DNA of 64,000 nucleotides, taken from the NCBI GenBank assembly GCA_045533905.1, contig JAZSIR010000012.1, positions 1 to 64,000 on the forward strand, given 5' to 3'. Below are positions 1 through 64,000 of this stretch, in pieces. The notes beneath the pieces were generated by a model. The model was not told the DNA's origin and did not search any database. It was given only the letters and a program-made list of their open reading frames with translations. This stretch comes from Clostridia bacterium (GTDB lineage Bacteria; Bacillota; Clostridia; UMGS1883; UMGS1540). Position numbers and translations under genes: made by a program. How positions within the stretch are numbered: the first letter of the stretch is position 1; each line of letters begins with the position of its first letter.

Positions 1-74
1 AGTAAGTTAATAACCCAAGAAGATTATGATTTGCATATATGGATATAACCTTTTGTAAACTAATTAATTTAGGA

Positions 75-141
75 TTTTTGCCCTAACCTAACACGAACTA
101 CCAAGCTAAAACATTGTCATCTATATTATACAGTCATTATA
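75..141 (+). repeat. Intergenic junction repeat, copy A
   Basis: AACCTAACACGAACTA (85-100) matches 3474-3489 at 15/16; AAACATTGTCATCTATATTATACAGTCATTATA (109-141) matches 3497-3529 at 30/33. Confidence 0.85.
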
Positions 142-179
142 GTAAAGAATGTCGAATATTGTAGAAAGAGGTAAAATAA

Positions 180-935
180 ATGAAACAAACAGAAATTTTA
201 ATAAAGTCAACTGTAGATTATTCTATGCAACCATCATTGTTTTATAAATCGGAAACATGTGAAAAAAGACCGTTATTGGTGGGATTACATACATGGAGCC
301 ACGACAGATTTAATCAAATAAATAATATGCTACCATATGCAGAAAAATATGATTTTAATTTGTTGTTGCCGGAATTTAGAGGAAACAATTTAAAAACAAA
401 TCCTAATAGTACACAGGCATGCGGTTCTGAATTTGCAAAACAAGATATAAAAGATGCTATTGATTACATAATAGCGAACGAAAATATTGATAAAGATAAT
501 ATATTCTTATTAGGTCTTAGCGGCGGTGGGCATATGTCTTTGTTAATGGCAGGGTTTTGCCCTGAATATTTTAAAGCTATTGGGGCATATGTGCCGATTA
601 CAGACCTTGAAAAATGGACAAATCAAAACGCAAATTATCGTGATCATGTTTTGGCTTGTTGCAGTAACGATGATAAAGAAATGAAAAAAAGATCGCCTTT
701 TAACTACATAGAAAATATTGCAAAAGCAAATCTTAAAATTTTCCATGGTAAATTTGACTCTGTCGTTCCGGTGTCGCAAAGTATAGAATTATATGAGAGT
801 ATAATGTTGAAGTATCCGGATGCTCGCGTATTTCTTGATATTTTTGATGGCGGTCATGAAATTGATATGGAAACGGCTATGTATTGGATTATGTCGCAAT
901 ACCGAGGCTCAAATAAAACAACGGTCACTGGCTGA
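180..935 (+). CDS. Alpha/beta hydrolase (peptidase S9/esterase-like)
   Basis: GLSGGG nucleophile elbow, HGKFDSVVP (Asp) and GGHE (His); AGAGG RBS. Confidence 0.85.
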   Translation: MKQTEILIKSTVDYSMQPSLFYKSETCEKRPLLVGLHTWSHDRFNQINNMLPYAEKYDFNLLLPEFRGNNLKTNPNSTQACGSEFAKQDIKDAIDYIIANENIDKDNIFLLGLSGGGHMSLLMAGFCPEYFKAIGAYVPITDLEKWTNQNANYRDHVLACCSNDDKEMKKRSPFNYIENIAKANLKIFHGKFDSVVPVSQSIELYESIMLKYPDARVFLDIFDGGHEIDMETAMYWIMSQYRGSNKTTVTG

Positions 936-939
936 TATA

Positions 940-966
940 TTTTCGATTCTAATTTGACATAAACCA
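940..966 (+). repeat. Degenerate junction repeat (core only)
   Basis: TTTTCGATTCTAATTTGACATAAACCA just after the stop codon; 11/16 match to the core of copy B. Confidence 0.5.
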
Positions 967-1026
967 TGAGAATGACAAACATTAATAAAAGATAAATTTA
1001 GCAATAATATAAAGAGGAGATATAAT

Positions 1027-1662
1027 ATGTTTAAAAATCATTGGAAAGACAAATTGTGGTATGCATATGGAACATCTATGACAAGCGTACAACAAGGAGA
1101 GTATGTACCTGTTGTTGAAAAACTTTCAGGACTAAAGGTTGTAAACAAAGGAATTCCTGGTGGTTCTTTGACTCCAGACGGGTATGGAAAAGGGAATACC
1201 AAAACAGCAATTATGAATTTAGAGGACGGTAAAGAGAAAGCTGACCTTATTACGATAGATGTATTGCCGAATGAGGGGAAAAATGTTGGTGAAATTTATG
1301 ATACGGATGATGAAACGTTTTGTGGCTGTCTCAACCAATGCCTGAGATATTTACAAGAAAACACAAAGGCACAAATTGTATTAATAATAATGATTGGGGG
1401 AAATGAGAATCCGCCTGAAAAAGAAACTGAGACGAGAAAAATCACTCAATTTGAATTTGCACAGAAAATAGAACTTGTTGCAAAACTCAATTCCGTTCCT
1501 GTTATAAATGTCTTCTGCGAATCAGGGTTTGGTTATGCAAGAGTGAAAAACAGGGAATATCAACTTGACAATATCCATCTAAACAAATTAGGAGGATTAA
1601 ATATGGGTAATTTTGTTTGGAGTAAACTTAAAGATATTCCCTTATGGGAAACAGAATTATAG
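1027..1662 (+). CDS. SGNH/GDSL hydrolase family protein
   Basis: YGTSMT (block I), NKGIPG (block II), DNIHLN (block V); GAGGAG RBS. Confidence 0.8.
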   Translation: MFKNHWKDKLWYAYGTSMTSVQQGEYVPVVEKLSGLKVVNKGIPGGSLTPDGYGKGNTKTAIMNLEDGKEKADLITIDVLPNEGKNVGEIYDTDDETFCGCLNQCLRYLQENTKAQIVLIIMIGGNENPPEKETETRKITQFEFAQKIELVAKLNSVPVINVFCESGFGYARVKNREYQLDNIHLNKLGGLNMGNFVWSKLKDIPLWETEL

Positions 1663-1670
1663 TTTTTTTA

Positions 1671-1982
1671 CTCGTGTCAAGTCCTTACAATTTAAAAGAT
1701 TAGTTTGCCGATTTTGATATTTACATATATTATAATATTTACAATAAAGCCTTGCAGAGCAAGTCTTTGCGGCTTTGCCGCTAATGTGCTTCGCACATTT
1801 TGCAATATTGACGGCTTCGTAAAAATGCCCTTGCAAGCAAGCATTTTTACTTATGGTAACGGGAGCGAGAAAATCCAGTATTCTCGCGGGTTCTAATGAA
1901 TTTTGTTTAGAAAAAATGCAGTGAAAAATTAAGGGGAAAATACTAGGTCTTATTATTCACTGTTCTCCAGTCTTGACACGAG
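1671..1982. mobile_element. Non-coding element with 11-bp terminal inverted repeats (MITE-like) and four internal hairpins
   Basis: CTCGTGTCAAG (1671-1681) / CTTGACACGAG (1972-1982); stems at 1746-1776, 1783-1799, 1819-1850 and 1865-1887; no target-site duplication seen. Confidence 0.6.
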
Positions 1983-2025
1983 ATTATAAAAGAATGTCAA
2001 ATGTTGTCGAAAGCGAGGAAGATGA

Positions 2026-3462
2026 ATGAAAAAAACATATATAACATCGATGCCAAACCATATTGGTGCATTTTTAAAAGCGAGCAAGTGCTTTTCGGCA
2101 TTAGGAATTAACATTACTCGTGTAAGTTACAATAAAGCTGTAGATTCGCATACGTTGTTTATAGATGCAGAAGGAACAGAGGAACAACTGAAAAAAGCAG
2201 ATAGTGAACTTGAGAAGATTGGTTATCTTCAAAATAACAACTCAAAAACAAGCATTGTTTTATTGGAGTTTTGTCTGAAGGATGTTCCAGGTAGTGTTAC
2301 GGATGTTTTGACTCTTATTAACAAATTTAACTTTAATATATCATATATAAGCTCACAAGAGAATGGGACAAATTATCAGTATTTTAAGATGGGATTGTAT
2401 GTTGATGATTCGCAAAAAATATCTGAATTTTTGAAGGAAGTTGAAAAAATATGCAAAGTTCGAATGATAGAGTATAACAGCTCAGAGAAGGTTTATGATA
2501 ACAGTATTTTTTACAATACATATGTTATGGGCCTGGCTCAGATTATGGGTTTAACTACCGATATAAGCAAAGAGCTTTTAGTACATGTAAATCTTGCTAT
2601 GCAGACATTGGACGAACAGGGGTTGTCCCCATATCGCACCTTTGACAGCATCAGCAAATTTGCAGAATTGCTTGGGGCTTCAAAAGGAAGGAATTTTTCA
2701 CCACGCATAACTAAACACAAAATCACCGAAAAAACCGAGATAATATTGATAGAACCTCCTTGCGGAAGTAATACAATCATTATAAACAGCGACAGAAAAT
2801 ATTTGTTTATAGACAGCGGTTATGCTTGCTATAAAGAAGAAATGTTAAGCGTATTTAAAGAAATTATACCTGAATTCAATGAGATTAAAAAAACAATACT
2901 TATAACGCATGCCGATGTTGACCATTGTGGACTGTTGCCTGTATTTGATGAGGTTATTGCCAGTCATAAAACTGCAATGTGCTTAAACAAAGAATATAAT
3001 GAGAAAAACGGGTACAGGGAGGAAAATCCCCTGCACAAACCTTATATTAATATTTGCAAATTACTTACTTCGTATAAAACGGTAAATCCCAACAAGGTTA
3101 CAGCATTGTGGGATGATGTGGAAAAGCCTGCAGAACCTCTTACTCAAATTGGTTTTTTTGATTTTGGAGAACTGCATTTTGAGGTGTATGAGGGTCAGGG
3201 CGGACATCTTCCTGGAGAAATAGTTCTTATTGACTATCGAAATCATATTGCAATTACCGGGGATATTTATATTAACATCCATGGATTAACTCAAGAACAG
3301 GCAGAATACAACCAATATGCACCTATACTTATGACATCTGTTGATACTAATCCTGAGCTTTGTGCAGAAGAACGAAAGGCAATCATGCAAAGACTTGGCG
3401 TTGGCAAATGGCAAATTTATGGGGCACATGGATTTAAAAAGGATTATTCAGTTAATGTATAA
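2026..3462 (+). CDS. Tandem ACT domains fused to an MBL-fold metallo-hydrolase
   Basis: ACT-like PNHIGAFL..GINIT and KDVPGSVT..NFNIS; MBL motifs IDSG, THADVDH, GHLPG, ITGD, GAHG. Confidence 0.8.
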   Translation: MKKTYITSMPNHIGAFLKASKCFSALGINITRVSYNKAVDSHTLFIDAEGTEEQLKKADSELEKIGYLQNNNSKTSIVLLEFCLKDVPGSVTDVLTLINKFNFNISYISSQENGTNYQYFKMGLYVDDSQKISEFLKEVEKICKVRMIEYNSSEKVYDNSIFYNTYVMGLAQIMGLTTDISKELLVHVNLAMQTLDEQGLSPYRTFDSISKFAELLGASKGRNFSPRITKHKITEKTEIILIEPPCGSNTIIINSDRKYLFIDSGYACYKEEMLSVFKEIIPEFNEIKKTILITHADVDHCGLLPVFDEVIASHKTAMCLNKEYNEKNGYREENPLHKPYINICKLLTSYKTVNPNKVTALWDDVEKPAEPLTQIGFFDFGELHFEVYEGQGGHLPGEIVLIDYRNHIAITGDIYINIHGLTQEQAEYNQYAPILMTSVDTNPELCAEERKAIMQRLGVGKWQIYGAHGFKKDYSVNV

Positions 3463-3529
3463 TTTTGCTGCTCAACTTAACACGAACTATTGCCAGAAAC
3501 ATTGGCATCTAGATTATACAGTCTTTATA
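3463..3529 (+). repeat. Intergenic junction repeat, copy B
   Basis: Begins immediately after the TAA at 3460-3462; matches copy A in two blocks. Confidence 0.85.
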
Positions 3530-3553
3530 AATTTGGCGGAAGGAGTAAATAAA

Positions 3554-6048
3554 ATGAAAAAGGTATTTTATATAAGAAAAACAGTATGCATATTTTTGAT
3601 GCTGGTGATTCTTGCTACGGCTTTGCCTGTACTTTCTTATGGTTCTACCGAAACGCAAGGCAGTTGTGGAGATAACCTTACCTGGAAACTTGAATACAGG
3701 GTGTTAACCATAAGTGGCAAGGGGCAATGAAGGAATATTCCTTTGAGGACCCTTCTCCTTGGGAAGGAAGATACGACATAGGCCAGGTTATTATCGAGGA
3801 AGGTGTTACAAGTATATCTTATTGTGCATTTTCTATGTGTTCATATATGACAAGTGTTTCTTTGCCCAAAAGCATGAAAAACATACACGAATACGCTTTT
3901 GCAGGCTGTGATGGGTTAAGAGAATTTTCGGTTCATATAGAAAATCCTTATTATAAAACAGTTGATAATGTGCTTTTTACAAAGGATATGTCAAAACTTA
4001 TTTTGTATGTAGGAACAGCCTCCGAATATACAATACCACAGGGAACAAAAATTCTGGCAAGTGGCTCGTTTGATAGTTACAGATTTAGTACATTACGCAT
4101 ACCGGCATCGGTTACTACTATTGAACACGGTGCTTTTTACGGAAATAACTCTGTAAAGGATATTTACTTTGGGGGCACGAAAAAGAGTTGGGACAAAATA
4201 TATGTTGAGTGGAACCCCGACCTTGATGTAACCTATAATGAAAAACTATATATGCATTTTGATAATGACCCTGATATGAACAAGGTAACATCAGTTGAGT
4301 TCACTCAAAGGGTTTATTATGTTATCAGGGGAGAAGAAGTAAATTTGGATGTAAATATATATCCGTCTAATGCTCCCTGTAAAGATGTTTTCTTTACATC
4401 CAGAAACGGTGCGTGCGTTTTAAACAGGAAAGGTAAGCTTGTTGCTATTGAAGTGGGCGAGGCAGAAATTGAGGTTGAAACATACGACAGCCATAAAACA
4501 GCAACCTGTAAGGTTATAGTTCAACATGAACCCGATTACGACCTTTCAGAAACTATTATTTTACCCGAACAAGAGGGTAAGGTTAATAAGAAAACAATTA
4601 ACCATAATGGTGATTACACGCAAATGAATTATCGCAGCGGAAAGCCAAATTACTCTCATCTAATGAAAACCGACATTTTTGATGTAACAAAAGATTCACT
4701 TTCGATTATAGATGGTACAAACGGATATTTAAGTATTGAAAAATACGATCATAATTACAATCTTTTGAGCAAGAAAACAATACAATTCGAACTACCTTTA
4801 TACGGAGGTTTTTACAGCGCCGAAAAATACAATTTTGTGGTTTTTGGACAGGACAACCCAAACGATGACGATAACGTAGAGGTAATAAGGATTGTAAAAT
4901 ACGACAAGGATTTTAACCGATTATCGTCTTGTTCTGTTAAAGCATGCGCGACTGCATATCCATTTAGATCAGGCTCGCTAAGAATGGATTTTGACGGAAA
5001 AACACTAGCAGTACACACAGCTAGGAAACACTACAAAAGTACAGGCGAAATTACTCCTGTAAACCACCAAGGCCAGCTTAGCCTTTTAATGGATGTTGAC
5101 ACAATGAAGATAAAAAATATTTTAACTACATTTCAGGAAAATCATGTTTCGCACTCGTTTAATCAGTTTGTGCAATATGATGGCGAAGATTTGTATTTTT
5201 TAGATCATGGCGACGCATATCCAAGATCGATAATTATGTTTCAAAGAAGAAAAGGCGCTTACACATCAAGGGAGCTTTATGGCTTAAGAGGTGAGATTGG
5301 AGATAATTATACGGGCGTATTTTTAGGTGGATTTTCTGTTGATAAAAATAATATACTTGTTGCCTTTAACAGCATAAATTATGCCGAAAAAGAAAAAATT
5401 GAATATGTAAAGGGCGAAACAAGGGATATTTTATTACTTAGTGCCGAAAAAAATGGCACCAAGATAACAACAAGAAGATTTACCGACTATTTAAGAGAAA
5501 ACAAAGTAGCTTCGTTTCCATATCTTGTAAAGGTTAAAGATGGAATGTATCTTCTTATGTGGGAAGAATTTTTATACAAGTACAGCGAACTTTGGGAAAG
5601 CAATGTAGGCTATACACAGGGCATTAAATATGTGCTTGTAAATGAATACGGCAAAAATCTTTCAAAGGTATTTTACGACAAAGATGCACATTTATCGGAA
5701 CAATGTCAGCCTGTAACAAATGGCAATAAAGTTTTTTGGTTTACAAACGGTGAAAATAACCAGAGTACATTTTACTCGTTATCTTTAGAAAATATATTGC
5801 CAAAGGCAAATGTAACTACAAAAAAGGAAGACGGTAAAATTACAGTTAGCCTTGAATATGCTCCTACAAATTCAATAGTAATTTTAGCACTATATAAAGA
5901 AAAGGCTTTAGTTTCTATTAAAAAGCAAGACTATGTGGGAGAAAATGTTGTTTTTGACATATCCGAAAATTATGATAATGCAGCCGTTTATGTATGGGAA
6001 AGTATTAACACTCTAAGGCCTGTTACAAAGAAGAGCGAAGTAAAATAA
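3554..6048 (+). pseudogene. BspA-like leucine-rich-repeat / Ig-like surface protein split by a 1-nt frameshift at the G4 run 3721-3724 (or a sequencing error)
   Basis: 3554-3730 encodes a signal peptide plus GSCGDNLTW..LTISGKG then stops; one extra G gives ISGKGAMKEY in frame with ORF 3727-6048 (LRR_5 repeats IEEGVTSI, IPASVTTI; Big_2-like domain). Confidence 0.75.
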
Positions 6049-6050
6049 TT

Positions 6051-6097
6051 TAATTTTGCTCTTAAGAACAAAATTTAGCGAAATAATCCTGCATCTA
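6051..6097 (+). repeat. Degenerate junction repeat at the right edge of the AT-rich array
   Basis: TAATTTTGCT identical to 3460-3469, then CTTAAGAAC (core lacking CAC) and GCATCTA at 6091-6097. Confidence 0.45.
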
Positions 6098-6143
6098 AAC
6101 CGTATATCCCTTATATACAAGAGCATAGCAAGGAGGCGCTTCT

Positions 6144-7130
6144 ATGAAGAAAAGAATTACGGCTATTATTGTGACGATGATGCTTTTGATATCCCCGCTG
6201 GAGTCTCTTGCATACGGCTGGATGTGGGGTGTCGGCTTTTTGCCGAGCTTTCCCGTCTCTGTGAACGAGCAGGAATATAATTATAACGAATACGAAACAT
6301 TTCCGCTGCTCGTAAACGGCGGGGTGACATATTTCCCGCTCACATACAATAACGCCATGCTCTTAAACCTCATTCCCGAATATCGCGAAAATCCCTTAAG
6401 TATCGCATACACAAGAGGGAATCCCGATGCGCCAAAGGAAATTTTTAAGAAGCTTCTTATAAAAAAGGTGGAAAATCCCGAGGAAGCGCAGACGATATAT
6501 AGAGACACAAATCTCTATCAAACGCACCACCCAAAGGCCGAAAGAAATGAAAACACGTGTAACTTTGGTACGACTATCACAAAGGAGTACTGCGAACTGT
6601 TTGATATAGAACTCACCATTGACGGGCAAAACATGGTCGAGCTTTCCGAATATCCGATTTTGTATTATCGAAACATATACTATATCCCGCTTTCGTGGCA
6701 GTTTGTGACAGAGGTTCTCGGCGGCACTGTCAGCTTTGATAGTGAAAAGGGCCTCCAGGTACGCGTGAATAATTATTTTACCACTTTAAACGAAACAGAA
6801 AAAATCACGTATACCGAAAACACCTTTGTGAGAAGTCATAGCGAAAACGCCACGTATTATATTAAAGATGACCTCACGGTTTCGCTGACAACGGGGTATT
6901 ATGAACTCACCGGCGCAAGTGAACAAAATCTAAAAATCAAAAAAGGCGATAACCTCTTGGTGCCGCAAGGCTGCTTTGGCGTATTGCAGGGAGAACCCGA
7001 GTTTACGCTCTCGCCGCAGTTTACCATTGACGGCACAAAAATCAAAACGTTTGTGTCCACTTCATATCGAGGACAAAATCCCGTGCCATGCATCGTGGAT
7101 ATAGAAACGGGAGACGTAACCGAACAATAA
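6144..7130 (+). CDS. Secreted hypothetical protein with a duplicated copper-amine-oxidase-N-terminal-like motif
   Basis: Signal peptide; FPLLVNGGVTYFPLT and YPILYYRNIYYIPLS repeats; AAGGAGG RBS. Confidence 0.7.
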   Translation: MKKRITAIIVTMMLLISPLESLAYGWMWGVGFLPSFPVSVNEQEYNYNEYETFPLLVNGGVTYFPLTYNNAMLLNLIPEYRENPLSIAYTRGNPDAPKEIFKKLLIKKVENPEEAQTIYRDTNLYQTHHPKAERNENTCNFGTTITKEYCELFDIELTIDGQNMVELSEYPILYYRNIYYIPLSWQFVTEVLGGTVSFDSEKGLQVRVNNYFTTLNETEKITYTENTFVRSHSENATYYIKDDLTVSLTTGYYELTGASEQNLKIKKGDNLLVPQGCFGVLQGEPEFTLSPQFTIDGTKIKTFVSTSYRGQNPVPCIVDIETGDVTEQ

Positions 7131-7206
7131 AAAAGAACTGATCTTTTAAGGCACCGGAAGGAACGGAAAAGGTCGGTTTTTTGCTGGGCAGAGACGACGG
7201 CTTTTC

Positions 7207-7235
7207 TTGACAAAATGATATACATATGATATACT
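7207..7235 (+). promoter_or_regulatory. Sigma-A promoter
   Basis: TTGACA-N17-TATACT with extended TG. Confidence 0.75.
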
Positions 7236-7271
7236 ATACTATTATTTGGATATATAGATTGGGGCAGTAGA

Positions 7272-8120
7272 ATGATTATAGCAGACGGTTGGAAAGATTA
7301 TGCACTTTTAGAAGCTGCAGATGGGGAAAAGGTAGAGCGCTGGGGCGATTTTGTTCTGCGCCGGCCGGACCCGCAGGCTATTTGGAAACTGGAGAAACCG
7401 CTTACCAAAAAGGTAGATGCATTTTATCACCGCAGCCGTGAGGGCGGCGGTCATTGGGAGTTTTTCAAAAAGCTTCCCGAAAGATGGACTGTTTCGGTGG
7501 ACGGGCTTTCCTTTTATGTGCGTCCCACCGGCTTTAAGCATACCGGTCTTTTTCCGGAGCAGGAGGCAAACTGGCGGTTTATTAAGGCGAATTCTCCTGA
7601 AAAAAGCCGCGTTCTGAATTTGTTTGCCTATACGGGCGGTGCCACGCTCGCGGCGCTCGCCGGGGGCGCGGATGTTGTGCACGTAGATGCCTCTAAAGGC
7701 ATGGTGGCCTGGGCGAAAGAAAACGTCGAGCTTTCCGGCCTTTCGGATCGCTTTGTCCGCTTTATGGTAGACGACTGCGAGAAGTTTGTGCAGCGTGAAA
7801 TCCGCCGCGGCAACCGCTATGACGGCATCATTATGGATCCGCCTTCTTACGGGCGCGGCCCGGGCGGTGAAATGTGGAAATTGGAAAATAAAATTTTTGA
7901 CCTTGTTTCCCTTTGCACACAAATTCTTTCCGATTCGCCCCGCTACTTTATTATAAATTCTTATACCACAGGGCTTGCGCCGACGGTACTTAAAAATATG
8001 CTTATGCTGACCGTTTGCAAAAAATACGGCGGCACGGCAATGGCTGACGAACTCGGCCTTCCTATTGGAAATAGTGGCCTTGTGCTTCCGTGCGGTTCTA
8101 CTGCAAGATGGGAGTGCTGA
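7272..8120 (+). CDS. Class I SAM-dependent methyltransferase (RlmI/YwbD-like)
   Basis: [25 protein letters not shown]. Confidence 0.9.
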
Positions 8121-8121
8121 T

Positions 8122-8961
8122 ATGATTCGACTCGAAAAGGCTTCGTATGTATATCCTGAAAGTGGGCATCCTGCCATCTGCGACGTGGATTTAGAAATTA
8201 AAAAAGGTGAATTCGTGGCGGTGCTCGGGCATAACGGCTCGGGTAAATCCACGCTTGCAAAGCTCCTAAACGGCATTTTGCTTCCCACAGAGGGGAAAGT
8301 CACCATCTCGGGTATAGACACGCGGGAAGAAGGCAAACTTCTGGAAATCCGCCGTGCCGTGGGGATGGTCTTTCAGAATCCTGACAATCAAATTGTTGCT
8401 ACCGTGGTGGAAGAGGATGTGGCCTTCGGCCCGGAAAACCTGGGTCTTCCTCCGGAAGAAATCCGCGCACGTGTAGACGCCGCGCTTCGAAGTGTGGATA
8501 TGTACGAATACAGAAAACATGCACCGCACCTTCTTTCAGGTGGGCAGAAACAAAGAGTTGCGATTGCCGGTATTATCGCGATGCGCCCTTCGTGCATTGT
8601 GCTGGATGAGCCGACTGCAATGCTTGACCCAAAAGGGCGGGAAGAGGTTATGGAAACACTACTTCGCCTTTGCCGTGAAGAGGGTATAACGATTGTTCTG
8701 ATTACACATTTTATGGAAGAGGCGGCACGGGCCGACCGTGTAATCGTAACAGAAGGCGGCCGCGTGATTATGGACGGTGCGCCCCGTGAAGCGCTCATAG
8801 AAAGCGAACGCCTTAAAAAGGCGCGGCTGGATACACCGGCGGTGACCGAGCTTCTGCGAAGGCTCCAGAAATGCGGTGTAGAAATCAAAACCGACAGTAT
8901 TGATGTGGAAAGCTGTGTGGAGAATATCTGCGCGGCATATGGAAAGGGAAATCGCAATTGA
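8122..8961 (+). CDS. ecfA1: ECF transporter ATPase A1
   Basis: [29 protein letters not shown]; synteny. Confidence 0.95.
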
Positions 8962-9809
8962 TTTTAGCAGAACACGTATCCTATACGTATACACCGGGTG
9001 GCCCTTTTGCAAAGACGGCTGTTTCCGATGTAAACTTCACAATTGAAGATGGGATGTTTTGCGGCCTTATCGGGCATACAGGTTCGGGGAAAACCACGCT
9101 TGTACAAATGCTTGCAGGGCTTGTTACGCCGACGGGCGGGCAGATTCTGGTGGACGGCACAGATGTGCACGACAAGAAACAGCGCCGCGCGCTCCGCGGT
9201 AAGGTAGGGCTCGTTTTTCAGTATCCGGAGTATCAGCTTTTTGGGGAGACAGTTCTGGAAGATGTGATGTTCGGGCCCCGGAATCTTGGACTTTCTGAGG
9301 AAGAGGCGGCCGCGTGTGCAAAAACTGCACTTAAAGATGTCGGCGTTTCGGAAGAGCTTTTTGGAAAATCTCCGTTTGAACTTTCCGGCGGGCAGAAACG
9401 CCGCGTTGCCATTGCGGGCGTTTTGGCGCTTCGCCCAAAAATCCTGATATTGGATGAACCTACCGCAGGTCTCGATCCCTTTGGGAGAGATGAGATACTC
9501 GGATGCATTTCTGCACTCTGGAAGCGGGAAAAGTGTACGGTGATTCTGGTTTCCCACAGTATGGAAGATATGGCGCGGTATGCGGAAAAAATATTTGTAA
9601 TGCACGGCGGGAAGCTGGCGCTTTCCGGAACGCCTGCAGAAATCTTTTCCAAAGGAGAAATTCTGCGGGAGATGGGTCTGGATGTGCCGGAAATCACACG
9701 CGTAATAGAAGGCCTTCGTGCCCGTGGCCTTTCTCTGTCGCCTGAAATTTATACACTGGAAGCGGCGGAAGCGGCAATTTTGGAGCTTTTGGGGGATAAA
9801 AATGCTTAG
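8958..9809 (+). CDS. ecfA2: ECF transporter ATPase A2
   Basis: [30 protein letters not shown]. Confidence 0.95.
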
Positions 9810-10605
9810 AAATATTACCTTGGGGCAATTTTTCCCGGGAAATTCCCCCTTGCACCATATGGACCCCCGGGTGAAAATTATATGGACGCTATTTTACGTA
9901 GTGCTCCTGTTTTTCGTAAAAAACTATACGGGCTTTCTTCTGTATGGCGTATTTACGGCATTCATTATCGCTGTTTCTGAAATCCGCCCGCGGTTTGTAT
10001 TTTCCGGGCTTCGTCCCATTCTGTTTCTTTTGTTGTTCACGGCGGCACTCAATATTTTTATGGGCGGCGGCGAAACGGTGTTATTCCGCCTTGGATTTTT
10101 AACGGCCACAAAGGAAGGTGTGTATGCGGCGGGGATTATGATGCTTCGCCTTATCTTTCTTATTATCGGCTCTTCCATGTTGACCTTTACGACTTCGCCG
10201 ATTGTACTGACAGACGGGATAGAGCACCTTCTGCGCCCGTTTTCGAAAATCGGCCTGCCTGCACACGAGATCGCGATGATGATGACGATTGCCATCCGCT
10301 TTATTCCTACCATCTTGGAGGAAACCGATAAGATTATGAAAGCGCAAACGGCGCGCGGCGCAGATTTTGAAAGCGGCAATCTCCTGCAAAGAGCAAAAGC
10401 GATGATTCCGCTTTTGATTCCGCTTTTCATAAGCGCTTTTCGCCGTGCGGATGAGCTTGCGGTTGCGATGGAATGCCGCGGGTATCACGGCGGAGAAGGC
10501 CGTACAAGAATGCACGTTCTTAAAGTTTCGTCCGTAGATATCAAATCAATTCCCTACGCAATTTTGCTCGTTTTGGGCGTTATAGCATCGAGGATGTATG
10601 TATGA
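9802..10605 (+). CDS. ecfT: ECF transporter transmembrane component T
   Basis: DPRVK, AQTARG, AMECRGY. Confidence 0.95.
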   Translation: MLRNITLGQFFPGNSPLHHMDPRVKIIWTLFYVVLLFFVKNYTGFLLYGVFTAFIIAVSEIRPRFVFSGLRPILFLLLFTAALNIFMGGGETVLFRLGFLTATKEGVYAAGIMMLRLIFLIIGSSMLTFTTSPIVLTDGIEHLLRPFSKIGLPAHEIAMMMTIAIRFIPTILEETDKIMKAQTARGADFESGNLLQRAKAMIPLLIPLFISAFRRADELAVAMECRGYHGGEGRTRMHVLKVSSVDIKSIPYAILLVLGVIASRMYV

Positions 10606-11369
10606 GAAATATAGTAATCCGCCTGATGTTTGACGGCGCGGCCTATCACGGCTTTCAGCGTCAGCATAACGGCGTCACGGTTCAGGAAAAGCTGGAGGAT
10701 GCAGTTTTTGCTATCACAGGCGCCCGCACGCCTGTAATCGGCTGCAGCCGCACGGATGCGGGCGTACACGCCCGAAGCTATGTGGCCATGTTTGAAAGCG
10801 AAACAAATATTGAGATGGAAAAACTCCCGAAAGCGCTCAACAGCGCCCTCCCGGAAGATATTCGGGTTCTCGGGGCCCGCACGGCGCCCGAAGGCTTTCA
10901 TCCGATCTTTTCCGCTATTGAGAAAACGTATGAATATACCATCGTAAACCGCCGCGTTTCTGATGTTTTCAGGCGCGCATATACCTGGTTTTATCCCAGC
11001 CTGTTAAATGTATCTCATATGCAGGAGGCGGCGCGTCATTTTCTGGGGGAACACGATTTTTGTGCTTTTATGGCCGCAGGCGGTAGTGCAAAAACGAGTG
11101 TTCGGCACATCCGGGAGCTTACAGTTTCGGAGGAAGACGGCATCATTCGGATCCGCATAACCGCAAACGGATTTTTATATAATATGGTCAGAATCATCAC
11201 GGGTACGCTTGTGTATGTAGGGAACGGGAAGCTCACACCTTCTGACATTCCGGAAATTATTGCAAGCGGTGACCGCCGCCGCGCGGGAATTACGGCGCCG
11301 CCCGAAGGGCTCGCGCTTGTTTCCACGGTATACCCGAATTTTACTTTTGAGGAGAAGGAGAATGCATAA
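10602..11369 (+). CDS. truA: tRNA pseudouridine(38-40) synthase
   Basis: SRTDAGVHA, GFLYNMVR, TAPPEGL. Confidence 0.97.
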   Translation: MRNIVIRLMFDGAAYHGFQRQHNGVTVQEKLEDAVFAITGARTPVIGCSRTDAGVHARSYVAMFESETNIEMEKLPKALNSALPEDIRVLGARTAPEGFHPIFSAIEKTYEYTIVNRRVSDVFRRAYTWFYPSLLNVSHMQEAARHFLGEHDFCAFMAAGGSAKTSVRHIRELTVSEEDGIIRIRITANGFLYNMVRIITGTLVYVGNGKLTPSDIPEIIASGDRRRAGITAPPEGLALVSTVYPNFTFEEKENA

Positions 11370-12459
11370 GCTTACAAAACGAGGCGTCTTTTATGTTTCG
11401 GTTTTTCTTTTGTTTGCCATTTTGCTCACATGGTATCTTTTGGGTGGAAAACCGCATATTTACGGCCTTTTTCGTGACGGTGCCTACGGTACAGCCGCAG
11501 AGCTGGACTCTTCTTTTACATACGCTATGCAAAAGTATAACGGCGGCGTCGCTCTTTTTGGGAAGGACGGTGTTTTAGGCATCTCCAACTCCGGCCAGAA
11601 GGCGTGGGAAGTCGATTTTCCGTGCACCGATCCGTTGCTTTCTGCAAGTGGACGGTATATTCTGGCAGCAGAACGTGGTGGGCAGTCGGTAAAGCTCATA
11701 CGGGGGCGCAAGGTCATTTATGATATGAAAACGGACGGGGAAATCATTACTGTGTCCGTCAATAAAAAAGGAACCTTCGCAGTTGTCACGAAGGAACGCG
11801 GCTACAAGGGACGTCTGCAAGTGTTCTCGCCGCGCGGGAAAGAACTGTATGCCTGGCATTCAGCAGAGCAGAATATTTTAGCGGCGGCGGTTTCGGAGGA
11901 TAATAAAAAGATTGCTGTTTCTGTTGTAAATATGCAGGAACCCGGTCGCCTTTCTGCAGTATATCAATTTGATATGAAAGAAACGGCGCCCCGCATCCTC
12001 GATGTAGGGAGTGAAAATGCAGTTTCGAATCTTCTTTATAACGGCACATTGCTTTTGGCGCTTGGGGATGAAGGCCTTTACGGCTACGATGCCAAAGGCA
12101 CACAGAAATTCAAAATCGACTATGAGGGCAGAGAACTGCAGAAATTCAGCTTCTACAGCGGCGGCATTCTGGCACTGGGGCTCGGTGGCGGCGCGGAAAG
12201 CGGTTCTCTTCTGAAATTTTACGATATGCGCGGCACAGAAAAGGGTGCCTGCCCGATAGATGGCGAAATTTTTGGGCTGGATACTTTTGGCCGCTATGCC
12301 GCCGTAAGTACGCGTGACGGTGTTTTAGTCGCACGCCAGAACGGGGACATAGTTGATAAAAAAGAAATGGGTGCAGGCGCGCAGAACGCGTTCCTTTGCG
12401 GAAGCCGCAACCGGGTATTCCTCAGGATTGGCACAAGTGCGCGTATGCACATTCTGTAA
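11362..12459 (+). CDS. Membrane-anchored beta-propeller protein (DUF5711-like)
   Basis: N-terminal TM helix, repeated beta blades, position upstream of a CvpA-family gene. Confidence 0.65.
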   Translation: MHKLTKRGVFYVSVFLLFAILLTWYLLGGKPHIYGLFRDGAYGTAAELDSSFTYAMQKYNGGVALFGKDGVLGISNSGQKAWEVDFPCTDPLLSASGRYILAAERGGQSVKLIRGRKVIYDMKTDGEIITVSVNKKGTFAVVTKERGYKGRLQVFSPRGKELYAWHSAEQNILAAAVSEDNKKIAVSVVNMQEPGRLSAVYQFDMKETAPRILDVGSENAVSNLLYNGTLLLALGDEGLYGYDAKGTQKFKIDYEGRELQKFSFYSGGILALGLGGGAESGSLLKFYDMRGTEKGACPIDGEIFGLDTFGRYAAVSTRDGVLVARQNGDIVDKKEMGAGAQNAFLCGSRNRVFLRIGTSARMHIL

Positions 12460-12470
12460 GGAGAACGGCT

Positions 12471-13073
12471 ATGATTTTAGATGCTGTTGCGATTATAATT
12501 CTCCTGTTTTCAGCCTGGCGCGGCCGGAAAATCGGCCTGTTCCGAACAGTGGCACGCTTTTTGTCGTTCGCACTTGCTACTCTTGCTACAATAGTTTGGG
12601 GTGATGCTGTACGTCTCTGGGTTTCCGAAACGCCCCTGTACGCCGTGACACTGGAGAAGGTGACGGCTTATGTGGAGGGGACGCTCGGAAAGGGCGAAAC
12701 AGCTATCCTTTCACCGTTTTTGTTTGGCGAAGCCGGTGCGACCTTTGCAAAAAGTGCGGCTGGAAATATTGTGGACACGTTGGTTTCCGTGTTGTGCTTT
12801 GTCGCTTTTTTGCTCTTCGTTCGGCTTGCGATTACTGTAATTGACAAGGCGATTTTCCGCCTGCCGCTTCTGCAACCTTTGAACAAGGGGCTCGGGATGG
12901 TTCTTTCCTTCGCATTTACTTTGGCGGTTTTTTATCTTCTGGTCGGTGGCCTCGGCAGTCTGTCTGCCTTTGAGGAAAGCGGCTTTCTGGCAGGACAAAT
13001 GGAGTCCTCACTTTTGGTGAGACATATGTATGAAAATAACTGGATGTTAAATTTGATTACAAGAAAGGGATGA
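12471..13073 (+). CDS. CvpA family membrane protein
   Basis: ILD..IIL..AWRG..GL N-terminus; LNKGLG motif; AAGGAG RBS. Confidence 0.75.
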   Translation: MILDAVAIIILLFSAWRGRKIGLFRTVARFLSFALATLATIVWGDAVRLWVSETPLYAVTLEKVTAYVEGTLGKGETAILSPFLFGEAGATFAKSAAGNIVDTLVSVLCFVAFLLFVRLAITVIDKAIFRLPLLQPLNKGLGMVLSFAFTLAVFYLLVGGLGSLSAFEESGFLAGQMESSLLVRHMYENNWMLNLITRKG

Positions 13074-13738
13074 GCTTTATGAAAGTAGCAATCGACGGAC
13101 CTGCCGGTGCAGGTAAAAGCACCATTGCCCGCGCGGCGGCAAAAACACTCGGATATATCTACATCGATACGGGCGCTATGTACCGTGCAGTAGGTCTTTT
13201 TGCTGTGCGAAACGGTATTTCCGAAGGGAAGGACCGCGAAGGCGTAATCCGCCTTTTGCCGGATATTGAAATTTCCATCTCGCACAGAGATGGGGAGCAG
13301 CGCATTTTCCTGTGCGGAGAAGATGTTTCGGAGGCGATTCGCACGCCGGAGATTTCTGTGGCCGCTTCGAATGTGGCAGTCATCCCCGAAGTGCGCCTGA
13401 AGCTTGTGGAGTTGCAGAGAGAGCTTGCGAAAAAAACGGATGTCATTATGGATGGCCGCGATATCGGCACCTATGTGCTTCCGGATGCAGAAGTGAAGAT
13501 TTTTCTCACAGCAGACGTCCGCGCCCGTGCAGAACGCCGATATAAGGAGCTTCTGGAGAAGGGAATGCAGCCTTCTTTCGACGAAGTTCTTTCGGATATG
13601 CAGTATCGCGATGCAAACGACGCCGGACGAGCCTTTGCGCCCTTGAAACAGGCGGAGGATGCCGTGCGAATCGATACAACCCAAAATACGCTTTCTGAAT
13701 CTATCGAGCGCGTAATTTCTGCTATTCGAGGTGTTTGA
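13070..13738 (+). CDS. cmk: Cytidylate kinase (start may be 13079)
   Basis: AIDGPAGAGKST, DTGAMYR, MDGRDIGT. Confidence 0.97.
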   Translation: MSFMKVAIDGPAGAGKSTIARAAAKTLGYIYIDTGAMYRAVGLFAVRNGISEGKDREGVIRLLPDIEISISHRDGEQRIFLCGEDVSEAIRTPEISVAASNVAVIPEVRLKLVELQRELAKKTDVIMDGRDIGTYVLPDAEVKIFLTADVRARAERRYKELLEKGMQPSFDEVLSDMQYRDANDAGRAFAPLKQAEDAVRIDTTQNTLSESIERVISAIRGV

Positions 13739-14336
13739 GATGTTATATAAATTCGTAAGAAAAATCGCGTGGCTTCTTGCAAAGTTTTTCTTCTTCCTTC
13801 GCATAGAGGGAGTGGAGAATATTCCGAAAGAAGGCGGCGTTGTGATTTGTGCAAACCACCGTTCTTTGTGGGATGCGGTACTCATTGCCGGCAGCATCCG
13901 CCGACCGATGGCGTATATTGCAAAGGCAGAACTTTTCAAAAACAAGCTTTTTGGCGCTGTTTTACGAAAACTGCATGCCTATCCCGTGAAAAGAGGCGGC
14001 GGTGATCTGGCGATTGCCAAAACGGCGCTTACACTCTTAAAAAACGGGGAAGCGCTTATGATTTTCCCGGAAGGGGAACGTATTCGCAAAGGGAAAAAGC
14101 CGGTACTAAAGCCCGGCGCATTTCGCCTTGCACTTATGGCAGGCGTGCCAATTGTTCCGATTGGTATCGGCGGCAACTTCCGCTGGTTCCGCAAAATGCA
14201 CGTTCGTGCAGGTCACGCCATAGATGTGGCACAATATGAAGGAAATCGCTATACGGAAGAAGAATATGCCGCCTTTATAGGTGAGGTTATGGAAAAGGTA
14301 TATGCACTTGCGGAAACGGAGCGTGCAAATGTTTAA
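13731..14336 (+). CDS. plsC: 1-acyl-sn-glycerol-3-phosphate acyltransferase
   Basis: NHRSLWD, IFPEGER. Confidence 0.9.
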   Translation: MFEMLYKFVRKIAWLLAKFFFFLRIEGVENIPKEGGVVICANHRSLWDAVLIAGSIRRPMAYIAKAELFKNKLFGAVLRKLHAYPVKRGGGDLAIAKTALTLLKNGEALMIFPEGERIRKGKKPVLKPGAFRLALMAGVPIVPIGIGGNFRWFRKMHVRAGHAIDVAQYEGNRYTEEEYAAFIGEVMEKVYALAETERANV

Positions 14337-16275
14337 TGTGGCAAAAACCGCCGGCTTTTGCTTCGGCGTGGGACGGGCTGTAAAAATTGCAGAAGAAGCC
14401 GCAAAAGAAAAGGGGAAGATATATACACTCGGGCCGCTGATTCATAATCGCGGTGAGGTGGAACGTCTTTCGGCACTCGGCGTACAGGTGATTGACAGCG
14501 TGGAGGAAGCAAAGCGGGAAGATACTGTTATCATTCGGAGCCACGGTGTCTCTCTTTCAACCGAAACTGCACTTCGTGAAAAGTGTGCCGAGGTTATCGA
14601 CGCTACCTGCCCTTTCGTAAAGCGTATTCATAAGATTGTGGAAGAGCAAAAAGAAGCCGGTTATCAGCTTGTAATTATAGGCGATGCACGCCATCCGGAA
14701 GTTTTGGGGATAAACGGGCGCTGCGGCGAAAGCGCGATTGTTATTTCCGACGAAGCGGAAGTGACAGAGAAAATCGGGCCTTCTGACCATCTCTGTGTCG
14801 TTTCTCAGACGACCTTCGAAAGAGAAAAATGGAAAAAAATTATAAATCTTATTAAAAACACTTGCAAAGACACCTGTTTTTTTGATACAATATGTAGTGC
14901 TACCAATGAGCGGCAACGCGAAGCTGGAGAAATAGCCGCTGTGTCCGATACAATGATTGTCATCGGCGACAAGAAAAGTTCGAACACGGTCAAGCTTCGG
15001 GATATCTGCAGTGCGCTTTGTCCGCGTGTATATCACGTGGAAGACAAGGCGGATTATCTGCAGGTGGCGCCCACACTTTCCGGCAACATTGGAGTGACAG
15101 CCGGCGCATCCGCACCGGACTGGATAATTAAGGAGGTTTTGTACACAATGGAAGAGAACATTCAAAAGGACGTCAGTTTTGAGGAGGAGCTCAAAAAATC
15201 GCTGGTAACCCTGTCGACGGGCGACATCGTAAAGGGTAAAGTTATTGGCATTACCCCGACCGAAGTATATGTTGACCTCGGCTACAAATCCGACGGCGTA
15301 ATTAGCGCCAGCGAACTTGCCGCAACGCCTGACGCACGGCCTGAAGATGTTGTCAAGGTAGGAGACGAGGTGGAAGTGTATGTTTATCGCGTAAGCGATG
15401 TGGAAGGAACCGTCGGTCTTTCCATCAAGAAACTGGCTTCTATCAAAGGTTGGAAGGTAGTTAATGAAGCTTTTGAAAACGGCGTCGACCTGCAGGGCAA
15501 GATCACCGAGGTTGTAAATGGCGGTGTAATCGCAGTGTCGAACGGTGTTCGTATTTTTGTACCGGCATCGCAGGCAAATGACAGATACTTAAGTGACCTT
15601 AGCGTTTTGATTGGCCGTGAAGTTCCGGTCAGAATCATCGATATCAATAAGGCACGCCGCAAGATTGTAGGTTCTATCAAGGCTATTTTGGTAGAACAGA
15701 AGGAAAAAGCAATGCAGGAATTCTGGGCCAAGATTGATGCAGGCCAGAAGGAATTTGTGGGCGTTGTAAAAACACTCACAAGCTTTGGCGCATTTGTTGA
15801 CATCGGCGGCATCGACGGTCTCGTTCACATCTCTGAACTTTCCTGGAATCACATCAAGAATCCGGCAGAAGTTGTAGCAGTTGGTGACGAGCTTACCGTT
15901 ACAATTTTGGACGCAAACCGCGAAACCGGGAAGATTTCCCTCGGCTATAAGAAGGCGGAGGACAACCCCTGGACAATCGCCAAGGAAAAACTGCACGTTG
16001 ACGATGTAGTGAAGGTAAAGGTTGTTCGCCTTGTACCATTTGGTGCATTTGCAGAAATCATCCCGGGTATTGACGGTCTCATTCACATTTCCCAGATTTC
16101 CAACAAGCGCATCGGCAAACCTGCTGATGTTCTGGCAGTTGGTGACGAAGTGGAAGCTATGATTACCGATATCAATTGGGAAACCAAGAAGGTAGCTCTC
16201 AGCATCCGCGCACTTCTTCCGGAAGAAGCAGCACCCGCAGCTGAAGAAGCAGTTTCTGAAGAAACAGAAGCATAA
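14329..16275 (+). CDS. ispH: Fused 4-hydroxy-3-methylbut-2-enyl diphosphate reductase / ribosomal protein S1
   Basis: GFCFGV, DATCPFV, TICSAT, TAGASAP followed by four S1 repeats (FGAFVDIG, DGLVHIS). Confidence 0.95.
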   Translation: MFNVAKTAGFCFGVGRAVKIAEEAAKEKGKIYTLGPLIHNRGEVERLSALGVQVIDSVEEAKREDTVIIRSHGVSLSTETALREKCAEVIDATCPFVKRIHKIVEEQKEAGYQLVIIGDARHPEVLGINGRCGESAIVISDEAEVTEKIGPSDHLCVVSQTTFEREKWKKIINLIKNTCKDTCFFDTICSATNERQREAGEIAAVSDTMIVIGDKKSSNTVKLRDICSALCPRVYHVEDKADYLQVAPTLSGNIGVTAGASAPDWIIKEVLYTMEENIQKDVSFEEELKKSLVTLSTGDIVKGKVIGITPTEVYVDLGYKSDGVISASELAATPDARPEDVVKVGDEVEVYVYRVSDVEGTVGLSIKKLASIKGWKVVNEAFENGVDLQGKITEVVNGGVIAVSNGVRIFVPASQANDRYLSDLSVLIGREVPVRIIDINKARRKIVGSIKAILVEQKEKAMQEFWAKIDAGQKEFVGVVKTLTSFGAFVDIGGIDGLVHISELSWNHIKNPAEVVAVGDELTVTILDANRETGKISLGYKKAEDNPWTIAKEKLHVDDVVKVKVVRLVPFGAFAEIIPGIDGLIHISQISNKRIGKPADVLAVGDEVEAMITDINWETKKVALSIRALLPEEAAPAAEEAVSEETEA

Positions 16276-16284
16276 TCAAAGCAT

Positions 16285-16322
16285 AAAAAGGCAGACACAG
16301 TTTACTGTTGTCTGCCTTTTTT
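16285..16322 (+). terminator. Rho-independent terminator
   Basis: AAAAAGGCAGACA..TGTCTGCCTTTTTT. Confidence 0.85.
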
Positions 16323-16382
16323 GTATTCTGCAGGCAATTTTCTAAAGGCGGAAAGAAAATGTCAGAATTTACAGAAAAAAGA

Positions 16383-16411
16383 TTGCTTTTTTTTCGCTTT
16401 TTTGGTATAAT
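16383..16411 (+). promoter_or_regulatory. Sigma-A promoter of murA
   Basis: TTGCTT-N17-TATAAT with TG. Confidence 0.65.
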
Positions 16412-16456
16412 AAAGTAGCTCTATTTCATACTTTATTTGAAAGACGGTGTAGCAGT

Positions 16457-17713
16457 TTGGAAAAACTACTGATAGAAGGCGGAAAAAGGCTTTGCGGCCG
16501 TGTACACATAAGCGGTGCAAAGAATGCTGCAATTGCCATTATCCCTGCAGTTCTCCTTGTAGAAGGCGTGTGCAGAATTGAAAATATTCCGCAGATAAAA
16601 GATGTGGAGGCCATTGTGCGCATTCTGGACTTTCTCGGTGCCCGCGTTTCCCGTCCGGCAGCCGATATCCTGGAAATTGATGCCACAGAGGTACATACAT
16701 ATAAGGCAGACTGTGAACTTGCGCGTTCCATGCGCGCTTCGTACTATCTGCTGGGGGCGCTTTTAGGGCGTTTTGGGGCTGCTGAAGTCAGTATGCCCGG
16801 TGGGTGTGACTTTGGTTCCCGCCCGATAGATTTGCATATTAAAGGCTTTGAAGCACTTGGAGCCACCGTGAAGGTGGATAGGGATGTGGTATATGCAAAT
16901 GCCGAGCATCTCTTTGCCGATTCTGTATACCTCGATTTTCCGAGCGTAGGTGCAACGATAAATATTATGCTTGCCGCCACACGTGCTTCCGGCACTACGG
17001 TGATTGAAAACGCCGCTAAAGAGCCGCACGTGGTTGACCTTGCGAACTTCCTCAATCAGATGGGCGCGAAAATCAAGGGCGCAGGGACAGATGTCATCCG
17101 CATTGCAGGCGTGGACAAGCTGCACGGCGGAACCTACAGCATTATTCCGGATCAGATTGAGGCAGGCACCTACCTTATCGCTGCGGCTGCTGCCGGGGGT
17201 GATGTAACGGTGGAAAACCTCATTCCGAAGCATATGGAATCTCTTACTGCAAAGCTTGAGGAAGCAGGCGTTACCATTGAGGAAATGGATGATTCCATCC
17301 GTGTGATTTCGGACGGGGTATTTCATAAAATCAATGTAAAAACAATGCCGTATCCGGGCTTTCCCACGGATCTGCAGCCGCAGATCGTTTCATTCCTGAC
17401 GCGTGCCGCAGGCACAAGCCTCGTGATTGAAAACGTGTGGGAATCGAGATTCCAGTATACAGAAGAACTTCGCCGTATGGGCGCCGACATTGTCATCGCG
17501 GATGAACGCGCTATTATCCACGGCGTACCGAAGCTTTTGGGAACTTCTGTAAAAGCTACGGACCTTCGTGCCGGCGCAGGTATGATTATCGCTGGCCTTA
17601 TGGCAGAAGGATTTACGCGTGTTGAAAATGTTTGCCATATTGACAGAGGCTATGAAAACCTCGTGGACAAGCTCAAAAACATCGGCGCATCCATTGTGAG
17701 GATTGACGAATAG
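16457..17713 (+). CDS. murA: UDP-N-acetylglucosamine 1-carboxyvinyltransferase
   Basis: SGAKNA, MRAS, PGGCDFGSRPID, PGFPTD, DLRAGA, HIDRGY. Confidence 0.97.
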   Translation: MEKLLIEGGKRLCGRVHISGAKNAAIAIIPAVLLVEGVCRIENIPQIKDVEAIVRILDFLGARVSRPAADILEIDATEVHTYKADCELARSMRASYYLLGALLGRFGAAEVSMPGGCDFGSRPIDLHIKGFEALGATVKVDRDVVYANAEHLFADSVYLDFPSVGATINIMLAATRASGTTVIENAAKEPHVVDLANFLNQMGAKIKGAGTDVIRIAGVDKLHGGTYSIIPDQIEAGTYLIAAAAAGGDVTVENLIPKHMESLTAKLEEAGVTIEEMDDSIRVISDGVFHKINVKTMPYPGFPTDLQPQIVSFLTRAAGTSLVIENVWESRFQYTEELRRMGADIVIADERAIIHGVPKLLGTSVKATDLRAGAGMIIAGLMAEGFTRVENVCHIDRGYENLVDKLKNIGASIVRIDE

Positions 17714-17726
17714 GGGAGAAATACAA

Positions 17727-18494
17727 ATGCTGGTTTTGCAACCGCTTTTCAGCGGAAGCAGCGGCAATGCGGTGCTTGTAGGTGACCGAGAGCACACCGT
17801 TTTGGTGGATGCGGGCGTAAGCGGAAAGCGTATTTGCGAAGCTATTACGAACTACAGGAAAACCATAAGCTCGATTGACGCAATTTTTATCACCCACGAT
17901 CATATAGACCATATTCTTTCTGCGGGAATTCTTTCCCGCAGATATCATATACCGATTTTTGCAAATGCACCTACCTGGGAAGCGATGCTCCCTTTAATCG
18001 GTGATATTCCTGCCGCCCAGCGCCGCATAATGGGCGTGGGGGAGACGGTTTCCATCGGAGAAATTTCCGCAGAATCCTTTTCCATCCCGCACGATGCGGC
18101 AGAGCCTGTGGGCTATACCTTTCAGAAGGCAGGACGGAAAATCACCATTGCAACCGATATCGGAAAAATGAGTGAAAAACTCTTTTTGTCCCTTTCCGGA
18201 AGCGATGAGATTTTGCTTGAATCAAACTATGATATTGTAATGCTCCTGAAGGGAAAGTACCCACCGGCGCTCAAACAGCGTATTTCAAGTGACCGCGGGC
18301 ATCTTTCTAATAAGGAAGCGGCGGCCTGCTGTGCTCGCCTTGCAAGCCTCGGCACAAAAAATATCATTCTGGGGCATTTGAGTAAAGAAAATAATACACC
18401 CGCACTGGCGCTTGAAGTGGCAAAGCATTACATTGAAGCCTGCGGCCTTGTCGTCGGCAGGGATGTAAGGCTTTCCGTGGCACCGCGCGGATAA
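17727..18494 (+). CDS. MBL-fold metallo-hydrolase, YycJ/WalJ-like
   Basis: SGSSGN, THDHIDH, HDAA, ESNYD, GHLSN, HLSKENN. Confidence 0.9.
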   Translation: MLVLQPLFSGSSGNAVLVGDREHTVLVDAGVSGKRICEAITNYRKTISSIDAIFITHDHIDHILSAGILSRRYHIPIFANAPTWEAMLPLIGDIPAAQRRIMGVGETVSIGEISAESFSIPHDAAEPVGYTFQKAGRKITIATDIGKMSEKLFLSLSGSDEILLESNYDIVMLLKGKYPPALKQRISSDRGHLSNKEAAACCARLASLGTKNIILGHLSKENNTPALALEVAKHYIEACGLVVGRDVRLSVAPRG

Positions 18495-18514
18495 TGAAAC
18501 ACAGGAGGAATACG

Positions 18515-18997
18515 ATGCGCATTGCAGTATATCCCGGAAGCTTTGACCCGATCACAAACGGACATATCGATATCATTGAGAGAGCCGCCGACGTCTTTGA
18601 TAAAGTATATGTGGCCATTCTCAATAACAGCAGTAAAAATCCGCTCTTCTCCGTGGAAGAGCGTAAAGAACTGATCCGGCGCGTAACGGCGCACATTCCG
18701 AATTGCGAAGTTGTTTCGTTTGAAGGGCTTTTGGTTGACTTTATGCGCGAGAAAAACGCCACGGTTATCATCAAAGGGCTTCGTGCCATAAGTGACTTTG
18801 AATATGAATTCCAGATGGCACTCATTAACCGCCAGCTTGCGCCGGAAGTCGAAACGCTCTTTATGATGACGCGTGCGCAGAACCAGTATTTAAGCTCCAG
18901 CATCGTTAAGGAGATTGCAAAGTATAGAGCATCGCTTGACGGTATGGTACCGGCCGAGATTCAAGAAGATATTTACAGAAAGATTACCGAGCGATAA
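18515..18997 (+). CDS. coaD: Pantetheine-phosphate adenylyltransferase
   Basis: YPGSFDPITNGH, GLRAISDFEYE, SSSIVKE. Confidence 0.97.
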   Translation: MRIAVYPGSFDPITNGHIDIIERAADVFDKVYVAILNNSSKNPLFSVEERKELIRRVTAHIPNCEVVSFEGLLVDFMREKNATVIIKGLRAISDFEYEFQMALINRQLAPEVETLFMMTRAQNQYLSSSIVKEIAKYRASLDGMVPAEIQEDIYRKITER

Positions 18998-19008
18998 GGA
19001 GAGGCAGG

Positions 19009-19956
19009 ATGCTTTATATAGAAAGTCCGCATACAGACCCCACATGGAATCTGGCACTGGAAGAGCATCTCTTTTTTGGAAAAACCGAAGAAATTTTTAT
19101 GCTCTGGCAAAACAGTCCTTCCATCATTATCGGTAAAAACCAAAACGCTATGGCGGAAGTGGATTATGCGTATGTAACAGACAAAGAACTGCCTGTGGTG
19201 CGCCGACTTTCGGGCGGTGGCGCCGTGTATCACGACCTTGGAAATCTGAATTTCACCTATATTGTAAATCGTGAGGGGTTTGGCGATTATATGGGGTTTA
19301 CAAAGCTCCTGCGCGACTTTCTGGAAACGCTCGGCCTTTCTGCCACAATGTCCGGAAGAAACGATGTTTTGGTAGAAGGGCGAAAAATGTCGGGGAACGC
19401 GCAGTACGCCGAAAAGGGACGCTTGCTGCATCATGGCACCATTCTGATTTCTGCCGATATGTGGCACCTCTCCAAGGCACTTCGACCGGATCCTTTGAAA
19501 ATTCAATCCAAAGGGATAAAATCTGTGCAAAACCGCGTTGTAAATCTGGCGGAACTTCTGGATATAGACGCCGATGCATTCCGCAAGAAGTTTGCGGCTT
19601 TTGCGATGGAAAAAGAAAAGATGACGCCGTACACACTTTCTGCAGAAGATAAATTGGCGGCGGCGAAACTGCAAAAGGAAAAGTATGGTACCTTTTCTTG
19701 GAACTTTGGATATTCGCCGAAATATACGTTTCATAAAAAAGAAAGATTTTCCGGCGGCACGGTGGAGGTGTATCTCGATATTCGGGACGGGGAGATACAA
19801 GATGCCAAAATTTATGGCGATTTTCTTGCCGACTCGACGCCACTTTCTGGAAAGCTTCGCGGAAAAATACATTCCGAGGCGGTGCTTCGCGAGGTGCTTT
19901 CGGGTGAAAGCCTCGGGCAAATTCGGGAAGAAGAACTCCTTTCTTGCTTTTTATAA
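19009..19956 (+). CDS. lplA: Lipoate-protein ligase A
   Basis: RRLSGGGAVYHD, GRND, KMSGNAQ, HHGT. Confidence 0.95.
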   Translation: MLYIESPHTDPTWNLALEEHLFFGKTEEIFMLWQNSPSIIIGKNQNAMAEVDYAYVTDKELPVVRRLSGGGAVYHDLGNLNFTYIVNREGFGDYMGFTKLLRDFLETLGLSATMSGRNDVLVEGRKMSGNAQYAEKGRLLHHGTILISADMWHLSKALRPDPLKIQSKGIKSVQNRVVNLAELLDIDADAFRKKFAAFAMEKEKMTPYTLSAEDKLAAAKLQKEKYGTFSWNFGYSPKYTFHKKERFSGGTVEVYLDIRDGEIQDAKIYGDFLADSTPLSGKLRGKIHSEAVLREVLSGESLGQIREEELLSCFL

Positions 19957-19993
19957 AACTATGTGAAAAAAATAAAAAAATCGCAAAAAACTC

Positions 19994-20022
19994 TTGCTTT
20001 TTACTAAAAGCTATGCTATAAT
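19994..20022 (+). promoter_or_regulatory. Sigma-A promoter of the tRNA pair
   Basis: TTGCTT-N17-TATAAT with TG. Confidence 0.7.
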
Positions 20023-20039
20023 AGCTTTTGCTTGGTTGC

Positions 20040-20116
20040 GGAGGCATAGCTCAGCTGGTTAGAGTACTTGCTTGACATGCAAGGGGTCACTGGTTCAATT
20101 CCAGTTGTCTCCACCA
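20040..20116 (+). tRNA. tRNA-Val(GAC)
   Basis: GGAGGCA/TGTCTCC acceptor stem, anticodon arm CTTGC-TTGACAT-GCAAG, encoded CCA. Confidence 0.97.
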
Positions 20117-20121
20117 CATAT

Positions 20122-20208
20122 GCGGATATGGCGGAATTGGCAGACGCGCATGGTTCAGGTCCATGTGAAAGCAATTTCATGGAGGTTCAAGTCCTCTTAT
20201 CCGCACCA
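20122..20208 (+). tRNA. tRNA-Leu(CAG)
   Basis: GCGGATA/TATCCGC stem, CATGG-TTCAGGT-CCATG, long variable arm, CCA. Confidence 0.97.
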
Positions 20209-20245
20209 AAAAAAGACAGTAATCTTTTGATTGCTGTCTTTTTTT
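20209..20245 (+). terminator. Rho-independent terminator after the tRNAs
   Basis: AAAAGACAGTAATC..GATTGCTGTCTTTTTTT. Confidence 0.85.
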
Positions 20246-20305
20246 GATGACCTTACCAAACGAGGCACCAGAAAAGCAAAGAAATTATTTTCTGGAAGAA
20301 AAGGC

Positions 20306-20334
20306 TTGACTTACACTATTGCTTATGCTATAAT
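20306..20334 (+). promoter_or_regulatory. Sigma-A promoter
   Basis: TTGACT-N17-TATAAT with TG. Confidence 0.75.
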
Positions 20335-20395
20335 TATAGAGTATAATGGGGGAAATTCGGGAAATGTAATAAAAGGATAGAAATGGAGGATAATC

Positions 20396-22084
20396 ATGTC
20401 GATAAATTCACAGGCTATTATGCAACTTATTCAGAGCCTCATCTGGCTTCTTGCAGGCGTTGGCGTTTTTATTGTCGGAATGAATTTTATGGGAGATGCC
20501 CTAGAACGAAGTGCCGGCACCGGAATGAAACGGTTGCTTGAAAGAATAAGCAATAACAGATTTTCCGGCGTTGGTATTGGCGCCGGTGTGACAGCGATTA
20601 TTCAGAGCTCGTCAGCGACTTCGGTAATGGTTATAGGTCTTGTTAATGCAGGGGTTATGACTCTTATGCAAGCAACTCCCATAGTCATGGGTGCAAACAT
20701 CGGAACAACCATTACAGGCGTTCTGGTCGCTCTTAAAAATGATTATTTTGATATGGCAATGTACATTCTCGCTTTTGCTGGCGTAATGATGGGATTTGCT
20801 CAAAAAGAAAAGGTTAAGATTGCCGGCAGTCTTTGTTGCGGCTTAGGATTAATTTTTGTTGGTCTGAATATTATGAGCAGCGAACAGGCATTTGGAAATC
20901 CTCTTGTTGAAAATATGTTCACTGAAATTTTCAAAAGGATTAATTTTCCGCTTCTTCTGATATTGGTGGGTGTTATCTTTACTGCACTCATACAGAGTTC
21001 TTCTGCTTCTACCGGTGTTGTTATTACAATGGTTGGCACCGGCGTACTTCCGCTTGAACTTGCCCTGTTCATTGTTCTTGGTGCAAACATAGGCACATGT
21101 GTAACAGCACTTCTTGCATCTGTTGGTGCAAATGCTAACTCTAAAAGGGTTGCCCTCATTCACTTTACCTTTAATGTGATAGGAACGGTGTTTTTCGCTG
21201 CAATCATTTGGTTGTTCAAAGAACCGGTCGTTACATTATTAGTGTCTATTTTCCCGGGCAGCGACCCGATGTCGCTTCAAATGAGAGTTTCTCTTTTCCA
21301 TGTTATATTTAATACAACTACCACTTGCATGTTGCTTCCGTTTGTAAAACAACTTGTGGAGTATTCGTGTTTGATAATCAAAGAAAAGCAAGATACCAAG
21401 GAGACGTTATCTCTTAAATATGTCGATGAAAGACTTCTTTCTACACCTTCCGTTGCATTGATGCAAGTTAAAAAAGAAATTGATTATATGATTTCTTTGG
21501 CAGAAGAAAACACTCGTCTAAGCTTTATAGCAATGGAAACAGGGTCTGCTGAGCATAATGACTTAATTTGTAAAAACGAAAGAATCATTGACTTTATAAA
21601 TAGTAAGTTAACCGGATTTTTAATTAAGTTATCCGCGGCAGTTGATGAAAGAGACGAAAAAATAATTGGTTCGTATTTTCATGTTTTGAATGACCTCGAA
21701 CGTATTGGCGACCATGCTGAGAATTTTAACGAAATTGGTATTGAAATGATGAATAGGAATATTGCATTCTCTGAACACGCGCTTGAGGTGATAACAACAA
21801 TGCGTGAGACAGTAATGCAAATGTTTGCAATAGCAATGCGCACCTTTGAAACGCTCAGCAAAGAAAAGTTATCCGACCTGACACAATTAGAGAATCGTGT
21901 TGACGGTATGAAAAAAGAACTCATTGCCGGCCATTTTGCGAGACTTGCCGAAGGGAATTGCCGTATAGATGTAAGCCCCTATTTTTCATCTGTTATTATG
22001 GGTCTTGAAAGAGTTGCTGACCATCTTGTCAATGTTGGTTACAGTATTGTTAACCCTACCGGTTCGCAAAAAGAAGAGATTTGA
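20396..22084 (+). CDS. Na/Pi cotransporter family protein with C-terminal PhoU-like domains
   Basis: Duplicated QSSSA..GANIGT repeats; DLERIGDHA and LERVADH. Confidence 0.93.
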   Translation: MSINSQAIMQLIQSLIWLLAGVGVFIVGMNFMGDALERSAGTGMKRLLERISNNRFSGVGIGAGVTAIIQSSSATSVMVIGLVNAGVMTLMQATPIVMGANIGTTITGVLVALKNDYFDMAMYILAFAGVMMGFAQKEKVKIAGSLCCGLGLIFVGLNIMSSEQAFGNPLVENMFTEIFKRINFPLLLILVGVIFTALIQSSSASTGVVITMVGTGVLPLELALFIVLGANIGTCVTALLASVGANANSKRVALIHFTFNVIGTVFFAAIIWLFKEPVVTLLVSIFPGSDPMSLQMRVSLFHVIFNTTTTCMLLPFVKQLVEYSCLIIKEKQDTKETLSLKYVDERLLSTPSVALMQVKKEIDYMISLAEENTRLSFIAMETGSAEHNDLICKNERIIDFINSKLTGFLIKLSAAVDERDEKIIGSYFHVLNDLERIGDHAENFNEIGIEMMNRNIAFSEHALEVITTMRETVMQMFAIAMRTFETLSKEKLSDLTQLENRVDGMKKELIAGHFARLAEGNCRIDVSPYFSSVIMGLERVADHLVNVGYSIVNPTGSQKEEI

Positions 22085-22481
22085 AATTTGCTGTGCCGCG
22101 TTTGTGTAAATGCTTTAAATTTGGCACAAATGAAAAAATCTTTGTATAACGAAAACCACGCAATAGTCGCGTGGCTCCATAAAGGTTTACCCGTGAAACA
22201 ATCCTCCCGGGGGAAAAAACAAAGGCGATAAAAACATATATTGCAGAACAATTAACAAGAGATAAAAAAACAGACCAGATTGCAATGTTTGACCCGCGGG
22301 ACCAATGGTAACAAGCAACAGATACGTGGCCGGCAGGCCAATAAAAAGCGCACCTGTGCGCAGTCGGTAAAGAGTAGGGATTTGCCCGAAAATGAAATAT
22401 CCCCCCGTTTGACGGGGGGATATTTATTATATAGCGCACCGCATAAATGGGAAAAGCATATACTTTTACAGAGGTGGTGCG

Positions 22482-23168
22482 ATGCAGAAAAAAAGAAGGC
22501 GGAAGCCGCGTCACAATCGGTTTGCGCTCTTTCTGTCCGCTATGCTTTTTATAAGCATTTTGTGTTTTATAGTCTATGAAATGAAAATCCGCCCTGTCAT
22601 CTGCCGCGTGGCCGCCGCACAGGCACAAAGCGTTGCGGTCAGCGTGATAAACGACGAAATCAACAGCGTAATCGCGCTTGAAGGCGTAGAATACACAAAC
22701 TTTGCCACGCTTGAAAAAGATGAGGCAGGGCGCATTTCGGCCATCACAACCGATATGGCCGGCATCAGCCGGCTGAAGGCTACGTTCGCCCAATATGTGC
22801 AGGGAAAACTGCGTGAAATTGATAAAATGACATTGCGCATTCCACTCGGCACGCTTTTCTCAAACGGGTTCATTTCAGGTTACGGTCCCAGAGTGCCCAT
22901 TCGCATAACATCTGTCGGCCGAGCGCTTGTGGATATTGAGGATAGCTTTGAAACGGCGGGCATAAACCAGACGCGGCACGAGATTCATCTTCTTGTTACC
23001 GCGCGCCTGAGCGTAATTTTGCCGGGTGGCACGGAAACTGTGGAAATACATACGAAAATTCCGATTGCACAATCGGTTGTTGTGGGCGAGGTGCCGCAGA
23101 GCGTCACAAGCGTCACGGGTGTCAACGGCGAACCGCAGGACAATGTTCTGAACCTTCTGGGTGAATAA
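22482..23168 (+). CDS. yunB: Sporulation protein YunB
   Basis: IPLG..GPRVPIR, FETAGINQTRHEI, VVGEVP. Confidence 0.9.
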   Translation: MQKKRRRKPRHNRFALFLSAMLFISILCFIVYEMKIRPVICRVAAAQAQSVAVSVINDEINSVIALEGVEYTNFATLEKDEAGRISAITTDMAGISRLKATFAQYVQGKLREIDKMTLRIPLGTLFSNGFISGYGPRVPIRITSVGRALVDIEDSFETAGINQTRHEIHLLVTARLSVILPGGTETVEIHTKIPIAQSVVVGEVPQSVTSVTGVNGEPQDNVLNLLGE

Positions 23169-23200
23169 AAAAACCGACCTATATAGGTCGGTTTTTTATT
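23164..23200. terminator. Bidirectional terminator
   Basis: AATAAAAAAACCGACCTATATAGGTCGGTTTTTTATT between convergent genes. Confidence 0.85.
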
Positions 23201-24555
23201 CACCCTTTAGGGTTTCGCACGAGTGCATTCAGCTTTTCGGAAAGCGCAGAGAGCTTTGTTTTCTTAATATAGAATGTACTTTCTCCGTTTTCAAATACAG
23301 CATAGTTAAAATCGTCGTACGGATAGTAGGCGATTGTCACGGCGCTTCCGTCTGTCAGCGTATAGACAATAGTTCCCGAAGGGGAGGCACTTGCGGTGTA
23401 GGCGGAATCAATCATTCCGTCTACGGAAAGCGCAGAGAGCTCCACATATATTGCCTTGAAAGGATCTTCAGCGGCTTCCTTGTTATTTATAAAGAAATGC
23501 ATATTTTCGCCTTCGTGCTTGACATCCAGCTTGCAGGAGACAGCAGGAAGGTGGATGTCAATAGAAGAAACAGTGTCAATCGCGATAAGATTCGTCATCT
23601 TCTCCAGAATATCAAAGGGAGTGACAGTCATAAAGGAAAGTGGTGCCTTTCCCATATAATATACGGTCGAGGAATCTTCCGGCATAATGTAAGTGCCTGC
23701 GGCCGTTTGGCCTACAGAAAAACGAATGGTTTCCGATTCTGTTGTAATTTCCACTCGGTCTCCCGAAAAGCCAAACGCCGAAAGTGTTTCAGGGTGATCG
23801 GCGGCAATATCGGTAGCCACTAACGAGGAAAGAGGCGTGAGTAATTTTTCCTGTACAAGCGAATTCTCCGCATCCCGATGGAGCGGAGACTCCATCTTCC
23901 AGGTAGAAACGGCGCCGGGATAGGCCCCTTCAGGCGGTGCAACATAGACGATGCGAAGAGGCTTATTTTCCTTCGTAATCGTAATGGAACGAATATCTGT
24001 GGTATTGAGTGCCGTGATCGTCATAAAACGGAAAGAAGAAAGGGGACTTAAAAAGAGGCTGCCTGCCGAAACAGACACAGTATATACTGCACCGGTGTCG
24101 CCGACAGATGCATAGTATCCGTCTCCTGCAGGGGTGGGGTTACCTATCTTGAAGGAAACATTCTCGCCGGAATCCAAAAACAGAGTAACCGTAGAAATGG
24201 GATCTTCTAATCCGTAATCATCCATATCTTCCGCACTTTCTGTAATCAGAGCATTTGCGGAGAAGGTGGCACTGCTGAAGGCGAGGGAATCCACTCGCGC
24301 TTCATCCACAGAAACGGAAGGCTTGCCTTTGATAAACCAATGCGCATCATCCCGCAGAAAGGCATACGTATCCGCGCGGTTTTCAATGCTGATTTCCGTG
24401 ATGTGCGCGGGATCAACGGAAAGAAGCTGAATGGTCGGAACGGGTGTGGCCGTCGGTGCGGGAGAAGCGGGATCATACGTATTGATAAAGAGGTAGAACC
24501 CGATTAAAAGAGCAAAAACGAGCACAAATGCCGGAATTGTTTTACCTTTTCTCAC
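23200..24555 (-). CDS. DUF4340 domain-containing protein
   Basis: N-terminal TM; YGLEDP..IGNPTP..YY motif; position after a GldG-like gene. Confidence 0.75.
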   Translation of the reverse strand: MRKGKTIPAFVLVFALLIGFYLFINTYDPASPAPTATPVPTIQLLSVDPAHITEISIENRADTYAFLRDDAHWFIKGKPSVSVDEARVDSLAFSSATFSANALITESAEDMDDYGLEDPISTVTLFLDSGENVSFKIGNPTPAGDGYYASVGDTGAVYTVSVSAGSLFLSPLSSFRFMTITALNTTDIRSITITKENKPLRIVYVAPPEGAYPGAVSTWKMESPLHRDAENSLVQEKLLTPLSSLVATDIAADHPETLSAFGFSGDRVEITTESETIRFSVGQTAAGTYIMPEDSSTVYYMGKAPLSFMTVTPFDILEKMTNLIAIDTVSSIDIHLPAVSCKLDVKHEGENMHFFINNKEAAEDPFKAIYVELSALSVDGMIDSAYTASASPSGTIVYTLTDGSAVTIAYYPYDDFNYAVFENGESTFYIKKTKLSALSEKLNALVRNPKG

Positions 24556-25952
24556 AGATGCCGCCTCCTTCTGAAGATGATAACGCCCAGCACAAAGCAG
24601 AAAAGCGGCGGCAGGATGCAGACGGCAATGATGTAGAACACCGTAAGCCCGTCGCTTATAAGAAGCGAGCGCGTGAGGAGACTCTTTGGCGAAATAGAGA
24701 GCGCAGAAATGTCTTCAAAGGTTACATACTGTGCCGTTCTGAAAAGAAGCGAGCGGTTTGCAAGAGAGCCTTCTGCTGTAAAGAAGGAATCATAGAGCTG
24801 GTATGAACCGGAGACAACAAGGCGCGATTCCACAGAGCCGTCCATTGTCTTTTTGGAAAGGGCAACGGAGAGAGGGAGAACGCCTTCGCGGATGTTTTCT
24901 GTTACATTTCTGTCAGAACCGTGCACGGAAAAGGCCGATTTTGTGGTCTGTGCCAGAATTTGCGGCGTTACATATTCAGCCTCTTCCACGGATAAGCTTC
25001 TGGCGTACATAAACACCGTACGCTGATTTCCGAGGCGGATATCCTCCGTAATCGGATGCTCTAAAAGATCGGGGACGAACATATAACTGTAATTTAGCGT
25101 ACGGGAAGAATCACCTTCACAAACGAGGTCGTGATACATCGTAACACCCCAGAACGCTTTGAGGTATTCTTCAAGACGGGGGAGCGCTTTCCGCCTTGCA
25201 TCAAATGCAATATGCGCGCCCTTGCCCTTCGCGAGAAAAGCATCCAGACGAAGAAGCTCTTCTTTCGTGAAATCTTCTGCAGGGGCCATAATATATACAG
25301 CATCCACAGTATCCGGAATATCGTCTGTTTTAAGGTCAATCTGATAGGTGGCTATATTTTCGCTTTGGAGTTCTTTGAGAACGCCGGAATAGTCAATCTC
25401 ATTATGCCCGACCGTAAAGCATACATTTTTTGTGACGTCCGTAGCCACATAGGCCACAGCGCGTGTGATAAGCTGCTCAAGGCCAAAAAAGGCTCCATCC
25501 AGTGTCTGGCCGGACTGTGTAGTATATCCGGAATACATTTCAGAAGGGGAGATGGCACGGAACCGCGTGCCTCTTTCTAAAACGATTGTATTTTGCTGAA
25601 TAGCAATCCCTTTGTCCGTAAAGCGGCGTGCCGCAATCGGGTCGGCATTCGGGTCACATTGCACGATGGAAAGCTTGTCGCTTCCCGTGCGGTACATATC
25701 AAGCGTGCGAACAATTTTTTCCTGTTCATGACCGGGCGAAGCAAAATAGTAAAGCGTGACTTCTTCTTTGAGGGAAGATAAAACGGCTTTCGTTTCGTCT
25801 GTCAGGGCGTAAAGCTTGTTTTCTGTCAAATCCCACCGGAGCGGAAGCTTATCCGCGGCAAGACCGATAATGATATTAAAAAAGATGATTGCCGCAAGAG
25901 TAAGCGCAAAAACTGCGGCGGTAGAAAGGGTGCGCTTTGTTTTGTCCTTCAT
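24552..25952 (-). CDS. GldG-family ABC transporter auxiliary component
   Basis: WDLTENKLYAL, FTVGHNE, APAEDF, C-terminal TM followed by RRRR. Confidence 0.85.
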   Translation of the reverse strand: MKDKTKRTLSTAAVFALTLAAIIFFNIIIGLAADKLPLRWDLTENKLYALTDETKAVLSSLKEEVTLYYFASPGHEQEKIVRTLDMYRTGSDKLSIVQCDPNADPIAARRFTDKGIAIQQNTIVLERGTRFRAISPSEMYSGYTTQSGQTLDGAFFGLEQLITRAVAYVATDVTKNVCFTVGHNEIDYSGVLKELQSENIATYQIDLKTDDIPDTVDAVYIMAPAEDFTKEELLRLDAFLAKGKGAHIAFDARRKALPRLEEYLKAFWGVTMYHDLVCEGDSSRTLNYSYMFVPDLLEHPITEDIRLGNQRTVFMYARSLSVEEAEYVTPQILAQTTKSAFSVHGSDRNVTENIREGVLPLSVALSKKTMDGSVESRLVVSGSYQLYDSFFTAEGSLANRSLLFRTAQYVTFEDISALSISPKSLLTRSLLISDGLTVFYIIAVCILPPLFCFVLGVIIFRRRRHL

Positions 25953-25966
25953 AAAAATCCCCCTTT

Positions 25967-26671
25967 CTAATTCCAACGGCGCGTGTCCACTACACGTACG
26001 GTAGCGAGCAAAAATACGGCCGTAAAGCTTATGTAGTAGATAATAGCCGGCAGGCTTAAAATACCGAGGTCAAACTCGGCATACCATTTTGTAATACTGA
26101 GGCAGTTTAAGACCGCAATCAGAATCGGGCTGTGGATAGCGGTTCTCGACATTTCAAGGCCATACAAAAGAAGCAGTACGGCAAACGTTGCAATCGCAGC
26201 AGATGCCTGATTCTGCGTAAGGGACGAAACAAAGAGACCCACAGAAATAAACGAGCAACCAAGTAGTGCAAACCCGAGATAATTACAAAAAAGAGTCGGG
26301 TACGAAGGCTCACCGTGAATGCCAATGATAAAAAGGTATAAAAGCGTAAGCGCCAGTGTCAGAAGAAAAATGGCTGCTGCCGCCGCAAATTTGCCAAGGA
26401 CAATATCCCAGACCGAAATGGGAGAGGTGAGGAGAAGCTGATCGGTGCGGCTGTTTCGCTCTTCACTCAAAAGACGCATAGTCAGAACGGGAATGAGAAA
26501 CAGAAACATAATCAGCATGCCGGAGAGTACATAGCCGAGATTCGGAGATTTTGCAAGAAGGTTGGAAACGGCAAAGAGATACCCCGAAACGGCCAGGAAC
26601 ATACCGATGTAGATGTAGCCTACGGGCGTCTGAAAATACGCGCGCAGTTCGCGATTGAAAATTGCTTTCAT
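25967..26671 (-). CDS. ABC-2 permease (GldF-like)
   Basis: RELRAYFQTP, LTMRLLSEER, LLLTSP, VLGKF. Confidence 0.9.
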   Translation of the reverse strand: MKAIFNRELRAYFQTPVGYIYIGMFLAVSGYLFAVSNLLAKSPNLGYVLSGMLIMFLFLIPVLTMRLLSEERNSRTDQLLLTSPISVWDIVLGKFAAAAAIFLLTLALTLLYLFIIGIHGEPSYPTLFCNYLGFALLGCSFISVGLFVSSLTQNQASAAIATFAVLLLLYGLEMSRTAIHSPILIAVLNCLSITKWYAEFDLGILSLPAIIYYISFTAVFLLATVRVVDTRRWN

Positions 26672-27597
26672 CGTTTGCCCTCCTCTCGTGCACCGGCAAC
26701 TGTTTTGAGAAATACTTCCTCAAGCGTCGGCGTTGCTTTTTTGAAAAGCAAAAGCGGAATATTTTTCTCGGAAAGCGCCAGAGAAAGCATGGGACGGATG
26801 TCCGATTCACACTCTACTGTAAAGAGAGAAGAAGTGTCTGTCTCTTCCAGAAGATCTGCGCTTTTTACGCCGCGTACCGAAAGAAGCGCCGCACGGGCAG
26901 CTTCCGGTTCGCTGCCGAGCTCGGCAGTATAGCGGTGTTCGCCCTCGCCGCCCATTTCTTCGCGGGAGCCGCTGGCAATGAGTTTACCGCCGTTTATAAT
27001 CAGCATACGTGTGCAGATGGCGCTGGCTTCCGAAAGGATGTGTGTGCTGATAATAGTCGTTTTGCGGAGCGAAAGAATAACATTCCGGAATTCTATAATT
27101 TGTGTCGGGTCAAGGCCAATGGTAGGCTCGTCCAAAATCAGTACGGGCGGGTCGCCGACGAGTGCAGCGGCAAGCCCTGCGCGCTGGCGGTAGCCCTTTG
27201 AAAGATTCCTGAGAAGACGACCGCCTACATGGGAAAGCGAGGTGAGCACCTTGATTTCATCAAGATGCTTCTTTTTTGGCTGGATTGCGCCTTTGAGGTT
27301 GTAGACAAAATCCAGATATTCGTCAAGCGTCATATCGAGATATAAGGGCGGAAGCTCGGGCAGATAGCCGATACGCTTTTTTGCTTCCATCGGGTTTTCC
27401 AGAATATCGTAGCCGTCGATTTTGATTGTGCCGCTTGTCGAGGATATATACCCTGTGAGCATATTCATTGTTGTCGATTTTCCGGCACCGTTCGGACCGA
27501 GAAAACCGATGATTTCACCGGGCGCAATCGAAAAGCTGATATCATCTACAACACGTTTTGTACCATACTGTTTCGAAAGATGTGAAACTTCTATCAT
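26668..27597 (-). CDS. ABC transporter ATP-binding protein (GldA-like)
   Basis: GPNGAGKST, LSKGYRQR, LDEPT; GGAGG RBS. Confidence 0.92.
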   Translation of the reverse strand: MIEVSHLSKQYGTKRVVDDISFSIAPGEIIGFLGPNGAGKSTTMNMLTGYISSTSGTIKIDGYDILENPMEAKKRIGYLPELPPLYLDMTLDEYLDFVYNLKGAIQPKKKHLDEIKVLTSLSHVGGRLLRNLSKGYRQRAGLAAALVGDPPVLILDEPTIGLDPTQIIEFRNVILSLRKTTIISTHILSEASAICTRMLIINGGKLIASGSREEMGGEGEHRYTAELGSEPEAARAALLSVRGVKSADLLEETDTSSLFTVECESDIRPMLSLALSEKNIPLLLFKKATPTLEEVFLKTVAGAREEGKR

Positions 27598-27637
27598 AAC
27601 TTGGTGCCTCCTGTGTGCGGGCGCCGCCCGCAGGTGA

Positions 27638-29401
27638 TTACTCCGTTTTGGTAATGGCGATGCAAAGCTCTTCAAGCTGTTTGGTGTCAACGGGCGAAGG
27701 TGCCGCCGTCATAAGCTCGGAGGCATTTTGTACCTTCGGGAAGGCAATAACATCGCGGATAGAACTGCAGCCGCAAAGGAGCATTACGAGACGGTCAAGA
27801 CCGTAGGCAAGGCCGCCGTGCGGCGGTGTGCCAAAGCGGAAGGCTTCTAAGAGGTGACCGAAGCGTTCTTCGGCTTCTTCCTGCGACATACCGATAGCGC
27901 GGAACATTTTGGCCTGCAGGTCGCTGCGGTGAATACGGATGCTGCCGCCGCCGACTTCCACACCGTTTAATACAATGTCATATGCCTTTGCAAGTACCTT
28001 ATCCGGCTGGGTTTCGAGAAGAGCCTCGTCTTCGTCACGCGGGCAGGTGAAGGGATGGTGCATTGCAGTATAGCGGTTTTCTTCCTCGTTGTACTCGAGA
28101 AGCGGGAAGTCTGTAACCCAGAGGAAGTTCCACTTGTTTTCGTCAATGATCTCAAGCTTTTTGGCGATGTGCACGCGGAGATTGCCGAGTGCATCAAAGA
28201 CGACTGCGTTCTTGTCGGCAACGATTAAAACAAGGTCGCCGTTTTCAGCCTCTGCCGCCTTTAAGATGGCTTCCATTTCCGCATCCGCAAAGAATTTGGC
28301 AATGGGGCTCTTGATGGTTTCGCCAAGGCTGATCCAGGCAAGACCCTTTGCACGGTAGGTTTTTACATATTCGCCAAGCGCATCGATTTCGCGGCGGGAA
28401 AGAGAGGCACCACCTTTTACGGTGATGGCGCGTACACTGCCGCCGGCTTCAATTGCAGAAGTGAAGACGGAAAAACTGCATCCGCGCACTACATCGGTAA
28501 GGTCACAAAGCTCCATACCAAAACGGGTATCCGGCTTATCGGAACCGAAACGGCGCATCGCTTCGCTGTACGGAAGACGCGGCAGGGGAAGCTGGATATC
28601 CACACCGCGGATTTCTTTCATAAGACGGGCAATGTAGCCTTCGTTTACGGCGATAACATCGTCTACATCCACGAAGGACATTTCAAGGTCAATCTGTGTA
28701 AATTCCGGCTGACGGTCGGCACGAAGGTCCTCGTCGCGGAAACACTTTACAATCTGGAAATAGCGGTCCATACCGGAAACCATCAGAAGCTGCTTGTACT
28801 GCTGGGGCGACTGCGGAAGCGCATAGAAACTGCCGGGGTGCACACGGCTCGGCACGAGATAGTCTCTTGCACCTTCGGGCGTGCTCTTTGTAAGCATCGG
28901 CGTTTCAATTTCCCAGAAACCGTTTTCTGCAAAATACTGTCTCGTTAAAAAGGCAACCTTATGGCGCACTTCAAGCGGATGCATAACGCTCCCTCGGCGA
29001 AGGTCCAGATAGCGGTACTTAAGGCGCATTTCGTCATTTACCTTTGTCTGTTCGGAAACAACGAAGGGAGGGGTATCTGCTTTCGAAAGAATGTTGATTG
29101 CAGAAACTTCAATTTCGATTTCGCCTGTTTTCATATTCGGGTTTGTCATACCCTCCGCGCGCGGGGAAACTTTACCCACTGCTTCAATTACATATTCCTG
29201 ATGGAGCTGTTGCCCAACGGCATAGATTTCGGGGCTGTCCGCGTTCATAACGAGCTGCAGAATGCCGCTGCGGTCACGAAGATCCACAAAAACCAGATGG
29301 CCAAGGTCGCGCACCTTGCCGACCCAACCCATAACGGTTACGGTTTCGCCGATGTTTGCGGCAGAAAGTTCAGTACATCTGTGTGTTCTTTTGAATTCCA
29401 T
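27638..29401 (-). CDS. aspS: Aspartate-tRNA ligase
   Basis: YRYLDLRR, TPEGARDY, FRDEDLRADRQPEF, PPHGG. Confidence 0.98.
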   Translation of the reverse strand: MEFKRTHRCTELSAANIGETVTVMGWVGKVRDLGHLVFVDLRDRSGILQLVMNADSPEIYAVGQQLHQEYVIEAVGKVSPRAEGMTNPNMKTGEIEIEVSAINILSKADTPPFVVSEQTKVNDEMRLKYRYLDLRRGSVMHPLEVRHKVAFLTRQYFAENGFWEIETPMLTKSTPEGARDYLVPSRVHPGSFYALPQSPQQYKQLLMVSGMDRYFQIVKCFRDEDLRADRQPEFTQIDLEMSFVDVDDVIAVNEGYIARLMKEIRGVDIQLPLPRLPYSEAMRRFGSDKPDTRFGMELCDLTDVVRGCSFSVFTSAIEAGGSVRAITVKGGASLSRREIDALGEYVKTYRAKGLAWISLGETIKSPIAKFFADAEMEAILKAAEAENGDLVLIVADKNAVVFDALGNLRVHIAKKLEIIDENKWNFLWVTDFPLLEYNEEENRYTAMHHPFTCPRDEDEALLETQPDKVLAKAYDIVLNGVEVGGGSIRIHRSDLQAKMFRAIGMSQEEAEERFGHLLEAFRFGTPPHGGLAYGLDRLVMLLCGCSSIRDVIAFPKVQNASELMTAAPSPVDTKQLEELCIAITKTE

Positions 29402-29413
29402 AGTATTTCCTCC

Positions 29414-30664
29414 TTAGAGCATTGCGATAAGCGCATCTATATCCGTAAGGCTCACCGCTGTTTTTTCGCCTGTTTCCATATTCTTAAGTTCAGCCTCGCC
29501 GTTTTTCACTTCGTCCTCGCCGAGAACGATGGAAAAAGCAGCACCGAGTCTGTCTGCATTTTTCATCTGGGCTTTGAGGCTTCGCCCTGCCACATCGCAA
29601 ACGGCGCAGATGCCTTTTTCGCGAAGGGACTGTGTAAGAGCCAGTGCCTTGCCTGTCTGCCCGATAGAGGCTACGAAAATGCGGGGCACATCTGCTGCAG
29701 CTATCTCAATGCCCTGGGCTTTCATAACGAGAAGGATTCGCTCAATGCCTGTTGCAAAACCGATGCCGGGGCCCTTCGCACCACCGAGTTCTTCCAAAAG
29801 CCCGTCATAACGGCCACCACCGCAAACAGTACCCTGTGCGCCGATTTGTGTCGAAACAAATTCGAAAACGGTGCGCGTATAGTAGTCAAGTCCACGTACG
29901 ATGGTGGGATCAATTGCAAAGGGAATGTTCATTTCCTTTAAATACCCCTGCACGGCTTCAAAATGCGCGCGGCAATCGTCGCAAATATACTCGAGAATGT
30001 GCGGCGCATCTTTTGCCACTTCCTTGCAAATGGGGCTCTTGCAGTCGAGAATGCGCATAGGATTTTTGCCAAGACGCGTATTACAGGTTTCACAAAGCGT
30101 TTCGCTATGTGCGGAAAGGTAAGCCGTGAGCGCTTCGTTATATTTCTTTCGGCATTCAGGGCAACCGATACTGTTGAGGTTTACGGAAAGACCGGAAATG
30201 CCGAGGTTTTTGAAAATGGTAGAGCCGAGTGCAATAATTTCTGCATCGAGCGCCGGGTCTTCACTGCCAAAGGCTTCAATACCAAACTGATGAAACTCGC
30301 GAAGTCTGCCTGCCTGCGGCTTTTCATATCGGTAGCAGGAAACCGAATAGTAAAGTTTCACCGGCTGGGGAAGGGCCTGCATAGAATGTTCAATATAGGC
30401 GCGTGCGGCGGAAGCGGTGCCTTCGGGGCGGAGGGTGATGCTGCGATCGCCCTTATCCGTGAAGGTGTACATTTCCTTTTGCACAACGTCTGTAGTATCG
30501 CCAACGCCGCGCTGGAAAAGCTCGGTATGTTCAAACACGGGCGTGCGGATTTCTTCATATCCGAAATTGCGTGCGGTTTCGGCTGCTGTTTTTTCCACAA
30601 AACGCCAGATTGGAGCGTCTTTGGGGAGGATATCAGCCGTGCCGCGGGGTGCTTTGATAGCCAT
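29414..30664 (-). CDS. hisS: Histidine-tRNA ligase
   Basis: LRPEGTA, GRLREFHQ, RGLDYY, GGGRYD. Confidence 0.98.
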   Translation of the reverse strand: MAIKAPRGTADILPKDAPIWRFVEKTAAETARNFGYEEIRTPVFEHTELFQRGVGDTTDVVQKEMYTFTDKGDRSITLRPEGTASAARAYIEHSMQALPQPVKLYYSVSCYRYEKPQAGRLREFHQFGIEAFGSEDPALDAEIIALGSTIFKNLGISGLSVNLNSIGCPECRKKYNEALTAYLSAHSETLCETCNTRLGKNPMRILDCKSPICKEVAKDAPHILEYICDDCRAHFEAVQGYLKEMNIPFAIDPTIVRGLDYYTRTVFEFVSTQIGAQGTVCGGGRYDGLLEELGGAKGPGIGFATGIERILLVMKAQGIEIAAADVPRIFVASIGQTGKALALTQSLREKGICAVCDVAGRSLKAQMKNADRLGAAFSIVLGEDEVKNGEAELKNMETGEKTAVSLTDIDALIAML

Positions 30665-30725
30665 AAAAATCCCTTTCTTTCTCGCAGTAGATACACGAGG
30701 GCATACTGCTTTGATAATACCATAT

Positions 30726-30755
30726 ATTTTACCCGAAAATATATGGTTCTGTCAA
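30726..30755 (-). promoter_or_regulatory. Sigma-A promoter of hisS, overlapped by a 12-bp inverted repeat
   Basis: TTGACA-N18-TAAAAT on the minus strand. Confidence 0.55.
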
Positions 30756-30808
30756 GTGTTACAGAATAAAATTTACATATTATACATCTTTTTTTATGCG
30801 GAATTTTT

Positions 30809-30838
30809 GTCATATTCGGGACAATTCGTCCATATACT
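30809..30838 (+). promoter_or_regulatory. Sigma-E (mother cell) promoter of spoIVA
   Basis: GTCATATT-N14-CATATACT, matching the sigma-E consensus. Confidence 0.75.
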
Positions 30839-30868
30839 GTATAAACATTTCGCTAAGGAGGCAAAAGC

Positions 30869-32338
30869 ATGCACATATACGAGGATATTGCAAAGCGGAC
30901 AGATGGCGATATTTACATCGGCGTTGTCGGGCCCGTGCGAACGGGGAAATCCACTTTTATCAAGAAGTTTATGGATCTTTTGGTGCTCCCGAATATTGAG
31001 GGCGACGGCAGGCGGCAAAGGGCGCAGGATGAGCTGCCGCAAAGCGCGGCCGGCCGTACGATTATGACCACAGAGCCGAAGTTTATTCCAAACGAGGCGG
31101 TAGAGGTCCGGATGGATGGCGGCGTCACCATGAAAATGCGAATGATTGACTGTGTTGGATATCTCGTAGACGGCGCTTTGGGCAGTACGGAAGACGGAGA
31201 AATGCGGATGGTCAAAACGCCGTGGTTCTCTGAAGAAATCCCCTTTGACCGCGCGGCGGAAATCGGAACACAGAAGGTCATCCGCGAGCATTCCACCATC
31301 GGTCTTGTCATCACTACAGACGGCACAATCACGGAAATCGAAAGAGAATGCTACATTCCCGCAGAAGAAAGAGTTATACGGGAACTTTCTGCACTCGGAA
31401 AACCGTTTGTCGTAATCTTGAACAGCACCCAGCCGCACAGTCCGGCCTGCCTTACTCTTCGGGAAGAGATGGAAGAAAAATACGGCGTTCCCGTACTGCC
31501 GTTTGACTGTGCCGCACTTGACAGGGATGATATCAATCATATTATAGAAGAAATTCTGTATGCTTTTCCGCTTACGGAAATCGGGATAGATTTGCCGGGC
31601 TTTATGCGCGGTCTTGATGATACCGATGAAATCAAAAAGAACCTTCTGGCAGCCATTTCCGAAAGTATGAAGGGTGCTTCTTGTGTGCGCCATATTGAGG
31701 GCATGCTGCAAAAGATTACAGAGTCACCTTATGCAAAAAATGCTTATGTAGAGGAAATTGATCTCGCAAGTGGACGCGTTCGTGCCGGGATCACTGCACC
31801 GGATGGGCTTTTTTATAAGGTACTCGGCCGCGAAACGGGGCTTGAAATTCCGGATGAAGAACAGCTTATGAAGGTGATGCGCGAGCTTTCAGCGGCGAAA
31901 AAGAAATATGACAAACTTGCCTATGCGCTGCACGAAGTGGAGGAGAGAGGCTACGGCATCGTAACACCGGATACGGAGGACCTACACCTTGAGGAACCGG
32001 AAATCGTGCGACACGGCGGTAAGTTCGGGATTCGCCTTCGCGCGAGCGCTCCGTCCATACATATGATCCGCGCAGATGTGGAAACAGAGGTAAGTCCCAT
32101 CGTAGGCACGGAAAAACAGTCAGAAGAGCTGGTGGAATATCTCCTCAGCGAGTTTGAGGTTGACCCGAAAAAGATATGGGAATCGAATCTTTTCGGCAAA
32201 TCTCTCCATGCACTTGTGAATGAAGGCCTGCATAATAAGCTTTCGCGAATGCCGGGGGAAGCGCAGGCAAAACTGCAGGAGACGCTGGAACGCATCATAA
32301 ACGAAGGCAGCGGGGGACTTATTTGCATCATTTTATAA
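30869..32338 (+). CDS. spoIVA: Stage IV sporulation protein A
   Basis: GVVGPVRTGKSTFIK, TTEPKF, C-terminal GSGGLICIIL. Confidence 0.98.
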   Translation: MHIYEDIAKRTDGDIYIGVVGPVRTGKSTFIKKFMDLLVLPNIEGDGRRQRAQDELPQSAAGRTIMTTEPKFIPNEAVEVRMDGGVTMKMRMIDCVGYLVDGALGSTEDGEMRMVKTPWFSEEIPFDRAAEIGTQKVIREHSTIGLVITTDGTITEIERECYIPAEERVIRELSALGKPFVVILNSTQPHSPACLTLREEMEEKYGVPVLPFDCAALDRDDINHIIEEILYAFPLTEIGIDLPGFMRGLDDTDEIKKNLLAAISESMKGASCVRHIEGMLQKITESPYAKNAYVEEIDLASGRVRAGITAPDGLFYKVLGRETGLEIPDEEQLMKVMRELSAAKKKYDKLAYALHEVEERGYGIVTPDTEDLHLEEPEIVRHGGKFGIRLRASAPSIHMIRADVETEVSPIVGTEKQSEELVEYLLSEFEVDPKKIWESNLFGKSLHALVNEGLHNKLSRMPGEAQAKLQETLERIINEGSGGLICIIL

Positions 32339-32347
32339 CAGAAAATC

Positions 32348-32377
32348 AAAAGGCTTGCAAAAATTGCAAGCCTTTTT
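32348..32377. terminator. Bidirectional terminator
   Basis: AAAAGGCTTGCAA..TTGCAAGCCTTTTT. Confidence 0.85.
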
Positions 32378-32381
32378 GGTG

Positions 32382-33218
32382 CTAATATTTTTTCGTCATC
32401 AGCGCGTGCTCGGTTTCCTTTATGGATTGTACAGCTTTTTCGGAACGGTTCAAAACAATGTAATGATACAGAACATTTATGATGGCGAGCTGTACAAGAC
32501 GGGAACTGAGACCTAAAATCGTATATTCCGTTTCATCTGCAGAGGTGAAGAGGGGGATATCCGTGACCTTCAGAATAGGAGATTTGCCACTGTTTGTAAT
32601 GGCAATGGTAGTAGCGCCCTGCGCTTTGGCAAGGCGAAGTGCATCCACGATGTCTTTGGAGGAGCCGGAATGCGAAATGCCGATCGCTACATCATTTTTT
32701 TCAAGATGCGAAGCGGCAATCACCTGCATGTGGTTGTCGGAATATGCCACGGCATTAAGACCTGCACGAAGAAATTTGTGGCTGGCATCCGTCGCAACAG
32801 ATGCAGAGTTGCCAAGCCCAAAAAGTACAATTTTATTTGCAGACAGTATCTTCTCGCATGCAGCCGCGAGGGAAGCGGAGTCAAGCGATTTTTTTGTTTT
32901 CTCAAAAGAAAGGTAGATATCCTCGCAAATCTTTTGATACATTTCAAAAGGCGTATCTTCCGCGGAAATACCGGTGCTGATAGGGGAACCGCCGCCTTCT
33001 GCTGCAAGCGAAATTTTCAGTTCCTGATAGCCGGAAAGGCCAAGCCTTTTGGAAAAGCGCACAATGGTAGCTTCGGAGCATTTGCATTTTTCCGCGAGGT
33101 CTACGATAGAAAGGGAAATGATTTTCCCCGGATTTTCAAAAATCCAATCTGCGATTTGTTTTTCGGCTTTTCCCATTTCGCCGTACAGCATTTTTATGTT
33201 CAGAGAAACTTTATCCAT
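32382..33218 (-). CDS. MurR/RpiR family transcriptional regulator
   Basis: SEATIVRF..LG.SGY HTH; SIS domain GLGNS, ISHSG. Confidence 0.95.
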   Translation of the reverse strand: MDKVSLNIKMLYGEMGKAEKQIADWIFENPGKIISLSIVDLAEKCKCSEATIVRFSKRLGLSGYQELKISLAAEGGGSPISTGISAEDTPFEMYQKICEDIYLSFEKTKKSLDSASLAAACEKILSANKIVLFGLGNSASVATDASHKFLRAGLNAVAYSDNHMQVIAASHLEKNDVAIGISHSGSSKDIVDALRLAKAQGATTIAITNSGKSPILKVTDIPLFTSADETEYTILGLSSRLVQLAIINVLYHYIVLNRSEKAVQSIKETEHALMTKKY

Positions 33219-33228
33219 ACGATCCACC

Positions 33229-33371
33229 TGTAAAATTATTTTCATTTTTAGTTTAACATATAAAAAATAATTTGTCAAATATAAAAATTTTTTTCAAAAA
33301 CTATTGAAAAGAGAAAATGGGCGTGCTATAATTAATGAGTACTAAAATGCACCAATATGAAAAATTTTTCA
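33229..33371. promoter_or_regulatory. Divergent control region: sigma-A promoter plus candidate RpiR operators
   Basis: TTGAAA-N17-TATAAT (33304-33332); palindrome TGAAAAATTTTTCA (33358-33371); TGTAAAATTATTTTCA (33229-33244). Confidence 0.65.
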
Positions 33372-33380
33372 AGGAGTGGT

Positions 33381-34787
33381 ATGATGCTGGACTACAAGGT
33401 GAAAATCGGCCTCGTTCCCGATGTGCGTGATCTTTTTGACTTTGCAACGCGCAAGGGGATTTTCGAGCCGGCAAAAGGTGTGGAAAATAAAAATCGCGCA
33501 GTTTCCTTTATTAAGGAAAACTTCGAAGATGAAATCACATCTTTTTGCGATCTGGAATGGCTGAATGAACTGGGCGTACTGTATAAGAATGCAGATTGCG
33601 ACAAGGTATGCGAATATCTGAGAGCAGAAAAGGTGGACGCTATCTTCATTATTAACTGCAACTTCGGCAATGAAGAGGTTTGCGGCCAGCTTGCAAAGAA
33701 AATGCAGCTTCCTGTTCTCTTATGGGGACCGCAGGATATGGTCTTTGACGAAAACGGGCAGAGATATACCGACGCGCAGTGCGGCCTTTTTGCTATCAGT
33801 AAAGAGCTTCGCCGTTATGGGGTGCCGTTCTCTTATATTGAAAATTGCCCCGTAGAAAGCGAAACATTCGCAGAAGGCTTCAAAAAATTCTTGTCTGTTG
33901 TAACCATGCTGAAAAACTTCCAGAAGCTTCGCGTGGTGCAGGTGGGAACAAGACTCAACCCTTTCAAAAGCGTTATGTATAACGAACTTGAGCTTATGCA
34001 AAAGTTCGGCATCAATATGAATACGGTCAATATGTCCGTAGTAGAAGAAAAATTCCGCAAAACATACGAAGAAAAGCAGGATGTTTTAAAGGAAGAAGTG
34101 GCGAAACTTAAAGAGGTGTATGACACCGCAGGGCTTGACGATACGCTTCTTGCCAAAATGATGAACTTCGTGCATGTATATAAGGAAATCTTCGAAGAAC
34201 TCGATGCAGATGTCCTCGCCAGCGAATGCTGGACTTCGATGCCCCTTGCATTCGGCGCAAATCCGTGCCTTGCTATGAGCATCCTGTACGATATGGGCTA
34301 TATCGTTACCTGCGAATCGGACATTCACGGCGCTATCACAAATGCGCTTCTCCAGTGCGCTTCCCGCGGAAAAGACAAGCCGATTTTCGGTGAATTCACC
34401 GTACGCCATCCGGAGAATAAGAATGCAGAGCTTCTCTGGCATTGCGGCCCGTTCCCGATTTCCACGAAGGATGAAAACGTGAAGGCAAAGCTCTTTAATA
34501 CAAAGCCGAGCTTTAAAACGAAGGATGGCGAATACACCATCGCACGCTTCCAGGGTGATAACGGGAATTACACACTCCTTGGCGGCGAGTTTAAAACGAC
34601 CGATGGACCGCTTTCTTTCGGCAACTATATGTGGGCCGAATTTCGCGATTGGGCTAAGATAGAAAGAAAGATGATTGAAGGGCCGTATATCCACCATATG
34701 AGTGAAGTATACGGAAAGTATGCGGATACGCTCCGCGAATTCTGTAAGTTTGTACCGGGTCTTACCTTTGACCCGATTGAAGAATAA
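33381..34787 (+). CDS. L-fucose/L-arabinose isomerase-like protein (SqvD/SftI-like subfamily)
   Basis: CNFG.E, PVLLWGP, D.QCGLFA, ECW, CESDIHG, LLWHCGPFP, GPYIHH. Confidence 0.8.
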   Translation: MMLDYKVKIGLVPDVRDLFDFATRKGIFEPAKGVENKNRAVSFIKENFEDEITSFCDLEWLNELGVLYKNADCDKVCEYLRAEKVDAIFIINCNFGNEEVCGQLAKKMQLPVLLWGPQDMVFDENGQRYTDAQCGLFAISKELRRYGVPFSYIENCPVESETFAEGFKKFLSVVTMLKNFQKLRVVQVGTRLNPFKSVMYNELELMQKFGINMNTVNMSVVEEKFRKTYEEKQDVLKEEVAKLKEVYDTAGLDDTLLAKMMNFVHVYKEIFEELDADVLASECWTSMPLAFGANPCLAMSILYDMGYIVTCESDIHGAITNALLQCASRGKDKPIFGEFTVRHPENKNAELLWHCGPFPISTKDENVKAKLFNTKPSFKTKDGEYTIARFQGDNGNYTLLGGEFKTTDGPLSFGNYMWAEFRDWAKIERKMIEGPYIHHMSEVYGKYADTLREFCKFVPGLTFDPIEE

Positions 34788-34800
34788 TAAAGAAAGAAGG

Positions 34801-36231
34801 ATGAACATGACAGACTTTTTGTTTGATGTAATTGCAACCGAGCTTGAGGATGCAGTTGGAAGAGAAAATTGCTCTACCAGAACCATTGATAAGATTTCCC
34901 ATAGCGTTGACTATTTCTGGCTTTCCAGAATGTGGGCAGACCGTGGCCTCCGTATGCCGGAAGGTGACTTTATTGTAGCACCGAAGGATGCAAAGGAAGT
35001 TTCGGCTGTTTTGAAAATCGCAAACTACTACAAAATCCCCGTAACCACTTGGGGCGCAGGCGGCGGCACACAGGGTGGTGCTATCCCCGTTTGCGGCGGC
35101 ATTGTGCTCGACACAAAGCGCATGAATAAGATTTATGATGTAAATGAACAGGGCATGTACATAGAATGCGGCACAGGTGCTATTTATAAGCATATCGAGT
35201 GGGCGGCAAACGAAAAAGGGTATGCTACTATGCACTATCCGTCTTCGCTTACCTGCTCTACCGTTGGCGGCTTCCTCGCACACCGCGGTATCGGCGTTTC
35301 GTCCACAAAGTACGGCAAGATTGATGACATGGTACTCCAGATGGAAGTTGTTCTCCCGAACGGCGACATTATCGAAACCTCGCCGGCACCGAAGCATGCG
35401 GCAGGCCCCGATTTAAACCAGATTTTCATCGGTTCTGAAGGTACACTCGGTGTTATGACGAAGGCGCAGATGCGCATTTACGAACAGCCGGAATCGCGCC
35501 AGTTCAGAGGATTTTTGTTCCATAACATGACAGATGCATTCAACGCAAGCCGCGAACTTTTGCAGAAGTTTAAGCCTTCCGTTATGCGTCTTTATGACGA
35601 AGCAGAAACTGCATCCCTTATCAAGAAGATCGTTGGCGTTGAGAAAAAGGGCGCATTTATGAATATTGCCATTGAAGGCGTAAAGGAAATGGCAGACCTT
35701 GAAATGAAAATCCTTCTCGAAACCTTTGGCAAATACGGCGCAGAAGACCTCGGCTCCGAATACGGCGAAAAATGGTGGAAGGAAAAGATTACCTTCTTCT
35801 ATCCCGGCCATATGATGGATATTCCGCAGTGCTTCGGTACTATGGATACCATCGCACCGTACGATAAGATTGAAAAGATTTACTGGGCCATGAAGGAAGC
35901 TATCGAAACGAACTTCCCGCAGGCCAAGTTCATTGCCCACTTCTCGCACTGGTATGAATGGGGCGCCATGATTTATGACCGCTTTATCGTAGACGGCAAG
36001 GACGTACCGAAGGATCCGCACGAAGCTTTCCGTCTCCACCAGGCCATCTGGAACTGTGGTGTAAGAACGGCACTTGCAAACGGCGGTGTTGTAAATGACC
36101 ACCACGGCGTTGGTATCAAGCTCGGCCGCCTCATGAAGGAACAGTACGGCCCGGCTATGCAGGTATTTGAAGGAATTAAGAAGAGCCTTGACCCGAACGG
36201 CATTATGAATCCGTTCAAGCTCGGTTTATAA
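34801..36231 (+). CDS. FAD-linked oxidoreductase, alkyl-DHAP-synthase/YgcU-like (VAO/PCMH superfamily)
   Basis: STVGG, STKYGKIDD, GPDL..FIGSEGTLG, HFSHWY, HHGVG, LDPNGIMNP. Confidence 0.88.
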   Translation: MNMTDFLFDVIATELEDAVGRENCSTRTIDKISHSVDYFWLSRMWADRGLRMPEGDFIVAPKDAKEVSAVLKIANYYKIPVTTWGAGGGTQGGAIPVCGGIVLDTKRMNKIYDVNEQGMYIECGTGAIYKHIEWAANEKGYATMHYPSSLTCSTVGGFLAHRGIGVSSTKYGKIDDMVLQMEVVLPNGDIIETSPAPKHAAGPDLNQIFIGSEGTLGVMTKAQMRIYEQPESRQFRGFLFHNMTDAFNASRELLQKFKPSVMRLYDEAETASLIKKIVGVEKKGAFMNIAIEGVKEMADLEMKILLETFGKYGAEDLGSEYGEKWWKEKITFFYPGHMMDIPQCFGTMDTIAPYDKIEKIYWAMKEAIETNFPQAKFIAHFSHWYEWGAMIYDRFIVDGKDVPKDPHEAFRLHQAIWNCGVRTALANGGVVNDHHGVGIKLGRLMKEQYGPAMQVFEGIKKSLDPNGIMNPFKLGL

Positions 36232-36246
36232 TAGGAGGGAAACGAA

Positions 36247-37317
36247 ATGCAATTCACACAAAAAGCAAAAGAACATATTGATTCCTGCCGTTTCTGCTGG
36301 ATGTGCCACCATGTATGCCCGATTGGCAATGCCACGGGTCTTGAAAGAAACACCGCAAGAGCAAGAGCCCTTGGTCTTTCCATGGTTGCACGCGAAGCAA
36401 TTGAATATTCTGATGATATCGTTTCTAACGTATATGAATGCTCCCTTTGCGGCGCATGTATGACAGATTGCGTCACAGGCTGGGATCCGGTTATGTTTAC
36501 AAAAGAAGCAAGACTCGGTGCCGCGCTTGACGGCAAGCTCCCCGAATACATAACCCGCATGCTCCAAAACCTCTCGGAAAAAGGCAATGTATACGGCGCA
36601 GAAAAGAATACAAACATCCCTGTTTTTGAAGATGGCGAAACGCTCTTTTTCCTTGGCGAAGATGCAAGAGCAAAAGGCTGTGCAAAGTACGCTGTGGAAC
36701 TTCTTAAAAAAGCAGGCGTTTCCTTCGCTGTTTTAGCGGATGAGCCCAGTAGCGGCTATTCGATGGACTTTCTCGTAGGTGCCGCCGCAGAAACCAAGAC
36801 GATGATGGAAAACTGCGCCAAGGTTTTAAATGGCTATAAGAAAGTAATTTGCTATGATCCGGCAGATGCGAAGGTTATGAAGCGTGAATACAAGGAATGG
36901 GGCATTGCTCTCGATGCGGAAGTAGTTACATTCACTTCCTTCCTCCAAGAGCTTATCGCTTCCGGTGCATTAAAGCTGCAGAAGAAAGCAGGAAAGTTCA
37001 TGCCGCAGGAAAGCCCGATTTTAGCACGTGACCTTGAAGAAACACAGCCGATTCGCGATATTCTCTCGGCATGCGGCGAAGTTTCCGAAATGCTTCTCTC
37101 CGGCAAATACACCCAGCTTGCAGGTAACCTCATTATGAACGAATACATGCCGGAAGTTATGGAAAAGGTTGCAAAGAACAGATGGGAAAACGCTAAGAAT
37201 ATGGGCGTTGAAACTCTGGTTACTACAAGCACGGCAGAATACATTCTCCTTGAAAAGACAAAGCCGGAAGGCGCAAATCTTTTGAAGCTTGAGGAGGCCG
37301 TATATCAATGCTTGTAA
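36247..37317 (+). CDS. (Fe-S)-binding protein, GlpC/GlcF-like
   Basis: CRFCWMCHHVCP and CSLCGACMTDC ferredoxin motifs; degenerate CCG-type domains. Confidence 0.82.
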   Translation: MQFTQKAKEHIDSCRFCWMCHHVCPIGNATGLERNTARARALGLSMVAREAIEYSDDIVSNVYECSLCGACMTDCVTGWDPVMFTKEARLGAALDGKLPEYITRMLQNLSEKGNVYGAEKNTNIPVFEDGETLFFLGEDARAKGCAKYAVELLKKAGVSFAVLADEPSSGYSMDFLVGAAAETKTMMENCAKVLNGYKKVICYDPADAKVMKREYKEWGIALDAEVVTFTSFLQELIASGALKLQKKAGKFMPQESPILARDLEETQPIRDILSACGEVSEMLLSGKYTQLAGNLIMNEYMPEVMEKVAKNRWENAKNMGVETLVTTSTAEYILLEKTKPEGANLLKLEEAVYQCL

Positions 37318-38147
37318 ATCTCAAAACGGTTTTAGATCTTGCAGAGAAAGGCAATTTTGCCATTCCCGCGTTTAATGTTTACAACATGGAAACAGTCATG
37401 GGCGTTTTGGATGCGGCGGAGGAAATGCGCGCGTCTGTTATTATGCAGGTGTATCCGCGCCTTATGAAGGAGAAGGCAGGCTATTTTGTGGCGCCGGTTG
37501 TTCTTGCGGCCGCTGCAAAGGCCACAGTTCCGGTATGCTTTCACCTTGACCATGGCCCGTCGGAACTTGAAACCACGCGCTCTCTTCGCTATGGCGCAAC
37601 CGGCATAATGCTTGACGGATCGACGCTTCCGTTTGAAGAAAACATCCGCCTCACACGCCGCGTGGTAGAAACCTGCGCGCATGTGGATGTGCAGGTAGAG
37701 GGGGAGCTTGGTCATGTGGGCATGACGAATGACAATGAAATGGACGAATTCACAACACCGGAGGATGCAAAGCGTTTTATTGAAGAGACGGGCGTTTCCT
37801 GCCTCGCAGTGGCCGTAGGTACGGCACACGGCAGATACAAAAAACCCCCGAAGCTTGATATTGAACGTATTGAAGCTATCCGTAAGGCTACGGGCGGCGC
37901 GGCTCTCGTTCTGCACGGCGGTAGCGGCGTGCCGGATGAGGAAATTAAGAAGGCAGTTTCGGCAGGTGTTCGCAAAATGAACTTTGCAACGGATGTTTGC
38001 TATGCATTTTTAGATACTTGCCTTTCGGAACTCCAAAAGCCGGACCGCGCAGTTGCGATTGACAATTTCATGAAGAAACCGATTGAAGCAGTAAAAGAAT
38101 TCTGCATTTCAAGAATTAAACTTGTAGGTGCAGACGGAAAGGCATAA
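37308..38147 (+). CDS. Class II ketose-bisphosphate aldolase
   Basis: PAFNV, HLDH, VEGELGHV, GTAHG, VLHGGSG. Confidence 0.93.
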   Translation: MLVNLKTVLDLAEKGNFAIPAFNVYNMETVMGVLDAAEEMRASVIMQVYPRLMKEKAGYFVAPVVLAAAAKATVPVCFHLDHGPSELETTRSLRYGATGIMLDGSTLPFEENIRLTRRVVETCAHVDVQVEGELGHVGMTNDNEMDEFTTPEDAKRFIEETGVSCLAVAVGTAHGRYKKPPKLDIERIEAIRKATGGAALVLHGGSGVPDEEIKKAVSAGVRKMNFATDVCYAFLDTCLSELQKPDRAVAIDNFMKKPIEAVKEFCISRIKLVGADGKA

Positions 38148-38150
38148 AGT

Positions 38151-39080
38151 ATGAGTAAAATAGTAGGTATTGGCGCAAATGTTTGTGATACACTGATTAC
38201 GCTTCCGTACTATCCGCCTGAAGACACAAAATTACGCGCTTCGTCTGTGATGCAAAGCGGCGGCGGCCCTTGCGCCACCGGCCTTTGCGCTGCCTCGGTA
38301 CTTGGCGCAGACTGTGCCTATATCGGCAAACTTACCGATGACAGCGCCGGAGAATTCTTGCAAAAAGATTTGGCAAAATACGGCGTTTCTGACCGCTTGG
38401 TTGTTCTGGAACCCGGATACACTTCTTTTTCCTCTTTCATTTGGCTTTCAGATGCAGAGGCAACGAGAACGTGTGTGTTTCATAAAGGCGATATTCCGGT
38501 ATGGTCCTTAAACGAAGCACAAAAAGAGGCTATTCGAGATGCCAAAGTCCTGATGATAGACGGAAACGATATGCAGGCGGCGCTTGAAGGCGTGAAAATC
38601 GCACGAGAAAGCGGCACAAAAGTACTTTATGATGCCGGCGGCCTCTATGAAGGCGTAGAAAATCTTTTGCCGTATGCGGACATTTTAATCCCTTCTGAGG
38701 AATTTGCTCTCGGGCACACGGGTGCAAAAACGGCAGAGGATGCGGCAGTACTTCTTTTCGAAAAATACGCCCCCGAGATTGTGGCGATCACAAGAGGGAA
38801 AGAGGGCGGCGTCCTCTATGACGGAAAAGAAGTGCAAAAATATGAAGCATTTCTTGTGGATGCCGTAGATTCTAACGGCTCCGGCGATGTGTTTCATGGC
38901 GCATTTGCATATGCCGTTACAAAAAATATGACATATCCGAAGGCGTGCATCTTCTCAAGCGCAGTTTCCGCACTGAAATGCACCAAAATCGGCGCAAGGG
39001 CATCTGTGCCTGCGCTTTCCGATGTTATTAAATTTTTGAAGGAGCGTGGAAAAAATGAATTTGAAGAAATCCTGGAATAA
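38151..39080 (+). CDS. PfkB family sugar kinase (YihV/sulfofructose-kinase-like)
   Basis: GGGPCATG, DSNGSGDVFHGAF, SALKCT. Confidence 0.88.
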   Translation: MSKIVGIGANVCDTLITLPYYPPEDTKLRASSVMQSGGGPCATGLCAASVLGADCAYIGKLTDDSAGEFLQKDLAKYGVSDRLVVLEPGYTSFSSFIWLSDAEATRTCVFHKGDIPVWSLNEAQKEAIRDAKVLMIDGNDMQAALEGVKIARESGTKVLYDAGGLYEGVENLLPYADILIPSEEFALGHTGAKTAEDAAVLLFEKYAPEIVAITRGKEGGVLYDGKEVQKYEAFLVDAVDSNGSGDVFHGAFAYAVTKNMTYPKACIFSSAVSALKCTKIGARASVPALSDVIKFLKERGKNEFEEILE

Positions 39081-39843
39081 GAGATACGGAAAGTCTGAAA
39101 TCATTACGAAGGCAAACAGCACCTGCAAAAAGGTGGAAATGGATATGCTTCGCCTCTCGGATGGCGATAAAAAGGCATACAGAGAAGAAAATAAAGAATA
39201 TGCACTCATTCTCCTTGGCGGTAAGTGCACCGTACGCGGCGAAGGCTTTGCTTTTGAAAACGAAGGCGTAAGAAAAGACGTATTTGATGGCGCTGCCACT
39301 TGCATTTATATTCCTGCAAACACGCCCTTCACGGTAGAAGGTGTAGGGGAAGTGCAGATTGCCGTTTGTAAAGCACCGTCCACAAAAGTATCGAAGCCCG
39401 CTATCGTTCGCCCTGAGGATGTTGTTATCAAGAACCTCGGCAAACCGGGATGGGAAAGAGAAGCACACTTTATTCTCGACGAGAGAGTAGATTCGCATAT
39501 GTTCTACATTGGCGAAGCCTTTGTAAAAGGCGGCCAGTGGGCAAGCTATCCGCCGCACAAGCATGATGACGACAATATGCCCACAGAAGCAGAAACAGAA
39601 GAAATCTATTACTATGAATTTAAGAAGCCGCAGGGCTTCGGCATTCAGAAGGTATATACCATGGAAGGGGATATTGATGAGACCTACACCGTAAAGAGTG
39701 GCGATTTCATCGAAATTCCGAGAGGCTACCATCCGTTCCACACCGCCCCCGGATATGATAACTACTATCTCTGGATTATGGCAGGCGAGGACAGAGGTTT
39801 CTATATGACCACAGATGAGGATCACAAATGGCTGAACAAGTAA
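39055..39843 (+). CDS. iolB: 5-deoxy-glucuronate isomerase-like cupin (IolB family)
   Basis: WASYPPHKHD, EEIYYY, IPRGYHP, YYLWIMAG. Confidence 0.85.
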   Translation: MNLKKSWNKRYGKSEIITKANSTCKKVEMDMLRLSDGDKKAYREENKEYALILLGGKCTVRGEGFAFENEGVRKDVFDGAATCIYIPANTPFTVEGVGEVQIAVCKAPSTKVSKPAIVRPEDVVIKNLGKPGWEREAHFILDERVDSHMFYIGEAFVKGGQWASYPPHKHDDDNMPTEAETEEIYYYEFKKPQGFGIQKVYTMEGDIDETYTVKSGDFIEIPRGYHPFHTAPGYDNYYLWIMAGEDRGFYMTTDEDHKWLNK

Positions 39844-40682
39844 CAATCAAGAATAAAAATATTTCTGTCACCATCGCCGCGCGCGGCGCAGAACTTCAAA
39901 ACATTACGAAAAACGGCGTGGAATATCTTTGGGAGGGCGACCCGGCCGTTTGGGCCAGTCGCGCACCCATTCTGTTCCCGATTTGCGGCGGTCTGAAAGA
40001 AGATAGTTATATTCTGGACGGCGGGAAATACTCCATCAAAAAGCATGGGTATGCACGGTATGAAACCTTTGAGGTGGAAAGTGCAGAGGAGGAAAAAGTC
40101 GTATTTCTTCTGCGTTCTGACGAGAAAAGTATGGCACAGTTCCCGTTTGCCTATGAGTTTCGTGTAATCTATACACTTACGGAAAACGGCGTAGATATCG
40201 AATATGCCGTGAAAAACAACTCGGAAAAAGAAATGTATTTTTCCGTGGGCGCTCACGAAGGCTTTGCTTGCCCCGAAGGCATTGAAGAATACAGTATCAT
40301 TTTCGAAAAGGAAGAGGAACTCGACAGTACAATTTTAGACGGCAACTTCCTGACGTATGAAACAATAAATGTGGGCAAAAACACGGTGGAACTGCCGCTG
40401 AAAACAGAATATTTCCTGACGGATGCGCTCGTCTTCTTAAACCTTCGCTCGCGGAGAGCTTCGCTACTCCACCGCGAGAGCGGCAGAAAGCTTACGGTTG
40501 ACTTTGAGGGGTTTGATACATTTTTGCTTTGGACATTCCCGAATGCCAAGTATATTTGTCTCGAGCCTTGGGCGGGTATGCCCGATTTTGTAGACAGCGA
40601 TATGGACATCACGCATAAAAAAGGTATTATTGCGCTTCCTTCCGGAAGCGAAACAGTCAGAAAACACAGCATCATTCTTTGA
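39828..40682 (+). CDS. Aldose 1-epimerase family protein (LacX-like mutarotase)
   Basis: EYLWEGDP..W..RAPILFP, HGYAR, GAH, ICLEPW. Confidence 0.9.
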   Translation: MAEQVTIKNKNISVTIAARGAELQNITKNGVEYLWEGDPAVWASRAPILFPICGGLKEDSYILDGGKYSIKKHGYARYETFEVESAEEEKVVFLLRSDEKSMAQFPFAYEFRVIYTLTENGVDIEYAVKNNSEKEMYFSVGAHEGFACPEGIEEYSIIFEKEEELDSTILDGNFLTYETINVGKNTVELPLKTEYFLTDALVFLNLRSRRASLLHRESGRKLTVDFEGFDTFLLWTFPNAKYICLEPWAGMPDFVDSDMDITHKKGIIALPSGSETVRKHSIIL

Positions 40683-40717
40683 TGCTGTGTTCATTATCTT
40701 TAGAAAGAGGAATAGGT

Positions 40718-42190
40718 ATGCAGTATTTTCTCGGAATTGATTTTGGCGGCGGTGCATCCAAGGCCACGCTTTTAAGCGAAGCGGGCGAAATCTGTGCAAC
40801 TGCTACTTACGAATATCCCACGCAGTACCCTTGCCCCGGGTATGCCGAGCAAAATCCGGAGGACTGGGTGGATGCCACTGTACAGAATGTGCGCACCGTT
40901 TTGCAAAAAAGCGGCGTGGCGCCGAAAGATATTGCGGCAGTGGCACTCGATGCCGCAACCCACACGGCTGTAATTATGGACGAGGACTTCCGCGTAATTC
41001 GCCCTGCCATTTATTGGACGGATACGAGAAGCACCGAAGAAGTGCAGTTTTTGAAAGAGGCGTATGGTACGTTCATTGAAGAGGCAGTTCTTCACAAGGC
41101 AGACACCATCTGGAGCCTGCCGGAGCTTTTGTGGATTAAGAATCACGAGCCGGAGAACTGGGCAAAGGTGCGAAAAATCCTCTTTGCCAAGGACTATGTG
41201 CGTCATTTTATGACGGGTGACTATGTAACGGATTACATTGAAGCCGAAGGCTCTATGCTCTTTGACGTACGCACGATGGCGTGGAGCGAAACACTTTGCG
41301 GTATTTTAGGTGTTTCGACAGAGATGATGCCGAAAATCGTAAAGCCGACGGATATCGTAGGAAAAATCACAAAAGAGGCGGCCGAAGTGACGGGTCTTTT
41401 AGAGGGCACCCCTGTTTTGTGCGGTACTACCGACACGGCTATGGAAGTTTTCGCGGCCGGCGCTGTTTCAAAAGGGCAGATGACGATAAAACTCGCAACA
41501 GCCGGCAGAATCTGCGTGATTACTGATAAACCATACCCCGATACAAATCTTATCAACTACTCGCATGTGGTGGATGGACTATTCTACCCCGGAACGGCCA
41601 CAAAATCGTGTGCGGCATCGTATAGATGGTTTCGCGACACGTTCGGTGAAGAGTACAAGGAACTTGATGCGCAGGCAGAAAGTGTGCCGGTTGGTGCAGA
41701 AGGCCTCGTGTTCCATCCGTATTTAAACGGAGAACTTACCCCGTATGCAAACCCGAAGCTCTGTGCCGATTTTGTAGGCGTTCGTGCAAATCATACGAAA
41801 GCACACTTTGTGCGTGCGGTGCTCGAGGGCGTTGCCATGAGCATGCTCGATTGCAAGGAGGCGCTTGATGCCCTCTCTATCGAAAACGACGGCGTGGCCA
41901 CCATTATCGGCGGCGGTGGCAAAAGCCCCCTGTGGCGCCAGATGATAGCCGACGCGCTCGGGATTAAGCTTTTGGAGATGAAGCATGCCGATTCTTCTTT
42001 CGGCAGCGCCATGCTCGCAGGGATTGCCATAGGTGCCTTCGAAAGCGCAGAAGCCGCGGTAAAGCTTTGCAACAGCGTGGTTTCTGAAACGGTTCCAAGC
42101 GCAGAAAACACAGAAAAATATAAAAAACTGTTTCAAAAATATAAAGCGGTTCAAAAAGCACTTGCGCCGATTTATAACGGAGAATGGTAA
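40718..42190 (+). CDS. FGGY family carbohydrate kinase (xylulokinase-like)
   Basis: LGIDFG, EQNPEDW, PAIYWTDTR, PYLNGE, RAVLEG, GGGGKSPLW. Confidence 0.9.
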   Translation: MQYFLGIDFGGGASKATLLSEAGEICATATYEYPTQYPCPGYAEQNPEDWVDATVQNVRTVLQKSGVAPKDIAAVALDAATHTAVIMDEDFRVIRPAIYWTDTRSTEEVQFLKEAYGTFIEEAVLHKADTIWSLPELLWIKNHEPENWAKVRKILFAKDYVRHFMTGDYVTDYIEAEGSMLFDVRTMAWSETLCGILGVSTEMMPKIVKPTDIVGKITKEAAEVTGLLEGTPVLCGTTDTAMEVFAAGAVSKGQMTIKLATAGRICVITDKPYPDTNLINYSHVVDGLFYPGTATKSCAASYRWFRDTFGEEYKELDAQAESVPVGAEGLVFHPYLNGELTPYANPKLCADFVGVRANHTKAHFVRAVLEGVAMSMLDCKEALDALSIENDGVATIIGGGGKSPLWRQMIADALGIKLLEMKHADSSFGSAMLAGIAIGAFESAEAAVKLCNSVVSETVPSAENTEKYKKLFQKYKAVQKALAPIYNGEW

Positions 42191-42192
42191 GC

Positions 42193-43557
42193 ATGAAAGT
42201 TTTAGTATGTGTGAAAATTGTTCGCGGCGAAATCAATCCGTTCGATGCTTCGGCGCTCGAGTGTGCGCTTTCTCTTTCGAACGATGTCACGGTCGTTTCT
42301 ATGGGGCCGGAAAGCACAAAAAATGCACTGCTTCCGCTAACGCGCCTCGGCGCTCGTGTGAAGCTTATAAGCGACGCGGTTTTTGCAGGCTCCGATACAC
42401 TTGCCACATCGTATATTCTTTCAGAAGCCATACGGAAAATGCCGTTTGATTTAATCTTGTGCGGCAGACAAAGCGTGGACGGCGATACCGCGCAGGTTGG
42501 CCCCATGCTTTCCCAAATGCTCGGCGTGCCGCTGATCACAAACGCTATGGAAGTGAATGCAGAAAATGGCATGGTGGCGGCAAACACCAGATTTTCCGAA
42601 GAACGTGCACCGCTTCCGGCGGTGGTTACCCTTGAGAAAGGGTATGTGCTGCGCTTCCCAAGTCTCTTTTCCAAGATGGGAGAGATAGAAACGCTTACGA
42701 ATGCAGACCTTGCGTGCGACGAAAAAAGGTGTGGACTGCAAGGCTCGCCCACGCGCGTTTTAAAAACGTATGAAAACGAGCGCGGAAGGCGAAACTGCAG
42801 ATTTATTTCTGCTGATGACCTTTTTTCCGTCATCGAAGAAGCAAGAAAAAAAGAGATGACAGAGGAAACGGAAGAGGAAACAAGCGAAAAATTGCCCTTT
42901 GTTTGGGCAATAGGGGAGGCGGCTGCAGAAAAAGCTGGAGAGATTGCCGAAAAGGTGCGCCTCGTGCCGGAAATGGACCCGCGCGAAATTGCCAATATGG
43001 CTATTGCAGAAAAACCGGATGCAATTATATGGAATGCTGATTTTTGGGGCAGAAAAAATGCCCCGATTGCGGCGGCAATGCTTAAAACGGGGCTCTGTGC
43101 CGATTGCACAAAGCTTGCAGTGGAAGGAAACGAGCTCATTATGTACAGGCCTGCAGGCGGTGGAAACATTTATGCAAAAATCAAATGCCTTACGCGGCCT
43201 AAAATGGCCACAGTACGTACAAAGAGTCAAAGCGCCGAGGTGATTGTGGCAGGCGGCAAGGGCATTTTGGGGCAAGCGGAAAAACTCTGCGCGCTTGCAG
43301 AAAAGCTTTCTGCTGAAGTGGCGGCTTCACGCGGGCTTGTGGATACGGGGCAGATGCCGTATGATGCGCAGGTGGGGCTGACGGGGAAAATGGTTTCACC
43401 TAAAGTTTATGTGGCCATCGGCATTTCGGGCGCGGCACAGCACGTGTGTGCGATAGAAGGTGCTGAAACCGTCATCGCCATAAACCCGGACAAAGATGCG
43501 AAAATTTTTGATTATGCCGATTACGGCATCGTGGCAAATTTTGAAGAAATTGTATAG
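42193..43557 (+). CDS. Fused electron transfer flavoprotein beta/alpha
   Basis: Beta: VCVK, NPFD, GSDT, DGDTAQVG, GSPTRV; alpha: GLCADCT, ASRGLVD, QVGLTG, GISGAAQH. Confidence 0.88.
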   Translation: MKVLVCVKIVRGEINPFDASALECALSLSNDVTVVSMGPESTKNALLPLTRLGARVKLISDAVFAGSDTLATSYILSEAIRKMPFDLILCGRQSVDGDTAQVGPMLSQMLGVPLITNAMEVNAENGMVAANTRFSEERAPLPAVVTLEKGYVLRFPSLFSKMGEIETLTNADLACDEKRCGLQGSPTRVLKTYENERGRRNCRFISADDLFSVIEEARKKEMTEETEEETSEKLPFVWAIGEAAAEKAGEIAEKVRLVPEMDPREIANMAIAEKPDAIIWNADFWGRKNAPIAAAMLKTGLCADCTKLAVEGNELIMYRPAGGGNIYAKIKCLTRPKMATVRTKSQSAEVIVAGGKGILGQAEKLCALAEKLSAEVAASRGLVDTGQMPYDAQVGLTGKMVSPKVYVAIGISGAAQHVCAIEGAETVIAINPDKDAKIFDYADYGIVANFEEIV

Positions 43558-43558
43558 C

Positions 43559-43589
43559 AAAAAGCGGCAACCGAAAGGTTGCCGCTTTT
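43559..43589. terminator. Bidirectional terminator
   Basis: AAAAAGCGGCAACC-GAAA-GGTTGCCGCTTTT. Confidence 0.9.
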
Positions 43590-43602
43590 GGTATTTCAAA
43601 AA

Positions 43603-44205
43603 TTATGCTGCGATAAAGCCGGAGCAAAGAAGCATGGCTTCTTCTGTAGTCAGTTCTGCTTTAGGATCAAAGTTTCCGTCCTTTAAGGGCAGAATGTCGA
43701 GGGAATATATGTATGCCGCGCTTTCCTTGGCCCATTCAGAAACAGATGCCGCATCGGGCACTGCCGTGAAGGCTGTCTTTGCGGCTTCGAGCTCAGTGGC
43801 TAAAGCCGGATTTTGGCGAATGCGTGCGCGGGCAAGCATAGTAGCAGCCTCCTCGCGTGTGATAGCACGGCGCGGTGCAAACGAGGTTTCAGAAACACCA
43901 TTTACAACGCCGATTCCGTAGAGAAGAAGAACATAAATATCTTCAGGAGCGGAACCGAGATCCGTGAAGACATTGTTTGCAGAAAGCTGCGGGAAAACGC
44001 CGCTGTTAATGTTTCGGAATGCTTCAAAGGTAAGCATTGCGAAAGCCGCACGGGAAATCGGTGCATCTTTTTCAAAGGTCATGCCGGAAGTCGCATACAG
44101 AGAAGAAAAACAAGGTGCGATTTCCGCTGCGGGAGCCGCTTCCACGGCAAGGGAAGGGATCAGTAAAAGTGCTGCGAGGGTAAGTGCCAAAAGTTTCGTT
44201 TTCAT
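43603..44205 (-). CDS. S-layer homology (SLH) domain protein
   Basis: Signal peptide; FTDL, GVVNG..SFAP..ITREEAA, FDPK..LT.EEA. Confidence 0.85.
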   Translation of the reverse strand: MKTKLLALTLAALLLIPSLAVEAAPAAEIAPCFSSLYATSGMTFEKDAPISRAAFAMLTFEAFRNINSGVFPQLSANNVFTDLGSAPEDIYVLLLYGIGVVNGVSETSFAPRRAITREEAATMLARARIRQNPALATELEAAKTAFTAVPDAASVSEWAKESAAYIYSLDILPLKDGNFDPKAELTTEEAMLLCSGFIAA

Positions 44206-44217
44206 AAGTACCTCCGT

Positions 44218-45339
44218 TTATTTTAGATTTAATTCGCCTAAATTGGCGGCTTTTAAGTACGCGTTGATAAATCCGTCAATATCGCCGTCCATAACTGCGC
44301 CGATATTGCCCATTTCGAAGTTTGTGCGATGGTCTTTTGCCATGCTGTACGGGTGGAAAACGTAGGAGCGAATCTGGCTGCCCCAGGCGATTTCCTTCTG
44401 CACGCCCTTGATATCCTCGATTTTTTCTTTTTGCTCACGCTCTGCGATTTCAAGGAGCTTTGATTTCAGCATTTTCATAGCCGTGTCGCGGTTTTGGTGC
44501 TGCGAACGCTCGTTCTGGCAGGCAACTACAATGCCGGTCGGGATATGCGTGATGCGGATGGCAGAGTCGGTTTTGTTTACGTGCTGACCGCCTGCACCGC
44601 TGGAACGGTAGGTGTCTACGCGGATATCGTCAGGATTAATCTGAATGTCGATGTCATCATCAATTTCCGGCATAACTTCAAGTGAGGCAAACGAGGTATG
44701 GCGTCTTCCGGAAGCGTCGAAGGGGGAGATGCGAACGAGACGATGTACACCTTTTTCACATTTCAAATACCCGTATGCGTTTAAACCTTCAATCAAGATG
44801 GTGGCGCTTTTTACACCTGCTTCGTCCCCGGCGAGAAAGTCCAGAACGCTAACGTTGTAGCCGCGGCGTTCTGCAAAGCGCTGGTACATACGAAGAAGCA
44901 TTTCAGCCCAGTCCTGCGCTTCTGTGCCGCCGGCGCCTGCATGCAGCGTGATGATGGCATTGTTTTTGTCATACGGGCCGCTTAAAAGTGCATCGAGACG
45001 CATGGTGTCAAGCTTTTCACGGAGCGCAGCATAGGAACTGCTGATTTCGTCGAGCAGGGAATCATCTCCTTCGCCGATTGCAAGTTCCACGAGGGTAAAA
45101 GCATCTTCCCAGTCGGATTTCAAGGCTTCAAACTTACCGATTTTTGTGCGAAGCCCTTTGATTTTCTGTAAAATCTTTTGCGAAGCCTCCATATCATCAT
45201 AAAAGCCGGGCTGGGCGGACTGTGCCTCCAGTTCCTCCGCCTTTTCGCGGTCGCGCTCGATGCCGAGTGCTTCATAAAGGTCTGTAACCTCGTCTTCCAT
45301 TGCGGCGAGATCCAGTCTGTACTGTTCATATTCTATCAT
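44218..45339 (-). CDS. prfB: Peptide chain release factor 2 (single continuous ORF)
   Basis: SPF specificity motif, GAGGQ, WGSQIRSY; AAAGGAGG RBS; follows secA. Confidence 0.96.
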   Translation of the reverse strand: MIEYEQYRLDLAAMEDEVTDLYEALGIERDREKAEELEAQSAQPGFYDDMEASQKILQKIKGLRTKIGKFEALKSDWEDAFTLVELAIGEGDDSLLDEISSSYAALREKLDTMRLDALLSGPYDKNNAIITLHAGAGGTEAQDWAEMLLRMYQRFAERRGYNVSVLDFLAGDEAGVKSATILIEGLNAYGYLKCEKGVHRLVRISPFDASGRRHTSFASLEVMPEIDDDIDIQINPDDIRVDTYRSSGAGGQHVNKTDSAIRITHIPTGIVVACQNERSQHQNRDTAMKMLKSKLLEIAEREQKEKIEDIKGVQKEIAWGSQIRSYVFHPYSMAKDHRTNFEMGNIGAVMDGDIDGFINAYLKAANLGELNLK

Positions 45340-45352
45340 GCAAAAGCCTCCT

Positions 45353-48067
45353 TTACTGTCCGCAACATTTTTTATATTTTTTGCCGCTACCGCACGGACA
45401 AGGATCATTACGTCCGATTTTTGTTTCTTTTCGAACGGTGCGAGAGCCGGGTTCCGCACTGCCGTGCGAGGGCGCGACAGGTGTGGCGGCTTCTTTCCGC
45501 TCAATTGGTTTCGTTAGATTTGCATGCAATACAAATTTAACGGTGTCTTCACGGATGTTTTGCACCATCTCTTCGAACATATCAAAGCCAATAGTTTTAT
45601 ATTCCACAATCGGGTCATGCTGTCCGTAGGTACGAAGGGAAACACCCTGGCGAAGCTGGTCCATATCGTCAATATGCGCCATCCAGCGTGTATCTACAGC
45701 ACGGAGAAGAACCACGCGTTCCAGTTCCCGCATCATTTTTTCACCGATACTCTCTTCCTTTGCTTTGTACAGCGAGCGGGCAAGCGTCAGCAAGGCGTCA
45801 TGTAACTCTTTCCGTTCCATCGTCTTTTTTTGTTCATCCGTAAAGGAAATGGGGGCAAAGATAGAACCGTAAAATTCTGTAAGCCCTGCCCAGTTCCATT
45901 CGTCCGGATCGACGGCATTGGAAATATATACATCCATCATATTGTCCACGATGGTTTCAAGCATATGCAGAATTGTATCGTGCACATCGCAACCGCTTAG
46001 CACATCCTGGCGCTGCGCATAAATCTTTTCACGCTGGGTGTTCATAACATCGTCGTACTGCAGCACCGTGCGGCGAATCTGGAAGTTATTGCCTTCCACT
46101 TTCCGCTGTGCGCTTTCGATAGCCTTCGAAAGCATATTGTGCTCAATCGGTTCATCATCGCGAAGGCCAAGCGCTTCTACAACGCCCATAATGCGGTCAG
46201 AACCGAATCTTCGCATAAGATCATCTTCCAGAGAAATATAGAAGCAGGAAGTGCCGGGGTCACCCTGGCGGCCGCTTCGGCCGCGGAGCTGATTGTCAAT
46301 ACGGCGCGATTCGTGGCGTTCCGTGCCAAGAATGTAAAGTCCGCCAAGCGAAACTACTTCTTCATGCTCTACATCTACAACTGCCTTGTGTTTATCGTAA
46401 AGCTCTTTGTAAATGCGGCGTGCTTCTAAAATTTCGGCATCGTCCGTTTCCGCAAAGCCTGTGGCTTCGTTTATAAGACGCTCCGGAATTTCCATCTTTG
46501 CCATATCGTTTTTGGCGAGATATTCAGCGTTACCGCCAAGCGTGATATCCGTGCCGCGCCCGGCCATATTCGTAGCGATTGTAACAGCGCCTTTTTTGCC
46601 GGCCTGCGCAATAATCTGCGCTTCGCGTGTGTGATACTTGGCATTGAGAACTTCGTGCCGGATGCCACGTCTTTTGAGCATACCGCTTATGATTTCAGAG
46701 TTTTCAATCGTAATGGTACCGACCAAAATCGGCTGGCCTGTTTTGTGCACCTTTTCAATCTCATTTACAACGGCTTCGAATTTTGCCTTTTCATTTTTGT
46801 AAACGCGGTCGGGAAGGTCCTCTCTTGCAAGCGTCCGGTTCGTGGGGATTTCAACAACATCAAGCTTATAGATGGCCTGGAATTCCGTTTCTTCCGTTTT
46901 GGCGGTACCGGTCATACCGGAAAGCTTTTTATAAAGACGGAAATAATTCTGGAAGGTGATGGTGGCAAGCGTTTTGTTTTCACGCTCAACTTTTACGCCT
47001 TCCTTCGCTTCAATGGCTTGATGGAGCCCGTCACTGTAGCGGCGGCCTACCATAATACGCCCGGTAAATTCGTCTACAATCAAAACCTCGCCGTTTTTCA
47101 CCACATATTCCTTATCGCGGAACATCGTGCCGTGTGCACGAAGTGCCTGATTGATATGGTGCGAAATCGTCATATTATCGGGGTCGGCGAGATTTTCAAG
47201 CCCAAAAAACTGCTCTGCACGTTTTGTGCCGCGTGCAGTAAGCGTGGCGGTGCGTGCCTTTTCGTCTACAATGTAATCGGCGTTCGGGTCTTCTTCCAAA
47301 GACTTTGTATCCGTTTCCGTAATGCGCGTGCAATGGAGTCCGCGAACAAAGGCGTTGGCGCGCTGGTAAAGGTCGGTTGATTTATCACCGGCGCCACTTA
47401 TAATAAGCGGGGTACGCGCTTCGTCAACTAAAATGGAGTCGACTTCGTCCACAATCGCGAAGGCGTGGCCGCGCTGTACCATCTGCTCTTTATAAAGCAC
47501 CATATTATCACGAAGGTAATCAAAGCCCATTTCGTTGTTTGTGCCGTATGTGATATCCGCAGCGTAAGAAGCTTTCTTATCCGACACTTCCATCTGCGGT
47601 ACCACGAGGCCGACGGAAAGACCTAAAAAGCGATAAATTTTTCCCATCCATTCGCTATCGCGCTTGGCGAGATAATCGTTTACCGTAACTACGTGCACGC
47701 CTTCTCCTGTAAGGGCATTAAGATAGGCGGGGAGAGTAGCCACAAGCGTTTTGCCTTCGCCGGTTCGCATTTCTGCAATACGCCCTTGATGGAGAATGAT
47801 GCCGCCGATAATCTGCACGGGGAAGTGGCGCATCCCGAGCACGCGGTCCGCCGCTTCGCGCACGGTGGCAAATGCCTCCGGAAGAATGTCATCTGTGGTT
47901 TCACCACCGGAAAGTCGGCTTTTGAATTCGTTGGTTTTGCCGGCAAGTGCTTCATCGGAAAGCGCACGGTATTCCGTTTCCAGTGCGAGCACTTTATCTA
48001 CAAGGGGCATAATGCGCTTGATTTCTCTCGCACTGTAGTCCCCGAAAAGTTTCTGCAAAAGACCCAA
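45353..48067 (-). CDS. secA: Preprotein translocase subunit SecA
   Basis: [36 protein letters not shown]. Confidence 0.98.
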
Positions 48068-48155
48068 GAGTATCCATCCCTTTCAAAAAGTTTTCCAGAT
48101 AATACTTTATTATAGCATAAAAGGCCGCATAATACAAGTTCTTTTTTGCTATAAC

Positions 48156-48188
48156 AAAAAGAAATCCACGGGGGCGCGGATTTCTTTT
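48156..48188 (-). terminator. Rho-independent terminator
   Basis: AAAAGAAATCC..GGATTTCTTTT. Confidence 0.65.
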
Positions 48189-48193
48189 GTACT

Positions 48194-48664
48194 TTAAAAT
48201 TCCAGTTCTTTTTCCATAAGTGCTACATATTCTTCGGCGTTTTTGCGATTCGCCTCAATTTCAGCTTCCGTCATTTCGCGGCGGACCTTTCCGGGGCTGC
48301 CCATAACGAGGCTACCGTCAGGAATTTCCGTGCCGCCTGTAACGAGCGCGCCGGCGGCAATGATGCAGTTTTTTCCGATTTTTGCGCCGTCTAAAACGAT
48401 GGCACCCATACCGATAAGGGAATTGTCGCCAATTGTGCAGCTGTGTAAAATGGCACCGTGGCCTACGGTTACGCCGCGCCCGATAGAAAGCGGCATGCCT
48501 TCCGAAACATGCAGAACGCTGCATTCCTGCACATTCGAGTCATCCCCGATGGTGATGGGGGCCATATCGCCGCGCAGTACGGCATTATACCAAATTGAAA
48601 CGTGGTTTCCGAGCGTTACATCGCCGGTAACGACCGCGCCCTGTGCAATAAAAAGTGTACTCAT
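48194..48664 (-). CDS. Gamma carbonic anhydrase family protein
   Basis: VLRGD, SNVQ, TVGHGAILHSC, hexapeptide repeats. Confidence 0.92.
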   Translation of the reverse strand: MSTLFIAQGAVVTGDVTLGNHVSIWYNAVLRGDMAPITIGDDSNVQECSVLHVSEGMPLSIGRGVTVGHGAILHSCTIGDNSLIGMGAIVLDGAKIGKNCIIAAGALVTGGTEIPDGSLVMGSPGKVRREMTEAEIEANRKNAEEYVALMEKELEF

Positions 48665-48784
48665 TTTTTTGTTCCTTTCCGTGTGTGGTTTGCAAAGCGG
48701 AAAAGGGAAGAAATGTATGAATTTTTCCCTTTCTGCGAGGCTATAAATATTATTCCATTTTTTCCTGCATTTGTCAACAAAAAC

Positions 48785-48813
48785 TTGACAAAAATGAAAC
48801 TTTCCGCTATGAT
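48785..48813 (+). promoter_or_regulatory. Sigma-A promoter
   Basis: TTGACA-N17-TATGAT. Confidence 0.7.
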
Positions 48814-48845
48814 AAAAAGGAATGATTATGTTTAGGAGTCCCTAT

Positions 48846-49970
48846 ATGATATATCTAGATAACAGCGCAACTACAAAGCCTGCAAAAGAGGCTGTGGATG
48901 CTTTTTTACTCACCGCGGAAACAGAGTACGGAAATCCTTCTTCTGTCCACGAGATGGGAGCGAAAGCTTCCAAAATTCTGAAAGATGCCCGCGAGACTGT
49001 AGCAGAGGCTATGCACGTGGAGCCAAGCGAAATTGTTTTTACAAGCGGCGGCACGATGGCAGATAATCTTGCGGTTTTGGGTGGCGTAAGCGTAAAACGC
49101 GGCGGTAGGGTAGTTACCACGTCAATCGAACATCCGGCTGTTAAAAACGCCTGCGCTGCGCTTGAGGCGCAAGGAATACGGGTGACGTACGTAGCCCCCG
49201 GGAAAGACGGCGTGGTTGCGGCAGAAAGCATACGCGCAGCACTTACGGCAGATACAGTTTTGGTAAGCGTGATGCATGTCAATAACGAAACAGGTGCCAT
49301 CCAGCCGATTGAAGAAATTAAAAAGAGTATGAGCACAGTGTGCCCGAAGGCGCTTTTGCATACAGATTGCGTGCAGTCTTTCGGTAAAATTCCGGTTTTG
49401 CCGCGCTTGATGGGGGCTGACCTTGTGAGCGTGAGTGCGCATAAAATTCGCGGTCTTCGCGGCGTGGGTGCTCTCTATGTGCGAAAAGGCGTAACACTTT
49501 ACCCACTCATTTACGGCGGTGGGCAAGAAAGAAATATTGCACCCGGCACAGAAAATTTGCCCGGTATTGCGGCGATGGCGGCGGCTGTGAAGCTTCCGCA
49601 CGATTACGAAAAAGTACAGAGACTTTCCGAAATGCTTCTTAGTGGAATCCTTGAAATCGGGAATGTGTATGTGAACAGTCCCACGGGGCGCCTTCCGCAT
49701 ATTCTTAATGTATCTTTTGCCAAGGTGCCGTCCGAGGTGGTTACGAATGCACTTTCCGGAAAAGGCATTTGTGTTTCCGGTGGTTCGGCCTGCGCGGGTG
49801 CACGTTCTGAAAAAAGCTATGTGCTTCGTAGTATGGGTGTACCGGCACCGGATAGCGGCGTACGCTTCAGCCTTTCGGATACGAATACGGAAGAGGAAAT
49901 TATAGAAACCATAAAGGTGCTGAAAGAGGTTGTGCCGATGCTTTATGCGGCACTTGGAATGAGGGGTTAG
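48846..49970 (+). CDS. Cysteine desulfurase (IscS/NifZ-like, ThiI-associated)
   Basis: YLDNSATT, NPSS, NNETG, SAHK, GSAC. Confidence 0.93.
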   Translation: MIYLDNSATTKPAKEAVDAFLLTAETEYGNPSSVHEMGAKASKILKDARETVAEAMHVEPSEIVFTSGGTMADNLAVLGGVSVKRGGRVVTTSIEHPAVKNACAALEAQGIRVTYVAPGKDGVVAAESIRAALTADTVLVSVMHVNNETGAIQPIEEIKKSMSTVCPKALLHTDCVQSFGKIPVLPRLMGADLVSVSAHKIRGLRGVGALYVRKGVTLYPLIYGGGQERNIAPGTENLPGIAAMAAAVKLPHDYEKVQRLSEMLLSGILEIGNVYVNSPTGRLPHILNVSFAKVPSEVVTNALSGKGICVSGGSACAGARSEKSYVLRSMGVPAPDSGVRFSLSDTNTEEEIIETIKVLKEVVPMLYAALGMRG

Positions 49971-49972
49971 AG

Positions 49973-51124
49973 ATGAAAGAAATTATTTTGATTAAATATG
50001 GCGAAATTATATTAAAAGGTCTTAACCGTCATATTTTTGAGGACAAGCTTGTGCGAAACATCCGCAATGCTGTTGGAACAGATGCACGTGTTTATAAATC
50101 GCGCGCAACTGTTTATGCAGAACCTTCTGAAGGAGCAGATGTAGATGCGCTCGTGCAGAAAATCAAGCGCGTATTCGGCGTTGTATACGTCATTCGTACC
50201 GCTGTATGCGAGAAAGAACTCGAGTCCATTGGAAAAACGGTTCTTTCGTACGTCTCTCTCGGCGGGTACAAGACCTTTAAGGTAGAAACTAAACGCGCGG
50301 ATAAAACGTACCCCTTAAAGTCGCCCGAAGTAAGCGCCGAAATCGGCGGTATGATTTTAGAGGCGCATCCGCATCTTACGGTAGATGTACGTGAGCCCGA
50401 AATCACGGTCAATGTAGAGATTCGTGAAGCAGGTGCCTATGTGTACGCGGAAAAGCAAAAAGGTCCCGGTGGTATGCCTACAGGTTCTGCCGGTAAAGTT
50501 ATGCTTCTTCTGTCCGGCGGGATTGACAGCCCTGTTGCAGGCTATATGATGGCAAGGCGCGGCACCACGATGGATGCAGTTCACTTTTTCTCGCCGCCTT
50601 TTACAAGTGAAAAGGCAAAGGAGAAGGTGCTCGATTTAGCAAAAATTTTGGCACGGTACACGGGCGGTATGCGCGTGCATATTGTGCCGTTTACAGAACA
50701 ACAATTACAGATGAAGGCAAAATGCCCTCAGGAGCATCTTACGATTTTAATGCGCCGCATGATGATGCGAATCGCCTGCGAAATTGCAGAAAACACAGGG
50801 GCCGGCGCGGTGGTTACGGGCGAGAGCCTCGGGCAGGTAGCAAGCCAGACGCTTGAAGCCATTGGTGTTACCGACGCGTGCGCCACGATGCCGTGTTTCC
50901 GTCCGCTTATCGGTATGGATAAAGACGAAATAATTTCTATAGCCAGAAAAATTGACAGTTATGAAACCTCTATTTTGCCGTATGAGGATTGCTGCACAAT
51001 TTTTGTGCCAAAGCACCCGACAACAAAGCCGCGGCTTGAGAAAATTCTGGAGTCGGAAGCGCTTCTCGACACAGAAGGTCTGATTCGAAAAGCGCTAGAG
51101 GAAACGGTGCATATCGATGTGTAA
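49973..51124 (+). CDS. thiI: tRNA 4-thiouridine(8) synthase
   Basis: THUMP domain, LLSGGIDSPVA, GESLGQVASQT, EDCC. Confidence 0.96.
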   Translation: MKEIILIKYGEIILKGLNRHIFEDKLVRNIRNAVGTDARVYKSRATVYAEPSEGADVDALVQKIKRVFGVVYVIRTAVCEKELESIGKTVLSYVSLGGYKTFKVETKRADKTYPLKSPEVSAEIGGMILEAHPHLTVDVREPEITVNVEIREAGAYVYAEKQKGPGGMPTGSAGKVMLLLSGGIDSPVAGYMMARRGTTMDAVHFFSPPFTSEKAKEKVLDLAKILARYTGGMRVHIVPFTEQQLQMKAKCPQEHLTILMRRMMMRIACEIAENTGAGAVVTGESLGQVASQTLEAIGVTDACATMPCFRPLIGMDKDEIISIARKIDSYETSILPYEDCCTIFVPKHPTTKPRLEKILESEALLDTEGLIRKALEETVHIDV

Positions 51125-51587
51125 AGAAAATGCGGTTTTTGATCTACTGATAGAGAAAGACATCAAAGTTGCTACGGCCGAATCCTGCACAGGCGGTATG
51201 CTTGGAGCGGCGTTTACCGATTACCCCGGTATATCTTCTGTGTTCCTAGAAGGGGTAATCACATACGCGAACGAGGCGAAAATCCGCCTCGGCGTTTTGC
51301 CGGATACCCTTCGAGCGCATGGCGCGGTAAGCCGCGAGACAGCGGCTGAGATGGCGGAGGCCGTCAGAAAACGGGCGGGGGCCGACATCGGCATCAGCAC
51401 AACCGGTATTGCAGGTCCCGGAGGGGGTACGCCGGAAAAACCCGTGGGCCTTGTATTCGTTGGAATTTCCACTGCCGAAGAAACAAGAACATATGCATTG
51501 AGACTTTCCGGTGACCGTGATGCTGTGCGAAGAAAAACTGTTTCTCTGTGTTTCCATCTTTTGAGAAGGAGTATGCAAAATGATTAA
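51117..51587 (+). CDS. pncC: Nicotinamide mononucleotide deamidase (CinA C-terminal/PncC)
   Basis: AESCTGG, HGAVS, TGIAGPGGG, KPVG. Confidence 0.88.
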   Translation: MCKENAVFDLLIEKDIKVATAESCTGGMLGAAFTDYPGISSVFLEGVITYANEAKIRLGVLPDTLRAHGAVSRETAAEMAEAVRKRAGADIGISTTGIAGPGGGTPEKPVGLVFVGISTAEETRTYALRLSGDRDAVRRKTVSLCFHLLRRSMQND

Positions 51588-52377
51588 ACTTTGGGAAAAA
51601 GAGATACCATATTTTAATGCGGAATATAACCAGGAAGAGCCGTGCCTTACGCCGTTTCTTTTGGATGACGGCAAGGTACATCCGTGCATAATTGTACTTG
51701 CGGGCGGCGGCTATGACCACCGTGCAGAGCATGAGGGGGCGCCTATTGCAAAGTGGCTTAATACTGTGGGGATAAATGCCTTTGTGCTTGCATATCGTTT
51801 TGCCCCATACACACGAAAAGCTATTTTGGGCGATGCCCTTCGCGCAGTACGCCTCGTACGAAGCCGTGCGGAGGAATTTAATATTGATCCCGAAAAAGTC
51901 GGCGTTATCGGTTTTTCTGCAGGCGGGCACCTTGCCGCAATGACGGCGCTGCGCCATGCCGATGCAGAACTTTCTGCAGATGACCCCGTGGATGCATTTT
52001 CCTCGCGCCCGGATGTGGCAGTTCTCTGCTATCCGGTGATTTCCTTTCAGAAGTTTCCGCATTTGGGGAGTGCCAAAAACTTCCTTGGCGCGGAAAGAAA
52101 GCTTTTGCAGATGTATTCTGCCGAACAGCTTGTAACGGAAGATGCGCCGCCTATGTTTTTGTGGCATGCGGCAGATGACCCTATCGTGCCCGTGGAAAAC
52201 AGTATTATGATGGCCCTTGCGCTTCGGGAAAAGAAAATCCCGTTTGCACTTCATATCTATCCGCGCGGCGGACACGGAAAGAATTTAGCGATTGGTATCC
52301 CGGAAACTTGCCGTTGGCCGGAAACCTGCGCCGCATGGATCTCTAACCAATTTGGCATAGAAGGAGAAACATTTTGA
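51580..52377 (+). CDS. Alpha/beta hydrolase (esterase), tandem paralog 1
   Basis: GGGY, GFSAGGH, DPIVP, GGHG. Confidence 0.9.
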   Translation: MIKLWEKEIPYFNAEYNQEEPCLTPFLLDDGKVHPCIIVLAGGGYDHRAEHEGAPIAKWLNTVGINAFVLAYRFAPYTRKAILGDALRAVRLVRSRAEEFNIDPEKVGVIGFSAGGHLAAMTALRHADAELSADDPVDAFSSRPDVAVLCYPVISFQKFPHLGSAKNFLGAERKLLQMYSAEQLVTEDAPPMFLWHAADDPIVPVENSIMMALALREKKIPFALHIYPRGGHGKNLAIGIPETCRWPETCAAWISNQFGIEGETF

Positions 52378-53183
52378 ACGAAAAGATAAAGCTTTGGGAA
52401 AAAGAAACCCCATATTTTAAAAGCGAATACGGGCAGGAGGAGCCGGATATCACGCCGTACCTTCTGGAAGACGGTAAGGTACATCCATGCGTAATTGTTT
52501 TTCCCGGCGGGGGATATACCGAGCGTGCGTATCACGAAGGGGAGCCGATTGCAAAATGGCTCAATTCCATTGGCCTACATGCTTTTGTGCTTGCGTATCG
52601 CGTTGTGCCGTATACGTACCCCGCTATTTTGGGAGACGCGCTTCGTGCGGTTCGCGTGGTGCGAAGCCGCGCTGAAGAATTTAAAATTTGCCCCGATAAA
52701 ATCGGTGTTCTTGGTTTTTCTTCCGGTGGACACCTTGCCGCGATGACGGCACTTCGCCATGATTTGGCAGAGCTTTCGCCTATCGACCCAGTAGATGCCG
52801 TATCGAGCCGTCCCGATGCCGCAATTCTTTGCTATCCCGTGCTTTCTTTTGAGCAGTACATACACGAGGGAAGCCGTATGCGGTTTTTAGGTGACGAGCA
52901 AAACTGGGAAAGCTACCATGCTTTTTCTGCAGAAGCAATTGTAACGCCGGATGCCCCGCCCATGTTTCTTTGGCATACAGGGGAGGACAGCGGCGTACTG
53001 CCCGAAAATAGCATCAACATGGCAATGGCGCTTCGCAAAAACCGCGTGCCCTTTGCTCTTCATCTCTATCCGGAAGGCGAACACGGATTAGGACTTGCAG
53101 AAAATGTTCCGCGCACTTCGATGTGGACAGACGATTGCCGCGCCTGGCTTTCTGAAACTTTCGAAATGGAGGCAGAAGGATGA
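52374..53183 (+). CDS. Alpha/beta hydrolase (esterase), tandem paralog 2
   Basis: PGGGY, GFSSGGH, DSGV, GEHGLG. Confidence 0.9.
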   Translation: MNEKIKLWEKETPYFKSEYGQEEPDITPYLLEDGKVHPCVIVFPGGGYTERAYHEGEPIAKWLNSIGLHAFVLAYRVVPYTYPAILGDALRAVRVVRSRAEEFKICPDKIGVLGFSSGGHLAAMTALRHDLAELSPIDPVDAVSSRPDAAILCYPVLSFEQYIHEGSRMRFLGDEQNWESYHAFSAEAIVTPDAPPMFLWHTGEDSGVLPENSINMAMALRKNRVPFALHLYPEGEHGLGLAENVPRTSMWTDDCRAWLSETFEMEAEG

Positions 53184-55354
53184 ATAATCCCCCGATTGAA
53201 CAGCACATTACCGACACGCTTGAACAAAACTATATGCCCTACGCGATGAGCGTAATCATTTCGCGTGCCATTCCTGAAATTGATGGCTTTAAGCCGTCAC
53301 ATCGCAAGCTCCTTTATACGATGTACAAAATGGGGCTCATAAACGGAAATCGCACGAAATCCGCGAATGTTGTCGGGCAGACGATGAAGCTCAACCCTCA
53401 CGGCGATGCGGCCATTTACGAAACGATGGTACGTATGACCTCGGGTAACGAGGCACTTCTTCATCCGTTTGTGGATTCGAAGGGTAACTTCGGTAAACAG
53501 TTCAGCCGTGATATGGCCTATGCGGCCGCGCGCTACACAGAGGTAAAGCTCGATGCCATATGTAATGAGCTTTTTGGAGAAATTGATAAGAACACGGTAG
53601 ATTTTATGGATAACTATGACGGTACCATGAAAGAACCTGTGCTTTTGCCCGTAACATTTCCAACGATTCTGGTAAATCCCAATCAGGGCATTGCCGTCGG
53701 TATGGCAAGCAATATCTGTAGCTTTAACCTTCGCGAACTCTGTGAAGCAACTGTGCAGATTATCAAAAACGAAAAGAGTGACATTCGCTCCATTATGCCG
53801 GCACCGGACTTTTCTACGGGCGCGTATCTTCTCCTGGATGAAGCGGAGATTGATAAAATTTACGAGACTGGGCGCGGGAGCGTTCGTCTTCGCGCGAAGT
53901 ATACCTTCGACAAGAAGAATAACTGCATTGAGATTTTTGAAATTCCGTATACAACTGCCACAGAAGTTATTATTGACCGTGTGGTAGAACTCATAAAAGC
54001 CAATAAAATCCGTGAAATCACCGACATTCGTGACGAAACCGACCTTGGCGGTTTAAAGCTTACGATTGACCTTAAACGCGGCACGGATCCGGATAAGCTT
54101 ATGGCACGCCTTTATAAACTGACAACGCTTGAGGATACTTTCAGCTGTAACTTCAACATTCTGATTGACGGGCAGCCACGTGTTATGGGTGTTCGCGAAA
54201 TTCTGGTAGAATGGACGCGCTTCCGTAAAAAATGCATCAGTCGTCGCATTGCGTTTGACATTCAAAATAAAAAAGACAAGCTGCATCTCCTCCTCGGGCT
54301 TAAGAAAATCCTTTTGGATATTGACAAAGCCGTTCGCATTGTCAGGGAAACGGAACTTGATGAAGAGGTCGTGCCGAATCTTATGGCAGGCTTTGGTATC
54401 GATAAAGTGCAGGCAGAATTCGTTGCGGAAATCAAACTTCGCAATCTGAACAAGCAGCACATCTTAAAGCGTACGGCCGAAACCGATGCACTCGCAGAGG
54501 AAATCGAGAAGCTTACCTACACGCTTGAACACGACAGCGAAATCAAAAAGCTTATTATTGCTTCACTTCGTGAAACGGCCAAAAAATTCGGTAAGGATAG
54601 AAAAACAGAAATTATCGAGGGAGAGGAAGTAGAAACAGTATCCGAAATCGAAGAGGTAGAGGATTACAATGTGAAAATCTTCTTCACGCGCGATAATTAT
54701 CTTAAGAAGATTTCGCTCGTTTCTCTTCGTTCAGCTGCGGAACAGAAACTGAAAGAGGGCGATGAGATCATTTCTGTATTTGATGCATCAAACCGCTGGG
54801 ATGTCCTTCTTTTCAGCAATCAGCAAAACGTGTACAAGCTTCGTCTTTCTGATGTAACGGACTGCAAGGCCAGCGCTCTCGGTGAATTTTTACCGAACCT
54901 TTTGGGCCTTGAGGGCGATGAAAGAATAGTGTACGCCGTACCTACGGATAAATACACAGGTTATATGCTTTTTGGCTTTGAAAATGGTAAGATCGCCAAA
55001 ACAGAGATGCAAAGCTACGCCACAAAGCTAAACCGCAAGAAGCTGACAAGTGCATATAGCGGCGCCTCTTCGCTTATTGATATTTTATATATTCCTGAAG
55101 ATACTCACGTTACACTCTGGAGTACCTCCGGGAAGGTGCTGACACTGCACACGGAAAACCTTGAACCGAAAAGCACACGTGCCACACAGGGCGTGCAGGT
55201 GATGCGCATGAAGAAGGGGCATACACTCTCGAGCATGGTGCTTGCAACGGAGGAAACGCTGCAGTATAAGAGTCGAAATATTCCGTCGGGCGGCTATTAT
55301 CCCGCAGAGGAAAAAGCAGCGGAGGAAGATGTCGGTCAGCTTTCTCTTTTCTGA
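53180..55354 (+). CDS. Type IIA DNA topoisomerase subunit A (ParC/GyrA-like, short CTD)
   Basis: RAIP..DG.KP, PHGD, GNFG, AARYTE, GIAVGMA, PDF.TG. Confidence 0.92.
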   Translation: MNNPPIEQHITDTLEQNYMPYAMSVIISRAIPEIDGFKPSHRKLLYTMYKMGLINGNRTKSANVVGQTMKLNPHGDAAIYETMVRMTSGNEALLHPFVDSKGNFGKQFSRDMAYAAARYTEVKLDAICNELFGEIDKNTVDFMDNYDGTMKEPVLLPVTFPTILVNPNQGIAVGMASNICSFNLRELCEATVQIIKNEKSDIRSIMPAPDFSTGAYLLLDEAEIDKIYETGRGSVRLRAKYTFDKKNNCIEIFEIPYTTATEVIIDRVVELIKANKIREITDIRDETDLGGLKLTIDLKRGTDPDKLMARLYKLTTLEDTFSCNFNILIDGQPRVMGVREILVEWTRFRKKCISRRIAFDIQNKKDKLHLLLGLKKILLDIDKAVRIVRETELDEEVVPNLMAGFGIDKVQAEFVAEIKLRNLNKQHILKRTAETDALAEEIEKLTYTLEHDSEIKKLIIASLRETAKKFGKDRKTEIIEGEEVETVSEIEEVEDYNVKIFFTRDNYLKKISLVSLRSAAEQKLKEGDEIISVFDASNRWDVLLFSNQQNVYKLRLSDVTDCKASALGEFLPNLLGLEGDERIVYAVPTDKYTGYMLFGFENGKIAKTEMQSYATKLNRKKLTSAYSGASSLIDILYIPEDTHVTLWSTSGKVLTLHTENLEPKSTRATQGVQVMRMKKGHTLSSMVLATEETLQYKSRNIPSGGYYPAEEKAAEEDVGQLSLF

Positions 55355-55359
55355 AGATA

Positions 55360-55394
55360 AAAATATGAGAACGCAATAGGCGTTCTCATATTTT
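55360..55394 (+). terminator. Rho-independent terminator
   Basis: AAAATATGAGAACGC..GCGTTCTCATATTTT. Confidence 0.85.
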
Positions 55395-55430
55395 ATTTCA
55401 CCCCATATATTTAGCTATGGGGGTGAAAGT

Positions 55431-56534
55431 TTGAAAAGGATTTTAATAGTAACCGTCGTATTTTGCCTTGCAATGCCGCGCGTTTTTGCAGAAGGACCTT
55501 CTGTTTCAGCCAAAAGTGCTGTTGTCTACGAATACGGGACCGGGAAGGTGGTGTTTTCTAAAAACGCGGATGAACGCCTTCCTATGGCCAGTACCACAAA
55601 AATTATGACGGCACTCGTAGCGCTTGAGGAAGGAAATCTTACGGATACGGTAACCGTCGGCCCGAATGCTGCAGGAGTGGAAGGGAGCTCGATGTACCTT
55701 AAGGCGGGTGAAATGCTCTCTCTTTCTGAACTTCTGTACGGCCTTATGCTCACTTCAGGAAACGATGCTGCGGTTGCAATTGCGGAGCATATTGCCGGAA
55801 GCGAAGAAGCCTTTGCAGAGAAAATGACAGCGCGCGCAAGGGCACTTGGGTGTAAGAATACGCAGTTTAGAAATGCAAACGGACTACCGGACGAGGAACA
55901 CTATACAACGGCCACGGAACTTGCGCGCATTACTGGCAAGGCGCTTGAAAACGATGTTTTTCGCACGATTGTTTCTTCAAAAAGTGTAAAAGTGGGCGGA
56001 CGAACCCTCACGAATCACAATAAATTCTTGTCTATGTATGAAGGCGCAATCGGCGTAAAAACGGGATTTACAAAAGCGGCGGGCAGAACGCTTGTCACCG
56101 CGGCAGAACGCGGGGGTATTCGGCTGATTGCCGTAACCTTGTGCGCGCCGGACGATTGGGATGACCATGCTGCCATGCTTGATTACGCCTTTGACAGAAT
56201 GGAAAAACGGGAAATAACGAAACAGGGCGCGCCGGCAGGAGAAGTTTCTGTAGAAAACGGTATGGATACAACTGTTTCTGTAAACTTTTCTGGAGATTTC
56301 GATATTCCTGTTCTGAAAACAGAGAAGACGGAGCTTGTTCCGAAAATGCCATCGTCCGTGATGGCTCCCGTTATGAAGGGGGAGGAAATCGGTGTGGCAG
56401 AAATTCTCCTGGAAGGTATCAAGATGGGTGAGGTGCCGATTGTGGCGGCCGAAACGGTCGAGGAAAAACCGAAACCGTCTCTTTTTGCACATCTTCGCGC
56501 AGTTTTTACAGTATGGGCAAAATTGTATATATAA
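55431..56534 (+). CDS. D-alanyl-D-alanine carboxypeptidase (DacB-like)
   Basis: ASTTK (SxxK), SGNDAA, KTGFT, PDDWDDH. Confidence 0.92.
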   Translation: MKRILIVTVVFCLAMPRVFAEGPSVSAKSAVVYEYGTGKVVFSKNADERLPMASTTKIMTALVALEEGNLTDTVTVGPNAAGVEGSSMYLKAGEMLSLSELLYGLMLTSGNDAAVAIAEHIAGSEEAFAEKMTARARALGCKNTQFRNANGLPDEEHYTTATELARITGKALENDVFRTIVSSKSVKVGGRTLTNHNKFLSMYEGAIGVKTGFTKAAGRTLVTAAERGGIRLIAVTLCAPDDWDDHAAMLDYAFDRMEKREITKQGAPAGEVSVENGMDTTVSVNFSGDFDIPVLKTEKTELVPKMPSSVMAPVMKGEEIGVAEILLEGIKMGEVPIVAAETVEEKPKPSLFAHLRAVFTVWAKLYI

Positions 56535-56542
56535 AATTTCTC

Positions 56543-56571
56543 TTGCAATATGCAAAAGAGAATGGTATACT
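56543..56571 (+). promoter_or_regulatory. Sigma-A promoter of trmL
   Basis: TTGCAA-N17-TATACT with TG. Confidence 0.65.
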
Positions 56572-56600
56572 GTGAAAAGATGCGCGAAAGGAAGAGAATT

Positions 56601-57089
56601 ATGGCGTTTAATATTGTACTGGTAGAACCGGAAATTCCGCAGAATACAGGGAATATCGCACGAACCTGTGCGGCAACCGGAGCAAAATTACACATTGTGA
56701 AGCCGATGGGCTTTGAAATTGACGATAAAAAGCTGAAAAGAGCGGGGCTTGATTATTGGCACCTATTAGGCGTGCAGTATTATGAAAATCTTGCTGACTT
56801 TTTAGAAAAGCACGGTGATAAACGGCTTTTCCTTGCAAGCACAAAAGCACCGAGGCGACATTCGGATGTGGAATATAAGGATGGAGATTTTCTTGTCTTT
56901 GGCAAGGAGACACGTGGCCTTCCGGAAGATTTTATAAAGGAGAGACTGGATATGGCTGTGCGTATTCCGATGATTTCGGAAGCGCGCTCGCTGAATCTTT
57001 CAAACTCCGTAGCCATTATGGTGTACGAGGCACTCCGGCAGACTAATTATGAAAACTTGAAAACAGAAGGCATATTCAAAGAGGTGTAA
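56601..57089 (+). CDS. trmL: tRNA (cytidine(34)-2'-O)-methyltransferase
   Basis: PEIPQNTGNIAR, RAGLDYW, FGKETRGLP, RSLNLS. Confidence 0.96.
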   Translation: MAFNIVLVEPEIPQNTGNIARTCAATGAKLHIVKPMGFEIDDKKLKRAGLDYWHLLGVQYYENLADFLEKHGDKRLFLASTKAPRRHSDVEYKDGDFLVFGKETRGLPEDFIKERLDMAVRIPMISEARSLNLSNSVAIMVYEALRQTNYENLKTEGIFKEV

Positions 57090-57111
57090 CCGTATCGGTT
57101 ACACCTCTTTT
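57078..57111. terminator. Bidirectional terminator
   Basis: AAAGAGGTGTAACCG..CGGTTACACCTCTTTT. Confidence 0.85.
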
Positions 57112-57123
57112 GTACAAATATAT

Positions 57124-57789
57124 TTACATGAGCGCGTGTGCGGCCATACTGTAGTACATATCGTCACCAACAATGATGTGGTCAATTACAGAAATGCCGA
57201 GAAGCTGAAACGCCTCTTGCAGGCGTCTTGTAAGACCGATATCCGTGTCCGACGGTTCAATCATCCCCATCGGATGGTTATGTACCAAAATGACGGAGAA
57301 GGCCTTCTGCTGGAGCGCATATTCCACAACCTTTCTCGTGTCAATCATAACGCGGTAGGTAGAACCTTCCGCAACCTGTTTCATAGAAAGCACGCGCCGC
57401 TGATTATCAAGACACATCACGTAGAAGCCCTCGCGCGTCTGGTCGCCTACAACGCGAAGCGCATAAAGACCGGCATCTGTTGCCGTGTCAAGCTCCGGAA
57501 GCTTTTCCTGCTTTCCGAATGCATATAAGTTAAAGCAATCCTTGATGAGGTGGAGAAGAAGCGCACTGTTTTTGCCCACACCATCCACGCTGCAAAGAGA
57601 CTCTATGTCCGCATCCAGAACGCCGCTGAAGGAACGAAAGGTTTCCAGAAGACGGTGCGCCGTTTCATTTGTGTTCACACGGGGCTGTGAAAAGAAGAGT
57701 AGCAGCTCAAGCACCTCGTGGGGCGCCAGAGCATTGATTCCGTTTTGAAGATATTTCTCGCGCATTCGCTCACGATGGCCTTCGTGCAT
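57124..57789 (-). CDS. radC: RadC family (JAB domain) protein
   Basis: GHRERMR, ELLL, HNHP.G..PS..D, DHIIV. Confidence 0.92.
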   Translation of the reverse strand: MHEGHRERMREKYLQNGINALAPHEVLELLLFFSQPRVNTNETAHRLLETFRSFSGVLDADIESLCSVDGVGKNSALLLHLIKDCFNLYAFGKQEKLPELDTATDAGLYALRVVGDQTREGFYVMCLDNQRRVLSMKQVAEGSTYRVMIDTRKVVEYALQQKAFSVILVHNHPMGMIEPSDTDIGLTRRLQEAFQLLGISVIDHIIVGDDMYYSMAAHALM

Positions 57790-57872
57790 ACCGATACCTC
57801 CCGGACATAGAAAAATGAAGAACAGAGAACAAAAATCCCAAATCCTTCATTTACCTATTTTATAAAAATGTT

Positions 57873-57948
57873 TGGTGACCCCAAAGGGAATCGAACCCTT
57901 GTTTTAGCCGTGAGAGGGCTACGTCCTAGGCCGCTAGACGATGGGGCC
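57873..57948 (-). tRNA. tRNA-Glu(CTC)
   Basis: GGCCCCA/TGGGGTC stem, TAGCC-CTCTCAC-GGCTA, GGTTCGATT, CCA. Confidence 0.96.
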
Positions 57949-58035
57949 GCAACACGATATATTTTAGCACGGATTTTTTTGGATGTCAAGAGATTTTTGA
58001 AAAAATAATAATAGGGAAGGAGAAGGCCTCCGTCC

Positions 58036-58107
58036 CTATTTCACCTTGAAAATACTCCTTAAAATGCCGCCCCAGAAACGGGGCGCTTTCCATACGACAA
58101 TTCTCAA
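58036..58107 (-). CDS. spoVM: Stage V sporulation protein SpoVM (23 aa, absent from the ORF track)
   Basis: TTG start 6 nt after GGAGGTG; MRIVVWKAPRFWGGILRSIFKVK matches the SpoVM K.P.F.GGI.R pattern; downstream hairpin at 58011-58039. Confidence 0.85.
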   Translation of the reverse strand: MRIVVWKAPRFWGGILRSIFKVK

Positions 58108-58124
58108 AAAAAGCACCTCCCATA

Positions 58125-58274
58125 CTAATCGCCGCAAAAGAAGCACCAGCCGACGATAATCAGCATAATCGCTTCAATAATGGCCAAAATCCACAGAGGC
58201 AGGGCGGCTGCAAGCAATGCACCCGTGGAAAAGGAAAAGATAATAATGCCGATTGCTCTGCGCTTACCACACAT
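58125..58274 (-). CDS. Small two-TM membrane protein upstream of spoVM (49 aa)
   Basis: GGAGGTG RBS; MCGKRRAIGIIIF..LAAALPLW..IIVGWCFFCGD. Confidence 0.7.
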   Translation of the reverse strand: MCGKRRAIGIIIFSFSTGALLAAALPLWILAIIEAIMLIIVGWCFFCGD

Positions 58275-58326
58275 TGTATGTACACCTCCGTATACTGTAT
58301 GGTATGCAAAGGCGCCTAAAAGGGTG

Positions 58327-59295
58327 CTAGTTGTTTTCAAAAATTGTGGAGGGGATATATATGGTCGCACTTTCCGGCTTCTTTCCGAGGAGAAGTGCGT
58401 CCAGCGCCGTGCGTGCGGCGCGGCAGCCCATTTCATAAGCGTTACTTACGGAAAGGAGGCGGATTCTTCCATTTTCGATGTACTCTGCATTTGCCTTTGG
58501 ATTTTCATAGCCGATGCAGACAATATCATCCGAAAGCTTCAGCTTCTGGAGCGCAAGGCAAACATAATGCGTAACGCCCGTAGCACAGTAGAGACAGTCG
58601 AATTTCCCAAGGTATTGGGCTTTTATGGCGCGTGCAATCACCGAAGCGGAAGGCGCGGAAATATCTTCGAGTTCAATATTGCCGACAATTTCGGCACCGT
58701 TTTCAGAAATGGCGCGGATGAACCCGTTTGTGCGAAGCTGTGCGCCGAGGCCGTTATGTACGTGCAGTACCAAAATTCGCTTTTTCTGCGGAAAAACAGA
58801 AGAAAAGGTTAGACCAAGCTGGAAACCATCATCATAATGATTGCCGCATATGGTGGCGATTTGGGGCGTAGGGAGCCCGTCACTTACATATACAATCGGT
58901 TTTTCTGCCGCAAGTGCTGCGATTTTTGCCTGCACGGAAGGCGCGGAGGCGGGTGCCACAATGATAAGGTCAAGGTCTCTGACATAGTCAATGGCATGCA
59001 CACCTTCGTGCCCGGAGCCGAGCGAAGAGAAAAAGGCAAAATGCGCATCTACAGAAGCGTTAAGTTCTTCTTTAATGCCACGGTATACAGAATCCCAGTA
59101 GTAAGAAGGTTTTGCGGGCAAAACAATACCGACAGACGGTTTTTCGCCTGCCGCAGCTCTTGGCAGCGCATCGGGTGGGGCGGCAGCAAACACCTTTTCG
59201 CGCGTTTTTGCATCCACACCGCGCTTGTGGTATAAGGCCTTGTAAACAGCCGAAGCACTGATATCACATTGTTTTGCTAATTTGTTCGTATCCAT
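58327..59295 (-). CDS. LacI family transcriptional regulator
   Basis: LAKQCDISASAVYKAL..GV..TREKV HTH followed by a periplasmic-binding-like domain. Confidence 0.8.
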   Translation of the reverse strand: MDTNKLAKQCDISASAVYKALYHKRGVDAKTREKVFAAAPPDALPRAAAGEKPSVGIVLPAKPSYYWDSVYRGIKEELNASVDAHFAFFSSLGSGHEGVHAIDYVRDLDLIIVAPASAPSVQAKIAALAAEKPIVYVSDGLPTPQIATICGNHYDDGFQLGLTFSSVFPQKKRILVLHVHNGLGAQLRTNGFIRAISENGAEIVGNIELEDISAPSASVIARAIKAQYLGKFDCLYCATGVTHYVCLALQKLKLSDDIVCIGYENPKANAEYIENGRIRLLSVSNAYEMGCRAARTALDALLLGKKPESATIYIPSTIFENN

Positions 59296-59490
59296 AACTA
59301 TAGCATATCAAAAGAAAGCAAAGGATGTATATATTCGATTTTACCAAAAAATATCTCAATTTTTATGCAGTTTGTATATGTAAATACAGCCTGAAACCCG
59401 ATATAATAAAAATAATCGGAGAGGTATAAAACTTTCTGCCGATATTCTGACAGAAAACAGAAAATTTTAAATAAGAAAGGAAGAAACACA

Positions 59491-60804
59491 ATGGGTAAAT
59501 CCACAGATTTCAGGTACAACACCGGTGCGGCAAAGGTGCCGTGGGCGGCAGTCGGCGAAAACTACAATGTAGAAGATCTTATGCAGATTGTCGAATTTTT
59601 AATGCAGGGCGAAGGCAAGGAATATGAAGATGCCGTAAAAGCAGTCCGTGCGCAGATTGAAAAGCTTGACAAGGTATCCACACCTCCCGGAAAGCTTTCT
59701 CTCGGTTCGAAGGTAGAAGCTGCCGAACAGGCTTGTGACGAATACCTTGGCATCAGCGGCAGTGCTTTCGTTGCAAACTGCACCGCAGGTTTTGAAATTG
59801 CTTATAAGTATGCCAATATCGGCCCCGGCGATGAAGTTATCGTTCCGGCTATCACATTTGTAGCTACAATGGCTTACCCGCTTGCAGTAGGTGCAAAGCT
59901 TGTATTTGCTGACGTTGACCCCGTTACCATTAACATGGATCCGGCTGACGTTGCCCGCAAAATCACTCCCAAAACAAAGATGATTGTTCCCGTACATATC
60001 GGTGGCTACCCGGTAGATATGGATCCGATTATGGAACTTGCAAGAAAGCACAACATCGTAGTTTTAGAAGATGCTGCACATGCTTTCGGTGCTCTTTATA
60101 AGGGCCGCAAGGTAGGTACTATCGGTGACTTTGCAGGCTTTAGCTTCCACGAAGTTAAGAACATCACCTCCTTCGGTGAAGGCGGTATCTTAACCACTAC
60201 AATTCCGGGCTTTGCAAGCGAAATGAAGCGTGCACGCTTCCTCGGTCTTGATTTCAGCGCTCCGATTAAGAACTGGCTCTACAATATCACTCCCATTCCG
60301 GGCAAAGAAAAGCCGTTCGTTGCAGGCAACAGCTCCACAACTGAAATTCAGGGTCTCGGTCTTTCTTTGCAGCTTGCAAGAAATGAAAAGATCATTGAAG
60401 AAAGAAGAGCCGCTGCAGCATACCTTACCAAGCGTTTTGCAGAAAATGATGCAATCATTCCGCAGCAGCTTGGTGATGAAGGCACAAAGCCGACATTCCA
60501 TCTCTATCTCCTCCAGATCGATCCGGAGAAGGCAGGAGGCAATATCCAGACTCTGAAGAAGAAGCTGGAAGAAAAGAGCATTACAAACATTCCGCACTTC
60601 GGTCCTCTGTACCGTTTCGCCATTGTACAGATGATGGGTTACGATTCTGACGAAATCGCAAAGACCTGTCCGGTATGTGAAGAAGTATTCTACAACCGCT
60701 TCACACACCTTCCGCTTTACGGTCTCTCTGAAGAACAGCTCACATACATGGCAGACACTGTGCTTGAATGTGTTGCTGAAATGCAGGCAGAAGCAGGCAA
60801 ATAA
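59491..60804 (+). CDS. DegT/DnrJ/EryC1/StrS family PLP aminotransferase
   Basis: GPGDEVIVP..TFVA, EDAAHAFG, FSFHEVKNITSFGEGG. Confidence 0.93.
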   Translation: MGKSTDFRYNTGAAKVPWAAVGENYNVEDLMQIVEFLMQGEGKEYEDAVKAVRAQIEKLDKVSTPPGKLSLGSKVEAAEQACDEYLGISGSAFVANCTAGFEIAYKYANIGPGDEVIVPAITFVATMAYPLAVGAKLVFADVDPVTINMDPADVARKITPKTKMIVPVHIGGYPVDMDPIMELARKHNIVVLEDAAHAFGALYKGRKVGTIGDFAGFSFHEVKNITSFGEGGILTTTIPGFASEMKRARFLGLDFSAPIKNWLYNITPIPGKEKPFVAGNSSTTEIQGLGLSLQLARNEKIIEERRAAAAYLTKRFAENDAIIPQQLGDEGTKPTFHLYLLQIDPEKAGGNIQTLKKKLEEKSITNIPHFGPLYRFAIVQMMGYDSDEIAKTCPVCEEVFYNRFTHLPLYGLSEEQLTYMADTVLECVAEMQAEAGK

Positions 60805-60814
60805 TAAGAACACT

Positions 60815-60848
60815 AAAAAACCGGAAAGGCAAGCCTTTCCGGTTTTTT
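60815..60848. terminator. Bidirectional terminator
   Basis: AAAAAACCGGAAAG-GCAAGC-CTTTCCGGTTTTTT. Confidence 0.9.
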
Positions 60849-60860
60849 GTATTCACGGGG

Positions 60861-62108
60861 TTATTGTGCGCGTAGAAAGCGCGTCCAACCGCGCAGCGCC
60901 AAAATGCAAAGTGCGAGACCGCCAAACGCGGCAAACATCCACCCAAAGAGTGCGGCGTTCCAGCCAAAAGTTTCCGAAATTGCACCAATGCCGTAAGTAG
61001 AGAGCGCGGTTCCCACATATGTAAAGGCATTTAGTGTGCCGGTGAGAGTGGAAGCTTTCCCGTACTTTGAGAAATGTGCGGGAATGGTAGTTATAAGCAT
61101 AAGGTTTGCGCCGTACATCGCCGATGTAATGATAGTGCCAAAAAGAAGGCTTACGATGGGGCTGTTTCCCGAGAATAACCATATTCCAAGGCTTCCTAAA
61201 AAAGCGGCCATAAAAAAGGCGATAGAGGTTTTCACATCATTTCGAAAAACACGGTCGTTTAAGTATGCGGCAAAATACAGGGAAAGCATACTGAAAATGG
61301 GCATTACCACAGTAGAGAGGATGGAGACGGCACTATCCAAATGATATATGTCCATAATAAGTGTCGGCATCCAGGTGGTAACACTGTCTTTTAAAATCCC
61401 GTGCAGTAAAATAGCCCCCGCTAAAAAGAAAATGCCGGAAGTTGCCAGAAGTCGAAGTGAAAAGCCTTCCTTGGCTTCTTCGGTATGCACGATGGTTTCG
61501 GATTCGTACTCTCCGAAACACTCGCGATGCTTTTCGATGCTTCGCATCCCGAAAAACCAAAAAAATGCAACCAGTATTCCAAGTCCTGCTGAAAAGTAGA
61601 ACACAAAGCGCCAATCGAATGCGGCAATACAAAGAGAAGAAAGAAGATATACGGCAATTGTTCCTGCACTGTTTGAGGTAGAAACGCGCACAAGCATTTT
61701 CGATAAATCCTCGCGGCGGTAGTACTCGGTAAAGATTCGAAGCATTGGGGGCCAGAGCATGGCCTGCGCCAGGCCGTTTGCACACCAGAAAATAAGCTTC
61801 GTTTCATACGCCGAAAAAACGGACATACAAAAATTACAAAGCGCCGTTGTGATGAGACCGTAAAACATCACAAGGCGAGGGGAAAAACGGTCGCCCAAAA
61901 TACCGCTTACGATTTGCCCGAGGGCGTAGGTAACAGAGGCACCGGTTGCGATAAGACCGGCGTTTGATTTGCGAAGGCCTTCTCCTGCAATAATTTCAGC
62001 CATAACCGCACCATAACTGAGCCGCGATACGTATCCGACAAAATATACAAGCCAGGAGAGAAAAAGCAGAAAAAACATATACCGCTGATTTGTGAGTTTT
62101 TTCATCAT
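60861..62108 (-). CDS. MFS transporter (OPA/GlpT-UhpT-like)
   Basis: YALGQIVSGILGDRFSPR, NGLAQAMLWP, WRFVF; about 12 hydrophobic segments. Confidence 0.88.
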   Translation of the reverse strand: MMKKLTNQRYMFFLLFLSWLVYFVGYVSRLSYGAVMAEIIAGEGLRKSNAGLIATGASVTYALGQIVSGILGDRFSPRLVMFYGLITTALCNFCMSVFSAYETKLIFWCANGLAQAMLWPPMLRIFTEYYRREDLSKMLVRVSTSNSAGTIAVYLLSSLCIAAFDWRFVFYFSAGLGILVAFFWFFGMRSIEKHRECFGEYESETIVHTEEAKEGFSLRLLATSGIFFLAGAILLHGILKDSVTTWMPTLIMDIYHLDSAVSILSTVVMPIFSMLSLYFAAYLNDRVFRNDVKTSIAFFMAAFLGSLGIWLFSGNSPIVSLLFGTIITSAMYGANLMLITTIPAHFSKYGKASTLTGTLNAFTYVGTALSTYGIGAISETFGWNAALFGWMFAAFGGLALCILALRGWTRFLRAQ

Positions 62109-62199
62109 AAGCTCCTTTGAAAACAATTTCTCCAACATTATACCATGAAGGAAAATAAAGAGCAAGGGAAAAGTTTACAAATCGTTTAAAGTCTTCATC

Positions 62200-62228
62200 T
62201 TGACATTTTTTTGAAAGAGAAATATAAT
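62200..62228 (+). promoter_or_regulatory. Consensus sigma-A promoter
   Basis: TTGACA-N17-TATAAT. Confidence 0.8.
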
Positions 62229-62263
62229 ATAGGATATAGAATTTTTGGAAAGGGAGGAGAAGT

Positions 62264-64000
62264 ATGCTCAAAAAACTTGCCGGCTCTATACGGGAATTTA
62301 AATTGCCGACGATTTTGACGCTCCTTTTCATTGTGGGAGAAGCGGTGCTTGAAACGAGTATTCCGTTTATCACTGCAAATATGGTAAATCAAATTAAAGA
62401 GGGGGCTGCACTATCTGCCATATTGAGGACGGGAGGCATACTTGCCATTATGGCTTGTGTTTCGTTAGCATTTGGCGGTATTGCAGGCTATACTTGTGCC
62501 AAAGCCTCGGCCGGCTTTGCAAAGAATTTGCGGCATGACCTGTTTGACCGTATTCAAAACTATTCCTTTGAAAACATCGATAAGTTTTCATCCTCCTCGC
62601 TTGTCACACGTCTGACGACAGATGTTTCGCACGTACAGATGGCGTTTATGATGCTCATTCGCACGGCGGTGCGCAGTCCTCTTATGCTCACGTTTTCCGT
62701 CATTATGGCCTATATTATGGGCGGCAAACTTGCACTTTCTTTTGTGGTCATTATCCCTGTGCTCGGCGTGGGTCTCTTTTGGGTGGGTAAAAAGGCAATG
62801 CCGGCATTTCGCCGCGTTTTCAAGAAATACGACCGCCTCAATGAGTCTATCGAGGAAAACGTGCGCGGTATGCGTGTTGTAAAAGGTTTTGCCCGCGAAG
62901 AATATGAAAAAGAGAAATTCGGCGTAGCGGCCGAAAATATTCGGGATGACTTTACACGTGCAGAGCGCATTGTGGCGCTTAATACGCCGCTGATGAACTT
63001 CTGTATGTATTTTAATACGGTATTTGTTCTGTTTGTGGGCGCGATGCTTGTTATCAAAAGCGGCGGCACAGACATTGATATCGGTCAGATTTCCGCAATG
63101 CTTACGTATGGGATGCAGATTTTAATGTCTCTTATGATGCTTTCCATGATTTACGTAATGCTCACCATGTCCGCGGAGGCCGCAAAGCGTATCTGTGAGG
63201 TTTTGGACGAGGTGCCCGCACTCACAAACCCCGAAAATCCTGTGACGGCGGTTTCGGATGGTTCTGTGGATTTTGAAAATGTAAGCTTTAAGTATTCTGC
63301 AAAAGCCAGGCGTTTTGCACTTTCAGATATTAACCTTTACATTCGCTCGGGACAAACTGTTGGGATAATTGGCGGTACGGGGTCGAGCAAATCTTCCCTC
63401 GTACAGCTTTTGCCGCGCCTTTATGATGCAACGGAAGGCGTGGTGCGCGTAGGCGGGAGAGACGTGCGCGAATATGATTTAGATTCCTTGCGCGGTGCGG
63501 TGGCGACGGTGCTCCAGAAAAATCTCTTGTTTTCCGGCACCATTCGTGAGAATCTGCGTTGGGGCAATCCCGATGCTACCGACGAACAAATGACAGAAGC
63601 GTGCAAAATGGCGCAGGCGCACGAATTTATTACATCTTTCCCCGATGGGTACGATACAAAAATTGAGCAGGGCGGCACAAATGTTTCCGGCGGCCAAAAA
63701 CAGCGGCTTTGCATCGCCAGAGCTCTCCTGAAAAATCCAAAAATTTTGATTTTAGATGATTCTACAAGTGCTGTGGATATGAAGACCGACGCTCTCCTTC
63801 GTCACGCGCTTAAAACATATGTGCCCGAGGTTACAAAAATCATTATCGCACAGCGTGTGGCTTCCGTAGAAGATGCCGATGTGATTATCGTTATGGAAAA
63901 CGGCGGCATTGCGGCTTCGGGAACACACCAAGAACTTTTAGAAAGCTGCGAAATTTATCGTGAAATCTATAACCAGCAAACGAACGGGGGTGGGGAAGAT
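62264..64000 (+). CDS. Multidrug-type ABC exporter, TMD-NBD half transporter (runs off the window end; absent from the ORF track)
   Basis: GGAGG RBS; MLKKLAGSIREFK.., SSLVTRLTTD, degenerate Walker A GGTGSSKSS, NVSGGQKQR, LDDSTSAVD. Confidence 0.92.
   Translation, partial: MLKKLAGSIREFKLPTILTLLFIVGEAVLETSIPFITANMVNQIKEGAALSAILRTGGILAIMACVSLAFGGIAGYTCAKASAGFAKNLRHDLFDRIQNYSFENIDKFSSSSLVTRLTTDVSHVQMAFMMLIRTAVRSPLMLTFSVIMAYIMGGKLALSFVVIIPVLGVGLFWVGKKAMPAFRRVFKKYDRLNESIEENVRGMRVVKGFAREEYEKEKFGVAAENIRDDFTRAERIVALNTPLMNFCMYFNTVFVLFVGAMLVIKSGGTDIDIGQISAMLTYGMQILMSLMMLSMIYVMLTMSAEAAKRICEVLDEVPALTNPENPVTAVSDGSVDFENVSFKYSAKARRFALSDINLYIRSGQTVGIIGGTGSSKSSLVQLLPRLYDATEGVVRVGGRDVREYDLDSLRGAVATVLQKNLLFSGTIRENLRWGNPDATDEQMTEACKMAQAHEFITSFPDGYDTKIEQGGTNVSGGQKQRLCIARALLKNPKILILDDSTSAVDMKTDALLRHALKTYVPEVTKIIIAQRVASVEDADVIIVMENGGIAASGTHQELLESCEIYREIYNQQTNGGGED

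What the first reader, a model, noticed from the sequence alone, without database searches (positions are those of the whole stretch)
1..6100. AT-rich gene-cassette array punctuated by a recurrent YTRACACGAAC junction motif: candidate non-integron cassette system
Seen: four unrelated, same-strand genes (alpha/beta hydrolase, SGNH hydrolase, ACT-MBL, LRR surface protein), plus the likely tail of a fifth ORF ending at 48, in DNA visibly more AT-rich than the rest of the window. Nearly every stop is followed by TTTT-(N3-5)-CT-(N)-AAYYTRACAYRAACYA: 75-100, 940-966, 3463-3489 and a decayed copy at 6051-6069 near where composition shifts back. The remaining junction carries the core in both orientations (1671-1681, 1972-1982). 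Copies A and B also share a 33-bp block (30/33). Knowledge: one gene per unit, one orientation and a conserved boundary site is the layout of integron cassettes, but these sites lack the attC RYYYAAC..GTTRRRY palindrome. IS91-family HUH transposases use CTTG/GTTC (GAAC) tetranucleotides, and both occur in the composite core CTTG-ACAC-GAAC. Inference: the motifs are recombination or insertion scars of a gene-capture system whose enzyme lies left of the window or elsewhere in the genome.
Basis: partly seen in the sequence, partly recalled or inferred. Interest (0 to 1): 0.85.

Follow-up and report, generated by a model that had tools for sequence, protein, structure and literature searches.

The report
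Serine-recombinase gene cassette array
The repeated junction motif is real and matches the end signal of mobile elements that carry three serine recombinases; it separates single genes that are swapped between gut Clostridia, which likely makes this an integron-like gene-collecting system run by a serine recombinase rather than an integron integrase.

Summary
Largely confirmed. Three short junction sites and one 310-bp element (inverted arms) separate four AT-rich, same-strand genes; the 'decayed copy' at 6051 is not a site. The motif occurs in 52 of 401 Clostridia genomes from 28 genera, and the same genes recur in other arrays with other neighbours, so these are swappable cassettes. The scan noted this repeat family before on other DNA without finding an enzyme.

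New here: the element lies 200-390 bases behind one clade of triple large serine recombinases (8 of 8 loci at 72% identity or more), always at the head of the array where checked. The short site has the layout of the right end of distant triple-recombinase elements (8 of 17; background 0.01) and of published attP arms. Best reading: recombinase-less mini-elements stacked in tandem and likely moved in trans by this triplet.

Against: no close recombinase in this genome, no left end or circle found, and the exchange point mapped here lies a few bases before the published crossover. Attempts to find attC, IntI, IS91 or ISLre2 features failed or were inconclusive.

The parts
1..48 (+). tail of a fifth gene, cut by the contig start
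   Evidence: open frame ending at a stop at 46-48; window = start of contig C18
75..100 (+). short junction site A: T-tract, 8 nt, CTTGACA-like arm (degenerate right-end att arm)
   Evidence: (rank 8 of 3.1 M)
109..141 (+). 33-bp block, a second junction module with promoter-like spacing
   Evidence: 91% to 3497-3529; further copies on C1, C11, C17; consensus match 114-143
180..935 (+). cassette gene: alpha/beta hydrolase (Peptidase_S9/BD-FAE)
   Evidence: 71-76% homologues elsewhere lie outside such junctions
940..966 (+). short junction site C (degenerate)
   Evidence: rank 37
1027..1662 (+). cassette gene: SGNH/GDSL hydrolase
   Evidence: in G228 (88%) and runs X1, X5 it is followed at 1673 by a short site and the 33-bp block instead of the long element
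1667..1688 (+). left inverted arm (L) of the long element
   Evidence: reverse complement of the right arm; optional, missing in 35 of 167 core hits
1689..1966 (+). conserved core: outward promoter-like box 1705-1733, nested 126-bp hairpin repeat 1735-1860, covarying hairpin 1865-1887
   Evidence: the same core follows the third recombinase gene in other genomes
1967..1982 (+). right arm (R), the best-conserved att arm in the window
   Evidence: rank 4 of 3.1 M; exact pattern in 52 of 401 genomes
1984..2025 (+). cassette leader with a TGTCGAA box and ribosome-binding site
   Evidence: shared segment with four other genomes starts at 1984-1990; box enriched after sites
2026..3462 (+). cassette gene: ACT-ACT-metallo-beta-lactamase-fold protein
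   Evidence: 88-94% DNA copies in four genomes of four other families
3463..3489 (+). short junction site B (degenerate)
   Evidence: rank 20
3497..3529 (+). 33-bp block; recurrent breakpoint at 3529
   Evidence: three of four close copies of the upstream cassette end at 3529; LRR pieces start at 3529/3530 in runs X1, X5
3554..6048 (+). cassette gene: BspA-type LRR/Ig surface protein, frameshifted near 3720 in this assembly
   Evidence: three of four runs differ by one base there
6052..6075 (.). palindrome; not a copy of the junction site
6091..6120 (+). variant of the 33-bp block; right boundary of the LRR cassette at 6095
   Evidence: contigs of three runs stop matching at 6095

Best explanation
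The junction motif matches the right-end attachment arm of mobile elements that carry three large serine recombinases, and the array is likely a tandem stack of recombinase-less one-gene elements that this recombinase triplet would insert and reshuffle in trans. Shown: each unit is a leader, a gene and an end that is either the bare arm (T-tract, 8 nt, CTTGACA) or the arm preceded by a 185/260-bp core. The same core and arm directly follow the third gene of one recombinase clade, at the head of arrays. Identical genes appear behind different neighbours, with exchange at the arm. Inferred: the triplet binds these arms and adds an incoming circle at an existing junction, so orientation is kept and arrays grow one gene at a time; the core's outward promoter would transcribe the next cassette. 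In this genome the array is an orphan, or its recombinase lies off-contig to the left.
For: All 8 distinct loci with a homologue of the third recombinase at 72% identity or more have core and arm 207-389 nt after the gene: 7 and one held-out locus. Four were first found through the motif itself; four came from the protein search. None of 7 checked has a site upstream (2.7-66.5 kb read). A 45% homologue has a diverged core without the arm. Of 17 informative distant homologues (30-38%; 2 of 19 had under 30 nt downstream), 8 have T-tract plus CTTGACA within 700 nt and 10 within 1450 nt, none on the reverse strand, against 0.011-0.015 expected per 700 nt. Seven of 17 rows seen (of 25) in supplement 3 of PMC10083194 pair a recombinase of this type (by eye) with an attP holding the same arm. 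All three proteins keep their catalytic motifs and domains. Same-strand neighbours: 196 of 211 downstream, 183 of 203 upstream. Cassettes are shared at 88-97% between arrays with ends at the arm.
Against: No close homologue in G000 or in the 87 genomes of its order searched (best 45%), and only 5 of 399 class genomes have one, against 52 of 401 with the site. G246 has six sites and no serine recombinase domain hit. In the published attP rows the crossover lies 6 nt after TTGACA (my count on three rows), but here positions +4 to +7 travel with the downstream gene (0.81-1.0 in 31 non-independent pairs; baseline 0.30-0.53; 0.64 when the +7/+8 bases match), which puts the exchange between -7 and +3. 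No left end was found in 66 kb upstream of an intact triplet. No circle joint appeared among the joints listed (both lists were cut). The window's own cassettes also break at the 33-bp block (3529, 6095), not only at the arm. The one empty site found, in G004, lacks the arm and is not a clean junction.
Confidence: 0.55

Rival explanations
1. The arms are relics of decayed triple-recombinase elements, but today's shuffling is done by homologous or short-homology recombination between the repeated junction modules (arm, core, 33-bp block, leader), with no dedicated enzyme.
For: Several breakpoints are used: the arm, 3529 and 6095. Polymorphic positions -13, -10 and -8 follow neither neighbour. 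The core is cut at variable points on its left. Four of the recombinase loci are 5'-truncated. Window sites A, B and C are degenerate.
Against: Short sites keep the T-tract at a fixed 8-nt distance and a near-invariant 15-mer across many families. Cassettes 88-94% identical cross family borders, where long homology is lacking (inference).
Confidence: 0.25
2. The long element is an independent MITE or promoter-leader module that inserts in front of genes; arrays are just AT-rich islands decorated with it.
For: Terminal inverted arms, two size classes near 185 and 260 bp, an internal promoter-like box and a covarying hairpin, 99 plus 41 perfect pairs of two types among 195 copies; it folds as one strand (z about -3.8).
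Against: No target duplication visible in the flanks printed (by eye). The left arm is optional, orientation is almost fixed, bare right arms are common, and no IS256/ISLre2-type transposase was found in G000 (the second control was silent). Promoter matches are not enriched in the region, 27 against 27.6.
Confidence: 0.08
3. A tyrosine recombinase (integron-like or Xer-like) or an HUH transposase acts on the site, which can also be read as an 11-6-11 imperfect palindrome centred in CTTGAC.
For: The mapped exchange interval (-7 to +3) contains that centre; the two arms can pair on one strand; G000 has five tyrosine recombinases.
Against: No IntI over cut-off, best 53.7 against 265 bits (no control genome passes either). 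No GTTRRRY in five junctions. The left arm is no more complementary to the cassette's own start than chance, 6.08 against 6.05 of 12 in 50 cassettes. The one mobile-type tyrosine recombinase tested does not track the element. No recurrent tyrosine or HUH enzyme among the 45 largest clusters of 858 neighbouring ORFs.
Confidence: 0.07

Closest known systems
ICEs/IMEs with a triplet of serine integrases, and CIME accretion (PMC4701971, PMC5704250; passages read)
   Same: Three tandem large serine recombinases at the element's end, very short repeats at the junction, recombinase-less remnants stacked in tandem; same end arm as distant triplet elements.
   Different: Units here are single genes with a uniform end, spread over many loci per genome and across families; no target gene is disrupted or rebuilt at most sites; no left end or conjugation module was tied to them.
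Multi-targeting large serine recombinases and their attP sites (Durrant et al., PMC10083194; passages and 17 of 25 matching rows of supplement 3)
   Same: attP arm with T-tract and CTTGACA for recombinases of the same type (by eye).
   Different: Published attP completes a -35/-10 promoter 17 nt apart and crosses over 6 nt after TTGACA; array junctions show no -10 consensus there and exchange earlier. The passages read do not describe cassette arrays.
Integron cassette arrays and CALINs
   Same: One gene per unit, one orientation, a site after each gene, recombinase at the head of some arrays and absent from most.
   Different: No IntI, no attC core, no complementarity to the cassette's own start; the candidate enzyme is a serine recombinase triplet.
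SCC/pseudo-SCC composite islands (recalled, not from a call)
   Same: Serine-recombinase elements and recombinase-less partners stacked at one site.
   Different: The triplet scores far below the Ccr cut-offs; no single anchor gene.

Membership tests
Integron / CALIN | IntI tyrosine recombinase | tested here: not met
   TIGR02249 best 53.7 bits against 265 in G000; genome 95.5% complete; no control genome passes the cut-off either
Integron / CALIN | attC with RYYYAAC ... GTTRRRY | tested here: not met
   two RYYYAAC and no GTTRRRY in five junctions; IntegronFinder itself could not be run
Integron / CALIN | end box complementary to the cassette's own start | tested here: not met
   6.08 against shuffled 6.05 of 12, n=50
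Integron / CALIN | same-orientation array of exchangeable single genes | tested here: met
Triple serine-recombinase ICE/IME and derived CIMEs | three tandem large serine recombinases next to the element end | tested here: met
   met in related loci; not met in the window or in G000
Triple serine-recombinase ICE/IME and derived CIMEs | right-end arm T-tract ... CTTGACA | tested here: met
Triple serine-recombinase ICE/IME and derived CIMEs | crossover dinucleotide 6 nt after TTGACA | tested here: not met
   positions +4 to +7 follow the downstream gene; few, related pairs
Triple serine-recombinase ICE/IME and derived CIMEs | matching left end (attL) and short direct repeat | tested here: inconclusive
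   none recognised in 66 kb upstream in G156 or in six distant elements whose contigs were short or whose left ends lay outside the stretch read
Triple serine-recombinase ICE/IME and derived CIMEs | excision as a circle catalysed by the triplet | not testable with these tools
   contigs only; no circle joint among those listed
IS91 / HUH rolling-circle transposons | Y2 transposase | tested here: inconclusive
   none in G000, control silent
ISLre2 / IS256 (p-MULT) elements | 8-9 bp target duplication | tested here: not met
   none visible in the flanks printed (by eye, output cut)
ISLre2 / IS256 (p-MULT) elements | Mutator-type transposase | tested here: inconclusive
   PF00872 absent with a working control; PF06782 absent with a silent control
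SCC (Ccr) elements | CcrA/B/C recombinases | tested here: not met
   50-77 bits against cut-offs of 700-900

The most novel reading that the evidence does not exclude
A serine-recombinase integron: a fixed platform of three large serine recombinases, a promoter-bearing core and an att arm that captures single-gene cassettes in order, with orphan arrays (like this one) as its CALIN equivalents, spread through at least 28 genera of gut Clostridia.
Probability: 0.3. Interest if true: 0.88.

Novelty: new variant of a known kind. Interest (0 to 1): 0.72.

Why it matters
Integron-type gene capture is known as a tyrosine-recombinase process (own knowledge). A convergent version built from the end of serine-recombinase elements would explain how single enzyme, surface and sensor genes move between families of uncultured gut Clostridia. 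It also names an enzyme and a 30-bp site that can be tested on a plasmid, shows a role for the little-studied recombinase triplets, and could yield a tool for stepwise gene stacking.

Tried and rejected
ISLre2/p-MULT MITE inserted upstream of promoters: no target duplication seen, no matching inverted repeat in the supplement rows shown. attC-style complementarity: at chance level. The 281-aa tyrosine recombinase on C11: present in at least five genomes without the core and not found in five with it. A TT-centred crossover taken from one published attB: dropped after counting the row centres, though the mapped interval still allows it. Spo0A boxes as the explanation of TGTCGAA: the box is enriched (146 of 287 sites, 1 reverse), but its spacing from the arm is 7, 12, 13 or 15 nt, and I could not decide between an operator and part of the att site. 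Rfam: no match. No match for the element in viral contigs, phages or plasmids. No RNA holder listed. One search's 23 of 41 overstates the spread, since some hits are only the nested hairpin repeat; two searches were used instead. One search folded the wrong coordinates and was discarded. L321 and L322 repeat contigs L014 and L042 and were counted once.

Full report
Observation. The window is the start of contig C18 of a 1.57-Mb genome. Bases 1-6100 have GC 0.344 against 0.481 for the rest and hold four same-strand genes: an alpha/beta hydrolase, an SGNH hydrolase, an ACT-metallo-beta-lactamase-fold protein and an LRR/Ig surface protein. A matrix built from 99 sites of other genomes ranks these 8th, 37th and 20th of 3.1 million positions, the arm at 1973 4th, and the proposed fourth copy at 6051 only 20,589th. 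The stretch 1667-1982 is one element with inverted arms. It recurs twice on contig C11 behind AT-rich genes.

Spread. One exact 30-letter pattern found 132 stretches before the scan stopped at its limit, some on the same contigs; the 80 titled records are Clostridia MAGs such as Congzhengia and Ructibacterium. The right arm is in 52 of 401 genomes of the class, in 28 of 218 genera; the reversed control gave 2 hits. The left arm with core start is in 24 of 58 genomes of the order. Nothing was found in viral contigs, phages or plasmids.

Anatomy. Two site types share CC-N-G-W-CTTGACA-(CG/AA)-A. The short type has five T eight bases before CTTGACA. The long type has a core of about 185 or 260 bp with a promoter-like box, a hairpin with two perfectly paired variants (99 and 41 of 195 copies) and usually an inverted left arm (absent in 35 of 167 core hits). 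Of 223 sites 15 lie inside ORFs. The next gene is on the same strand in 196 of 211 cases, a median 55 nt away; the previous gene in 183 of 203. A TGNCGAA box follows within 60 nt in 146 of 287 sites, once in reverse; 0.025 per site is expected.

Cassette exchange. Many genes recur in different arrays at 88-97% identity with matches ending at the arm, and one gene may follow a short site in one genome and a long element in another. The ACT-MBL unit is 88-94% identical in four genomes of four other families, starting at 1984-1990 and, in three, ending at 3529. The SGNH gene is followed by a short site instead of the long element in G228 and in two runs. The closest relative, G004 (86%), has a different gene plus one short site in front of the gene at 6144. 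After tgt, G004 lacks a 1.5-kb two-gene insert that G000 carries, but that empty site has no arm.

The enzyme. Clustering 858 neighbouring ORFs gave one recombinase cluster among the 45 largest: large serine recombinases. In four contigs the last gene of a triplet lay directly before core and arm. A search of 399 genomes gave 6 loci at 72-100% identity and 19 at 31-37%. Two of the six repeat contigs already seen. All six, plus L052 and a held-out locus in G479, have the arm 207-389 nt behind the gene: 8 of 8 distinct loci. None of 7 checked has a site upstream, and five have further sites downstream within 8 kb or a further left arm. A 45% homologue has a diverged core but no arm. All three proteins carry Resolvase, Recombinase and zinc-ribbon domains and intact catalytic motifs; about 42 database clusters are 71% identical or more.

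The short site is the generic right end of such elements. Eight of 17 informative distant homologues have T-tract plus CTTGACA within 700 nt of the gene, ten within 1450 nt, none reversed, against 0.011-0.015 expected. In supplement 3 of PMC10083194 I saw 17 of 25 rows holding CTTGACA. Seven pair a recombinase that looks like the third gene (by eye) with an attP carrying this arm. PMC4701971 (passages) describes triplets of serine integrases with 2-8 bp repeats. PMC5704250 (passages) describes tandem accretion with recombinase-less CIMEs.

Results against. G000 has only distant serine recombinases (about 31-37% at best), the order has none above 45% in 87 genomes, and G246 has six sites but no serine recombinase hit; incomplete assemblies and action in trans could explain this, but it is not shown. 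Counting the centres of three published rows puts the crossover 6 nt after TTGACA, which fits several distant right ends. In the arrays, however, positions +4 to +7 follow the downstream gene (31 pairs, 0.81-1.0; 22 same-upstream pairs, 0.23-0.45; baseline 0.30-0.53), and matching at +7/+8 raises the baseline only to 0.64. The pairs are related, and 20 of the 22 involve the long repeat, in which homologous exchange could blur linkage. The window's cassettes also break at a second module, the 33-bp block. No left end and no circle (lists cut) was found.

Mechanism. Shown: sites, arrays, exchange, and the physical link between element and recombinase clade. Inferred: the core and arm are the native right end of a triplet element; derivatives that kept this end and one gene are cut out and added at existing junctions by the triplet in trans, and the core's promoter would serve the next gene. 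I put this at 0.55, relic arms shuffled by ordinary recombination at 0.25.

Comparison and novelty. It works like an integron array but fails the integron tests. It is closest to triplet ICE/IME-CIME accretion, without meeting the crossover-register test. Four searches (listings only) showed no paper on this repeat or on serine-recombinase cassette arrays; subscription journals are not covered, and one supplementary file of PMC3942029 could not be searched. The scan's notes describe the same repeat family on other DNA without an enzyme and a parallel triplet-linked stack at spoIVB; a look-up with the recombinase-plus-core stretch returned nothing. I rate it a new variant of a known kind, interest 0.72.

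Noticed in passing
window 1735-1860; G000 C19:20440-20488, C3:9265-9316: A separate multi-hairpin repeat sits in the core just behind the -10-like box; other copies also lie behind promoter-like boxes and end in GCATC like the 33-bp block.
   Followed up: partly
window 109-141, 3497-3529, 6091-6120; C1:109433-110977; C11:86456-89170; C17:54555: The 33-bp block family marks cassette borders on its own (breakpoints 3529 and 6095) and may be a second recombination or promoter module.
   Followed up: partly
window 3554-3730 and 3727-6048: One LRR surface-protein gene split by a frameshift near 3720; three of four gut runs differ by one base there.
   Followed up: partly
window 6144-7130: The 328-aa gene has no Pfam or NCBIfam hit, is shared only with G004 among 25 relatives, and is replaced by 324 other bases in one contig of run X5.
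   Followed up: partly
G000 C11:86000-94400, 104500-106700, 126000-127400: Three more cassette loci in the same genome, carrying glycosidase-like, methyltransferase-like and unknown genes (functions by eye).
   Followed up: partly
L161:3583-3975 and G000 C11:127093-127419: A TIGR04076-family gene followed by a short site lies at different loci in G000 and G004.
   Followed up: yes
L329 (G256:C49): A distant (38%) recombinase's own end is joined directly into the middle of the core, which then ends in the usual arm.
   Followed up: no
L333, L326, L339 right ends: Distant triplet elements end in frame with remnants that look like RHS/YD-repeat and amidase genes, probably their targets (by eye).
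   Followed up: no
L311:16672-18672 (G156:C30): A 666-aa reverse-transcriptase-domain gene lies 4.5 kb upstream of the recombinase triplet in a 60-kb island with type III restriction genes.
   Followed up: no
window 20001-22000: A second low-GC dip (0.39-0.41) not examined.
   Followed up: no

Follow-up and report, generated by a model that had tools for sequence, protein, structure and literature searches.

The closest described counterparts of the locus analysed here are integrons and mobile elements moved by serine recombinases. In the part of PMC9024848 on which we draw, integrons are nearly absent from Firmicutes, with one complete integron found in this phylum. Streptococcal integrative and conjugative elements (ICEs) with recombinase triplets insert into mutT, traG or hsdM, according to the account excerpted from PMC4701971. 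CcrAB and other Ccr recombinases accept non-canonical site pairs (PMC5595907, cited in part), which most serine integrases refuse, as stated in the passage used from PMC3783163. Here we describe rows of genes in gut Clostridia that are separated by a 186-bp repeat and likely form a system that resembles an integron but uses another class of enzyme. The kind is known, both for serine-recombinase triplets and for cassette arrays; the enzyme clade that belongs to this repeat and its mapped sites are new, and a search of mainly freely available texts found no published description of the repeat or the system.

A repeat between single-gene cassettes

The window, a stretch of 64,000 nucleotides, opens contig C18, which belongs to an assembly of 1.57 Mb. 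Its bases 1–6050 form an island of low GC content (34%, compared with 48% beyond position 7200) with four accessory genes and three short junctions, all on the forward strand. The array, made of one full junction (the 186-bp repeat) and three worn short ones, begins at the contig edge, and its upstream end is absent from the contig. A short junction at 75–97, consisting of a T-tract, CC and a worn right-hand (B′) arm and called attB-type below, lies ahead of an esterase cassette, whose gene (180–935) encodes an alpha/beta-hydrolase by domain match (Peptidase_S9, BD-FAE) and has an 80% homologue within a different array with different neighbours (L022). A worn attB-type junction (940–964), a GDSL/SGNH-like hydrolase gene (1027–1662, weak Pfam match) and the 312-bp stretch studied here (1671–1982) follow, and then a gene for a protein with ACT and metallo-beta-lactamase-fold domains (2026–3462), which has a different leader on other contigs. 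Behind another worn attB-type junction (3463–3486) stands the island's last gene (3554–6048), for a BspA-type LRR/Ig-like surface protein, split into a 58-aa signal-peptide-like frame and an overlapping 773-aa frame. In four metagenome assemblies, the window's esterase gene is joined straight to a repeat, and the ACT gene has a different leader; these contigs are ~85% alike to the window and so belong to other organisms. The same-genus flanks of the downstream methyltransferase yielded no empty site. A conserved ~33-bp leader motif at 109–141 and 3497–3529, with a variant near 6090 and copies on contigs C11 and C17, is found ~16 bp behind many B′ arms and also standing alone; as a guess, it is possibly a promoter for an alternative sigma factor.

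A preliminary description had treated the 312-bp stretch as one non-coding element, and the motifs that it listed are present: perfect 11-bp inverted termini (1671–1681 and 1972–1982), the sequence TTGCCG-N17-TATTAT (1705–1733) and four stems (1746–1776, 1783–1799, 1819–1850 and 1865–1887), with overlapping frames of 50–63 aa and no credible ORF. For the first stem, covariation backs a short hairpin (1751–1763) and not the long pairing. The description was also right that the termini equal the core of the array junction and that the stretch is tied to the array mechanism. Such an 11-bp inverted pair is by itself borderline, occurring in 13 of 200 shuffles of the 6-kb island, and promoter-like sites are no commoner than in shuffles (29 versus 28.4). 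We therefore count the feature as real because it recurs, with matches in 34 of 61 relatives and two further full copies on contig C11 of the same genome, and not because of the motifs alone. The whole 312 nt folds at z −3.8, the termini contributing part, and Rfam models gave no match at E ≤ 5 on window positions 1–7500 or at E ≤ 1 on five loci.

As a single unit the stretch does not hold together: it is a composite of a 186-bp repeat and a 126-bp insert (1734–1859). Without the insert, its length is the modal length of the family; the matches in relatives mostly form two blocks that skip the middle, and metagenome contigs join position 1730 to 1862. The repeat begins with a left inverted arm (1671–1683, reverse strand), an inverted copy of the B′ arm that alignment and the cargo divergence point place at the 3′ end of the upstream cassette. 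An A-rich spacer with a putative sigma-70-like promoter, the TTGCCG motif above, occupies 1684–1733 of the forward strand, and on that strand a conserved hairpin (1865–1887) lies directly behind the promoter-like motif in the uninterrupted repeat. Its stem covaries across 56 variants, with 359 Watson–Crick, 24 G–T and 9 A–C cells and two pairs switching between A–T and G–C. Then come the P arm (1941–1966), a CC dinucleotide (1967–1968) and the B′ arm with its leader (1969–1995), all on the forward strand; alignment and cassette comparison make this last segment, which includes the right 11-bp repeat, the start of the downstream cassette. Conservation across the repeat is highest in the inner P arm. 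Two further candidates were rejected. The B′ arm as a native −35 region with its own −10 box was unconvincing (8/175 versus 0/56 with at least five matches), and the idea that the left and right 13-bp arms share a symmetric core fails because their dinucleotides differ, CC being unmatched at the left arm.

The exact junction pattern occurs in at least 134 stretches, and the matches listed are all from Clostridia metagenome-assembled genomes. With one mismatch allowed, it is present in 52 of 401 genomes of the class (13%), compared with none for the reversed control pattern, which places arrays of diverse accessory genes in a phylum nearly without integrons. Plasmid and phage collections searched by blastn gave no matches, and no viral contig carried the pattern. 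Repeat copies separate single genes, with as many as about six copies per row, and the neighbouring genes are co-oriented with them (114 of 116 upstream, 111 of 119 downstream). The full repeat alternates with a second, short type of junction, which has only the T-tract, CC and right-hand arm; each half of the repeat is also found alone. The 11-bp termini are not fixed ends, since the left repeat is present in 105 of 171 copies and perfect as an 11-mer in 21 of those 105. The cargo is diverse: 52 of 72 scanned cassette genes lack an NCBIfam match at 1e-10. One cassette (L012:1752–2387) encodes a CatA-like O-acetyltransferase, family 2, above the cut-off.

Near-identical cassettes (97–99.6% identity) have different neighbours, behind either junction type. 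They agree from about CC onward, the leaders differing for ~20–30 bp more behind CC in three of seven pairs, and identical cassettes start at CC behind unrelated T-tract flanks. At their 3′ ends, cassettes diverge 0–2 nt behind the left inverted arm in all five cargo groups with an intact arm, and four pairs that lack one show no such divergence at that point. The cargo divergence at the left arm and the agreement from CC imply that the inverted repeats face the cargo. The proposal of an empty cassette or non-autonomous element was thus close to the mark but framed inside out, the predicted crossover lying inside the stretch at CC. A correlation of direct repeats between the two ends of 49 cassettes showed nothing beyond multiple-test noise.

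In 61 of 61 cases not selected on B′, the P arm has B′ behind it, and none is joined to foreign DNA. For ordinary repeats, the closest junction upstream is attB-type in 45 cases, attR-type in 42 and attL in none, with none at all in 3 and a truncated upstream side in 73. Array 3′ ends break at varying positions within the promoter or hairpin, and five arrays (L021, L023, L129, L227 and L287) end with the left arm and a partial promoter fused to a chromosomal promoter or gene. One to four optional two-hairpin modules of ~70 bp, each ending GGTTC, lie inside the P arm of 80 of 192 repeats (L011, L027, L033 and L040 among them). An IS91/HUH origin, considered for the GGTTC ends, was set aside: the window's own genome had no Y2_Tnp match, where the control was silent too, and only a broken Y1 fragment.

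Recombinase triplets and their attachment sites

When 1057 ORFs from 184 loci were clustered, large serine recombinases came out on top, at ten loci, four of which had entered through a dedicated resolvase search; no other recombinase family recurs beside the arrays. At L068, L109 and L121, the repeat lies behind the third gene of a recombinase triplet and has a promoter-like motif closer to consensus; at L107, it lies behind DUF6870, the gene that precedes such triplets. The third recombinase defines a clade (~43 clusters at ≥62% identity, followed by a gap). A search with the protein alone found six more loci, with the repeat at every one, and these make up six of the eight clade rows. The repeat stands within 520 bp of the third-position recombinase in 8 of 8 rows of this clade and in 0 of 41 other rows, which include 11 third-position proteins of other triplets; at one of these 11 (L022), it is found one gene later. 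In a quick tree, the eight repeat-bearing rows form a single branch (SH-aLRT 99). From the stop codon of the third gene to CC is 148–205 bp, the eight clade loci have eight unrelated first cassettes, and two platforms that are 99% identical diverge just behind CC. By sequence, the repeat is the same DNA as the segment separating the third recombinase gene from the element's right end. In the triplet at L227, the Pfam domains and YxRxS are intact in all three recombinases.

The clade was not found in the window's genome (best match 31–37%) or in 87 genomes of its order. It is present in 5 of the 52 repeat-bearing genomes of the class sample and in 2 of 50 other repeat-bearing genomes. A metagenome scan with one recombinase protein returned one unrelated locus, family- and phylum-level searches added no clade loci, and the first-position recombinase had a best match of 36% in five repeat-rich genomes. 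DUF6870 gave no match in the window's genome, where its control was silent as well. The island around the L227 triplet also holds two tandem reverse-transcriptase genes (448 and 666 aa; L227:2175–5673) beside an HTH gene and a YspA SLOG gene, possibly a defence system. Just downstream of the repeat in two genomes (L094:2949–5556 and L101:302–1375), a KilA-N gene is accompanied by a lone serine recombinase and a recombinase fragment, probably another element.

The opposite end of the element was located in genome G192, where the triplet closes an island of 60 kb. The left edge of this island lies behind rplQ and consists of a T-tract, CC and the mirror of the repeat's right arm; in a same-genus genome, rplQ adjoins the gene that follows the G192 array. 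This left end recurs in 9 of 399 class genomes, four of the five clade-bearing genomes among them, and in G498. All ten left ends start with a T-tract, CC and the mirror arm, and their intergenic flanks differ. Both ends lie on one contig in G498 (~9.3 kb apart) and in G192 (60 kb). Five genomes with left ends lack a third-recombinase match. Directly behind the left end at L345:8000–15050 (also at L341 and L340) are RepA_N/DUF6017 and Tad-like genes (CpaB/SAF, ParA-like and T2SSE ATPase); 21 proteins scanned behind one left end included no relaxase or VirB4.

The P arm matches, in inverted orientation, the arm at the ten left ends, of whose element it would form the left half of attP. A virtual attP assembled from both is most symmetric at CC (17.7/26, compared with 3.5–9.5 when the centre is shifted and 7.2 when the arms are shuffled). 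Against type A left ends, subtype A arms agree at 20–21 of 26 positions versus 15, and subtype B shows the reverse; arm subtypes co-vary with recombinase subtypes (A at L225 and L288, B at L227), genomes pairing correctly in four of five cases and failing in G245. In ordinary repeats, the window's copy among them, the arm is of subtype A or is interrupted by hairpin modules. The conserved outer part of both arms spans positions 15–26; the excerpt used from PMC3783163 places the zinc-ribbon (ZD) motif of serine integrases at positions 16–24. The B′ arm shares little with the P arm (9.0/26). Flanks of three of the ten left ends recur elsewhere as uninterrupted attB-type junctions with other genes following, and the short junctions of the arrays have, in sequence, the form of an empty target. 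The symmetry at CC and the T-tract/CC form common to the left ends and short junctions lead us to assign, with high confidence, the short junction as attB-type, the right end of the full repeat as attR-type and CC at 1967–1968 as the crossover dinucleotide. No attP-type or circle junction was seen among the fetched loci, all of them contigs.

Proposed cassette movement and its alternatives

We propose that the repeat is a cassette separator with the attR-type right end of a triple serine-recombinase element, and that the recombinases insert and shuffle cassettes in trans; from the sequence comparisons, we put the probability of this reading at about 0.65. A cassette would be a recombinase-less unit of B′ arm, gene, left inverted arm, promoter and P arm, whose circle would carry a P–B′ site and integrate at the CC of an existing junction (attR × attB or attR × attR). 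Each cassette would supply the promoter for the next, and the left inverted arm would be a second exchange point. Under this model, B′ should stand behind every P arm and arrays should start at attB-type sites without attL, as found. The reaction would have to be non-canonical, because the upstream junctions are attB- or attR-type and never attL. Several observations count against shuffling by the triplet: the rarity of the clade, the lack of circles, the leader mismatches in three of seven pairs, the ragged array ends, the failed pairing in G245, the modules in the P arm and the left ends without a third recombinase.

The most serious alternative, which we consider unlikely, is that the triplet element merely targets cassette junctions and that its right end was captured once, cassette movement being due either to another enzyme that acts on the inverted TTGACAC arms or to homologous recombination between copies of the repeat. 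In its favour, repeats outnumber the enzyme clade about tenfold; the mosaic leaders, the low likeness of B′ to P and the sharp breakpoints at the left inverted arm, which the CC model leaves unexplained, also speak for it. Yet the inner P arm is the most conserved segment and is never parted from B′ for foreign DNA, no second recombinase family recurs among the clustered neighbours, and homologous recombination cannot give identical cassettes that begin at CC behind unrelated T-tract flanks.

Short length, many copies and inverted termini would also suit a MITE-like non-autonomous transposon bounded by the 11-bp repeats. We regard this as very improbable and largely refuted: as the preliminary description had noted for the window, target-site duplication is absent, standing at chance across the family (2 bp, 16 versus 15.3 expected; ≥4 bp, 0), the left repeat is missing from 66 of 171 copies, halves occur alone, orientation is fixed and the longer, transposase-enclosing copies that had been envisaged were absent among the fetched loci.

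The preliminary description had also suggested a unit that makes one structured RNA of ~150 nt, and covarying hairpins behind a promoter-like motif speak for it. This, too, is very improbable, since three of the four stems belong to the few-copy mobile insert, which has 30 distinct copies, 25 outside the repeat and only 5 inside it; the fourth (1865–1887) occurs without the insert, no Rfam model matches, and positions 1735–1900 are unremarkable as RNA (z −1.6) but fold well as bottom-strand DNA (z −5.2). In our preferred reading, the 126-bp hairpin unit would be a later, unrelated insertion into the −10 box. Its copies have a −10-like box at the left end (29 of 30) and an extended −10-like box at the right end (22 of 25 free copies), are often tandem at 123–124-bp spacing and show compensatory changes in 11 of 24 predicted pairs. 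Mean z scores of −2.8 and −3.5 for RNA (top and bottom strands) and of −4.3 and −4.7 for DNA suggest that the insert may act as DNA. Besides the window, copies lie at L013, L036, L037 and L246–L271 and on contigs C3 (~9.3 kb) and C19 (~20.4 kb) of the same genome, and a search of viral contigs gave one match (L290). Hairpin repeats of ~125 bp with insertion sites in promoter −10 boxes and a duplicated extended −10 motif have apparently not been described so far. Like the Gut-1 RNA motif (Rfam RF01706), it is a multi-hairpin repeat of gut Clostridia, but it duplicates a −10 box; the RF01706 model had no match in four genomes with insert copies. Its 12 matches in G047 lie elsewhere (L234–L245); they form pairs that face each other from opposite strands, and at least one lies just behind an apparent tRNA 3′ end.

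Least probable of all is an invertible promoter switch, which the promoter-like motif between inverted repeats had suggested, given the near-uniform co-orientation of neighbouring genes, the absence of a strand-changing joint among those listed for four metagenome assemblies and a CC without counterpart at the left arm.

Comparison with described systems

The naming of the enzyme clade and the mapping of attP, attB, attL and attR make cassette shuffling directly testable, and the arrays lend themselves to the question of why certain elements require a set of three serine recombinases. We tentatively go one step further, to a serine-recombinase integron in gut Clostridia: its platform of three recombinases, a strong promoter and a crossover site might capture and reorder promoter-bearing single-gene cassettes across families, with the P arms and the arms at cassette ends recognised by different subunits.

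Accumulation of recombinase-less units at an att site is shared with CIMEs, which keep attL and attR in the account drawn from PMC5704250, whereas ordinary arrays here start at attB-type sites, with attL in 0 of 87 resolved cases. SCC and pseudo-SCC elements share several serine recombinases, stacked recombinase-less units and, for Ccr (PMC5595907), non-canonical site pairs. SCC elements occupy one site, in rlmH, as units of many kb; the units here are 0.5–3 kb and lie at many loci, and the best plasmid relatives of the recombinases are 32% identical. The elements of PMC6814731, considered as a parallel, are not comparable, since the part cited concerns three separate elements.

With the streptococcal ICE triplets, as described in the portion of PMC4701971 used, the clade shares three tandem Resolvase–Recombinase–zinc-ribbon genes at an element end, which were not found in the window's genome, and very short direct repeats; attL and attR here have a very short shared repeat, and attP is symmetric. 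In place of a single target gene, the flanks of the ten left ends are intergenic and all different: the clade uses cassette heads between genes as insertion points at many loci, and its right end has been multiplied as a spacer between cassettes.

The integrons and CALINs of PMC9024848, in the passages cited, share with these arrays co-oriented, mostly single-gene and exchangeable cassettes whose order is shuffled and whose junction is a repeat. In both, a stronger promoter lies next to the recombinase genes, and many arrays lack the enzyme. No IntI was found beside an array here; the neighbours are serine recombinases, the window's array starts at a contig edge, and the tyrosine recombinases of this genome are far away or on other contigs. 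Three large serine recombinases take the place of the IntI tyrosine integrase, the predicted crossover is the centre of a symmetric double-stranded site and does not have the G/TT of attC, and the cassette ends each carry a promoter-like motif.
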